From assembly GCA_964106645.2 (NCBI GenBank), contig OZ067040.1: DNA of 64,000 nt; one strand, written 5' to 3'. Below the pieces are notes generated by a model. That model was not told the origin of the DNA. It did not search any database and was given only the letters and a program-made list of their open reading frames with translations. Below, in pieces: positions 1-64,000 of the stretch. Each line of letters starts with the position of its first letter. Within the stretch, counting starts at the first letter, position 1. The translations under genes were made by a program, and so were the position numbers. Source of the stretch: Podarcis pityusensis (Eukaryota).

Positions 1-1090
1 TATTTGCATGGAAAGTTCTATAGGCACAACCTGTTGATTAATCTTTGTTCTGAAGCCAGAACATTTTCCCATAGCATCTACACAATGTTGCTGGCATCAA
101 AATGGAAGCTCAGGATACTAAATCTAGAGGTCTAATTTCAAAACAAGATGAATTTCTCCTAGAAGATGAATTTAGCAATTTAAATGGTGCTAAGCTGATG
201 TGGAATAATGACCTACATTGTTCTATCAATGAAGATGATTAGAATAGTCTGTGATGACAGCCACCATACAAATCCATTTCCATGAGAAAAAGAGAATTAA
301 TTCTGGAATTAATCCATAGGTGATATTTAACCCCTTGCAGACTGGCATATATAGCTCCTACGTCCTTGCCAAGATGTTGACAAGAAACATATACATATGT
401 GATGGTCCTGTTCCAACATACAACCCTCCTGGAACTCAATTTTTCAAGAAATAGGTAAAATCATTAACCATATGATTGCTGTCTCCCACCAGATGACACT
501 TATAAACTTATTTGAAACTGGACAGTTACTTACACCCTGAAGAAAGGTGGTGTCCAATTTATTATTGGCCACCTGGGCTATTATTGTCAGACACGGGAAA
601 GATTTAAATGGGAGTGCCTGGCATGCTCTGGTCCATGGGGTCACGAAGAGTCAGACACAACTAAAATGACTAAACCACAACAACAACCTCTTCACACGGT
701 ACAATAAAGTGTGGGAGATAGTCCTATTGGGAAAAAATCTACTTGCAAATTAGAAGTAGCAAAAGGATGACTCACACAGTTTGAACCCACATGCAACATT
801 CGGAAGTCTATGGTTGCTTTAAGAAAATACAGGTGACAATCTGCCCTCTCTACATGCACCAATGTATAAGCGCAAAACAGACTCTGTTTTTGTTTACTGT
901 TAAGAAATGTAGAAATAAGCTTCTGATTGGTATCCTTCCCCGGCATCCTGATCTTTTAATTGTATATTTCATAATTCTTCGTTATTATTTTTAGCTGCAA
1001 TTAAAAATTTGTAAACTTTATTCCACAATTATTTTGAATCTCTGTATTTTTAAAAAAATAAATAAAAATTACTTTTTTTAAAAAAAAACA
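1..1090 (+). mobile_element. Decayed L1/Tx1-type LINE 3' fragment (ORF2 C-terminus, 3'UTR, A-rich tail)
   Basis: Broken translation gives LIHR*YLTPCRL, HM*WSCSNIQPSWNSIFQEIGKII, LLLATWAIIVRHGK and YNKVWEIVLL, matching the vertebrate L1 ORF2 zinc-knuckle region. A-rich tail near 1050-1090. Confidence 0.6.
610..687 (+). mobile_element. BovB/RTE LINE extreme 3' end nested in the L1 fragment
   Basis: gcctggcatgctctggtccatggggtcacgaagagtcagacacaactaaaatgactaaac-(caa)n is the characteristic BovB/Bov-A 3' terminus. Confidence 0.8.
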
Positions 1091-4000
1091 ACCACCCCAA
1101 AATGGATGCTCATATTTTCTCCCCATTTAATCTGGAATTATCCTTTCTGGGGGAAATCTGCTAAATTAAAAAAGAGAACTTGGTGACAACAACTCATTTG
1201 CAATGTCTCAACAACCCTTTTATGCCTCTTGGTTTGCAGTCAAACTCTTTATTACTAAGCTATTCCTCCTCACGCGTAGATGAGATTATGGACTTCTCCA
1301 GGAAAACACCACAAACGTCCTGCCCTCAATAGTCTCTCCTCTTTGTCTAGGCAAATATGCCAGTTTCAAGAACTGCAACTGAACCCTGAGAGGAATAAGG
1401 GCAAAAAGTTATAAGCTGCCTTCAGAGGTGAGAAGAGGCCAGGAGGTCTGTCTGTAATGCTTTTGAAAGAAGTTTACTAAACTAGAAGCTGTGAATGGCC
1501 ACCCAAAATTTGGACTGTGTACCACTGGGACTCGCTCTCCAAACCCTCTCCCACAAGCAAGGTCCTCCGCCTTGCTGTTGCTACAACTAGAACCTTCTTT
1601 CTGAGAAAAGAACACAAACATCTCATACACAGAGAGATCTCTGGTGCTATTCTTTGGACCAACACTTCAGATTTCTAGGAGCACCAGGACTCCCGCCAGC
1701 AAGACTGGAAGAAAGCTGCTTCTGTTCACCAGCACACACAGCATCTGTCTGCTTGAGGTTTGCCGGCAAGTGGAAAATGCAGCTCTGTCTTCAGTCGTTT
1801 TTGTAAGAAACGTACTGAAGAGAAGGCATGGAAGGAGGAGACGCCCAGACTTAAAATGGTGGCTACTCTACCTTGTTTAGGGTGTTCAGTGCTGCACAAG
1901 ATTACAATTGCATGAAGGGGAGTGTACTTGTTGGTCCCCCTGCCCTGTCACACCTCAGACAGATCATCCCGCCCACCATCTGTTCATTGGGACTATTCTG
2001 GGTACAAAGGTTTCCCTCACAAATGAGAACCCTGACTAGGCATGGGGTCAAATCGTTTGGGGAGTCTAGGTATGTAGGGTGGACTCCCTCTTTCATACCT
2101 TCAGCCACAACTCATGGCCATGGATGGAACCAAAGGATATGTCTAAACGCAAGGCCAGAAAGCATGACTCACTCTCCTCCTTTACATTATGGTAATCACA
2201 TGGCCCATAATCCCTGAATAAGTCTTCTAGCTCTGAGCCATGCCTTCATACACTTGGGATGCAAAGTCTCTCAGAGAAAAGGGAAGTAAGGGCAAGGCAG
2301 GATTTTTTTGTTGCTGTTCCTTTGACAAACCTTTGGGGTTTCTATAAGATTCCCCAGGAACCCAGGAAAATACAGAGAAATGCTGTAAGCAGAATACAGT
2401 TTTGTTACCACAGTTTTCATTTCAAATATGTTCTTACATTAAGATCTACCAAGATTATTCATAGGTGTCTGCCTGATCGAGGGAGAGAGAGAGAATGAAA
2501 ATCTGAGTCCTAAATAAAACCTGGGTCAGAACTACTCCAGATTTTTGTATGCCCAGACATACCGCCCAACTTTTTCAAACCCAAAACTGGGGTGCACCCA
2601 GGCGAGTCACATGACCTGTGCCTTGCTCTTGTCTGGAAAAAATGCTTTTTGGGTTGAGAGTACAGCATGAGAGTGAGAGACAGGCAGCCAAAACGGCCAC
2701 CGCAATCTTATGCAAAGAAACGGCATGTCTCTTTTTTCAGGGCACTTGGCAGGTATGCTTAGACTGTGAAGGGAACCTCCGGACTATCAGTATTTTGAGG
2801 GGAAAGATTAAAGTGCATACTGGAAATTTAGGTTTGCACAACTAACATGGGTAACACTCTGTTTGCACAACTAGTGCAATAAATCCACTTTTAAAAAATC
2901 AGATTATTTATTTACTTATTGTGTTTAGGAAAGTGACTGGGAAATCTATGTACTGAAAGGTGTAAGATGAATGATTAATGAGAAGATGTATAAGCACTTC
3001 AGCGGAATGCTTGTTGCTGTCTAACAAACCAGAACAAATGCTCAATAAAAACGGGGCATAGTCTGACTTCTGCATAAGCATTGTGCAAGCAAATAAACAG
3101 ATCATGGGGTGGAACTCAAGAAAACTTCTAACCATTCCTAGATCAGCCATACTCCTCTCATGAAAGCTGGAATAAAGTTACTATTAGGAGCGAAACCCAG
3201 AGTCTCACTCACCAGGATACACTGGCAAGGGGAAAGGAGTAATCTATTGGTCCTCTTGACTTGCTTCACCTGGAACTGCCTGAGTCGGTTCTCACATGCT
3301 GTGCTTTTAGTTTTAGTTTTGCATTACAAGCCATAGTCTGCCTGTAGGTGTGCTGGCTGGGGCAAAATATCTGGAGGGCTACAGGTTCACGAAAGCTGCT
3401 TGGACTAATGGTCCAGTTTTCCAAGACTTTAAGAACTCCGGATCAGAACAGTGGGAAGAAACTAATTTTTGAAGCTGCATCAAGAGTCCCTCTGCCCAAG
3501 ATACAAAAGCAGATTTTACCTTATTTTGCTCTAGGGATCTGGGAATCAATCCACATGCCCTCTCTCTGTCCAAGATGTGCTCACAAGAGGAACAGAGAGC
3601 ACCGTCTTTGCTGGTTTTGCAAGAGGTTTACTAAAGAGAAGGCACTTGAGAACTTGTGGCTGCTTGATCTAATACATTCCTTGGAATTGAGATATCTTTG
3701 CTTTTCAGCTGTTGTTGAGAAACTGCAGAAACCCCACATACCCAAGAGGCCACCAACTGCACTCATTTCTAGAAAAACATTTTTTTTAAAAAAAAGTCTT
3801 ATGGTCACATTTCTAGTTTTCTAGTTCCACACTTTTCTGAGAAATAGTCTCAAAAAGCTTATTTTCTAAGGTTTTATGCACACAGTATTGTCTCATTGCA
3901 GCAGAGCAAGACCCAAAGTCACAGCAGGAGCATTCATAGCTGACTAGCAGCCTTGAAAATGTTCCATGAATTAAGCTAAGTGTTGTAAGAAAATGAAGAC

Positions 4001-4096
4001 TCCCTCATTTCTGCTACAGAAGGTTCCATATATTACAGAATATGGCTGTCACTTCCCTGTTCTAATCTAACTCATGTCACCTTTGGGACATTCATA

Positions 4097-4099
<3 letters not shown>

Positions 4100-4145
<46 letters not shown>
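4100..4145. repeat. (CT)n microsatellite
   Basis: About 23 perfect CT units. Confidence 0.98.
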
Positions 4146-4149
<4 letters not shown>

Positions 4150-5104
4150 GTAAGAGCCAAATTTCATCCAGAGTTTTTCCACACTTATTTACTAGGCAGG
4201 TATAACTAGCTCAACATCTTCTTATAAGGGCCTATTCAAGTGGCTTGTCATTGTGGTTGTGGCAAGGTCTCACGGGATTACATATAAAGGTGATTTGTTG
4301 CTGTGGCCGCTGTTCCTGCTTGCCTGAGTACTTGTACAAAGTGCTGAATAGTCCATTCATAAAGGAGGTCTCGCTGCCACCAACACAGCAGCCGTTCCTA
4401 CTCCTGACAATCTGCAAGAATCAGAAAGCTCTGCAGTGTGGCTGAGCTGGAGCTTGATTCCTTCCCCTGTCCTTACATCTGGTTTCAATATTTCTTGCCT
4501 TAATCTTCAACACTGACTCTTCTTGTTTGGCCCTGGACCTGGGCTAGTCATTGGAAATCATCATGAAGACATTTGGAAGAAGTGCTAGGGAAAATGCTTA
4601 CTTTTTATGAAGGATGTGTCCCAAACTGGTTACATAATGTTTAATTTCAGCTTCAATACAGTGGGTTTTTCTTTTAATCTCATTATCCTACTGCATTCAA
4701 ATCCTTTGCTTCTGTCTGATAAATGAACAAAACTCTGTACCCCAAATCCTCATCCCCAACTCAAAGCCCTTAAACTCAAGGATAATGGTAAAAATTGAAA
4801 AACACAATACAATTAAGTTGTTTGAGGGTCCCTTCAGACTGGTTTTTATTGTGGGTGTATTCTGCATTGTGTTCTTAATGCAGTAATAATCCATTAGTGG
4901 CGGATTGTTTCTGCTTTAGTTTGTTTTGCAATGTTTCCTGTATTTTTGCTGTCTGGAGAGGCTGTAGCAGGACAAAAGCAGGACACAGTAACTTTTTTGG
5001 TATAAGAAGTTGTGGAATTGCAGTACGAAGTTATGGGGCAAGCACTGGCTAGAAGTGAAGCAGTGTGACCACCCCAAAACTTTTGCAGTGACAAAGTGGA
5101 ATTG

Positions 5105-5247
5105 TAGGGTTGCCATATTTTGAAGAGCAAAAAAGTGGACACACTTGCCGACTTCTACTTTTAACTATGGATCGCTATAACGACTCATTTTACATGCCCA
5201 TGAAACAGAGGATGTGTCCTGGAAAAGGAGGACATATGGCAACCCTG
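5105..5247. mobile_element. hAT (Blackjack-like) MITE
   Basis: Terminal inverted repeats tagggttgccatat ... atatggcaaccctg with subterminal ggac motifs. No clear TSD. Confidence 0.6.
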
Positions 5248-5609
5248 CACAACCCCTTCAATAGCATCAGGTACACAAAGCATCCTGAACGTGCAAGAAC
5301 AAAGATGTCAGAGGGTTCCTTGATCTTCCCCATTAGAAATTACAATAACTAACAGAGCACTGGTTTTGCATGGTTTGTTCTTCAAGTTTAGTCAACTAGT
5401 TTTGTTTTGCTTGACCTTCCTGGTTTTTTTTATTATTCTTAATTTCTTGAATAATTCTCTTAGCAACCATTCTATTATATATAGGATTTATTTATAATAT
5501 TTATAATATTTTGTTTCTACTAGAAATGTGGCCTTTGACCAAAAATGTAGGACATGATCCAGTCAAATTAAGCACTAATAAGTCCATTGGTTTCAACTGG
5601 AAAGAATTA

Positions 5610-5700
5610 ACAGTGCAATCCTGTGCACATCTACTCAGAGGTAAGTCACATTAACTTCAATGGGGCTTATCCCCAAGTAAATGGTTATAGGGCTGCAGCT
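5610..5700. repeat. Short (~90 bp) palindromic squamate MITE-like repeat
   Basis: gtgcaatcct...gtaagt...ggggctta...atagggctgcagc; related copies at ~25785-25872, ~31075-31158 and ~63735-63820. Confidence 0.6.
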
Positions 5701-5924
5701 TTAAGAATATCCAAATGCTTCCACATAAATTAATGGGATAAAAAAGTCATTCTCTTTGGTTGGATTTTGGTTTTACTTGTGCACACTTCTTGTTGTTTAC
5801 TGTTTTTTTTTCAAGATTTGTACATTCTGTAGCTTATAGAATGGGGCACCTGGGGATTTCCAGTTCTATTCCACATTGCTACAAATGAGCCCTTTGGGGC
5901 CTACAAACCAGTTCTTGTGGGAGA

Positions 5925-6090
5925 AGAGTCGGACCATTGGCCAACCTACCTCAGTCTTGTCTACACTGACTGGCAGTGGTTTCAAGCAGGGGGCATTCCC
6001 AGGCCAACCTAGAGATATTGGGGGTTGAACCTGAGGCCTTCTGTATCAAAGCAGATCTCACTGATACACCCTTGATCTGAGCTACGGCCT
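5925..6090 (-). mobile_element. tRNA-derived SINE (Squam2-like), decayed
   Basis: Minus strand begins ggccgtagctcag (box A) ... aggcctcaggttcaaccccc (box B). The same body recurs at ~18460-18580, ~24620-24803 and ~56680-56790. Confidence 0.65.
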
Positions 6091-6266
6091 ACCCATGTTG
6101 TTTTGTATGAATAGTATGACTATATAGTAGTAGAAATATCATAGTTCAATAGTATAAATATGCTGAATTTCAAACATAATTTCATACATAAAATCCACTG
6201 GTATCTCTTACCATAACTTCTCACAGTAATGCATTCTTAAGGTACATTTTAAAATTATTATTAAAT

Positions 6267-6307
<41 letters not shown>

Positions 6308-6308
6308 A
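6267..6308. repeat. (GAAA)n microsatellite
   Basis: About 10 units. Confidence 0.97.
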
Positions 6309-9300
6309 TTATTGGACATTTAATAAGGCACATTGGCTTTTAAAAAAACATTTTTATTAAAGATTTCTTGGTTTACAAAAGTATGTGCAATGTCTCTTTT
6401 TTTCAAGTTACATTTTCTACATATCAGTTTCATTTGTTGAGACAGTGTTGCATTAGGAAGAAAAGGGAAAAAGAGGTGGAGGGGGGCATGGTGAGTGGGA
6501 GTGGGGAATTGTTTAAGTCACAATGGGCTTCCATTTTCCTGCCAACATAAAGGATAAGCAAAGAAGTGAAAAGTCAATATAGTCTGTAGAAGTTAGACTG
6601 GAACCAAGACAGACCGGGGTTCAAAGCCATAAGGCTCACTGCATTGTTGGATGAGTCACTCTTTTTCCTTCTTACCTCCTTTCTCAAGGTTATTATGGAG
6701 ATGAAAGAGGATAAAATACCCAGCCATGAGTGGGAGATGAAAATTCAAACGTGATGTGTCAACTTTCCTGAAACATGTGGGCTCCAGCCCAAGATCTTTT
6801 GTTTCCTCTTCAGCTGCTGGGGAACCATGGAGCAAAATTCACTTAATACAAACCTGGTTATCCTTCCTGAAGTGAACTCTGTTATGCATCTGAAACTGAT
6901 TTGCAATTCAAAGTCAAGATGCTTTATAGCATTCCTATTTCCTTGTGCATATAATAGGAGTGAGTGCTTCTATTGGCTTCAATTCCAATAACTCTGGCAA
7001 GTCTGGCTTGGGAACAACTGTATTCATGATGATATTCTAGTTATGCGATAATGTCTTCTCCATTTGGATTATCACTTGTAAAAGTATCTGACAAAGATGG
7101 AGATAAAGATTCTTCTATTGTTGTGGAACAAGCCCCTCACATCAACGGATCCCACAGATCTGTGCTTAGCATTTTTGTCCACACTTTTCACTTCTGTGAC
7201 TCTATTTACTCACCTAAAATAGGCAAACATAATAAGATCTCTGCCCTGATCTAAATTTCCATAGGGAGGGAGAAAACAAAAGATGAATATAAGGAAATGC
7301 ATTTATATCTGCTTTGGGTTCATCTCAGTGGAGTGAGGAACGAGTATAATAGCCATTATTATGGGAGCACATGTTGCTTTGTTAAAACCTCTGCAAGCCC
7401 CAGATATTATCATAGAACAGGTACTTCATGTACCACATCTATTTTCCATACCAGATGCAAGCAAAGGTTTTGCAGAGGTAGATTTAAAAAATAAAAAATA
7501 AATCCCAGTTTGCATGGAGGCAACATCCACATGAAGCTATTTCAATCAAAAATGTAATGTGTCCCAAACACAATAAACCTATGGTATTTCTTCTCACCCT
7601 CATAGTGGCAACTCAAGTAGCTATGCAGAATTTGTTGAGCCATTAATCCTGGGCTGAACTTAACATCTGATAGGTGCTTCCTTTCCCCAAGACAGTAGAG
7701 CCAAAAATGTCTTGCCCTGCCTCTAAACCTCAGAAATGGTTTGTATAGGTGGATGTAGGGCCAGCGTGGCACAGAAAATCTGAAGGCGAATCTCTGCTTC
7801 ATCTGAGCAGCCTGTTGGGCTCACCTCTGTAAGACGGAACATGCAAAAGTGAAGAAGCTTGGGCTGGGTAGCAGAATGAGTCAAGGAGAAGATGGTGGTC
7901 CTTCTCTAGAGGGAAAGCTTGGTATAGTCTGAATATATATTTTGCAGCCCCAAGAAGAACTCATTCGCCTGTATGTCATACTCTGAGACAGGACACCAAA
8001 GTTGACTCATAGGATCAAAAATCTGCTGATTTGGCAGCAAGGCAACACTGGTAACCCTGGTCTCCATACATCATGGAAAGCCATGCAGATGTCAATGATA
8101 TTATTCTTCAAGTGAATTTACAGAAACTTTCTTTCCCAGATGTCATGCCTATGCTCCAGTGTTCATTTATGTATCCCCTATCCATTCCAGAGAGAAATGA
8201 AATATCCTTTGGTGAGTGAATTTCAGTGGGAAATGCAACAATGAGGATTCTCTGAAGACAAAAGTGAAGGATGGCTTGTTTTGAAGTGGTTTTTGGTTCC
8301 AGGACTTTGGTTTCTTCTGTTCATTTTGGATTCTTTTAGGCTTCTTTGTGTCTCAAAGCTTATTTAATTTTCAATTTTTAACTATATATATTCCCTACTT
8401 TTAATGAAATTTCCAAAACTGTTTGTTCCAACCTGGGGTCTTCTTCCATGGGAACTTTAAATTGCTTTCTCTCCACCCCCCCCCCTTTAAAAAAATCCAT
8501 GAACTTTAAATTGCTTCCTAGTTACTATTTTTTTGTAGATACTAATTTTGTATCTAGATAATTTTTTTCCTAAATATCCCCAAAAAGGGCTAGGGAGAAA
8601 GTTTAAATATTCGAAAGAAGTTTCAATATTTCAAAAAGAACCTTTGTGAGTTGCCTATTTGTGGGATTCCCATGCCATTGATAACAACAAAGGCTTGGGA
8701 AGCCATTCCCCCATCCCACCCCACTTCACCTAAAAGGGCCAACAATGAGATCATTTTAACAATGAGAACTATTCGAAATAACGGTGTTATTTCTATTACA
8801 CCCCACCGAAATGAAGGAGTAAGTGCCTTAACCAGCCACACAATGTCAGGAGAATATTACTGCCCAATGGCAAAGATTGCTTTGAAAATGAACATCAAAG
8901 TGAAGATTGCTTTGAAAAATGAACATCATTCTAAATAAATGAATCCAGCCTGCCACTTGCTATCAAACTGATTCTTGTTCTAGGGTCAGGACATCTCTTC
9001 TGTTTTTTCCAGTTTGACTTTTGGTACTTTTGGTCGAAGCATGTAAATATTATATTTCCTACAGTAGGTGGCAGAGAAGGGCTGGTTCAACCCCCCCCCC
9101 CCAATTTCTGAGTGACAGAAAGCTAGAGCATTCCACTCAGCCTGTCTATGGACAGAATTCCCACTTGTTCATCTCGTGTCCATCAGGAGAAAACCTGAAA
9201 CCCTGCAGGGATTCCCCCATTGCTTCAACATTTTGTGCATTCTGCTCTCAGCTTTCCACCCTGGCCCCATGCCTGATTTGGGTTTCTTCAGTTGCCACCC

Positions 9301-9711
9301 ACACATTTCCATTATTGAAATGGATCCGGTAGCAGCATCACAACCCCCCACTCATTTCTTTTAGGTTTGCAGGGACCCATGCAAAACAAAACAAAGGGCA
9401 TCTAGGGTCTGTTCCTCACCAGATTTAGTATTGATGCGTTTCTAATGCTTCTCATTTATGGTGCTTCTCATGTTGCCTACTTAAATTATTTACACTATAA
9501 AATAATTACCTGCTATAAAATAATCATGAAAGGGAAATGAACTCCTAAAACCTGACAAGGCAATTTGCACACTGGGTGTGGTGTCGCATTATCGTAACAT
9601 TTGATGTTATTGTAGTATCCTATGATGGCCTGTTTGAAAAAGAAAGTGCTCTTGATTATTTGTCTCCCATCCTTCCTCCAAGGAGCTCAGGCTGGCGTCT
9701 ATGGTCTATCT

Positions 9712-9969
9712 CAGGGGTTCCCAAACTGTAGTCCACAGACGACTAATGCTCCATGTCTCTTATAATGTGTTTCATATGGCATTATACGTAATTCAAATTG
9801 TAATATATGGAATAAAAGGAGCAATACAAATAAAGTTTAAAAATATACAGCATCTAGCACAACAGATTCCAATGCTGGAACAGGCAGAAAAACCATTAAG
9901 TGGCCTGCCAAAACTTTCTGCAATTTTCAAGTGCTCCAGGTTAGGGGTGGGGGCATTTGGGAATGACTG
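9712..9969. mobile_element. hAT (Charlie-like) non-autonomous DNA transposon
   Basis: Ends caggggttcccaaact ... atttgggaatgactg. Flanking 8-mers gtctatct / gcctaatt look like a decayed TSD. Confidence 0.55.
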
Positions 9970-11499
9970 GCCTAATTCAAAGGCTTATTCGAAAGTTTAT
10001 CCTAGGCACATGAATGACAACTCCCATCATGCCTGGCCATTGGCATTTACTTCTGGAGAGAAGCAGGGCTGTAGCTCAATTCTCATGATCCCAAGTGGGC
10101 TTTTATTCGAGCACATCATGCCTTCTTTTTGTATTATCAACACACTGATCCTTGTTTCCCTTTTTTAGCATACATCACAATATTTAGCATACATCACAAT
10201 ATTTTCAGGTTGGACCCTTTTACAGTATTACAAATTCAACTGTCTGCTTCTGGGGCAAAGATATTTGCCTCCTCCCAGTTTCTTTATTTTTCACATTTGT
10301 CCTGAAGATGCCTGTTGGATATGAAATGTTGGGCGAAGTCATGTTTTCTTTCTATTCAAGCAGCCCAGTACACTTGCCACTGAATCTGATACCACTTCCA
10401 TTCCAGATGCTTTGAAAATCAGTCACCAGATCGGTGTCCCTTTGCACACTCACCTGCTTCATTCATCTCACCACCTCATGGAAGCTCCACCAAGAGATCC
10501 ATATGCTTACCAAAAGGAATATGTTCTGAGTAGCTTCACAACCACATTGACAAGGTCAAGCATGGACTCTTAATTCATGAATGTATATATCTAGTTCTTG
10601 ATCAGATCCAATGAGCTCTAAAGCAGTAAAGTGCTTTTCCCCCCATAGCTGTGATTTAAGGCAAGTCCTTAAGAAAACACCATCTGTAGTAGTGCTATGG
10701 AAAAATAAGTGTTTCACACTCCATTATATAACTTAGTTTCATATTGCATAAAGCTCAGTCCATAATAATGGTTGGAAAGACATACCCCGAAGGGCAGAAA
10801 GTCAAGGCACTTTAGAAAGGATTCTTACCAAATCAGATAAATATATCTAATAAAACTAAAAGTACAGAGCGCATTTTGTTCTCTGCAATACCAGCTGATG
10901 TTGGTCTAAATATAGCCCATCTGGCATAAATGGGTTACATGATGTTGTGTGGTGCTATAAAGTTTTAATAGATGCTTATTTGATTAGACCAGGATCATTC
11001 ATTCGTAACTCAACTACTTGTGAGTCTTGAGCAATGTGGTTGGTTTGTATTTGGGACTATTAAAAGTTTTTTATTACACCCCATGCTATTATATAGCCTT
11101 CCTAATAGTTCCTCCTGCTGCCACCCATTGGCCACCTGCACTCTCAGAAGGATTAAATGAACGACACATATAAAAACGGCAGCCTCCATTTTATATTATA
11201 TTCAAGGCAACACAGTAGACACTATCAAAAAGCTTAATATTTTCTCATATGCTCCAGATAGCAAGATAAATGTAACGTCAACAAGACACGCCACCTGTGC
11301 CCCAGTTCACGCTTTAAAATATGTGTGTGCAACTAAACTGACAAGTAAAATAAAACCACCCAGTATGTGGGACTTTCCAAACAACCCACAAGATAGTTCT
11401 GTTTTTGCAGGCTGTGGGTGACTCTGCCAGTCTGATATTTTGCATCAGGCTAATTGCATATAAAACAATGTCACATGCTATTGTTTTCCTTTGTTAACA

Positions 11500-11682
11500 G
11501 TGTTTTATAGATTGTAATTGTTGCACTGATGATTTGTTAATTATTCTGTATGATTTATGCTGCATTTGTGATGTTCTATTGTTTTATCATGTTGTTGTTA
11601 TTTATTGCTTGTAAGCCGCTTTGGGATTCATTTGAATGAGAAGTGGCATAGAAATATAATCAATCAATCAATCAATCAATTA
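11500..11682 (+). mobile_element. L2 LINE 3' end with (AATC)n tail
   Basis: T/G-rich UTR, then tgtaagccgctttggg...gaagtggcatagaaat and aatc repeats, typical of squamate L2 termini. Confidence 0.55.
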
Positions 11683-12049
11683 ATCTCTCATACACACACG
11701 CACACCCCTCACATGATTCAGGTTTCATACAAGACTAATTTCCTTCATGGATAATACACCTGGGTAGAAGACTGCACATGTACATATAGTCATATGTGAT
11801 GAGCACATGCCTGCCTGCTTTGTCATGCCTACATGTATCACGAAGTCCCTAATGGCAGGCACTTCCCAGGCTGTGTGCATGTAATCAATGAGAAACTCAT
11901 GCTCTTAACACTCCTTATGCGTTTTCTGCTTGAAAAGCAGTTTTCTGCTTTGAAGCAGAATCCATTTGGTACAGTCATATTGTAGGCTGTAGTCCTAAGT
12001 CCTGGAATGGCTTCTGTCATCCCAACAGAATTTCCCCACCCACAAGGAG

Positions 12050-12410
12050 AAACCACAAGAGGAAGCTGGCACAGGCCACCACTAAGTGCTGCCTGGAAGT
12101 TCAGGCGGCAACAGTTTACTGATTCATTTGAGAATTACGAAAAGGGGCTGGAGCTATCAAACCACTCAGAGCTGGAGATAGGCACTCCTGGATCCAGAAG
12201 TAGCCCCGGCATCAAATCTTCTTTCAGGGGAATGCAACCCCATCCAGAACAGGCCATCTCCCCACCTCCTGCTATCAAGAACTTGGAACAACTTAAACAG
12301 CTCTGTCCTTTCAGGATTCAGTTTTGATTTGTTGGCCCACATCCAGCCCATCACTGCTTACAAACACCTGTCTTCCACCACAGCCATCCCTCCTGATTCA
12401 GATGGAACAG
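12050..12410 (-). mobile_element. L2 LINE ORF2 fragment (RT C-terminal part)
   Basis: ORF 12166..12354 reads GWMWANKSKLNPERTELF, close to the L2 consensus WMxxNKLKLNPDKTExL. The adjacent frame has PVLDGVAFPLKE. Confidence 0.75.
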
Positions 12411-13063
12411 AGAAATAGATATGGGTGTTATCCACATATTGATGACACTTCACTCCAAAGATGGCTGTTTTTTCTAGTGTAAGTACTGTGTTCTGCTAAG
12501 GTAAGGAAATCTTTGAACACTCCTACCATATCCAGCAAACATAACAAGGATAGGATTGCTTTGCTCGTGCTCTGAAAAGTATCACATTTTATTGTGTGTT
12601 TAACTAAGTTGCTTTGGGCCGATACTGTATTTGAGCATACAAATAATATAAATAAAGGTGTTCTCTGTCGACCAATCTGTGTATTGTTAATGGCACAAAA
12701 ACCCAGCCATGCCAGTTTGCTGTGGTCAGCTGGCAACCATAGCCCGCATTCCGATATAATGCTGGGTTGAAAGCCTCACTTGTTTAAAATAAGATGCATA
12801 GTTGTGAGAAGAGTCATTGCTTTCGTATATAACACTGACAGAGAGTTTTATCTTCTTTGTTCTCACTACAACAGCTCCTAGTCTATTAATATGCCACATG
12901 CGCAAAACATATAGTCTAGCACCATGAAGTGGGAAAAAGTGGTAATGAGGAGCATCTCAAACCTCAGGTTCTTCTGTAAGGCACCAAACTAACTCTGAAT
13001 AATCAGTAGCGCAGTTGGGACTGCAAATTCTAAGAGGGTGGGTGGGGAAATCAGCCTAAATTA

Positions 13064-13067
<4 letters not shown>

Positions 13068-13098
<31 letters not shown>
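13068..13098. repeat. (CA)n microsatellite
   Basis: About 15 units. Confidence 0.97.
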
Positions 13099-13104
<6 letters not shown>

Positions 13105-13226
13105 GTGGCCCATAAGAAAAATGGCATGTCTGCTACCTTCTCCCACATTCCATCATTAAGACTGGGATTAGATGCAGACTCCAGGGCTCCATCAACTCTC
13201 TCTCCCCACCCTACCCCACTATCTTG

Positions 13227-13550
13227 CCTGAAGTAGCATTCTAGAGAACTCAAAAGCTTGCACACTTGTTTGTAACATTTTGGTTGGCCTAATACAGTGG
13301 TACCTCAGGTCACATATGCTTCAGGTTACATACGCTTCAGGTTACAGACTCCTCTAACCCAGAAATAGTGCTTCAGGTTAAGAACTTTGCTTCAGGATGA
13401 GAACAGAAATTGTGCTCCAGCGGCGCAGCAGCAGCAGGAGGCCCCATTAGCTAAAGTGGTGCTTCAGGTTAAGAACAGTTTCAGGTTAAGAACAGACCTC
13501 TGGAACGAATTAAGTACTTAACCTGAGGTACCACTGTAAAGGTATTGCCC
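13227..13550 (+). mobile_element. Penelope-like terminal-repeat relic (decayed hammerhead core), split by a MITE at its AATAAA
   Basis: cctgaagtagcattctagagaactcaaaagcttg...ttggttggcctaaTA[MITE]TAaaggtatt resembles the CTGAAGA...GAAA...gttggtcyaataaa end of reptile Penelope elements. Confidence 0.5.
13295..13536. mobile_element. Tc1/mariner-superfamily (pogo/Tigger-like) MITE, 242 bp, TA target duplication
   Basis: TA|cagtggtacctcaggt ... acctgaggtaccactg|TA: perfect 16-bp TIRs, internal gcttcaggtta repeats. Confidence 0.92.
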
Positions 13551-13811
13551 AAATATAGATTAAGGGATACCATGTTCTGAGTTAGTTCAAGCCAGCTAAC
13601 TCAACCGAGAACAGTTTAGGGCCATTTCAGCATGTTGGTGTGACCATTTTTTTGCAATCATCCACACATGTAGATCACTGCAAGTAACAATTACAAATGT
13701 CTGTATATAAATATGTACCTTGAGTAGCTACGTCTGGTGTGGGTGAAGGTTTTTGAGATTATACTGGACCTCAGCAGATCATACCAGCAAATTACACATG
13801 TTCACTGGCAC

Positions 13812-13993
13812 CATAGGTGCCAGCTCCTGGGGGGCTGAGGCACTTTCACCCCAATGTTTTTTTTAGGGGGGGGGCCCTCAATGTTCAGAAGGCATTTGGC
13901 TCTGCCCCCTGTCTCCTCACAACGTCATGTGTGTGACATCAGGATATTACAACCCTGGTCCCCCTCAATCATCTTGAGAAGATGACGCCTCTG
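13812..13993. mobile_element. hAT MITE with 8-bp TSD
   Basis: Ends cataggtgccagct ... agatgacgcctctg; TSD actggcac (13804-13811) / actgacac (13994-14001), 7 of 8 identical. Confidence 0.75.
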
Positions 13994-14994
13994 ACTGACA
14001 CAGTGTAGCTTCCTGAACCATAATAAGCTCTGAACCATAATATATGCATTTGTCATCTTACGTTATACTCACTTTCACCATGTCAGGAGAAGTATTGCAA
14101 CAGTCACCCCTGGATCCCTGGAAATTAGCACCCTTCTTACTTGTGCATAAGCAGAATCAGACACAATCTGTGAATTCTGGTTTTGTATGCAAGGAGTGTA
14201 AGAAATATCTGAGCAGAAGAAAAAAGAGAGGCTGACTTGTTTCTCTTCTTCATCTCTCTCTTATCCCGGAGAGGTTTCACATTATATTAGTGTTACCGAG
14301 GGTCCCCTCTGTACTCTCCGCAGCCAGTGCCTAGAAGCAAACCTGATGATAGTCAGTCTCTAAGAATGAGAATAGGAATCTTGTCACAAAGTGACAGTGC
14401 TAAGAGCCTTGGGCAGAGAGTCTGAAGTCAGCCAGCTGACAGCAGCAGTGACACCGGACGGCAGCTCTTTTCAACAAGACCCACCATTTCCAGCTGCCCT
14501 GAGGTTGGTGCTTCTCAAGGCAGCTCTCTGATCTGACTTTGACAGCATGTCTGGCTCAGCGTCCTTCATTGTACATCTTTCCCCATATGCAGAAGACAGA
14601 GAGAGAAAAGGAGAGAAGGCTACACGGTCATTCTCACATAAGCCGGAGAGCTTATCTTCTGACATTACTGAATCTCAACAAGATGATAATGTTTCTGTGT
14701 CAGGGCACCATTCCACCGTGCATTTCTCACTCCTTCCTTTAACCCTGGGCATGAACACAACATGGGCTTTGTTGAGAGCTGCAATCATGTAATCTTCCTT
14801 ACTGGTGGGGGTTGGAACTAGTTCTGTTATGAACACATGGTCTACACAAAGATCTATGCTTGTGTTATAAGGGGCTGCCTTTCAAAAACAGACCAGAAAC
14901 TTGCATGGGTTCAAAATGCAGAGGCCAAACTTTGGTTCTCATTGCTCAGAACACATAACTCTGTTTCTGTGTCATTTTCACTGTCTATTGGTTT

Positions 14995-15130
14995 CTGAGC
15001 TCAGCAGAAAGTACTGGTCTTGGCCTTTAAAGCCCTAAATAGTCCAAGACCCAGTTACCTTGAGGACCATTTTCTCTTATATAGTCCTCCCATAGAGGCC
15101 TTGCTCTCCATGCCATTGTCTCAGGCCCTT
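14995..15130 (+). mobile_element. Old L2 ORF2 3' fragment
   Basis: KVLVLAFKALNSPRPSYL-like translation, homologous to the L2 copy near 45 kb. Confidence 0.5.
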
Positions 15131-18100
15131 TGATGAGTGAACATGAGTCATGAGTCCTTTCTATTAGCAGCTTTGTGGATGTAGAAAGAGTGAGGAGACC
15201 TGTCAGGATTTATTTATTTGCTTTGAAACTTCTTTAGCAAAAGGGACTTGATGTTTAATTGTATTCCTTCTCAGCTCCTGCATTTTTGACTGCTGCTTTT
15301 GTTTAATATAATAGTTTGTTATTGCATTGGATTTGGCTTTTGGGTGGTACCCATAGATGGTCAGTATTTTGCACATACCAGAACTTTAGGTCTACATGAT
15401 TAAAAGTGGGTTAAAGCACTCTGTCACACTAGCACAACAAATGCACTTCTTTAAAAAAGCAAACAAACCAAAAACTTCCTTTTTGCACTTTGGAAAGTGA
15501 CTGAAAAATGCACCGAAAAGTGTGGGATCAATAGACGGTTAATGGGAAGAGGTGTAAACACAAGCAAATCAGAATGAATGTAGACTAAATTCTCATTATC
15601 ATATACTGGTCCAATAAACAAAACAGAACAAATATTCTGTAAAGTCCAGGCACAGTTTAAGCACAGCATAAGTTTTGTGTGAGCAAATCAGGATAAGATT
15701 GAAAAAACAGGTCATCTGGGGGGAGCCCTTGATATTTATCTCTGCTTTGTTTGATGTAGTTATTTCATGTAGTTTCTCTGAGTACCATGTTACTGCAGTC
15801 AGGTACATGTAGGGCTGCCTTACATGGTCCAAACATTTGAGTTGGGCAGCATGGATGTTAACTAGGACCAGCCAATACAATCATATTATGCCAGGCCTCT
15901 GTCATCTGCACTGGCTTCCACTATTTATTTATATTTTTTTTGCCCCAGTCCATTAGGATCCAACAACATCTGGAAAGCCACAGATGTTGGATACCTGATA
16001 TAAGCACATAGTACCCCACCTGGTTCAGAGGCATTTTTCTTTCTTGGAGTATACATGAAAAGCAGGTAGTAGCATTTAGTCACAATTACATGCTTTAAGA
16101 TTTTCCAAGTTAAATCAGTGCAAGTGAATTGCATGCTTAATTATCCTGTGATAATCAACAAAACTTACTTTTTATTGCATAGGATTGCAAACAGGATTTA
16201 TTTTCTCTGTTTTTGTTGTTTGTTAAAGCACTTTAATCCTACCTCTCCCACCATTTAAAAAAAATATAAAAAACATAGCCCTGCCTTGCATGGCCAATGA
16301 TTAAGGATGCTGAGAACTGTAGTGTTTTTGTAAGCTATTTTTAATCTGTATTTTATTAAAATATTCTTTTTATTATGTTGTATAAATGGCCTTAAGAAAG
16401 TTTTTGTAGGGTAGGATGTAAATCCTGAAATAAAGAAATACTACAACAGCATAATCCCAAAAGTGCTTAGTAGTTTGAGCTGAATTATGTCCATGCTTCC
16501 TAACAATACTACTGAGTAGAACGGGATTCCTTCCTTTTCCCAAAATGACCGTACTATATCATTATCCTCTTCTTATTTTCTTACAGAATGTAACTGTGTC
16601 TTACCAGTTCAATGAACATTAAGCGACTGGAAATTAGAATGTCACGTACATAATGGAATACACTGAAGAAAAACAGTGAAATGGGCTGAGAGATGTGAAA
16701 GCAGCAGCCCACACACTCTCAAACAAAATTGTCTAGCAACAGGGATATTAATAACTGCTCTCAGCCATTCTAGAATATTCTTCCATGGCTCTTGCTATCA
16801 CCTACTCAGTTTCACTTTATAAGAGAGACACCATCCTTTTCTTGGGTCAGAATATTTTGGTCTCTTCTAATTCTTATTTAAAACTCCACTGCCACCTTAC
16901 AAACAACGAGGTCATGTCACAAAAGAATCAATCATGCCACAATGTCCAAACCAGAATGCCAGGTACCTCTTTACACACCCCATAAGAAATCAGTGACGTC
17001 CTTCCTGCTTTGCTACAGAAATGAAGATTCAAAACGAACACACAAAATAATAGCTTCAAACCAGCCTCCCACTATGTAATGCTTTCCATATGCTTTGGAT
17101 CGCAGCTCCCATCAGCTGTGCTAGTTGGGGCTGATGAGGAGTCACTCATGGGCACATGAAACAGCCTACCAGAAAAAGAAATGTATATACATCATAGGCA
17201 CATCAGTGCTTAGTCAATGCAAATGGTTCCAATCAGGGCAGTGCCTGCAAATCTGGCATCAAAGTGGTGAAACAAGCTAGAAAAGCAATAAAGGGCAAGG
17301 TAAGCAAACTTTGCAGAAGTGGGGAGCACCTTTGGGTGTAGGACCACACTGTGTAAATCAGGATCAAAAACATGGAATTGACTGAGAAATCGTGGGGAGA
17401 TAAAACACAACAAAATTTTGGGGTGATTTTAGTACTCCTTGGTGCCAGAGAACCCACATTCTCAACCCACATTCTTTGATCTAACAAAAAAAGACAATGG
17501 AATTTCTTAGGCAGTTTGTGGGCTATAAAAAGACCTCTGTGCATCGCAAGTTGCCAGGCATATGTTGCCCACCTGAGAGAGCGAGTGCTTAAGGTTACAG
17601 TGGGTTTATATACTTCAGAGTTAAGCTATGCAAGGAAATTCACAATACCTGGAAAAAGAAGTCCTTTGGCTGAATGCAGGACTGTAACAAAATGAAAATG
17701 GGTACTTCTATAGCTTCTTTTATCCACAGATATCCCTCTAGTGCTCTTGAAACCATTAAGATAAATGTAAAAAAGAGAAAGAAACCCTGAAGCACATGAT
17801 GCTGACAAAATGGAAAGCTATGTAGTTTTCTATTTAGCCAGAAATAACCTCCTTTTTAAAATGACTCCTTTTCAAAACCAATGTCAGATTCTCTGTTGAC
17901 GTGCGTACACAGGAATTGAGCCATTAAAATGCATGAGCCTGCCCCAGTTTCGAAGAGGAGAGATTTGGGATCTTTATGGCTGTGCAATACTAGATATAGG
18001 AATGAACCCACATGATGGAAAAGCTACCAATGAATTTCAAACAGATCTTAGAAAATATTAAATGCTTAACCCTGGCTGTCAAATCAAGCAGTAAAACTCA

Positions 18101-18599
18101 AATATGAGGAATTAGACATCAAATTTTATTGCACATCAAATAACAAATATCAGGTGTCAAATATCAAATACTGACAGCACGGTCAAATGTTAAATTGTCA
18201 CCACAGTCTATTCCTCCTGCCAGCATGTCACAGTATGGAAAAATGGAGAGAAGCAAAAGTGAGGAAATACTAGGCTGAGACGAAGAGGCAGTAAGAGAAA
18301 AAAATTAAGAATGGAATACTGGTCTGAAGGGGAAAGATGTTATGTATATATCACCCCTGCCCTGCAATGAGGCACATCCTTATTTTATGTGATCCCCATT
18401 TTTACTCGTTACTTGGTTTTGTCTTTCACAGGAGCACAGAAACCAAGGAAGTTCCCTTCTACTGGTCCATCTAACAGCTGGCAGCAGCTGTCAGGGGTTA
18501 AGGCAGGGTTGTATCCCAGGCCTACTTAAAGATTGAGCCTGGGACCTTCTGAGTGCAAGGCAGATGCTATGGCCCTTCCCCCCCCCCAACACTTTACAT

Positions 18600-18735
18600 C
18601 AGCCTTCCCCAACTTGGTGCCCTGCTGATGTTGCAGGACTACAACTCCCATAATCCCCCACCGTAGGCTGTATACTACGGGATGGGGGTTGATGGGAGGT
18701 GTAGTCCAAAGGAAGGGCCGAGTTGTAGAAGGCTG
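18600..18735. mobile_element. Palindromic hAT MITE (same family as 63090-63226)
   Basis: cagccttccccaac ... gttgtagaaggctg ends; internal ggactacaactccca / tgggaggtgtagtcc inverted pair. Confidence 0.7.
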
Positions 18736-19909
18736 CCTTAAGTGAATCCCATTCAGAGCACCCTAAGTAAGAGTGACTTTCTTCTGCCGTCTCTGTTATT
18801 TTCTGCTGTGTTTGTGACAGACAGTAAGTGAGGGCATAACAACAGACAGACAAAAACATGGATGGAATTCTCTAACCAAGGAAGAAAAGGGTTGGCCTTA
18901 GGTACATCTTGCAGCCGTTTCAGTCTGTCCTTTCACATGAGGAGATAAGAATTCCTAGAAATCTGGCTGATATGAAGGCTCAGGAAGCACATGGTTGCTT
19001 TTTCTTGTTGCTATGCCTCTTGGAACAGAGCATTTCGGAAATTGCTCTTGAGCTTTATTTTCATTTGTTAGTGTGCAGACCACCTTTCTGTATAGAAATC
19101 TTCAAGGCAGTGGACAGAGCATAAAATCATGCTGTTCTCTGTACAGCCAAGTGTTCCCTTGTAGGCTTTATTCTGCTGTGCTTGTCACAGTGTGTCCAGA
19201 AGGGACGACTCTGCCACAGTGAGATCAGGGAAAACTCTTGCTTTGTTTATGAAAGAAACTTTCTGACAATATTGCCAGCAAAGAAAGCGCTACTAGGATG
19301 GGTAAAATGCAGAGACATCTTTTTTTTCTGGCTTTAACATTGGAATATAATATTTTATTATATCTTCATCCCATCCTTAGGAAGTCTTGCTTAAATCTTC
19401 TCCAGTCTGACCTTGGCATAATTTGCTTCAGTTTATGAGTCTGGAAAGGTGAGAATGTTCTTGGGGTTTGCTCTCCTGTTCAGTGTCTGAAAGTCATGTG
19501 TATAGGGTTTATGAAAGGACCTTTGTCCTCCTAGGAATGCTTTCAGAAAGCCTCTTTCATAAGTTGCATGTACATTGCATTCTCTCAGTGGCTACAGTAC
19601 CAGAAACATGCAGCTGCTGTTTACTTTTGGGGCAAATCCCCCCCATTGACACCAGTGGGGTTTTTCCTCTCAATGCAAAACCACCTTCTAGATGAGGGAT
19701 TTCCTTCAGCAGGGGAAGAAAGGGTTAAATTTCCCTTACACAGCTGACAGTGCATTGCCATCTTCAGCTGGTGCTAACTGCACCTTTCAAAACCTGCACC
19801 TTAACATGCAAGTAGCATCACATCAAATTTGACCTGAAGACTTTGCACATGTGGAAATGCAACCTCACCTTTACTTCTTAATTACAGTTTTGCTGTTTCT
19901 TTACAATGG

Positions 19910-20382
19910 CAGGCGTCATCAACGTTTTTGGACTAGTGGGCACATTTTGAACTCTGAGGGAATGCTAGGGGTTCCAGTCACAAAATGGCTGCCATGGAAA
20001 GGGCGTGACACAACACAAAATGGCTGCCACAGTGCGCATAGCATAACACAAAATCACAGAGAGACAACAATAACTAAGAGCCCTAGGCTTTCCATAGAAA
20101 ATCGCAGATCACTCACACACACACACAAACATCAATGTTTTTGCTATCTACAAACAACAGGGAGAATTCCTTGGTACCAGGAAAAATATGCAAGGTAGCT
20201 GCACCAATCTCATTTCACAGAGATCACTCAGAGTGTATCTGCATTTTTTTGCCTCATACCTTTCTTTCTAGTAGGGCTGAAGACTTGCTTTTTAAGAAAA
20301 TGAAAGCTTACAGTTTGGGGCACCCACCCAGGGGCCTTCAGAGGTGCCATGGCACCTATGGACCCCAGGTTGGTGACCTCCA
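19910..20382. mobile_element. hAT-type non-autonomous DNA transposon, decayed
   Basis: caggcgtcatcaac ... gttggtgacctc imperfect TIRs; internal caaaatggctgcc repeated twice. Confidence 0.5.
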
Positions 20383-22679
20383 TATGATATCAGAAGGAAA
20401 AGGACTCTAAGTGCATGAAGAAATATTCATTTGAGACCCAATTGATTTTAGAATAATAGCAATTGTGAGGGACACAATAGATATGAGAAATAAATGGGAA
20501 ATGCAACAGTCATGTGCAATGCATTATCAACGTCTTATAGTAAGTAAATATGAAAGTAATTATAAAATTGTTTATAAGAGCTCTTGTTAAGCAAAAACTA
20601 GAAATATAAAACAAGATACACTCAGGACAAAAGCAAATTAAAAACAGAACAAAGATCTAAAGATAGAACAACCCCTAGATTGAAACAAAGAAACCCCCTA
20701 ATTAATAAGGATTGAGATGTAAGCTAGAAAACCTTTCTCAAAAAATCTAAAAAATGATGTCCAGATTTTAATGATACAACCAAATACCTGTAAACCAGTG
20801 GTTATGAATAATGCTTACCAAGTGGAGAACTCCTGCAGGAAGCACCCAAAGGCCAGAACCAGTTGCCTCAGGAAGAAACCTTTAACAGGTGCAATGATTA
20901 GAGTTAATGTGGGGTAATGTTAACCCTTTAATGACTTAAAGGTACCTGAAGAGCTAAATGTATTTAAATGCCTGAACATAGGTGGCAAAAAAATGGGTTT
21001 TCTCCATTTTGACATTTGCTCTTAGTTACAGCTAAAGACCAGGTAAAAGAGCAGGCACAGGCGATTGGGGGGGGGGGGCACAAAATTGGCTTTAAAAAGG
21101 TCCATAAATATAAATATCGATCATTGCCTCATAAGAAATGGTTTTAAATAGAGGGTGAATTGAATGGGGGGAAGGGGGGTGGGTTGGAGGACAGGCAGAA
21201 AGAAGAGCTAATTTGTCCGTGGCTAGGGCGCGCAATCTGGACGGTTCTGCCAGACGGCTCTGCCCCACAATAGTGGGCTTAGCATCAGAAGTAATAATAC
21301 TGATAGCTATTTAAGGACAGTTGAAGCCATCTATCTTTCTTTCATAACTTGCTTTATTTTTCTTTGCATCTGGTTCCATTTATGACTCATCCTTCCCAAA
21401 CATCCATATGTTGCTGCAGAAGGACTTCAGCTTTACTTGCTTCATAGTGAGTTGTAGCATTGGCTGCCAGCCAAATAAATGTAATAAAACCACTCCCCCT
21501 CCCCCAATCCAAAATAAAAATGAAATCTCATTTGCAGTGAGAGTTAATTAGCAGTCTGTAAGCCATTTCAGCAACTTGTGTTGTGTTGTTGCCTGATATG
21601 CACCTTCCAACTCTGTTGTGGCATTTCATTAGCTACAATATGGAAAAGTTGGTTGGCTGCACATTCCAAACCTCGGCTGCTAGAGGAAATTTTGGACAGT
21701 CACCCTGTGGGCTCTCTGGGTGTCACTTTTTTGCATCACCTGTTCAGAGCACAGTGACGCTGATGAATCTTAACACTTTCAATATGGAGCTGACAACAGT
21801 GATTTTGCGGAAATAGGCAGCTTGTCAAGAAGCTTGCGTACAAAGGACTTGGCATGACATTAAAAACACTCAGAACACAAGTGACTAAAAACGTCATCAC
21901 TACTGAAGTTTTAGAATCTGAAAGACCAGTGGGGGGGGGGAGAGTGGGGGAACAACATTTTCAAATTACGGTACTTTTTAAATGTGATGTTTTTCATTCC
22001 TATAATTTAGCAAGACCTTGCTAGATATTGTGGATGGTATGTCTATAGTCAAAATCACTCCTAGCATCATTTAAATAAAAAAAAATTATTTGGAGTGTTT
22101 TTTTAAAAAATGAGCTTGGGTGCCTTAAGAGTTTTCCTTCCCCTAGGAAAATGTATGCAAATTTCACTTTCCATGAGGGAAGATTCTCAGGATCTCAACC
22201 TCTACTACAAATTGATGTTCGAAGGGGAGAAGGGAAGATGGACTTCATCTCACCTCTGACACCCTACATGGTTTCAGATCAGGATACCGAAAGAATATCT
22301 TGTCTGGCATAATCCTGCCCATTCTTTATGATTTGCTGGGGAGGCACTATTTTGTATCTCATCCAGATCTGAGACTCGTTTGCTAGAGACAGGTGGCTGG
22401 TAGAGAGGAGGCTCCCTGGAGATCCCTCTCCTTGACATATTTCTATCACCTCCTTCAGAGGTGGTTTCCTTTCTTATTTATTCATTAAATTTGAATGCCG
22501 CCCTTCATCCGTAGATCTCAGCAGGGTTTGCAACATAAAAATACAGCATGAAAACACAAAATACATGATAAAATCAAGAACAAAAAACACAAACCAATAA
22601 ACCTCCCTCCCCCTACTATATCAAGATATCTGAAATGCATATCTTGATATGCATTTAATTTTTATCTCTTTTTTAGCAG

Positions 22680-22993
22680 GCACGTCACATAGTGAAACTA
22701 TGGAATTTGTAGCGATGGCCACCAACTTGGATGGCTTTAAAAGATGATTAGTCAAATTCACGGAGGAGTAGGCTACTGGTGGCTTCTAATCCTGATGCTT
22801 ATGTTCTGCCTTCACTGCTGGAGGCAGTAATGCTTCTGAACACCCAGTTGCTGGAAACCACAGGAGGGGAGAGCGCTCTTGTGCTCGAATCCTGACTGTG
22901 GGTTTCTCACAGGCATCTAGTCGGCCACTGTGAGAACAGGATGCTGAACTAGATGGACCGCTGGCCTTAACCAGCAGACTCTTCTTAGGTTCT
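22680..22993 (+). mobile_element. CR1 LINE 3' end
   Basis: atggccaccaacttggatggctttaaaag...ggccactgtgagaacaggatgctgaactagatggac...cttcttaggttct is the squamate CR1 terminus. ttttatctctt occurs on both flanks (possible TSD). Confidence 0.8.
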
Positions 22994-25900
22994 GAATTTT
23001 ATTTTATCTCTTAGTCACTTGAATCCTATTTAACTATTACTTTTATTTTTAGCTGCTTAGGACTTTTCCTAAATGAAAAGGTGCGTTGAGAATGTACTAA
23101 AATAAACAAGACTTCTGCTGATGGGTGTTTTCTGAGAGATGTTTTCCTAGTTTGAGCAAGAGGCATTGAAACATCTTCCACAGGAATGTGTGGGACACTT
23201 GTGGGTGGTGGAAAATGGAGGGATGGAAAATCTCCTTCTCCCACCTCTCTGTGAATTACTCCGGGTCATAAATTCTCCTTGGCAATTATTGATCCAGTTG
23301 TTGGAATTTACCAGGTTACTCTTTCCAAGTTGAGATCACCACAGGTCTTGTTAGTTGCATGTCCTGTTAGTTGTGACTAGAAATGAAGGGATCTGCACAT
23401 AACCATACATACCTGCCCCATCACACCTGCTCCATGCCAGCCTCTGGGATTAAAGGAAACCTCTGCAAACAGGCAGCAGCAGAGTCTGGAGTTAAGTGAG
23501 GGTGGCAGAAAGAGCTGTTCTATGAATGCAAAGTAAAGCGACCCTGGAGATTGAGTAAAGGATTGCAAATGGCAAGAGTCTGGAAGCTTGAACAAGAAGA
23601 GTTTGGTAGATACAGCAGGACTTATGGTAAATGGAAATTATGTTCAGCAGAAAAATGAGAAATTCCAGGACATACAATGCGATTTTCTTGGCCTTTTTGT
23701 TGAGTCCTGGCCAGATGTCTGTTTCTGACCATCTGCAGTGCTCCCACCATTTTATTTGTACTGTTGTTAAAAATTTGATGCATATAAATAAAAACAAAAA
23801 ACAAAACAAAAAGAGACAGCAATGAGAGAAATGCACAGAGATATTTGTGCTGTGTTGGAATTTCGTATGCAAATCTTCAGTTTGGAAGAGATTTGGGACA
23901 ATGTTTTTGCAACCCTCCACTTGTGAAAACTTAATTGAACCCTTCAGGACAGTACTAGAAAAACAAGAGTGTGTTTAGAAGTGTAATCCACTTGCTTAGG
24001 GTACGTATTCAGGTATATTTTATCTGGACACAGCATAACAGCTTATTCTACAGATATTTTCACAGTGAGATGCTGGATGGATGATATCATAAAGACTGCA
24101 CCAGATGTTTCTCTGGGAATGCAGAAAAAACGTGTAGGCCTATCTTTCCTTCATGAGCGTTTGGAAGCCTGAATAGGTATTTTATTTATGAACCACTTTG
24201 CGAAAACACAATAGCAGGAAATCAGGATCATACCTCCCCTATAGACATGATGCACTAAGGCAAGCAGGAAAACTTTTCACTGAAACTTTTTACACATATT
24301 TACTTTAAAAAGCATAAGCCTTATTTTTTTGTGTCACAGAATTGGATCATCCTTTTCGTTCATGTTTTATTTCTAGTTCAATGATGGATACTAAAGGCAA
24401 ACACTTAAAAGTATCTGCATAGAGATGGATAGCTTGCTGGGATGTCTGAATTGGGCCCCTATTTCCTCTCTCCCACAGCTCCAGTTTACATTTTTATGCG
24501 CAGATCTCAAATCCCTTGGAAATGGATGGCCCTGTTCTAGGACTTGTCTGAAAGACAGGGAAGAATTCAGTTTGACAGTACAATATGCAAACTGGCGTTT
24601 GCAAGATGCAAAGCTGCTGCTTACACAGAAGGCTGCCTTACTGAGCCAGACCACTGGTCCATGTTTAGCCTTGTGTTCATCAACTGGTAGCAGCTCCGGA
24701 AAATTTCAGACAGGATTCTTTCTCAGACTGGAGTAACTGGAGATATCCAGAATTGTATGTGGCATCTTTTGCATGCAAAGCATGTGGTCCAATACTGAGC
24801 TACATTCCTTTCCCCAGGTTCTGGATACTCTTACTTGAAAACAAGCTCTTCTGGAATATTCAACTCTACATAAATGAGTTCAAACTGCTACCATATAATG
24901 AAGCCTGGGGTGAGAGAGAAATACAAAGATTATGTCACCCACCATTTCTAGGAATGATCCCAGATAACTATTGGGTCATGCTAAATGGGTTGTCCCTGAA
25001 AAGTGATATGGATAAACCAATCCAAATTAGCCTTTTCATGTATATGTAAGTCCAGGAACGTGTTCTATATATTACTGTGCAAAAATGAGCGGGGAGCTGG
25101 AACTATGTTGGAATTATTATTATTATTTATTAAATTTGTATACAGTCCTTCACCCGTAGATCTCAGGGCAGTTCACAGCAATCAGCTCAAACACATAGCA
25201 AACACAATTAGGAAGAATACCATATTCCTGTACCTTAATTTAACCAAAGATATCCACATTTCATTGACATTTTAGCAACAAATTAAAAGAAAATGAGCCT
25301 AGGGTAACAATGACACCCTGTGTCTCTTGTTAAAAGCTGATTTAGCCAAAGAGAGGTAGGTCGTCTTTTACTACCATAGAAGACGGTATCTGCAGGGACT
25401 TAGCACTGCTAATTCCCGCTCCCCCTACAATGGAATATAGAGGTAAGTGCATTGCTTATTTAACTCATTGCTGGGTTGTAACCCTGAAATATGTGCAGAT
25501 TAATAATTACAGATTTGTCAGGTTGTTTACAGACAACAAGCTGTTGTAGACTCATCTCTTTGGAAGATACTCAGGTCAAGAGGTTTAAACGTTTGAGTAT
25601 GGGCAGTGCTCAGATGATGATTTATGATGATTTTTTCCTTATTCAGAAGTGTGCAATGGATTTGGCAGAAATGTAGCAATAGGCAAGTCAGCCAAAGCGT
25701 CAACGGCTTTTACTGTTATTTCATGCAAAACCAGGCCAGTTACATGCGTGCTCATGCCCAACAAAATGTCACATTATGCAACATGCCGTCCAATCCTATA
25801 AGTCTTTATTTGGAAGTAGACTCATTTCTATGGGGCTTATTCATACATATAGAAGGCATAGGATTGCAGCCTAAAAGAGCGACATTGCTAGCCTGGAAAA

Positions 25901-26947
25901 AAAAAATTAAAACACATGAAAACTAGACGCTAGGTATGTAATGTAACTGTATATTTATTTCTTTTTTTTAAAGAACACTCCTTAAATGTATTGCAATTCA
26001 ATATACAAACTTTTTTCACAGAATTATAATCCACTAAATAGCACAGAAAAGACCCCAGAATTTTCTTGACTTGGGTGTATGCATGGATATTGGGGAGGGG
26101 CAGGGTGAAGGGAGCGGCCTCCATCATGCCTTCCAAACAAATAAGCAATGGTTCTTTCCCATCTCCTCCTGAAACCACTGCATGCTATAAATGCCCTAAA
26201 TCTCAAAGGAGAGAATTCATTTTCTCCGCTGACCTTTTCCCTTAGATAAGACGTATGGGGATGGGGATGGTAATTTTTATTCTGGTGAGAAAATGCCTAC
26301 CGGTTGTCTTGGTTGTCCAGAAATGGCTGTAAAGCCTTCGTCTAATATTCCCTCCCCTAACCCACCCTAAAGTCCCCACATACGAGTGAGATTACTTGGC
26401 AATATGACTAGGCTCCTTGGCTATCAACTAGTATGGAGGCTCCCCAGGTCATTTCCATGGCTCTACCTGCTGCATGCAGTGCCCAGCACTGACAACCACA
26501 ACTACCGGCCCCGCCGATAACAGAGATCTATACAGTCAAACATGCTTTCTCACCTGAGCTGGAAGCCTGATTCCGCTATAGTCAAAGCCAAGGGAGCCAG
26601 AGTTCCATTCTTCTTCTTCTTTTCTTTTTTAAAGACACTTTAATAAAGATATGTGGTGCCCTATCACCTGATCCTGCTTCCGTTCAAGTCAAATTCACAA
26701 CTTCCGCTGACTTCACTTGGAGCAGGGTGAGGTCTCTAAGTGTCCAAACAATCTACATGAAATTGCACCGCTTTTTTTTCCTTTTGCTTTTTTTAATTCG
26801 CACATATTTACATGGGGTGGAATGTTTTCCCATTTTCTTTTAAAGGAGCATATAGAGCAACATGTTCACATAAGACCAAATACTTTTAATATATTTATAA
26901 CTGTTTTATAAAGCTTTGAAAAAACTCACAATAGCACATGGTTTTAC

Positions 26948-26953
26948 TTTAAT
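26948..26953 (-). terminator. Candidate polyadenylation signal ATTAAA for HIVEP2
   Basis: Minus strand reads gcATTAAAgtaaaaccatgtgctattgtgagtttttt: a variant PAS followed by a GU/U-rich element, about 770 nt past the stop. An alternative ATTAAA lies at 26639-26644. Confidence 0.5.
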
Positions 26954-27149
26954 GCTTTACGGTACTATCTTTTTAAAACCACAATCAGCACTTTTAAGTT
27001 ATAGTCGATCCAGCAAACAAGAGACAAAAAATTACAAGAGTTAAGAATGGACTGATACATCCTTTTATCTTATTTTTGTTTTAAACTAATGCATAAGTGC
27101 AGAATAAGATACTCTAGTTTAAATATCTTGTTTACAATATACATTTTTT

Positions 27150-27521
27150 NNNNNNNNNNNNNNNNNNNNNNNNNNNNNNNNNNNNNNNNNNNNNNNNNNN
27201 NNNNNNNNNNNNNNNNNNNNNNNNNNNNNNNNNNNNNNNNNNNNNNNNNNNNNNNNNNNNNNNNNNNNNNNNNNNNNNNNNNNNNNNNNNNNNNNNNNNN
27301 NNNNNNNNNNNNNNNNNNNNNNNNNNNNNNNNNNNNNNNNNNNNNNNNNNNTTTTGCTTTACANNNNNNNNNNNNNNNNNNNNNNNNNNNNNNNNNNNNN
27401 NNNNNNNNNNNNNNNNNNNNNNNNNNNNNNNNNNNNNNNNNNNNNNNNNNNNNNNNNNNNNNNNNNNNNNNNNNNNNNNNNNNNNNNNNNNNNNNNNNNN
27501 NNNNNNNNNNNNNNNNNNNNN
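27150..27521. other. Two N blocks (27150-27351, 202 nt; 27364-27521, 158 nt) separated by 12 called bases, inside the HIVEP2 3'UTR
   Basis: Directly visible in the sequence. Confidence 0.99.
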
Positions 27522-27725
27522 ACCAGACCCAATAAGAACTTTGAAATTTCGTTTTGGTCAGGCTCATGATGACTCGTAGTTTTACTCAATTCTTTTGATA
27601 TAACAAAAGTATATATAATAGCAAACTACTGTAACTTAGAACCGGCATGCTATAAAGATGAATACTTCCTTCTATCACTAGGGGAAGGGAGTCGGGGGTC
27701 GGAGTAAACACATGTATTAAAGTCT

Positions 27726-28556
27726 TCACACATTTTCGGATCGCTGTGGGTTGCTTTTTTCGGAGGGTGGTTCTCTTCTTTCCGGTGTGCTTGATGGGGA
27801 ATCTTGCTTACTAAGATAGCCTAACTGTCTGACATCCGCACTGCTTTTGCTGTAAAAGGTGGAATGAGATAACGCAGTCTGTGATGTACCAAAAAAGTCC
27901 TTTTCGCCACTGTGCAAGTCAGGGGAGGTGGCTGAGGCACAGATCTGACCTGGCTCGGAGCCACTAAAGTGTTTAATGCTAAAATGTGCACTTTCCGAGG
28001 GTTTCTGCGGAGGCTCAGAATCCCTCTGCGACTGCTCTGTCCCGTGTAGGCCTTCCTCGGCTGCGATTCGGAGAGAAGCTATGGCTTTTGTACAAGTCTG
28101 TATGTTTTCCTCCTGCTCCCTCTCGACGACGCCGTCTTCCGAAGTGCTTTGTTGCAGCAGCAGCAGCTGAGAAGGCGATGCGGCGCCTTGAGCTGCGGTG
28201 TGCAGAGCGTGAGGGCAGGTGCGCTTCTCATGGTGCTTCAAAACAATGCACGATTCTTGAGCGATGGTTTCCGAAGCTGCCCTCTTCTTTTCACCAGAGC
28301 CCTCTTTGGGGAGGGACAAGATGGACGGAGGGTGTAAACCTGAAAGGGCTGCAGGTACCGAGTGGACCATTTGGATGCCGCCAATGGGCATCATTGGGAT
28401 GGGGGCGCGAAGCTGCTGCTGAGAGTGTAGTGGGAGGTGGCTGAAGACATAGTCAGTAGGACCCTCAGGGAACAGGCTAGATCCGTGATGCTCCAGAAGT
28501 CCCTTTTCCCCAGAAATATTGAAATAAGGTCCCTGGAACAATCCTGGTATTGAACT
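27726..28556 (-). CDS. HIVEP2: HIVEP2 terminal coding exon (831 nt including TGA)
   Basis: ORF 27726..28580 contains [31 protein letters not shown] and [17 protein letters not shown], conserved HIVEP C-terminal motifs. Acceptor tttctctgcttgcag|AGT at 28557/28556; stop at 27728-27726. Confidence 0.94.
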
Positions 28557-29413
28557 CTGCAAGCAGAGAAAGATTTTCACAATTAGCAGCAGCTATCGCA
28601 AGACTAGCAAATCTGTTCTACAATGCTACCTCTGGTTCAGCAAAATGTGTCATTAAAGAACAAGAGGTAACGTGCAAGAGACATTGTGGCTACAAAACCT
28701 TGCCACTCTGCCATCTAGAGCAAATTGCCACAACTATAAGATGCTCCGCAGAGCAAATACTATAATTGATGCCCTCTTTATACATTTTAAATTCACTTTC
28801 CGAAATATCACACACAAAGGCTAGGCTTATAAACAAATGTCAATAGCTCAGACACATGTGAAAGCAATGTTGATAGATCTGCAGAAACACAGACATCTCC
28901 CCTATTCTTTGTTTTCCTCTATTTGTCAGTTCTTGTAATGTAATATTGAGAAGGAGGAGGAAAACAGCTGAGGCCAAAATAGTCGACTGGTTAATTAGAG
29001 GCAATGCACCCCTTTCCTTTATGTGACAGTAACAATGGTGATTGGTTTTCAGTTGTTGCCTTCTTCTTCCCCCCTAAGATAACTGAAGGCAATAATATTT
29101 AGGTCTGTGGGAGTGCTTAAATGCATCAGGAAGCCCATTCAATGGTTCAAAAATTGCTACTCTTGTGCGTCCAATTCAATTCTTTGCATCCACAGGGAAT
29201 AATCCTAATTGTGGAGAACAAAACAGACAGAAGATAGAAGGGCAGCTGTACTAGCTTGTTCTAGGAAGGATCTTGAGAGTTTATCTCCTGGTTTGCCCTT
29301 CCTGGGACCCTTTCTTGAGAAGCAGGGGGTGAGGAAGTTAATCTCAATCAGCCATTGCCAACCTGCTGTCCTCCAGGTTGCAGGTTTGATCTCCGTAAGG
29401 GAAAGCTACATAT

Positions 29414-29471
29414 TCCTGCATTACAGGGGTTGGAGATGATCATAAGGGCCCCTTCCAACTCTATGATTCTA
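29414..29471 (+). mobile_element. CR1 extreme 3' end
   Basis: ggggttggagatgatc...ccccttccaactctatgattcta, the CR1 hairpin and octamer tail. Confidence 0.7.
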
Positions 29472-29967
29472 GAGTTCAGATCCAATGATGTTTTGGACTA
29501 CAACTCATCTTCAATGTTCTTTCCAGACAAAAGCCAGCAAGTCAAGGCACACTGAACCTTCATTTGCCTATATACATGGATGTTTTTTCTGGTATTTGCC
29601 GATGGAAAGAACGATAAGGTCTAGAGTCATTTTAACATGGGACACGGGAGAAGGGTTTTTTGGGGGGGAACTATTCAGCTCCCAACAATTGCAACAGGAC
29701 TACCAGGATGCTGTTAAAGGGACCCCTGTTGATCCTTCCATTAGTTGTCTCTGCCACATGGTTTTCGGCACTCACTGTGGCCTGCCAGTGACTCTTCCAT
29801 AAGGTTCTGTTGTACAAATCACTGCCCCTTTCATCCATTGTACCTCTGACTAGAATACATAACACAACTCTGCTTTATGCTTTGCTTATGCCAACCACTC
29901 ATAGTTACAGAACACTATCAGATAAATGAAGTTCACATTTTGGATTACCATGTTCTTTTCAACTCAC

Positions 29968-30863
29968 CGACTGTCCCAATGGAACTGACTCCGACTGCAA
30001 ATACTGGCCCATGGGCAACGTTGGGTTATGGTACAACCCTCTTCGGGGTGATGCTGCTCTAACTGAGGCCATATACCTTCTCTCTCTTCGTGGAGACAGA
30101 TCTCTTCGGGAGGATGCATCTTTTCCAGGTGACATGGGTCTCCTTGGTGATAGATGGCGTCTTGGTGACACATCTCTCCGTGGTGATAACTCTCTCCTCA
30201 GTACAGCTTCCTTCCTCGGTGATACGTGTCTGATGGGCGAAATCTCTCTCCTTGGTGATAAATGCCTTCTAGGTGACAAATCTCCTTTGGGCATCAAATA
30301 CCTCTTTGGCGAATTATCTCTGTACGGTGAAGAATCATACCCAGGTGAGGACTGTCGGCTGGAAGATGAAAAGTCTCTAGGAGAGTTGGACTCCAAAGAA
30401 ACAATGTAGTCTTCATCCATGCAGCAAGGTATGTCAAGTCTATCTTTGTCCGGTTCTGAATCTGTACTTTTGTTCTGGAAAAACCTCTGATATTCTGTCA
30501 TCTGTGAATCATCACAAATGTCACTTTGTGTGAGGAGCTGAGTAACCTGAATGCTTGGTAAAGTGACCAGATAACTTATCAAGGATGAATGTCCCACTGA
30601 ACTGTCAGGAGAACCCCCATAGGATGCTGTAGCAGCATTCACAGACGAGGAGAACCTTGGGGGTTGGGGGCTAGTGCTTCGGGATCTTGTTTTGGGTGTT
30701 GAATCTCCAAGGGTGTCATCAAAATCATCCTCGTCTTCATCATCATCATCATTGTCCTCTCCATCATCTCCATCCGATTCCTCAGCATCAGAGAACTGGT
30801 GCTCTGTTGACGAGCCACCCATGCTGCTCTTCTTGACTTCGTGTTGTGTGTCATCCATATTTT
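29968..30863 (-). CDS. HIVEP2: HIVEP2 coding exon 5 (896 nt): acidic tract and SPRR/SPxK repeat region
   Basis: ORF 29959..30858 has the [22 protein letters not shown] acidic run and xxSPRR repeats. Acceptor gtttcag|AA at 30864/30863; donor TCG|gtgagt at 29968/29967. Confidence 0.95.
30040..30320 (-). repeat. Coding 18-bp tandem repeat encoding xxSPRR units
   Basis: Recurrent tcacca(c/a)ggaga units: [24 protein letters not shown] ... [36 protein letters not shown]. Confidence 0.9.
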
Positions 30864-31710
30864 CTGAAACAATTGTGACAAGTCAAAAGAGCCTAAGTCA
30901 GAGACATACTTCCAGACTTGACCATACAGCTTTCCCACACACAAAGCAGCTGTCACAATCAAGCACTAAAATACCATTGTTTTCTATGGCTCTCTAAAAC
31001 TTCTGCAGGGTAGCATGAGAACCCAAGTCACATGGTGACTGGTTGGGGTTTGACAAAATAGCACTTACAGGGTCTTGAAAGGCTACACACCTGGGAGTAA
31101 CTCTCAGTGAACTCAGTGGGACTTACTTCCAAGTAGACATGTTTAGGATTGCACAGTTAGACAATCTGAGCTTGGCATCTCAAGTCTTTACCTATTAAAG
31201 ATTTACTCTGTAAGCATGAGGCCTAAATTAAGATTTTCCCTCCCAACAGATTTAGGAACTAGGATTCTCAAGTGCCCAAGGATGTATCAAACTGACAGGA
31301 GTATAATCTGGATTCTGCAGTTTGCAGAAAAATTCTGCCCATTATCACCTTGTACATACAGCTTGGACAGGTCTCATACAGCTTGCGAGGTACAGAATGT
31401 TTTCACGCTAATTGGGAATGTGTTTGCATGTCAACCTTTAAGAATATTCTGCGTGCTACAACCAACGTTTATACTCCATTCGGGATGGGGAGGGGGCAGG
31501 GAAGCCATTTTCAGAATCAATGAAACCCTACACTCTGTAAGCCTCAGACAAAAATGTCAAAATTGTTTCGACGCTTTGTGTTGACATGAGAAAATTGGGG
31601 GGGGGGGGGAATTCTTAACACATCCTCTCTTGTCAGCAAGTGATAAAATGTGATGCATCATTTGCATACTGCAAAGGCCACAGCAAGTCACTGAACTCAT
31701 TGTGACATAC

Positions 31711-31812
31711 CTGCTTCTTCTGTTTCAGCATCATCCACCGATGTCATAGATACCCCCAGCTCCAGGCATTTTTTCATGTGTGCTTTAGATTTCATATGTT
31801 TTGTCAGATTTC
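31711..31812 (-). CDS. HIVEP2: HIVEP2 coding exon 4 (102 nt): (G)[33 protein letters not shown]
   Basis: Completes the fourth C2H2 finger. Acceptor ctttccacag|GA, donor CAG|gtatgt, phase 1 on both sides. Confidence 0.96.
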
Positions 31813-32599
31813 CTGTGGAAAGATGACACTAATTAGATGGCACTGGGGATGGGGAAACTTGTTGGCGTTATGCAGTCTCCCCCCCCCCCAACTAGACAGA
31901 GAACAAATAAACTGGACAGACAGATGGAACATATCCACTCAATTTGAAATCCATTGTAGCAAGAGTAATTGCATATACAGTATTTGCATGTATATTCTTA
32001 GGTGCTGGTATTCTTAGTCCTGGTGCTCAGGAATGTTTAGCCTATCTTCTTTTTACTGTGCTGCTCAGACAACCCTAATACTTCGATCGTGTTTAGCATC
32101 ATCCTTACAATCCGTTGGTGATTAGCCAATGCAAACATGCTGGGAAGGATTGCCACTCAGTTGTTTGCATCGGATACTAATACAAGGCCCCAAAACAGGG
32201 CCTTTAAAAGACAAAGCACCAAGGGACAATCTAGGAATGATTTAAGTCCAGACTGGGGTGAATTCTGATGCTGCCTTTCCACGTGCAGAATGGCTTTTAA
32301 TTCTGCAAAGGTAATATAAGAGAAGGGAAGGCGATTTTTGTCCCTCTTTCCCCTGCAGATCCTCCTCAACTTCTGAAAATTAGTTTCCAGATGGTTGTGT
32401 GACTTTCCAGAATAATGTGGCAGAAGGTGACACAGTGGGCTGCAGAAGTTTCTAAGATGGTTACTTCCCTTTCAGTTGTGTTAGGGGATGCCTCTGCTGA
32501 ATCAAAGTCACTCTGCAAGCAGAACAGCAGCACTGATTTTCAGCCCCTATCTTCTAGCTATGGTGGCTGAAATACAATTCAGGAAGAGACTTGGGGAGT

Positions 32600-32767
32600 C
32601 TCTTATGATCACACAAGCTTTTGTGGACAAAAGTGGGCTTCATCACACACTTCACTTCTACAGACTCACGAAACCTTACACAATAATGACTCGATATGCT
32701 TAGAAGTGCCACAAGAGCTGTCGCTGATTCTGCCGCAACAGACTAGCACAGCCACCCCTTTGCAATT
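32600..32767. mobile_element. Penelope-like pseudo-LTR relic with inverted hammerhead-type segments
   Basis: agcttttgtggac...gcttcatca (reverse of tgatgaag...cacaaaagct), then ctcacgaaacctta...gtgccacaaga...gcaacagactagcacagccacccct. Confidence 0.6.
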
Positions 32768-34097
32768 TGTTACTGAAATACAATCCATAACCATATTTGC
32801 CTGAGAATTTGAGTGCACAAAGAATTATATTAGGTTTTTTTTTTCAGCCTCACCTCGGTTCTTCGTTGTCATGGGTAACGCCTCAAAAATGTACAGCCAG
32901 AATTTAGGTAGCATTTAGAGTTTTAGCGTGCTATTCATTTTTGTTTATTTATTTTGCAATCTACCCAAAGTAGATGCAATATAGAGAGCATTTATTTATT
33001 TGGAGCTGTGAGGCCTATATTGGAAAGTTAGGGCATAAGTACAATTAATTTAATAAAATGAATGATGGAAGCCAGGTCTTGGTCAGCCCCAGCTGCGGCA
33101 GTGTTAAATAAATTATTGGCTGCTGCAGCAGCTACTGTCTCCATCAAGAAACACAGCAGCCTCCCAAACACACATGTACTTCTGAAGGGCAATGTTCCTG
33201 ACTGCAAACTATCCACCATCTTTGAATCGTAAGGTGATTATGAGAGTTGGAGCCCAGAGACATCTACCAGGGCCACCAAAGCAGCTACTGTCATATTACA
33301 GCTGCAAAACCGGCAAGGACCTGCATCTTTCATGCAATACGTGCACACACACTAGAACATCACCATGGCTAAGAGGTACATCAGAAGCAGGGCTTGGCCA
33401 AGATTTAGGGAATGTAAACAATAAAAGAAAATGCCAGTGAAATATCCCTTTAGGATCTGGTTCCATGGGAAATTCTGCGCCAATGAGTACTGCTATATGT
33501 AATGCCTCAGGCTGACAAATGGAAGTTTCTCTACCACCACCCCCTCTCTTGAGCTGGTAAGTACATGTGAACACAAGCTATCAGATCTCAATCCATAATT
33601 AATACCACTGTGGATGGAGTGGCCCACCTGGAGTCTGTGGATTTCTGCATTATTTATCAATGTGAAACTGACCCACCATAAACGCAGATCAGGAATTCTC
33701 TGCCCTGCAGCTAATGTTCTGCTTCTGCAATGTGCCACTGCAAATGTACAATCCCCTAATGTAATTAATACTTGCACCATAACATTTGGAGCACAAAAGT
33801 AATGTTTGCCAAGGCAGTTTTTTTAAATTTTATGCCACTACATTTCCTTTGCAGACAGATGGGCTGGGCAGAAGCCCATATTTCTTAATTAAGTTATACA
33901 GAGTGGCTCTCCGTCTCACATAAATCCTTGAATCACTTAGATAAAGAGGGGAAAGTTGCATTTCAAGAGGTCTCGTTTTCATAAATAAAACCACCTTGCT
34001 TTAAGAAAACCACCTTTGCATTTGGAAAGATGGTTGGCAGAGAGCCAAGAACAGACCACCCCACCCCCACCGCCCCAGAGTAAGAACGACTAAGTAC

Positions 34098-34273
34098 CTT
34101 TTGTTTTGAAGGCAAAATTGCACAACTTGCATATATAAGGCCGTACGTCTGTATGAGTTCGGATATGTTTTTTGAGCATGCTTGGCTTCTTGCAGCGAAT
34201 CCCACATTCTTCACAAATGTACTTTCCACGCCCTCGTCCTCTGACATATACATAATCCTCGTTGGATTTATAC
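34098..34273 (-). CDS. HIVEP2: HIVEP2 coding exon 3 (176 nt): C-terminal zinc-finger pair [58 protein letters not shown]
   Basis: Manual translation (this frame is not in the ORF track). Acceptor ttcttccaacag|G, donor AAG|gtactt. Phases join correctly with both neighbours. Confidence 0.96.
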
Positions 34274-34614
34274 CTGTTGGAAGAAAGGCAATATCAAAAT
34301 GGTGCTTTTAAGCATCCAGATACACAGCCAGTACCTTACAGCAGCATCTTTAGTTTTAGGTCACATTGTGTGGCTACTACACATGGCTCCACTAAGAAAA
34401 TCAACAAGGTTTCTAAGCACTGAGCATTTGCAAGATAGGGAACCAAAAAATGCTACTCTCATGAAGCCTGGCACCAAAGCCCTCTGAAGAATGCACACTC
34501 TGTAGGGCTATCCTTCGGCTTGGCCTGGAAGCTCCAGCTGGTGTAGTACATGGTGGCTGGGCTGCTGATGGGAGCACGTGGCTGATGGCATATGACACCT
34601 CTGCTAAAACCTTT

Positions 34615-35015
34615 GCACAGGCTACCCATAACCTACCAGACCAGAGTCAAGGTTTTTGTGTTGCTATAAAAAGCCCTGAAAAAACATGGGTCTAGGGTCC
34701 ATTAAGGACCACCTGAGCCCTTATATCTCAGTTCGATCACTGAGATCATCAGGGAGAGTTTTGTTATGAAGGCCTGAGTGGCATTCACTAGAAGTGGGGC
34801 ATTTAGCGCCCCCAGGCCTATGCAGTGGAACACTCTTCCAGCATCCTTACTTTTGACTTTTAGGCATCTCTTGAAGACCTTTTTATGCTGCTGGGCTTGT
34901 GCAGTTGTATAAATTGATTTAGCCCATCACTTTTATTATCACGTGCATTTTTATGGTGTTTTACGTTTTATAGTTGTGCCTTACCTGGGTATTTTATGAG
35001 GGAGCAGTACAGAAA
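34615..35015 (+). mobile_element. Old L2 3' fragment in an HIVEP2 intron
   Basis: ggctacccata...caaggtttttgtgttgctataaaaagccctgaa...aaggaccacct, followed by a T-rich UTR. Confidence 0.5.
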
Positions 35016-37018
35016 TAACCAAGAGCCTTTACCTTCAAGACATTCACCAAAAGGGAGAATCTGATCTGACTCCTAAGTCAGGTGCTAGAATTGTAACTAT
35101 TTTTTTTTTAATCTTCATGATACGTATGTTATTTTTATTGTTGTACTAGCTAAGACCCCATCAGTATGATACTCTGAATTTTCCTTCTCCCATAAAATGT
35201 CACAGACTAACCTCCTTACTCTTAAAAAAACAACTCTACGTCTCTCCTATTTGCCTGAGCTGATTCTTTTGGATGGCACCGGATGATCTGCAGAATTCAG
35301 AACAGTGTCAACTGAGCTTACTAAATTAGTGAATTTCCTGAAAGATGGCTTCTGAAATCCTCTTGGCATTTGGAGTTGCAGGTCATGGAAAGCAAATTTT
35401 GCTATTCAAATGTCTTCATTTGAATCATGCTACCTATCAGTGGCTAATGCTGTTTGAATGATGATAACAAGACAGCTTGCATCAACCAGGCACACTAAGC
35501 GAGCTTGTAAAAGAATAAGCTCATTGCTGATATAGAAGTTTCCAGAAGATAAGTGAACTTCAAACCATAGTTTCAGAAGCTGCCTCCATCTTTAAGATTA
35601 ACCATTTCAATATTACATCCAAACCCTAAACTGTAGTTAATCTAAAATAGAAGCGAAATCTGCTCATGGCCATGCTGGAGAGAAGAGAAAAGGGGTAGCC
35701 TACAAGTCCCAGGCCCCCTGCTGCTTGTTCTTAATATGCTAAGCCATGTGAATCCTTCCATTTTAGTAAACCACAGTTAAGACTAACTACAGTTTCCTGG
35801 GTTTGGATGGTACAGCAAGCTGTAGCTAGTTTTTTAAAAATAGAGATATATGGATGCTTCAAAACTCCTCCTCATGGTTGTATTGGATGGGAAGGACAGA
35901 GCTGAGAACTGTTCTCATACATCTGAACTAGTTCAATATGCTTTATTTTAAAATATTTCTGAAGAACAAGGTGGGGGGAGTTAGTATTAAAATTTACTTG
36001 GGCAGTAATGGAGCAAAGACTTTTGTCTACAAGTTATCCTTTGAAATTGTATAAGGAAGTGTTTAAATAAGACACAGGGGGAGCTGGTGGGAAATGTGTT
36101 GACTGCAGTTAAAATAGTAGCAGCAGAACTGGAGAAATAATAGGAAGTTGTCTGTTGAGGAATGTCTTGGAAAATACCAAATACCAAAAAGCAAGCTGAC
36201 TGCTAGTGTACATATATGACTGGGAAGGGCAAATGTTGATGCTTAATTTAAAGCAATGCATCGTTTAATGTTTACTGGAATCAGAGTCAATCTATAGAGG
36301 AAATACATTCATGGATCTTGTCAACAGTTTAATGAATAGTACATATCAAGGGAAATCATAGGAGTTATTTGTTTATTAGCATGTGACCCTGCTCTTTTAC
36401 CTAAAGGGCATTCAGAATGCATTTAGTTCCATCTTCTTTGTTATGTTCTGTATGGTTGCTTTAACTCACTGGTAGCATGCATTTTTGCATTGTTTTGCCA
36501 TACAAATGTTTTATTGTAAGACCACTGTCTACCTAAATCCTTATTTATAAAGGCAAAAAGTAACTTACAAATGGCATATTTCAAAATTACAAAAGAATAA
36601 CTGGGATTCAAACAACCTCTAGATTTTTTTCCATAAGTCCAATCTAAAGAATTTTAGATTCCTTTTCATGACAGGGCAATTTCTCCCATCCTGTCAATGC
36701 CTGATAGTAGTTTCAAAAGTCAAAGGTGGTTGATGGCTCAACTATTTAAAGAAGAAGAAGGGGAAAAAACAAGAATTCCAGTGGATTTTTAATTCCTCGC
36801 CTTTACTCCCTTAATTCATGGTGCAATATCCCAATTTTCAGCAGTTGTCCAGCCAGGTAATGATGAGATCCAGACCTGTTTCACCTCAGTTCACTTGCCC
36901 CATCACATGGACTCAAGACCATGATATTGGACCTAGCACAAGCTGCTTGCATGAACCCTAAAAATCTGTTCTAAAAAATAACAGAACACACATGATATTT
37001 CCAAATGTATGTTCTTAC

Positions 37019-37173
37019 CCTCCTTCAAAAATCTTAATTCGCATTGGCTCAGTCTGTTTGGATACGATATCTTTATCACCATGGCTGTCTCCTTTAATTC
37101 TTTCCTTGATAACATTCCCCGCTACTTTCTTTTCAAACTTGCTGCCATATAGGAAGAACGGCTCCTGTTTCAT
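37019..37173 (-). CDS. HIVEP2: HIVEP2 coding exon 2 (155 nt): [12 protein letters not shown]...[11 protein letters not shown]
   Basis: Acceptor ttccatttcacag|ATG at 37174/37173; donor GG|gtaaga at 37019/37018. Contains the conserved [11 protein letters not shown] motif. 155 nt matches the human exon size as I recall it. Confidence 0.95.
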
Positions 37174-38628
37174 CTGTGAAATGGAAAAACAACAACACAG
37201 AGTCACTAATTGTTGTTAATGCTTGAAACTCGGAATCAATGCCACAAACGTAAACAGAGTAACTGCATTGTGTCATATTACTGTAAATGCTTTAGGACAT
37301 ACTTAGACCTTACATCATGCTCAGACTCAGAAAAGCCAATTAAACTGGCCCTTTGACTTTGTCAAGGAATAAACAAGATAGGCAAGAGGCAGCAGAGGAA
37401 AGTTTTTGAAGTGCCCAGGGATGCTGTAAGCACAACACCACATCATGCCGCCATATAAACACAAAAAAGGAAAGATAAAGAAGACTTACTAGGCGATCAA
37501 AATCTGTCCACTGCTAGCACTGGGATTTCAAGGCACAGTCTGCTCAAAGCCATCTGGCCCATCGGGGTTGGTGTGGTTAAGACACACTAGTTTCTCTGCC
37601 TACAGTTCAAAAGGCAGTGATGTGGCAACAACCCATGTCCATCTGCCTTTGATCTCCCCAACCCAAAGCATTAGGTACTCATTCATAGCTGAGACATAAA
37701 TCCACAACTTCTTGGGAAACAACCATGTGCTCTAACTAGGAGGAATAGTATAGTCATGTCAGGGCTGGAAATATCCTGGGCCATTCCACATTTGATGCTA
37801 GAGCCTCATTATCTAATTTATTTGGGCTTTTAAAGGATTGTCACCTACAATGTTTTGGTTTGTTTTTTAAAAAAGGCTGGTGCCTTGAGCTGGACATGTT
37901 TTTCCAGCCATAGTCGATAGCTTCAAAGTTTCTAAAGCCCATGACTAGGACATGCAGATTTATCTTTCATACAGCATTAACTTTTGGCAACAACCTAGAA
38001 GCTCCTGTCTAATTTTCATTTATTCATATTTTAACCAAGAGGTATTAAAAACACTGGAGAAAATGAACATGGAAACTAGGGCCTCCAAAGTTGTTGTCTA
38101 GATTTACCAGTTTTTCAAAGCCATGAATTTTATCCGAAGGCACCATGATATACAAAGAGACAACAGTGTTAAAAAAAAATAAACAGAGGCCACATCTCTC
38201 TCTCAGAGTATGAGGCACTTATATAGGTTCGTTGCATTCTGGTTAGAAGATGATCTATAATAAGTACATCTTCTGACACATTCTGAAATACCAGATGTAC
38301 TCATTTTTTCTGATTTTTATGCTTTATAACAAGCCAGTTTTAATGGCTCTCTCCCTCTCTCCAAGGGAGCGGCTTTGGAACAATTTCTGAATATACTTGG
38401 AAAGTGTTGAAATCGTTCAGGGGTGAGATCCATGTCCAGGATGCCACATCCGTGTTTGCTCCTGCTTCCTGAGAAATCCCCTCAGAATTTGCATTCCAAA
38501 GAAAGGTATTCATTACTCTAGAGGAACTATTCCAAAAGCATTACACTGAAAAGACTTGAAAGCATCTCGGTTTGCTGTATACTGTTAGGTCTAAAAAAAG
38601 GGTGAATCTTTAAGAATTGGTTAGTTAC

Positions 38629-41600
38629 CTGAGCAAACTGTTTCCATGCACTTGATGATGTCAGTTTCCCTGTTCCGGGCCTATACATTGGAGCCAGTGT
38701 ATAGATTTCCGTGCTGTTTTTCTGTTTGGACCGTAGGAGTGCAAGGGTAATCTTCGTACTCAATCCTGATGGGTTTGGGTTACAAGAACTAATGCACCAT
38801 GAAGCATAAACAGACGATTTCAGGGTTGTTTGCTGGACAAAACTAGGCTTTGTGTAGTTTAAGAAGCACCAGCTCACAGTTGTGGTAGTGCGCAAACTAG
38901 GGAACTGTAGGATTTGCTGGAAGTCTGCGAGATCTGTCAGGAGAATTGTTGAAGTCACCGCTTTCCCACTTGGCTGCGATGCCATTTGTACCAACATACC
39001 AAATGGCAATTTCTGTTGCTTGGGTTCGTCTTCTATCTGGCTTTCCGCTGATGGCAACCTGGTGGGGCTGAGACTCATGTCAGATGATGCTTCATCTACG
39101 TCCAGTTCTTCTGGGGATTCTCGGCCTTCCGAGGTACCACTAGACTTTTGCCCTGGAGAAGCAGAGTCAAAGCTAGGGAGCTTCTCCCTGCTTACTGGGG
39201 AAAGCTCAGTGGGAGGCATGTTGGTAGCTGGCGAATCTTGAGATGACGAGGACGGCAACGGAGAGGACGGCACACTTTCTTTTGGCTCAGTAGTACAGCT
39301 CTGCCTAACCAGCTGAGGCTTTTGAGGTCTGGGGAAGCTTTTCTTTATGTCCGAACTGGTGAGTTCTACAGCACTTAGCTCCTCGACAATCTGCCCATAC
39401 ATCTTTTCATCCTTTACTCTCTTTTGTTGCTTGGTTTCCATGAAGAGCTCCAGGCTGCTTGCCGGTGAAAGCATTCGCTTGTTTCCGCCTAGGGTAGAGG
39501 CACTATCTGAGCTGGAGGTTAAGCACAATGGGATGGAAGGATCTAAGTTCAGGGACAAGGTCTGCGGTACTTTCCACAACCCTCCATGCTGGCCTAACAT
39601 CTGCGCTATGTTGAATCCTATGCCGTGCATGGTTGCACTGGTGGCTAATGTCCTTTGAGAAAGAGTGTCGTCGACTTTGCAAATGACAATGGCAGGGCTG
39701 CTGCTCTGAGCAAGAATCTGGGAAATGCTTGTGTACATAACACTACCATAGGATGGCACGTGGGTCTGGATCCTGACGGGAACAACTGTGCCCGGTAACG
39801 ATTGGGCAGGCCCAATATTCTGGGTTTCAAAATCCACCTGTAGCTGTTGTTCAGAAGAGGTATCGGTTGATTTAATGCTACAATCGGGCTGGTATGTTGC
39901 AAGTGCATTTTTAGAATACTGTCCTGATGTTCCTGAGTAACGCTGGTAGGTTTGCTCTTTAGCATGGACATAATCAGCAGTTTTCTTTCTGATATGCTCC
40001 TGAGCATATTCCAGGTGGTAACCAGGGTGGCTTTCAGTTGAGAAAGGTTGCTTGGAGTAAGTTTTCTGAAGCTGCTGTACAAAATGATGCGGAAAGGGGG
40101 ACTGAGAGTGTTCCGAAGGCCACAGGGGCTGAGAGGGCAAGTGAACCATGCAGACTGACGGATACGGAAACTGCAACAACGTGTTCTGGAAGGGGAGAAA
40201 GGGAACCTTTTCTTGCAGTGCAAATAGATGTTGCTGTTCTGTTGAGTATTTGCTTGGAATATAAGGTGCTTGCGGGATTGAGGAATGGGAAAGTGGAGAT
40301 AAACTAGTGCTGCGTGGGGGACAAGAACCAGCAGACTGCTTCCCGGAGTCATCCAATTGGACAGAAGAGGGGGAAAGAGGCCAAGCCACATGGGAAGACC
40401 GAAGGCCGGCATGCCCGTGCTCCATTTGCTCTTGCTTTATATTTTGTTCCATGCTTGGATCAGCTTGGGAAATCTCCGGAGAACCACTGAAAGAAGCCTG
40501 GCGAACCAAAAAGCATTTTTTCCTTTCTCTTGCTGGAGATAAAGAGGTAGGAGGCGGACCTACTGCCGAAGCATGAGTCAGATTCCCGTAGTCAAAGGAT
40601 TTGCTTCGGATCTCAGGGATTTCGGCAGGGTGGGGACAGGGCATCTGTTCGGACGAGCAGCGCCTCATTTCCTTCTGTTGGTGATGCCCAGGGACAGAGA
40701 GTGAGTAACTGCCAGCTGGGACGGTTAAAAACTCAGACTGTTTGCCAAACTCATCCTGCCTTGTTGACGTTACGAACTTGATACTGTCCTCCCTCTCGAA
40801 GGACATGGACAAACTGGAACTATGGGACAAATTGCTCTCTTGGCTAGGGCTCCGAGAAAGGCTCGTCCCTGTGGACTCAAAGCTGGACTCTCCAGAGGAG
40901 TGCTCCAAGTCAGCCAGCCGCAAGCGTTTCTTCTTCGGAGGTAGCTTCTCGGCCGGCAGCTGAGAAAGGGTTTCGCTCCTCTGTGGCCACTGGAACTCTT
41001 CTGCAGGCTTCTCCGGCTCTTTGGCTGGGGCTTCCCTCTCTCTCTCGGGTTTATCAGGCTCCTCCGTCACGCGGATTTCAGGTACCTGTATATTATGCTG
41101 GCGAACAAGCCTGGGCTGCATGTGATATGACTGAGAATGTTGGGACGAAGAAGGCTGCTTGCAAACAATGCTGTCAGCGGTTTCCGTTTGCGGGACCCTA
41201 TCCGGGCTCATTGGGGAATCTGCAATCTCACTTTCACAAGTCTCAGACGACGAATACATCTTATCTTGCTGGCAAACGACAAGCTCTGTAGATTCAGACC
41301 TTTCAAACGAGTTGGGCCGGCTTAATGAATTTGTGTGTTGAATGACAGAGATTACGTTGCCTTTTCTGCTCAGGGACTCCGAAGCCTTTTCTTGATCGCT
41401 TGTCAAGGAGCATTCTTCTAAGCTTGTGGCTGGGCTTCCAGACTGCAGGTGGGGTCTGCAAATTTCAAAGCGGTCTGGGTGAGAGTGCACAGAACTGTCG
41501 TGGCTTTGGACGGCATATCTGGTCCTTGGCCCTTCCTGGATTTGTAATTTAGGATCAAAATCGCCACTCATGGGGCTGCCGGAAGCACCGCTGCACAAGG

Positions 41601-43755
41601 ATGGAGTGTCTTCCTCATCTCCAACACTCTTTTGTATTCTGCGCTTTCTAGTTTCAAAGGTAATGCTATATGTAGAAGACACTGCCTGCAACTGTGCAGA
41701 TGATTCAGGATAAAATTCTCCCCCTTGCTTTGACCCGCTCAGAGATGGTGTGTCTCTATAGCTTTGCTTCAAAGGCCCATAATCTTCCCATTTCCTGTAG
41801 TGCTTCCCAGAGGCGTCCCCCTCGTAAAAGGGCCTCTCCCCTGTTAGCAACTTCTTCATGCCCGACCCTTTTTCTCCCACGGTTGACCTGCTGGAAGCAA
41901 CCATAATGTTCTTTGCTATTCTCCCATGGTACTCTGAATCTGAGTGTCCTTCCTGCAGTGATGGCAGCTCAAAGGCCGCTTGTCGTATAAGCATGCGCTG
42001 GTGGGGTGTTCCTATTGTCCCGGGGTAAAACACATCATCGGAACCAGTCATCCTCTCGTCAAATGAATGGCTTCCTCTTAAAGCCGAAGGGACATTCAAG
42101 TTGGTTGCAGACGATGTCGGCATGGAGTTGCTTCTAATAAGCGGGTTTGTATCTGCTGGAGGCTCTAGGAGAGATGAATCACTTGGGTGGCTTCCTGGAT
42201 AAAGGCTTGATTCACTTTTGATGGATGATGTGACATTCTGAGACTGTTTGGATTCCATACTGCTGTCGTTAAAGACTTGGCTACTTTTTATAGTGCTCAT
42301 TTTGCTAGGATCAATTAGTGCTTCTTTATTTGGAGACATTCGCTCTTCAAGCATCTTCATTTCTAATCTAGGGTTTGTGAGAGGTAGGGGCTCTGCCTTG
42401 CCTTTTCTACCCATCGAGCTACGATCCTGATTGGCTGTCGCTAAAGGTTGTGCCATCCTTTGATTAATCCTATAGAATTTTCCAAAGATTATTTCTTCGT
42501 AAGACTTTGCATTTGTATTTGGTGGGCTTATTTGCTGCTCGGCACTCTCTGAGCGCGAAAAATAACCAGAGTCAGTACTTCCTTTGCTGTGGGGGCTCAA
42601 GAGATTTAATGACTGCTCAGAATCCTGCCCTTTTTTCTCAGATAGTCTTAGTGCAAGTCGCTGCTTAACTGTGTGAGAGTCATCAGACTTACTAATTAAT
42701 GTGTTCTGCAGATTGTCAGATCCAATGTGTGGGGAGCTTTCACATGGTAACTGCACGCCACTTTTGGGAATAATCAAAATGGGGACTTTCATTGGGCCTC
42801 CCAGGGATTCTTCTATGGATGAGTGAAAGCCACTTCTGCTACCGATGTCCAATGGAATCTGCGGAACGGGGCTCAGTTTGTCAGAACCTTCGACAAATAA
42901 CGAAGTCTCTTCGTCAGTATCTGTACTCTGCTCGCCATCTGAATGTATCTCTGCCTCCACGTCGATAAAACTGGCGTCTAGGTCCAATTTAGATACAGCC
43001 GACTCTGTGAAAGGTACTAATCCCGCTTTGATCGCATGGGCATGCGATTTCCTGTGCTTGTATAAATTGCTCTTTGTCTTAAACGAGAAGCCGCAAGGGA
43101 CACAAGGGTACGGACGCTCCCCAGTGTGAGACCGAATATGTTTCTTAAGTACACTAGGTTTGGCACAAGCCCGGCTACAGTACGGGCAAATGTATTTGCC
43201 AGGCTTTTTGGGTTTGTGTTCTTTCTTATGACCATCTTCCGACTGTTGCTCTATACACTTCTGAGAATACTGGCTATAAGCAGGGTTCAGACTCGAAATC
43301 TTCTTCCTGGAGAAGCTTCCGCTATGGCCATGCACGTGAAATGGAAACAAGTCCTCGGAGGCAACCGGCTGCAGGTGGCCAGGAAACTGCCATTTGTGGC
43401 CTTCTAGGCGCTGATGCGGCTTCAGGTTGTGCAGGAATCCTTGTGGCAATGAATGCTGGGGGAAAGAAAGCGAATGTTGACATGAGTAAGGACTCTGAAG
43501 GTGCTGCGGGTATTGCTTGTCTGTGGCCTGCTGGGCAACGTCGCTAGATGACACTCCTTTCCCAGAACTGAAAAGCTGTGCAGATGCTGGGTCCCCCATG
43601 TGTTCTGGGTCCCTTTGTGACTGTCCTTCCAGGCTGCCATGTGCGCTCATCTTAACATTAGCCGAATGTTCCTGCCTCCATCTACTTGGTACTTTAGCTG
43701 TTTCTCCAGACCTTGAGGTAGCATTTTGCCCTACAGCTGTATCTCCGGAGTCCAT
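38629..43755 (-). CDS. HIVEP2: HIVEP2 first (giant) coding exon, 5127 nt / 1709 codons; N-terminal C2H2 zinc-finger pair, [11 protein letters not shown], Ser-rich region
   Basis: ORF 38527..43806 contains [97 protein letters not shown] and [18 protein letters not shown], typical of Schnurri/HIVEP proteins; the N-terminus fits HIVEP2. ATG at 43755 is in strong Kozak context (acaaaATGG). Phase-0 donor CAG|gtaact at 38629/38628. Confidence 0.97.
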
Positions 43756-44155
43756 TTTGTCGCGCAAGGTCTTAAGTGCTAGTTCACTCGAAAGCTGTTC
43801 AGGCACATGAAGTTTCTCCAGTGCTGTGCTTTTTTAAAGTTAAGTTGCTCCCATTTCTCCAGAGCTGTTCCAAGTTCACAGACTTCTCTTTCTCTGTGGA
43901 ACGGTCCACGCAGTAGTCTTATAGGCATTAGATCTTTCGTAGCTCTATGCTAAAAAAAGGTTAATTGTCACACAGTTCTGTTCATGGCAGGAAGTGTCTC
44001 TGAACAGTTTTATTATACATCCATCAAGACTTGCTGTGGCATTTGAACATTATCCATGGTTTTTAAGGGTTCAGAAGAAGAATGATCCAGGGGGATATAT
44101 TTGCTCGTCAACTAAAGCAGGGTTCTAGACATTCCTCCCAAAAAGATGCAGTAGT
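43756..44155 (-). other. HIVEP2: 5'UTR portion (400 nt) of the giant HIVEP2 exon
   Basis: Strong acceptor ctctcttttaactttctctcttacag| at 44156/44155. An in-frame TAA lies upstream of the main ATG. Length is similar to the ~387-nt human counterpart as recalled. Confidence 0.8.
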
Positions 44156-44320
44156 CTGTAAGAGAGAAAGTTAAAAGAGAGAGATTAATGCAACAAAATA
44201 CTTAAGAAACATTCAATTGAGTGAATGAGGCTGGAACTAGATGTTCTCTGAGTCACTTGGTTGTTGCTGAAAGCAGCCATCTCCCATCTCTTCCTCCTTT
44301 TTTCCTCATGTTATTCAACA

Positions 44321-44543
44321 AACCAATGTGGTGTGCAGTGGTTAGAGTGCTGGACTAGGACTTGAGGGATCAGGGTTCAACTCCCCACTCAGCCATGAAG
44401 TCTCATGGGTGTCCTTGGGCCAGTCACCAACTCTCAGCCTAACCTACCTCACAGGGATATTGTGAGGATAATATGGAGGGGGGGGGGAACCATGAACACA
44501 ACCTTGAACTCTTTGGAAAAAAGGTGGGATATAAATGTAATAA
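44321..44543 (+). mobile_element. Squam3-type tRNA-derived SINE
   Basis: tgtggtgtgcagtggttagagtg (box A), gggttcaactcccc (box B), ccttgggccagtcac core and L2-like tail ggtgggatataaatgtaataa. Confidence 0.85.
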
Positions 44544-44936
44544 GGATTTTCTTTAAAATGAAAATAAAATGGAAAGTGTGTGATACAGCGTTACTGAGCT
44601 CTGATTTTCCTGAACCTTGCTTCCACTTGATAACAGCTGCTTGGAGGTGCCAAAAAGCTCACAACATCATGCCGCTAGATGTTACAGAGGAAGGAGAGAC
44701 CAAGGACCACTGTTTACAGCAATAACAATGCAGGTTCCACAATGTCTAGCTCTGGCCTGATACCACCAAATATGTCTATTAAGAAACAGTGCTTCCACTC
44801 AACCTATCTGTGCAGACAATATATGGAGAAAATCCTAAAAACAAACAAGCAATGGCTCGAATGGAAGTTTGTGAAGTTGCACACAAAAATATGTTTGTTT
44901 GGGTTTTTGTTTTAAAAATGAAATGACATAGATTGT

Positions 44937-45584
44937 AACAACAACAACAATTTATTATTTATACCCCGCCCATCTGGCTGGGTTTCCCCAGCCACGCTGG
45001 GTGGCTTCCAACAAAAGATTAAAAATACATTAAAACATTAAAAACGTCCCTAAACAGGGCTGCCTTCAGATGTCTTCCAAATGTCAGGTAGTTGTTGATT
45101 TCTTTGACATCTGATGGGAGGGCATTCCACAAGGCAGGTGCCACTAACGAGAAGGCCCTGTGCCTGGGTCCCTGTAACTTGGCTTCTCGCAGTGAGGGAA
45201 CTGCCAGAAGGCCCTCGGCGCTGGACCTCAGTGTCTGGGTTGAACGATGGGGGTGGAGATGCTCCTTCAGGTATACTGGGCCAAGGCCGTTTAGGGCTTT
45301 AAAGGTCAGCACCAACACTTTGAATTGTGCTCGGAAACGTACTGGGAGCCAATGTAGGTCTTTCAAGACCAGTGTTATGTGGTCTCGGTGGCCGCTCCCA
45401 GTCACCAGTCTAGCTGCCACATTCTGGATTACCTTCAAAGGTAGCCCCAGGTAGAGTGTGTTTCAGTAGTCCAAGCGGGAGATAACCAGAGCATGCACCA
45501 CTCTGGCGAGACAGTCCGTGGGCAGGTAGGGTCTCAGCCTGCATACCAGATGGAGCTGGTAGACAGCTGCCCTGGACACAGAAT
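44937..45584 (-). mobile_element. 5'-truncated L2 LINE (ORF2 C-terminus, 3' end, (TTG)n tail)
   Basis: ORF 45019..45438 reads IQNVAARLVTG..DHITLVLKDLHWLPVRFRAQFKVLVLTFKALNGLGPVYL, a diagnostic L2 C-terminus. Upstream RLDY*NTLYLGLPLK carries a stop. Confidence 0.92.
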
Positions 45585-46505
45585 TGGAAACCACACCAGT
45601 AAGCATATATTATCTGTGGAACAATAGCAGTAATTGTGATGGGCAGCAGGACTACCTCATGTCAGAAGCAGCAAAATGATATAGTGCTGGAAGGGACTAT
45701 GGGAGATAACAACCAACTAAAAGATACTCTGAATAGACCTGCTGAAAGTAGTCAGCTTAAGTCCTTTGATTCTAGAGGGTATACCTACCGGCTCACAAAG
45801 TAGGAAGGAGAAGCTTTGTGTCCTGCCAGACGTTGGCTTTTAAGGGAAGGTGATTACAAGATATGCATATGCAAATCTTGTTCTTGTGGCTCCCTACTCA
45901 TATCCACACAGATTAGGTCATGCTAGGTCCAACCTACGTGTGACATACAGATCCATGCAGTGATCTTTTGATGTTTTGAAATTTTACTGAAAAGCAGCAG
46001 CAGGGGGCACCAAACTAGACCCTTTCCACTGCGGATTCTATTTCCAGTCTAAATCCCCTACAAACTGCAGTTAGCCCACAGCCGCTCTGTTCCAATTCAG
46101 AGACCCTAATATATGATTTAACATGTAAAAAATTAATATACCAGGAATTCAGCCCATACATTAGTCTAGTTTGGTCCTTACAACTTATGCAGCAGCATCC
46201 AGGGCCAGCCTGTTTGTGGAAGATCTGCAGCTAGCAAGATTCTTTGCAAGTCTTTGAATGCAGAATATGCAAAACTATCAAACAACTAAGGCAATTACTA
46301 GATCAGGCCATTGGCATCTAACCCCCAAAAGCTGCATATGTCTAAGTTTTACCTAAACAGTTTCTGCCTGTTTTCCACATAAACAGAAGAGCCATGATAC
46401 ATGCTACCAAGGATAGGATATCTTCGTTTTGTTTTGAAATCTTTCCTGTTCCAGTGCCAGAGCAAAGGATATCTTTAATTTGAGTATTGTTGTTTTTAAA
46501 GTTAC

Positions 46506-46550
46506 CTGCATCTTCTTGGCCTCCACTGTACATGACTATCTTGAAGCTTC
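46506..46550 (-). other. HIVEP2: 45-nt non-coding 5'UTR exon of HIVEP2
   Basis: tttttttctttccctctag|GAAGCTTCAAG...AAGATGCAG|gtaact. Strong splice signals; 45 nt matches the human exon preceding the giant exon as recalled. Confidence 0.75.
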
Positions 46551-48055
46551 CTAGAGGGAAAGAAAAAAACAAAATAAAAATAATTAGGAAAATGTTTAAA
46601 ATCTATATGGACCTTGCACAAAGAGAGAGAGGGAGAGCTATTTTAAAATTGTTCCAGCGCTTATCCATCTTCAATGAATAGAAACTGTTTGGGGGTTTTT
46701 TTGGGAGGTGGAACAGACACATTACCTTCTGTTCTGAAGAATATGTTTTTTTTTAAAAAAGTCCTAGCCAATATAGCTTTTTATGTTACACCTTTGAGTA
46801 TACAGTCAACAAACTCCAATATCTCTGCCACTGGCCTCCCCAGCAGCGCTAAATAAGGAAATGAAGCCGCTGTATAGTGAGTCCAGGATGGGGGATGAGA
46901 GACAAAAATGACAGAATAAACAAGGGATGGAGGAGGGGAAAGACCTCTGCAGGAGATCAATTCTTACCTGTGTCGATGTAGGCAGTGGGGAGAGAGAATT
47001 GGGGAAGGCTAAAGTGATGGAGAGATGGAAGGGAAGAGGAGAAAGAGGAAGAGAGAGAGAACAGGTAGAAAGGAGAGCGCAATGCAATTCTGCAACATTG
47101 CAAATCCCACCTACATTTGTCTTTGGCTCCACATACTTTTGGATCTAGATCAGCCCCCACCCCCATTGGTTGAAACTCTGTTTTCCCAGTAGTCAAAATG
47201 TCCTCAGTGGGGGAAAGGCCCCACACCCCTGTCATAAAAGGAATGTCTGTTTAAAAGGATGGGCGAAATCAATAAATTATTTTTGCACCATACTTATTAT
47301 GTTTCTGAATACACGGCTTCATATAAAGAACAGATGTTGGCTTACAAATAATTTTCAAATTGCAATGTACAAAATACTGGCTTCATTAATAAGCTAATTA
47401 ATTATCTCACTAGCCAAGCTCCAAATAAATAAAAAGGCACAGTTGCTTGGGGGAGGGAACTGACTCTGAAGAAAGCCAGATGGTTACGAGCAAAATAACT
47501 ATGCTATTACATAAATAAAGGAAATAACATCTTTCCTTCTTACCAAATATCTCTGTCAGCCACAGTGATGAAAATGTCAAAAGCAGCAAGAATCCTGCCA
47601 ATTCTATAGCTGCCCTGGTAAACAAACTGACCGCAATCTAACAAGAGGCAGGTCAAATACAAAAGACAGGGTAGAGAATCGCCCCACGTGCAACAGTGTG
47701 CCTTGCTCAGGCAGTTCTCCATTTCAAAGATCTGGAAATGCAGCAGCAGGATGGGTACCCATCTTCCCTCTTCAGACGTCCCACTTTCTCCATCCCTCTA
47801 ACCATTTATTCAGTACAGGGGGAGGAGAAACTCCTGAGATTCTTTCTGCACACTTTGCAGCAATGAAACCAGGTTACCCATCTAAAGCTGTGCACACACT
47901 CCCATTTACTCTGTAGCCACTGGTATGGGAAGTGGAGCATGCAAGATGTTAGCCACAATCCACATCCACCCTGTATCTGTCCTGCATCTGGGTGAGTTCC
48001 CCACCACCACCACCACCAAAACCAGCTTCAATCCCCACGTGGTTAAGAGAGCAAC

Positions 48056-48412
48056 CTAAGGTAAAGGTAAAGGGACCCCTGCCATTAGGACCAGTCGTGA
48101 CCGACTCTGGGGTTGCAGTGCTCATCTCGCTTTATTGGCCGAGGGAGCCGGCATACAGCTTCCGGGTCATGTGGCCAGCATGACTAAGCCGCTTCTGGCA
48201 AACCAGAGCAGCGCACGGAAACGCTGTTTACCTTCCCGCCTGAGCGGTACCTATTTATCTACTTGCACTTTGAGGTGCTTTCGAACTGCTAGGTTGGCAG
48301 GAGCAGGGACCGAGCAACGGGAGTTCACCCCGTCATGGGTATTCAAACCGCCGACCTTCTGATCGGCAAGCCCTAGGCTCATTGCTTTAACCCACAGCGC
48401 CACCCACGTCCC
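48056..48412 (-). mobile_element. Full-length Sauria SINE (Squam1) with 12-bp TSD
   Basis: 5' GGGACGTGGGTGGCGCTGTGGGTTAAA, box B GGTTTGAATACCC, (ACCTTT)n tail. TSD taagagagcaac at 48044-48055 and 48413-48424. Confidence 0.93.
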
Positions 48413-48444
48413 TAAGAGAGCAACATAGGTGTGTTTAAAATGTT

Positions 48445-48489
<45 letters not shown>

Positions 48490-48620
48490 ATATAAAACAT
48501 CAAGCATTAAAAACTTCCCAATACAGGGCTGCCTTCAGATGTCTTCTAAAAGTTGTGTAGTTTTTTTATGTCCTTGACATCTGAAGGAAGGGCGTTCCAC
48601 AGGGAGGGCACCACTACACA
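48445..48620 (-). mobile_element. (GTA)n microsatellite fused to a short L2 3' fragment
   Basis: About 15 GTA units, then acagggctgccttcagatgtcttc...ttgacatctga...gggcgttccac, close to 45054-45145. Confidence 0.8.
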
Positions 48621-49606
48621 GCCTAAGTTCCAGGAAGGCCTCAGTCAAGCTGATTCATTCACAGCCACCATCAGTACCACTAATAAGCTTCGTTTCACCC
48701 ATTTTTATCATGGCTGGTTAACTCAACATTAACTCAGGTGGGATCAAATGCACCCTGACAGCACTTAAAGAAATTCCTAAAACTTTTATGTCTGCCTTTC
48801 ACAACCATTAGCACAGCTGGGTGTGTTTTTTGTTTTGTTTTGGGCCCTCTTATGGGACTGAGGTAATTTTGCTTGTCTTGATGGATGGGTTTTACCCATA
48901 ATTTTATTATCAACTGAATTGCTTTAATGGAAAAAGTGCCTTTTTAGTAGTGGTTCCTATACCTTTGAACAGCCTGCTTATAGAGGTTCATCTGCCTCCA
49001 TGCAGCAGGTCTCCATAAGTCAAGTGCTGCATGCTGTGCCTATAGCATCCACTAGAAGTTACCTGTGCACACTGTCACAATCTGATGGAGAGTCTCTCTG
49101 CTTCTGCCAGTTGTGCCTGGCAGCAGTGTGTGTGTGGCGGCGGCGGCGGCGGCGGGGGGTTACGATAGCTCAGTGGCAGGAAAGGTATCCAGTTCAAATA
49201 GTCTGCCCCGGTATGATGCATCTAACATTCTGACTAACACACAAGGTTCTCCAAGTGACAGTCAGGCAACCCCAAGCAGTATAACATTTGGACTTCAAAT
49301 TGCAAACCTGTAATAAGAGGAGGATCTGGTATTCTACTCTTTTCATCAAGCATTATTAAGAAACAAAGTGAAAACTTTCTTTGGATCTCCCAGTGATGGA
49401 GTAGTATTTATTTTGCCAGATCATATACATTTTATTTCAGATGTTCAATATTTGCTAATAAAGCAGGGTAGAGAGAGGTTATAAGTCTCTTGTGGTTGTG
49501 GCTTTGTGGCTGGCAGTCTACACTGTTTCCCAAGTTTTTCCATGTAGGAATGTAATTTCCAGGACTTTTCACTGGCTCTTCATGAAAGATTGAATGGTTG
49601 TGTATC

Positions 49607-49641
49607 ACACACACACACACACACACACACACAACACACAC
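49607..49641. repeat. (CA)n microsatellite
   Basis: Interrupted CA run. Confidence 0.95.
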
Positions 49642-52600
49642 AGATAGTTATACCAGCTCATTAGCTCATATAGAATCCTTTTCCACATGCAGAATAAACT
49701 CAACCAGGAGAAACTTTTTAAATGTAGAAAAGGGTACATTCTACCTCCAAAACTTACTGAGTTTCCATTACTTGAATATTTTTAAGTTCTTCCATGCTAG
49801 AAAAACCAAAACAACACAATTCATTAAGCTTAGAGAAAGTGATTTCCCCAAAGTTGCAAAGCATGTTCCAAGACCAAGTGGGGATTTGAACTTCAGCGTC
49901 CCAAAATGCCTGGCCATCATACTAGCAACTGCACTACACTGGCTCTATCACAGGCTTGTCCGTAAATATTTACATACAGGCAGCAACCATTTTGGGCGCG
50001 TCCAATATGTGAGCAACCACACGCATCACGCTGAGCCTGGAAGTGACCCAAAAATGTCACCAAAAAGGGGTGGAACGGGGTGGCCTTACACAGGCCTTGC
50101 TGATGTATGCAAAAGCCTGGAGCGTAGCAAATCGGTCACTATCTGTATATGTTTGCTCATCTGTGTTATATATGCTGCTCCATCTAACTAGATGCTGGTT
50201 TTCTGAAGCAAATCATATATTAAAAACTACACTAGATATATTTGATTTGGGACTCTTTTACTTGTTATTTGTCGACAAAGGCACATCTGCCAAAATGCGC
50301 ACATGGGAAAGGGCAATATGATGCAATTACACCCATGCTGCATGGCTATGTGACATGTTCACATGCAATGTGCAAAGCAGCCCTTGTGCCTTGCTGCTGA
50401 GCCAAGCTCTGCCACTCAGAAACATTTAAGAGAAATCAGCATGCATACGTCTATTCTCTTTTCCCTTCCACATTTTAGGTGCCCTGAGATGGTGAATCAC
50501 TACAAGCCAGTCTTCTTGCTTGTTTCCTCAAAAGACACACAATAGTTGCAAAAATAGTTCATGCAAATGAAGCTCCTACAGCGTCAGCAGCCAGATGAGC
50601 GTGGGTGATCGGAGAAGACTCTGCAGTTGCAAAGAGCAAACTGTTTAAGGAGAGCAGTTGTCTTTTTTTGCCGGGTAGTGGGGGGGGGAGAGAGTTTGCC
50701 CTTGCTGTTCACTGTTATATTAAGCTTTGTTCTTCCTACCCCAAAAACCACCCATTTGCAATGCAATGATAAAGGACACCTGACAAGATCTGATCCTCCT
50801 TTCCTACTAACACAGGAAGCAGTGCTTTGCTGAGAACTGAAGGTACACTGGAGGTGTCATTAAAAAATAAAGGCAAGCATAAAATCTAAATATAACCAGG
50901 TCTACCCACTGGGTATGACTGTATTCATATTTTTAGCAAGTCTAACACTTGATGTTTTAGGTGGTGTTTTTTTTAACCTCACCTAAATGCAAAGCAGCAT
51001 CCTGGTTTTCAATATACTTGTCTGCTTGCTCAGTTACATTCTTATACATGGCAGTTTCTCTGTGGTGCTGCTAAGTACAGTGACACTGGTGTATCTAACA
51101 AGCATTGTTGAGATCTATGCTAACTAAAGCTCCTGCAATTGTCACTTTTCACTCTCTCTCTCTCTCTTTTGCAGGAGAAAAAGATAAACATCCACGTTAC
51201 TTCTAGATATCTCTAAAGAACCAGGGAACAGCTACTTATTACAAAATTCAGATAAGAAAGCTAACTGACCTAAGGAACAAAGGCTAACAAACATAAAAAT
51301 CTAGTGCCTTTTCAAAAACGAACACCTAACAAGTCCAACTGCAAATCATAAAGGTATCATATACTAGACGACAGCAGGCTACAAACCAAGAGAAGTATTG
51401 AGAAAATTCTACCTGAGCGGGCTGAAGCAGTCTGATGTATTTCCATCTCTGAAGCTAATGTGGTCTAGGCCCCGGGTAGTAAAAGGGTGAGAGACCTCTT
51501 GGGGACACCCTCTCATCACCCCACCCTGGCCTCCTCATAGAGAAGATCGAGTTGCAAATGCATCAATCAAATAAGGAACAAATGTTAAGTTCAGGTGGTT
51601 CAAGGCATGCCCCCACGCGACTGAGGGAGAGGAAGGAAGAATGTCACCAACCCATATGACTAGGTCTTTCCACTTCCACCTATGGCCTATAATTAGAACA
51701 GAGGTAGTCAACTTAGTTCAGTGAAGGGCCAGACTGCAGCGGAAGGAACTGTGAAGAGAGGCACAGATTTGTCATACTGCACATGTAGTAAGGTCACAGA
51801 AATTCACATAAAGATTTATTCTGAATGTGGGCACACTCATCTCCAAAGAAACTGTATTTAGTTTCCTTCTGCTGGCTCCAATCATCCAGAAGCGATATTA
51901 CTATATATGTCTCAAGAGAAGACCCCCTGGAAAATCCAGAGTGGTTCACAAATCTGAATCCCTTCCTCCCATGGCAGCAGGCAACTTTTCCCTAGTACCA
52001 AACATGTAGTTCCCCCTCTTCCCCAGGCGTAACATTTTTAGCACATGGTCTGTTTTCTGGGAGTGGAAACAGCTTATCGAACAGGTTTCCAATTGCCCTC
52101 ATTCATTTCCTTCTCCCACATCCACCAGCACCATCTTCTTGGACTGTCCTCTTCCTGCACCCTCTGCCTCCTCTCCCAGACCACATGATGCTACTTTCTA
52201 CCTGCTGCTTCCTGTACCTGGCAAGCCTCATGCTCTCTTCTGTCCTTAAATCCATAACATGTAGAGCCAAACACTAATCTATTCATGGCATTGTTACCAT
52301 CCTCCAGCTCTCTCTATTCCTCTGACAGGTCAGGCAATGTTTAGAGAGGGTATCCGGACTGTCAGATAAGGGCCGCAACCTCTTGCTTCATTCCCAATTC
52401 CCTTTCTCTAGGCCTCCCTTATTGCTGAGGATTTGTTCAGATGGAACCCTGTACATGGCTGAAGACTATGTGCAATCTAGCTTTGCTCTGAGCAATGAGG
52501 GTGTCATGGTGGTCATGAGAGAGAGCCTTTGTTGTGTGAGTAAGTGCTGATCCCAGCCCATGCCAATCACAAGTAGCATTGTGTGTAAATGGTTCCTAAC

Positions 52601-55500
52601 CCTCAAGCACAATTTGCACCATGATTTCTCCATTTCCTTAGAATTCCCAAGTTTTTAGCGAAAGCAGGAGCACTAGTAGGGCAGAGCTGCCCCATGACTT
52701 GGCTTTCATCTTGTGGCACGACACTCAATTAACTTGACACAGGACGCCTCCAGAATTTCCTCCACTTGAGCTTAACTTGACACATATCTTTCCTCAATGA
52801 CCCTAGTTACTTTGGGACTACTTAGGACTCTGCTATGGATCAATACCTCACCAGTGTTTTTTTAAAGGAATAATCTTTATATTTTAAAGCCATACTTTGG
52901 TGGGTTCACAAGGAACCCAGAGACCATCAGTGGTTGAAAGGGAGGAGTCACGCTGCAGTTGCACAACTAACCATATCAGGTAAACAATAATTTTACCAAC
53001 ATTTTGACAGGTGGAAAGATTATTTTAACAAGCTCCCTCTCTCTTGCCTTCATCTGCCCTAGCTGCAACAAAACATGTCTCTCCTACATTGGTCTCTACA
53101 GCCACAGCAAGTGCTGTAACTTTCCAACAGTCTGACTTCACCCCAAAAGACACACCCCTTTATTGTCTCTTGGGAAAGACAGATGCCAACAAAACTGCAA
53201 TCATGGTGTGGTTCCTGCTAGCTCTCCAAAGTAAGCAACTGATGCTGGTTTCCTTATTGGTCAGTGCCAAGTTCTCCCAAAACAAGCAAGGTATTAAAAG
53301 CCAATGCAATTCAGTCTATGTGTACACAAATGTCTTTAGTCAAGATCAAAAGAAGTGTACTGCTCATTGCAAAGTCTGCAGTGAATACATGGCCAGAACA
53401 GTTGTTCACATTCATGTGTGTACAGGCACACTAGCAGATCTTGTAACACCTACTAAACTTCTATAATTGCCCACGAGTTTAAAAAGCAGGCAGGATGGGC
53501 ATGTATATGCAAAAGGAAGATATACACCGCTACTAGATACATATGCATGTATGGCATTGCAGGCAGGCAAGATTATCGTGGTAGCAATTAATTATTTACA
53601 GCAGACGAAGCAGTTCCTGTTGAAGTGATGAGCTACGCACAGTGGGCTGAAGTTCTTTAAGTTCCTGATTGGTTAATATAATGCATAATGTATAACACAA
53701 TGCAATGAAGTAATGTGGTATGTAATTAGAGATGCCATAAAACTCTTGTCTCTTGGCTGGCCATAACTGTTTGCATCCTGCAAGCCAGGCACATAAATAT
53801 TTTGCCCAGTCTAGGACAGATATTTCATGGGATATGGTTTATTATTCAGAGGTGCTCTAACCCTTTCACTGATGTGTTTTCGAAGTATCCTTCCAGTCTT
53901 CTTTCGGCATATTTCATGACTAGCTGTCAGGAAGTGCCACAGCAATTTCTGCGACATAAAAGTTTATGTATAATTCCTCCCCTGCTTTTTTATGCCCCCA
54001 CCCACCAAAAATGAAAGTTTTATTGATAATGTACCCATTTACAAAGTGAGCACTTACAGTTTTGCAGATACCGCCCATGCATTCCAGACACCACCAGAAT
54101 CAAGGAAGGGTTTGAAAAGAAGCTGTAAGCCATGATACAGAACACTGGAGCCTGCGGAGATCTGCCCTACCCCCTCATTCGGCCTTCCTCAGAAGGAAAA
54201 CCAAAAAGAAAATACCAAATTTGCCAAAGACTGAAGAGTTATTTCCTCTTCCAGCCCTCCTCTCTTCCCATGTTGGGGCAGCAGCACTTACCTGACCACC
54301 TGTCACGTACTCACTGGGGAGTACCAGGAAGGAGAGGCGGCAGGAAGGTCAGCATGGTGCGAACACACTGGCAGAGCCAATCCAGGGCTCCTACTAGTGT
54401 GTTTGCACCACCAAGTCCTAGCCCCTCCCACTGTCACTCCCAGTGCACCACGGCATCATGGGTGGCTAAAGGTCAGATAAACGCTGTCAACCACTGTTGC
54501 ACCTATCTCTTCTCAATACCACAAAATGCCTCTTACGTTTCAACAGAGAAGACAGTGGCAAGATATTCCAGCTAATTATTGGACAATGGCAAAAGGTTCT
54601 GAAGACCCATAAATGGAGGAAATTGCATTATCATCATAGTGATTGCTACTGGTTTTTCAGGGATTAAATTATAGCGGTTTGGCACCCATACAAAGCTGCT
54701 AGCTAGACGGTGGAGATCAGGTGCCTGTGATCCCATTTTTCCCAGTTTTTTTTCCAGGGCCATCTCTAAAGATGCACATCTTCCTTGTGGTCAAATAGCA
54801 AGAATGTCACTCATCTCCCCAGAACTTGCTTATCTCCTGATGATCCCTCACAATTTCAAGCTCCGGAAGTCACTAAGGTAACTGCTGATCCTTGTTTGCC
54901 CAGATAAGACACCAGCCAACACAGCGGCATCCAGGTCTCTAGCGCCATCATGTGGCAACTCCCCAAAGGCCACACTACATTTATTTAAATGTAAGATTTC
55001 TTAACCTGCCCTTCACCACAAGGTACCAGGGCAGGTTACAATGCAATATGCAAGTTATAAAACAAGCAAAATAATTTTAAAACAAGTAAGACAGTAAAAA
55101 CAAACCAACCATAACTACAGAGATCCAACAAAAGCAGTGGGTCCCACAAAGCAAAATAGAACAAGTGTCAATGGCCAGGCTAAAGTTATGGCGTGGAAGA
55201 TCCAAACTAGATTGAAGAAAAAGTTCAGTCCTTCAATTGGCATCATTTCCCTAGTTAAAAACCAACACCCTTCCAAAGCTTGCCAACCATCTCCAAAGTA
55301 TCTGAAAGCACCAGATTTTATGGTTTGACAACTAGACCATATTTTACGTATTTATTCACATCTATAATTTTGTGGAATAAACCAGGTGTGGGTTTGTTGT
55401 TGTTGTTGTTTTAGCTTTGTTTTTTTGAAGTACAGTAGAGGGTTTAATTTAGCCTCCTAATGAACTGGTGCCCAGACCTGCCAGGCTTCAACCTATAACC

Positions 55501-56424
55501 TGCCAGACACGGCTATGTTCTCTACCTCCTGACCCACCCAGATCCACCTAGTGTCCACTCAAAACCCACCCCTGCATTTACCCACTGACCAGGTATTTTT
55601 AAAATCCCTGATCCGGCTAATTATCCAAGGCGAGTGCTGGTTGTTGTGTGGTGAGTCCCCCCCCCCCCGCCCCAGTGGAAATAAAGACACATGACACAAT
55701 TATTTAAGGTTAATGAGCTAAATATGGTCACAACTTTATTGGTTACAGGTAAGAGCGGTATTGGCATTGGTCCTAACAGACTATACGGTTTCAGCCCGTC
55801 CACTTGAAGTCCGGGAAGGGTTAACCACCAGTAGGGGGAGTCTTGCTGATGCACATCAACTAGGAACTCCCCAGGGGTCACTGCTCGGGGGCGTGCCTTA
55901 GGCCCTCACCTCCATAGGCTTCGGACAGGGCCATGCCCCACAGAATCCTTTATCGGACTACCCTTCAATATGCGGGGGAGGTGATGGCGCTTCCTCCCCC
56001 CTTCCATCTACATACCAATACCAATACCAATACCAATGCCTAACCGCCAATACCAAGGAAGTTGTGACAATTTGCTACGAGGTAGGCAAAAAACCAAGTG
56101 GTGCCGATTTGCCAAGTGGAAAAAAATCCTACCAGGCCCCTTAACGGCGATCAACCAAGGTCCATAGCAAGGTCAAAGACGGAAACCTTAAAAGGTGGGA
56201 GGGTGGGAAACCTTAGCAGCTGGAGGCGGCAAAAGAGGGAGATCCCCGGCCGCGCCTGCACTAAATAGGGCAGGCCCTGCCCCCCGAGCCAGCCGATTGG
56301 CTGTCCAGGGGATGATGGGGCCAGGGATTCCCTCAATCACGCGGAGGCTGAGAGCCAGCCACTGCGCACGTGGTGGGGGCATGCAGCCCGCAACACCACC
56401 TCCTCTTAAGGCGGAAGTGGCTCT
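55501..56424 (-). mobile_element. CpG-rich LTR-like insertion, possibly a solo terminal repeat of a DIRS/Ngaro-type retroelement
   Basis: Abrupt GC/CpG rise. Minus-strand order: ccacttccgcc start, CCAAT (56296-56300), TATTTA (56262-56267), AATAAA (55735-55740). No TG...CA ends or TSD seen; boundaries approximate. Confidence 0.5.
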
Positions 56425-56674
56425 ATCAATATATCGTCCAAAACCAGTTTTAAGTCTATATCGTGATATCAGTTTCATAATTTTTGGCCTGGCAATATAT
56501 CGTGAATCATGGGGTGTGTTTGTTATGCAAAAAACCATGACACGGGGAAAACCGTGAAGCCAGCCAGTGCCTCTACATAACTCCATCCTTATTACAGACA
56601 TCATGATATATCGGTATATCACAATGTTTAGCTGGTGATATATCGCAATGTTGAGAACCAGATATTGTCCAGCC
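56424..56674. mobile_element. One arm of a hAT-like MITE with ATATCG subterminal repeats
   Basis: Repeated atatcg / gatatatcg motifs ending in gatattgtccagccc (TIR of the gggctggacrata type). Confidence 0.5.
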
Positions 56675-57574
56675 CCAGACCTGAGACAGAGAAAGTACTT
56701 TCCCATTCCTTGGATGCCTGCCCTTTATAACTAGAAATGCCCAATGCTGAACCTGGGATCTTCATCATCCAAAGATTGTGCTCCATCTCACCTCCCTCCC
56801 CAAAAGAGAGGACAGCCCTGCTCTCCACCTAGGTAGCATTTAAATGTTTATGTGTTTGACTGACACATTGGATAAGAAGCTTTATCCGTAATGCACAGAA
56901 ATATATGTGGATGATTTCACCCAGGAAAGCAGTTCAAACATGGGAAGCACGGTGCCACAGGCACTGTTTGTCCTGGAGAATGACGTACATCTCCATTGTT
57001 TAAGGAAAGGGCAGGGCCAATCAGGTGCCTTGTATTATTAAGATTGTGTTCCCTCATTTGCTCATTACGTAGGCTATTCTCTGCCTACGTATTTCACCAG
57101 GCTAAATAGATGCACTTACATTGCAAAGGCACACTGACCTTGAAAAAGGCTCCCCAGTCACAAAAACAAAATAAAAATAAAAAGGGGTATAGAAAAGAAC
57201 CATATCAAACCAAGTCAGTTTAACTGGGATTCTCTGGCTAAAATAGAAGAAATATGAGATACGTGCCTGACAGAAGCAATAATTATAATGCATTATTAAC
57301 AAAGCTCTGGTTTCATCATTAACAGTGCTCATGTTTCCACAAAAGATCACACTTTAACCATGCCCAAACCTGCACTGAAGGCAGTCCTCACTGAACATCA
57401 AAATTATATATATTTCAAGAGCTGGAAGCACCAAGCTGATGACTAGCAGGACAAAGGTTCTCAGTAAAACAGCCATTATTTATTTATTTGGGAAGCTTTC
57501 TGCACTCAACATCCAGTTTTCGTAGCAAATATTTATTCAAATCACCCTATGAGCATGGTTAAAATAATACACAT

Positions 57575-57808
57575 ATTTTATATTTAAATTTTGTTTTCTA
57601 TCCCACCTTCCCTCCAAGGAGTTGAGGGGGGCATACATGGTTTCCCTCCCCTCCCCATTTTATCCTCACAACAACCCTGTGAGGGAGGTCAGGGCTAAGA
57701 GACAGTGGCTGGCCCAAGGGCACCCAGTGAGATTCATAGCAGAGCGGGGATAAGAACCCCGGTCTCCCAGGCCCTAGTCTGACCCTCTAACCACTACACC
57801 ACCACTGG
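57575..57808 (-). mobile_element. Squam3-type SINE
   Basis: Reverse complement reads ccagtggtggtgtagtggttagagggtcagactaggg...ggttcttatcccc; homologous to 44321-44543. Confidence 0.85.
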
Positions 57809-59437
57809 ATCTTAAATGAATAAAATAATAAATACATGGTAGAACTTAACAGTACACACACTGAACTTAATGAAAATGACTAAGTTAGGCACCTTAATTC
57901 CCATAGTTCTACTCTGAGTACAACATAGTTGAATACCACTCAATCTTTGGAGCAGAAACCTATATTCTCTCTCTCTGGATGGATGGATTGATGTAGTGTC
58001 ACACAGACCAAAGATGCTGAATAAAGAACCTCCCCATTTAAACAAAAAACACAAATATTTAAGCTCTTCTTCTGCCCTCTGAAAAACCTATTTGCTCTCC
58101 CACATTCAACGTTTGTCGTCGCATACTCCTTTGCCCATTCCTGCATGCAATCTGTTAGCCCTTTGCCTATCGAACATGTGAAATAAGTGGCTAATGGGAG
58201 CAGCAGTGGTATTCTATAACCCTACTTGTGGCGCGTGTCAGAAACTTCAGTTAAGATGATCAACTCCAGCAGGGGAAATTTATAATCCCATTTAGAGATG
58301 AAAAACTAAGGTGGAGTGTCACCTGCTTCGGACTTTACAAAAGCTTGCCATTCAGCAGAGAACTGAATGCAGCCCCTTCACGTTTAATTTCTACACGCTC
58401 TTTAGCAGATCGCACTGATTCAAATTGCACATTGATGAGGTCTCATTAATTTGGCTCTTTGTGAGCAATGAAAGGACGCATAAATACAACACAAGGTGCA
58501 GCTGGCTCTCCGCGGAGCCGTTAGCAGACTTCTCCAAGCCACAGGCGAGAGCAATTTTTCATGCGTGTCTAGATGGGTGGGTGGAAATCATGACCTTAAC
58601 CACACACGAATTGCTCTGGTCACACAACGTGACCAGAGGTAAATTCTCAACATCCGTCTAGCTGTAGCCTGCCTCAAATTTGCATGTGATCAGGACTCAT
58701 GCACATAAGTAGCATTACTGACATCACATCACAGTGGAAAGGGCCGGGGGCTACTTCCTAGCACTGAGTTCATTTTATACAATCCTCTGTTGGGTCTGGC
58801 AGGTGAGTGACTCAAACTATAACCCTCTTACTCAAACATCCCTCCAACTCATTCCATAGTTTCTCGTGGACAAAGCTCTGTGCCCTCCCTCATCTGCCAA
58901 CTGGCCTGGTTTGGGCATGAGGTGGGGACAAGGTTGGAAGGCAGGATAAATGTAAAAGGAAACAAGAGCTGAATTCAGAGAGTCTGAGAAACGCTATCTA
59001 GACAAGCACCTTATATCTTTTGGCTAAACAAGGACAAAGCTTTCTATTCCTTGATTTAAATATTGCTATTAGCTTTCTACAAATAATTTGCTATGGCCTA
59101 TCTAAAATGTAACATAATATACATGCTGTTGCATCCGTACATATGTCAGTGGAAACAGAAGGAACATCTGAAACCGGCAACAAAACAAAAAAAAGCCACT
59201 AAAACTTTCCATTTTGCAACCATATTATCAGCTTTAGCAGAAGACGGATCCTTTATGTAATGATTGTGCTTTCTCTCTTTTTGGGATGGTGGAGGGGTGT
59301 GTGTGTGTGTGAAATTAGAATTCATCCATAGCTAACTCAATTGGCAGAATAAACAGATTATGTTGCAATCCATGCACAAGTGACTTACGCTCGACTGCTT
59401 TTGGGACCGCCACGGAAAATGCTTCGGAAACTACAAC

Positions 59438-59695
59438 AGAAGAAGAAGAAGAAGAGTTTGGATTTGATATCCCGCCTTTCACTCCCTTTTTAAGGAGTCT
59501 CAAAGCGGCTAACATTCTCCTTTCCCTTCCTCCCCCACCACAAACACTCTGTGAGGTGAGTGGGGCTGAGAGACTTCAAAGAAGTGTGACTGGCCCAAGG
59601 TCACCCAGCGGCTGCATGTGGAGGAGCGGAGCTGCAAACCCGGTTCCCGAGATTACAAGGCTACCGCTCTTAACCACTACACCACACTGGCTCTC
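59438..59695 (-). mobile_element. Squam3-type SINE, younger subfamily with (CTT)n tail
   Basis: gagagccagtgtggtgtagtggttaagagcgg...ccgggtttgcagctcc...gggtgaccttgggccagtcac...ggcgggatatcaaatccaaact(ctt)n; CpGs retained. Confidence 0.88.
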
Positions 59696-62596
59696 CAGGT
59701 GCACAATGTGACTGCCCACCTACTGGCTGGAGTGGGGCAGCCAAAACAGGCGAGTGGATACAGCTGGGGTGTGGTGCACAGCCTGCCTGAGTATATAAGA
59801 ACAGGCACCAATGCGGATGGCAGGGTCAACCTGTGGCAGCGTTGTCCCCAAAGGGAGAGACACCAAATGCGATTTCCCTCTCCCCTTTGGGTCTACACTT
59901 CAGTAAGTTTCCGGTGTGCCCACCCTGCCTGTCAGGATATGAAATTGTAGGCTTTGCACTGTGGGCAATAAGCCTGTGACCTTTAACCCAGGGTGAGAGC
60001 CTGAGAGATGGGATGTTTGGGTTGGTGATGTTCCCCCTGAGTGAGAGGCAGAGAGAAGTGTTGCAATGGCACTATTGTCTTCTGCCTGGCAATGTGAGGT
60101 ACATAATACAGCTTATTATCTGTGACCCTATTTGCCCAGCTGCATATAGTCATGGTGGTGCTAGGATTTGTCTTGCTGGGCAGGTAGCAGGCAGTTGCAA
60201 AGGTGCTGCCCCCGTTTCAGTGGTGGTGGGCAAGAAAGGTAAAGTCTGAATCCAGGGGCTGGCTACAATCTGAGGCCCGGGGCGGGAGTCTTGTTAGAAT
60301 AAAGTTATAAACTCAAACGACAGAGCTGCTGGTCCCTGGAATGGCCCCTGGGCTGAATTAGCTCCCTGAGGCCCTGGAGAAGTCTACCCAGCTGCCCCCA
60401 CTACACAGGCCTGCCTAAATGTCCCTTCAACTCTCCCGTGTCCTCAGAAGTTGCAGGTAGTTTATCTACTGCGTGTGAATGTGCACAAATTATATAATTT
60501 CAAGTATGCCACGTATTTGGGTCTCCGTTCCATGAGAACTATCTGCACTAGCTTAGATCAGCAACATTTTATACATCCTCATTTATATTTGGTCTTAACT
60601 TGAAAAAGCTAAAGCCATCAGTAAATATCAGGACAGGAAGGCTTTGAACTCTTCCCTCCTACATGCAGTCATTGCACAGCTGCTTGCAGGTTACCGTTGA
60701 CAATTTCCTGTGTAGGGCAAACTGCATGCCACCTCCCCTGCAGAAATAAAAGACCCAACTTGTTCTTAACTGCTGATGGAAACACTGTCATATTTTCCAC
60801 GAGTCGAGCTTGGAACCATTACTGAACTAACATTCTCACATTTTTCCATATTTTGCAAAAAAAAACTTCAGTAAACAGCTGCAACCAGAAACAACCAAGG
60901 GTTCCTGTCCCTGTTCTTTCACTGCACAATGTGGATATTTTTTTTTTCCATATTGGAAGCCCAGTTCTGATGAATACAAAAATCTGAACAGGACCCAACT
61001 GTCCAGGTTTAGCTGTGCAGACACTTTTACGAGCTGCACAATGACTTGTACAGTTTGGAACGGCATGCTTCTAGGAAAAGATTGCTTCCTGTAGATTGCT
61101 CAGCTGTGTCTTTTTTGGATGAAATTCAATGAAGTTCATGACTTGCAGTCAAGTTATGTTTGCCAGTCAAACTGCTAAAACTGAATGCACACAGAAAAAC
61201 AAACACACATACACACCAGGGTTTGCTGCCTTATTTATTGCCTCCCTCGAAATACCCTCTCTCTCTCTCATTCAGCTATACCATGTGGCCAAGATGGCCA
61301 CTCAGTGCATTGCATGGCTTTTTGGCAAAAACAAGTGGAACAGTATACCTCATCAGCCCATGTATGCTTGTTCCACTGATGCTTAGTTCAAAACAGCACA
61401 CCACCATCTGGCGAAAGCTGCTAACATGGATCCGAGTTTGCTTGCCAGCTCGGAACATATTCAGCCTCTGAACTAGATGGCAAAGTACCAATGGATCAAA
61501 ACGAAGACACGATACAGGACACAGGATTGTCACCGTGCAATGAACTCTGAGACTGCAAATGTTAGCGAGGCAAGCATGCACCTAAAAGTATAAAGTGAGT
61601 TAGCTCCCAGTAGAGAGCGTTCGGTAATGATATCATTTGAAATATGACTTACAGGGTAGCAACAATCATCATATGCTGCTGCTGCTGCACTCGTGATTCA
61701 GAGCAGGAGGACAGAAGGGCTCTCACTCTGGAATTTGTCCCAAGAACAGTCACTCCTGTTACTTGACTTAAATCTTGTGGTCTGTAATTCAAAGTATTGT
61801 ATTGCCAAGACGTTTAGCAGTGGGAACGCTGCGGCAGCAGGGGTTCCACAGAACAATAATAATTCAGTCCCCACCCAGGGAGCTTGCAATCTACATTAGA
61901 CAGATATGACTAGGGCAAAGGCCGGGGAATCAACAATGAGGAGTGAGAAAAGGAGTGTCAGATAGCAAGGGAAGGGCAGGTGAGGTGAGGCCATTACAGT
62001 TCAGGAAAGGCCTTTGGCATGCTTGGACCAGCTGTTCTCTCCCTGGGCTGCGTTCCAGGGACAGCCGCTGCAATCAACACTGCATTCTAGAAGAAATTGC
62101 TGGTTGGGGCTCCACTTCTAGGTTCAGATGTTGACTCTGTAGCTCTGTTAAAGAGATACTGGGTAAGCTGACAGTGTTGGCTCTCACAACATTGAACAGC
62201 AGGCTCAAGGTGCACACGTTTAGCAAGATACCCTCTTCGGAAGTCCGTCACCCAAGCCTCCTGGTTCAAACAGCAAACTGAGCAATGCTCCCCTGCAAGT
62301 GAATCTGCTGGCCGGGGCAGAGTGGGTCTACTCTTACGTTGTAAAGATGAAACCCTCACTCACACCCCTGACACACTCATATGCAGGTCAGCCTCTGACT
62401 GGATTCAAGGGCATTGCATCTCAAAATCTTGCCAAGAATAAGATTCAAACACTTATGGTTCTTTCAGGAGAGAATGTTAGCTATTTCTAGAGACAGAAGT
62501 GCTTCTAGATATTGGGATCAGAAGCTCACTTAGTGATCAGACTGTGCCTAGTGATCACAGTGACTTTTCTCAGTAGGTTTGCCCCAATGAGACAGT

Positions 62597-63041
62597 TGTC
62601 AGGACTGAAGTTCCCTGCTTTCCACCACTTTCTAAGGCTCCTACTCCCTCAGGTCCTTCCCCAGCAACCTGAGACTCCGTTGTCTAGTGTCTCTTTGCTC
62701 CACCCTCTTCATACCTCTTTGGGTTCTGGGAGACCAGGGAGGAGAGCTAGTCATTGCAGGAGGTGGGGACTCCCTGGATTCTTCAGCAGCCTGCCTCCAC
62801 TCTGCTTCTGCCTCAGAGTCTGAATTGCTCTCTGCCACAGCCTCTTCCTGTTCACTATACCATTACCTCTTCAGCTTCTGACATCTCCTCCTACCAGTCG
62901 GTACCCTCTTCTCCCTCTGATCACTCATCGCTGTCCCACTACCAATCCCCCAGCTCTGAGCTTTCTTCCCTTGGGGGTTTGCTTGGGGGTTCCCCAGCTG
63001 ATGCCTCCCACCACTCCTCTGCATCCAGCCAGTCCATGACA
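62597..63041. mobile_element. Solo-LTR-like element (Gypsy-type), 445 bp
   Basis: TG...CA ends with inverted termini tgtcaggactg / cagtccatgaca; flanks gacagt / aacaat may be a decayed TSD; strong purine/pyrimidine strand skew. Confidence 0.55.
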
Positions 63042-63089
63042 AACAATCATTCAACATAAACCAAAGGAGCCAGGACCCTTCTGATACAT

Positions 63090-63226
63090 CAGTGGTGGCC
63101 AAACTTGGCCCTCCAGCTATTTTTGGACTACAACTCCCATCATCCCTAGCTAACAGGGCCAGTCGTCAGGGATGATGGGAATTGTAGTCCCAAAACAGCT
63201 GGGGGGGCCAAGTTTGGCCACCACTG
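63090..63226. mobile_element. Near-perfect palindromic hAT MITE, 137 bp
   Basis: cagtggtggccaaacttggccc ... gggccaagtttggccaccactg; 8-bp flanks tgatacat / cgatgcat (6 of 8). Confidence 0.88.
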
Positions 63227-63318
63227 CGATGCATATTATTTAATACTTATTATTAAAGACTGAAAATAAAGCTGTGACGGGAACCATCACAACCAATCAA
63301 AACAAACAAGCCGGAACG

Positions 63319-63319
<1 letters not shown>

Positions 63320-63349
<30 letters not shown>
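63320..63349. repeat. (CA)n microsatellite
   Basis: About 15 units. Confidence 0.97.
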
Positions 63350-63351
<2 letters not shown>

Positions 63352-64000
63352 TCCACACATATTGTTTAATTGCAATTTAAGCCTGTCAAGAAAACTGGAA
63401 GTGCACTGCTTGAAGCTGGAGAGACACCTGGAAAAATTATCCTGCAGCGGTAGGCAGAGATATAATGAAAGGAGGTGGGAGTGGACCGCCCAAAACACAG
63501 CTTGAGTAAACAAATGCCGTTCAGGAGTGTTTTAGGACCAGTTCAGAAGAGAGACATATTTCTCTTCAGGTTTTCCATGGATTGACGTTTGTTCCAATTC
63601 AGCAGTAAAAGGTGGGTTTCCTCAAGGAAAACAGCAGGTCAAAAGAAAACACCTCTCAGCTGCATGATGAGAGATCAATACAAAACATTAGAACTCACAG
63701 GACAAATGAAACCGTGAATGGGCCCTAAATGGGAGAGTGGGGATCTTAAGCTCATTTACATGGAAATAAGTTCCGCTGAGATCAACAGGACATGCTTCCA
63801 AACTAATGTGGTTACAAACAGGGTGTCAGGCAATTTATACACACAGCAGAATTTTGGATTGCTCTATTTACTATTGTACGAGGAAAGAGGACTGAGTAAA
63901 CATAGTACTCTTAATGGTTTAGTGTCAAGACAGAATTTCTCCTTCAGACTATCCTTGTCTGTCTGCATTTTACTTTCAAAACCAGAAGTCACAGTGCCAA

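What the first reader, a model, noticed from the sequence alone, without database searches (positions are those of the whole stretch)
44138..46519. Splicing builds a 14-bp hairpin at a 5'UTR exon junction of HIVEP2
Seen: the last 14 nt of the 45-nt exon (CCAAGAAGAUGCAG, 46519-46506) are complementary to nt 5-18 of the next exon (CUGCAUCUUUUUGG, 44151-44138), with 13 Watson-Crick pairs and one G-U. After splicing, the mRNA reads CCAAGAAGAUGCAG|ACUA-CUGCAUCUUUUUGG, a tetraloop hairpin with the junction at the base of the loop and an upstream AUG inside the stem. In the pre-mRNA the same pairing would bring the donor and acceptor of a 2.35-kb intron together. Inference: an element that either aids splicing or makes translation depend on inclusion of this exon. 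I know of no description of it.
Basis: partly seen in the sequence, partly recalled or inferred. Interest (0 to 1): 0.7.

Follow-up and report, generated by a model that had tools for sequence, protein, structure and literature searches.

The report
Lizard splice-junction hairpin inside HIVEP2 uORF
Splicing joins two complementary 14-base stretches in the leader of this lizard's HIVEP2 gene into a predicted hairpin that likely nudges ribosomes onto a short upstream reading frame, but a bird keeps only its inner half and the human sequence cannot form it, so it is a lineage-limited feature, not a conserved splicing element.

Summary
The arms pair over 14 bp (13 Watson-Crick, 1 G-U), the gene is HIVEP2 of a lacertid-like lizard, and the 46506-44155 junction appears in 5 of 5 runs laid from close relatives. 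Chance is about 2e-6 to 5e-5 per junction, so a few such stems are expected genome-wide. Conservation is weak. A bird ortholog keeps the 45-nt exon and the inner 7 bp (one compensatory change) but only 10 of 14 pairs, as neutral drift predicts (mean 9.96). The human uORF peptide allows at most 4 contiguous junction-spanning pairs if the exon ends in AG, yet human uses the same junction, so splicing does not need the stem. The in-stem AUG is absent in the bird. What is conserved is a uORF-rich leader, including the AUG at exon nt 18 (lizard, bird, human). The stem starts at +15 from that AUG and fits the size and position of known uAUG-downstream hairpins. Best reading (0.45): a lizard-extended hairpin that likely favours uORF initiation. 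Close rival (0.40): a neutral by-product. Neither was tested experimentally. The scan had not noted this on other DNA.

The parts
46506..46550 (-). 45-nt 5'-leader exon of HIVEP2
   Evidence: Splice signals in sequence; joint in reads/contigs; same 45-nt exon in bird and human (142776147-142776191)
46531..46533 (-). uAUG at exon nt 18-20; starts a 23-codon uORF across the junction; context G at -3, U at +4
   Evidence: kept in bird with the same stop; Met16 of human Ribo-seq uORF c6norep211 maps to it
46520..46522 (-). Exon nt 29-31: AGG here, an AUG in four relatives and in the bird, directly at the stem base
   Evidence: Loose-end consensus; bird uORF list
46506..46519 (-). 5' arm of the hairpin (exon nt 32-45); base at +15 from the nt-18 AUG
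46509..46511 (-). AUG inside the 5' arm (17-codon uORF); not conserved in bird
44156..46505 (-). 2350-nt GT-AG intron holding repeat fragments; 1270 nt in bird
44152..44155 (-). 4-nt loop (first 4 nt of the large exon); 3 of 4 letters differ in bird
44138..44151 (-). 3' arm (nt 5-18 of the large exon); 6 of 14 letters differ in bird
44112..44114 (-). Stop codon of the 23-codon uORF, same position in bird
43926..43928 (-). Vestige of an upstream in-frame start used by birds, turtles and others; out of frame here (49-codon uORF)
38629..44155 (-). Large exon: 400 nt of leader, then the HIVEP2 start codon at 43755-43753
   Evidence: (97% to Podarcis muralis HIVEP2 over residues 1-260); donor at 38629 chosen because it gives 2428 aa

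Best explanation
Splicing joins two complementary arms into a predicted 14-bp mRNA hairpin that starts 15 nt into a conserved upstream reading frame of HIVEP2 and likely slows scanning ribosomes so that they start more often at that upstream AUG, which would tune HIVEP2 protein output. Shown: the sequence complementarity, the junction in close relatives, the AUG and 23-codon frame shared with a bird, and translation across the same junction in human. Predicted: that the hairpin folds in vivo. Inferred: the effect on start-codon choice (it would favour the nt-18 AUG and disfavour the AUGs at the stem base and inside the stem) and its sign on main-ORF output, which is uncertain because a 23-codon uORF can allow reinitiation and ten further AUGs follow before the main start. 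The full-length stem is limited to the lizard lineage sampled. It likely grew from a shorter 7-10-bp stem in the lizard-bird ancestor. Whether it is under selection is not shown.
For: Geometry and strength match the uAUG-ds class: 14 bp, -19.9 to -21.3 kcal/mol, base at +15, against 12-20 bp, -19.9 to -34.1 kcal/mol, mostly beginning within 25 nt, and active in human cells (PMC10499604 passages). The nt-18 AUG is kept in lizard, bird and human; start, length and stop of the uORF are the same in lizard and bird while the peptide is not constrained (13 non-synonymous, 5 synonymous, 6 identical codons of 24). 7 of 9 leader AUGs are kept in bird against 37% of all trinucleotides (P=0.017). The human frame through this exon is a catalogued Ribo-seq uORF classed 'conserved'. 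The bird keeps the inner 7 bp despite three changes, one compensatory G-C to A-U and one U-A to U-G. All 28 stem letters are unchanged in 4 of 4 relatives.
Against: The bird keeps 10 of 14 pairs, exactly the neutral expectation (mean 9.96; P(>=10)=0.62; P(inner 7 intact)=0.10 at flank rates, 0.035 given the observed number of changes; P(any run of 7)=0.27 and 0.09). Its 3' arm is more diverged (6 of 14) than the flanks (57 of 224), and its hairpin is only -8.6 kcal/mol, below the uAUG-ds range. No codon choice for the human peptide gives pairs 8 and 12; with the exon ending in AG, pairs 3 and 4 are also impossible and the best junction-spanning stem is 4 bp (110,592 choices). Invariance in the four relatives is uninformative (P=0.37). 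An AUG at a suitable distance is a modest coincidence in a leader with 12 AUGs in 445 nt. The energy sits at the lower edge of the class range. There are no ribosome-profiling or probing data for any lizard, and only one non-lizard nucleotide ortholog was obtained.
Confidence: 0.45

Rival explanations
1. Chance complementarity with no measurable function: one of the few strong junction hairpins expected in a vertebrate genome, lying in a leader that is conserved for its uORFs.
For: 0.4-10 such junctions are expected per genome from the per-junction rates (junction count recalled). Bird pairing is at the neutral mean. Human lacks the stem. The loop is not conserved. The paralogous HIVEP loci show no similar leader. 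A -20 kcal/mol hairpin alone did not inhibit reporters in PMC10499604.
Against: The inner 7 bp survive three changes in bird (P 0.035-0.10). The stem base falls at +15 of the one AUG of this exon shared by lizard, bird and human. Even an unselected hairpin of this strength at that spot would be expected to shift initiation.
Confidence: 0.4
2. An old sauropsid element: a 7-10-bp helix closing a 4-nt loop at the junction, kept by selection in reptiles and birds (as a weak scanning brake or a protein-binding site) and lost in mammals.
For: Same register and loop size in lizard and bird, one compensatory and one wobble-preserving change, pair probabilities 0.99-1.0 for the inner 7 bp in bird. A 7-bp junction stem occurs at about 2-5% of random junctions.
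Against: Not independent of the lizard sequence. P=0.09-0.27 once any 7-bp run is allowed. The loop differs at 3 of 4 letters. No Rfam family matches the unspliced region (the joined form was not scanned). Only one bird sequence.
Confidence: 0.1
3. Exon-exon pairing in the pre-mRNA brings donor and acceptor together and aids or regulates splicing.
For: The arm-arm duplex (-20.3 kcal/mol) beats the best partner of either arm in the intron (-11.4, -13.7). The arms lie directly at the splice sites.
Against: Bird and human splice the same exon with half or none of the stem. Both splice sites are ordinary and strong. From established spliceosome knowledge (recalled), exon positions -1 to -3 pair with U1 and then U5, and the 5' exon is threaded single-stranded through Prp8, so the duplex would hinder rather than help. 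Only the included form was seen.
Confidence: 0.05

Closest known systems
uAUG-ds, hairpins downstream of upstream AUGs (Xiang et al. 2023, PMC10499604; passages read). The earlier Kozak 1990 downstream-hairpin effect is recalled, not read.
   Same: Hairpin of 14 bp and about -20 kcal/mol beginning at +15 from a uAUG in a uORF-bearing leader of a transcription-factor mRNA.
   Different: Built from two exons, so it exists only after splicing. No probing, ribosome or helicase data. Lost or weakened in bird and human.
Yeast RPL30 (L30) kink-turn in the 5' UTR, formed in both pre-mRNA and spliced mRNA (PMC3706390 passage)
   Same: Precedent for a 5'-leader structure at a splice site that links splicing and translation.
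   Different: The L30 element is a protein-bound kink-turn with autoregulation. Here it is a plain helix with an unconserved loop and no known ligand.
Human HIVEP2 Ribo-seq uORFs c6norep211 and the 11-codon uORF ENST00000367603_506_539 (Sandmann et al. 2023, PMC10032668 supplements)
   Same: Same gene, same 45-nt exon and junction, same in-frame Met at exon nt 18-20.
   Different: The human uORF starts one exon earlier and ends in a shifted frame, and its codons cannot form the stem.
IRE1-spliced XBP1/HAC1 exon-exon pairing (recalled, no call)
   Same: Exon ends pair across the splice junction.
   Different: That is non-spliceosomal cleavage and ligation of a short intron with conserved loops. 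This is a 2.35-kb GT-AG intron.

Membership tests
uAUG-ds (downstream hairpin of an upstream AUG) | Hairpin begins within about 25 nt downstream of a uAUG | tested here: met
   Stem base at +15 from the AUG at 46533; criterion
uAUG-ds (downstream hairpin of an upstream AUG) | 12-20 bp and -19.9 to -34.1 kcal/mol | tested here: met
   14 bp, -19.9 to -21.3 kcal/mol in lizard, at the edge of the range; not met in bird (7 bp, -8.6 to -9.8)
uAUG-ds (downstream hairpin of an upstream AUG) | The uAUG is translated in vivo | tested here: inconclusive
   The human frame through this exon is a Ribo-seq uORF, but it is annotated from an AUG one exon upstream; no lizard data
uAUG-ds (downstream hairpin of an upstream AUG) | Structure forms in cells, and its disruption lowers uAUG initiation | not testable with these tools
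   Needs probing and reporters
Conserved RNA structure supported by covariation | Pairs kept above neutral expectation across distant species | tested here: not met
   Bird 10 of 14 against neutral 9.96; human incompatible; inner 7 bp only suggestive (P 0.035-0.27)
Splicing-promoting long-range RNA bridge | Pairing is kept wherever the junction is kept | tested here: not met
   Junction kept in bird and human without the full stem
Splicing-promoting long-range RNA bridge | Stem mutations change splicing | not testable with these tools
   Needs a minigene
Rfam cis-regulatory or miRNA hairpin | Match to a covariance model | tested here: inconclusive
   0 of 4 weak hits in window 38000-64000 overlap the arms; only the unspliced form was scanned
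Conserved-peptide uORF | Amino-acid constraint on the uORF product | tested here: not met
   13 non-synonymous against 5 synonymous codon changes lizard-bird; the human entry is nonetheless classed 'conserved' among mammals, with negative PhyloCSF scores

The most novel reading that the evidence does not exclude
A splice-assembled start-codon switch: the 45-nt exon delivers both the uAUG and half of its downstream hairpin, and lineages reached the same ribosome capture by different routes. Lizards perfected the stem, birds traded its outer half for a strong-context AUG in the same uORF frame, and humans use a start one exon upstream.
Probability: 0.12. Interest if true: 0.6.

Novelty: new member of a known kind. 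Interest (0 to 1): 0.3.

Why it matters
HIVEP2 loss of one copy causes an intellectual-disability syndrome (MRD43; PMC7850738 passage), so its leader is a plausible site of dosage control. If the hairpin works as inferred, it is a natural vertebrate example of a uAUG-downstream hairpin that only splicing can build, and a clean three-lineage test of how uORF strength is retuned. Because human lacks the stem, it has little direct medical bearing. The more general result is the amniote-wide uORF leader around this exon.

Tried and rejected
Whole-genome relatives: none held. Exact 24-nt pattern in metagenome contigs: 0 matches. Protein-based locus search: 1 ortholog among 360 candidate stretches in metagenomes, 0 of 76 in genome contigs, 0 of 67 in viral contigs. 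Paralogs on C8 and C7 (HIVEP3-like and HIVEP1-like; names recalled): no significant similarity to either arm region in 30 kb each. Repeat origin of the arms: both regions are single-copy at the search's sensitivity. uORF peptides as protein queries: 1 weak hit of 968 aa, not examined; none for the bird frame. No listed holder was on record as RNA; the contig runs are RNA by guess, and the intron-less GT-AG joint is what supports it. No skipped isoform was seen, but contigs drop rare forms and X23 gave a single junction read, so skipping is untested. The exon upstream of the 45-nt exon was not located in the 17 kb of window or the next 100 kb with a short peptide motif, so an upstream in-frame start in lizard is not excluded. 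A-to-I editing was rejected: 14 bp is short for ADAR (recalled) and no other letters were read in the arms. Pre-miRNA was rejected: 32 nt, no Rfam hit. The first version of the exon 5-6 control used a probably wrong donor and was redone. Human or mouse leader nucleotides were sought in supplements of PMC10635273 and PMC13087467 (0 hits). Two ids were not held. Main texts of two bioRxiv 5'UTR papers do not mention HIVEP; their supplements are closed and could list the gene.

Full report
Observation. The minus strand carries a 45-nt exon at 46550-46506 with a long pyrimidine tract and AG before it and GTAACT after it, and a large exon starting at 44155. The last 14 nt of the small exon pair with nt 5-18 of the large exon in 13 Watson-Crick pairs and one G-U, leaving a 4-nt loop. 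Folding the joined sequence in eight contexts of 36-245 nt gave every pair a probability of 0.81 or more; the core is -19.9 kcal/mol. The open frame from 43755 is HIVEP2: 97% identical over residues 1-260 to the Podarcis muralis entry, with five further coding exons in the window. The organism is therefore inferred to be a lacertid-like lizard.

Junction. Of 24 runs listed I laid five. The joint 44155/46506, skipping 2350 nt with GT-AG ends, stands in one contig each of X9, X11 and X14 at the depth of the exon, and in one raw read of X23. A second lay showed the same exon end as the only loose end in X1, X9, X11 and X14. These runs differ from the window at 4-7 of about 460 sites, so they are close relatives; splicing in the window's own species is inferred from them. 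No skipped form was seen, but contigs drop rare forms.

Chance. A 14-bp junction-spanning stem arises at 1.9e-6 (at most one G-U) to 3.5e-5 (any G-U) of random junctions, 3 of 60,000 by energy and 8 of 200,000 by length. Four of the gene's other five junctions have best stems of 2-6 bp, and the fifth folds at -3.5 kcal/mol. It is striking for one gene, but with roughly 2e5 junctions per genome (recalled) 0.4-10 are expected, so conservation has to decide.

Conservation, close relatives. All 28 stem letters are unchanged in 4 of 4 runs, while 14 sites vary in the next 438 nt and 2 in exon nt 13-31. That has P=0.37 under neutrality and is uninformative.

Conservation, bird. A protein-based scan of metagenome contigs gave one ortholog among 360 candidates, L012, 98% identical to a bird protein. 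It has the same 45-nt exon, a 1270-nt intron and the same acceptor. In register, 10 of 14 pairs remain. The inner seven are all kept, with one compensatory change (G-C to A-U) and one U-A to U-G; four of the outer seven are broken; MFE is -8.6. Mutating the lizard arms at flank rates (57 of 224 sites) keeps 9.96 pairs on average; P(inner seven intact) is 0.10, or 0.035 given the observed 2+6 changes; P(any run of seven) is 0.27 or 0.09. The 3' arm (6 of 14) and loop (3 of 4) have changed more than the flanks. The full stem is thus not conserved, and the inner helix is only a hint. The in-stem AUG is absent in the bird.

Conservation, human. No human nucleotides were obtained. A supplement of PMC10032668 lists Ribo-seq uORF c6norep211 over three exon pieces, the middle one 45 nt long, which fixes the codon phase across the junction. 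Over all 663,552 codon choices for the 12 residues concerned, pairs 8 and 12 never form and the inner seven are never complete. Restricted to an exon ending in AG (110,592 choices), pairs 3 and 4 are also impossible and the best junction-spanning stem in any register is 4 bp; the lowest MFE in 20,000 samples was -9.0. This rests on the published peptide and coordinates. By outgroup comparison (inference), the lizard line gained two pairs (11 and 12) and the bird line lost one or two (9, probably 8), which suggests a 7-10-bp ancestral stem; the lizard was picked for its perfect stem, so those gains cannot be counted as evidence.

What is conserved. The AUG at exon nt 18-20 is present in lizard and bird, and Met16 of the human uORF maps to it. 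In lizard and bird it opens a 23-codon frame with the same stop, but the peptide is unconstrained. Seven of nine leader AUGs are kept in bird against 37% of all trinucleotides (P=0.017). The leader is under selection for its start codons rather than visibly for the stem.

Mechanism. The stem base lies at +15 from that AUG, where the leading edge of an initiating 40S subunit sits (toeprint +15 to +17, recalled). PMC10499604 (abstract start and passages) describes hairpins of 12-20 bp and -19.9 to -34.1 kcal/mol, mostly starting within 25 nt of a uAUG, that raise uAUG initiation in plant and human cells and do nothing without the uAUG. The lizard hairpin fits at the edge of that range; the bird's does not. 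I therefore rank first (0.45) a lizard-extended hairpin that likely favours the nt-18 AUG over the AUG at the stem base (present in relatives) and the one inside the stem. Folding in vivo, initiation at nt 18 and the sign of the effect on HIVEP2 are all inferred. A neutral by-product is nearly as likely (0.40). A selected sauropsid core helix gets 0.10. A splicing role gets 0.05, because the junction is kept where the stem is not, the splice sites are ordinary, and the duplex would cover exon positions that U1, U5 and Prp8 need single-stranded (recalled); in its favour, the arms have no better partner in the intron.

Known and new. The closest class is uAUG-ds; two of four defining features were met, one was inconclusive and one could not be tested. 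Yeast RPL30 is a precedent for a leader structure present in both pre-mRNA and spliced mRNA (PMC3706390 passage). Six library searches (listings only) turned up no description of this hairpin. The library lacks most subscription papers, and bioRxiv supplements were closed. Passages of PMC8036502 mention only restricted HIVEP2 translation in infected cells. Earlier scan notes held nothing on this locus or gene.

Verdict. A real, splice-assembled, predicted hairpin in a uORF-rich HIVEP2 leader. It is complete only in the lizards sampled, halved in a bird and absent in human. Probably a new member of a known kind if functional, and otherwise chance. Interest 0.3. The main limit is that only one distant nucleotide ortholog could be obtained.

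Noticed in passing
window 43928-43756 (minus): 19 of the 120 listed HIVEP2 proteins (turtles, birds, alligator, wombat, caecilian, axolotl, some unnamed) begin with a 52-57-residue extension before the usual start; none of the top twelve hits (named squamates and one unnamed entry) begins at that start. Here the same AUG is present, but two extra bases put it out of frame, turning it into a 49-codon uORF that stops 23 nt before the main start. Four relatives show no indel against the window, so it is not an assembly error.
   Followed up: partly
window 46520-46524 (minus): The window differs from all four relatives at exon nt 27 and 30; the nt-30 change removes an AUG that relatives and the bird have directly at the stem base.
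   Followed up: partly
L012 3583-3592: In the bird, the changes that break the outer stem create an AUG in near-perfect Kozak context, in frame with the 23-codon uORF.
   Followed up: partly
window 44250-44560 and 44880-45630: High-copy repeat fragments in the intron, seen as read pile-ups; not classified.
   Followed up: no
window 63110-63205: Inverted-repeat segment with weak Rfam miRNA hits on both strands, below gathering scores; probably a small transposon remnant.
   Followed up: no
window 49758-49796 and 46968-47008 (minus): Two short segments with acceptor-like and donor-like ends upstream of the 45-nt exon; exon status untested.
   Followed up: no
G000:C6:12905788-12905970: A fourth zinc-finger match at 66% identity besides the three HIVEP-like loci; not identified.
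   Followed up: no
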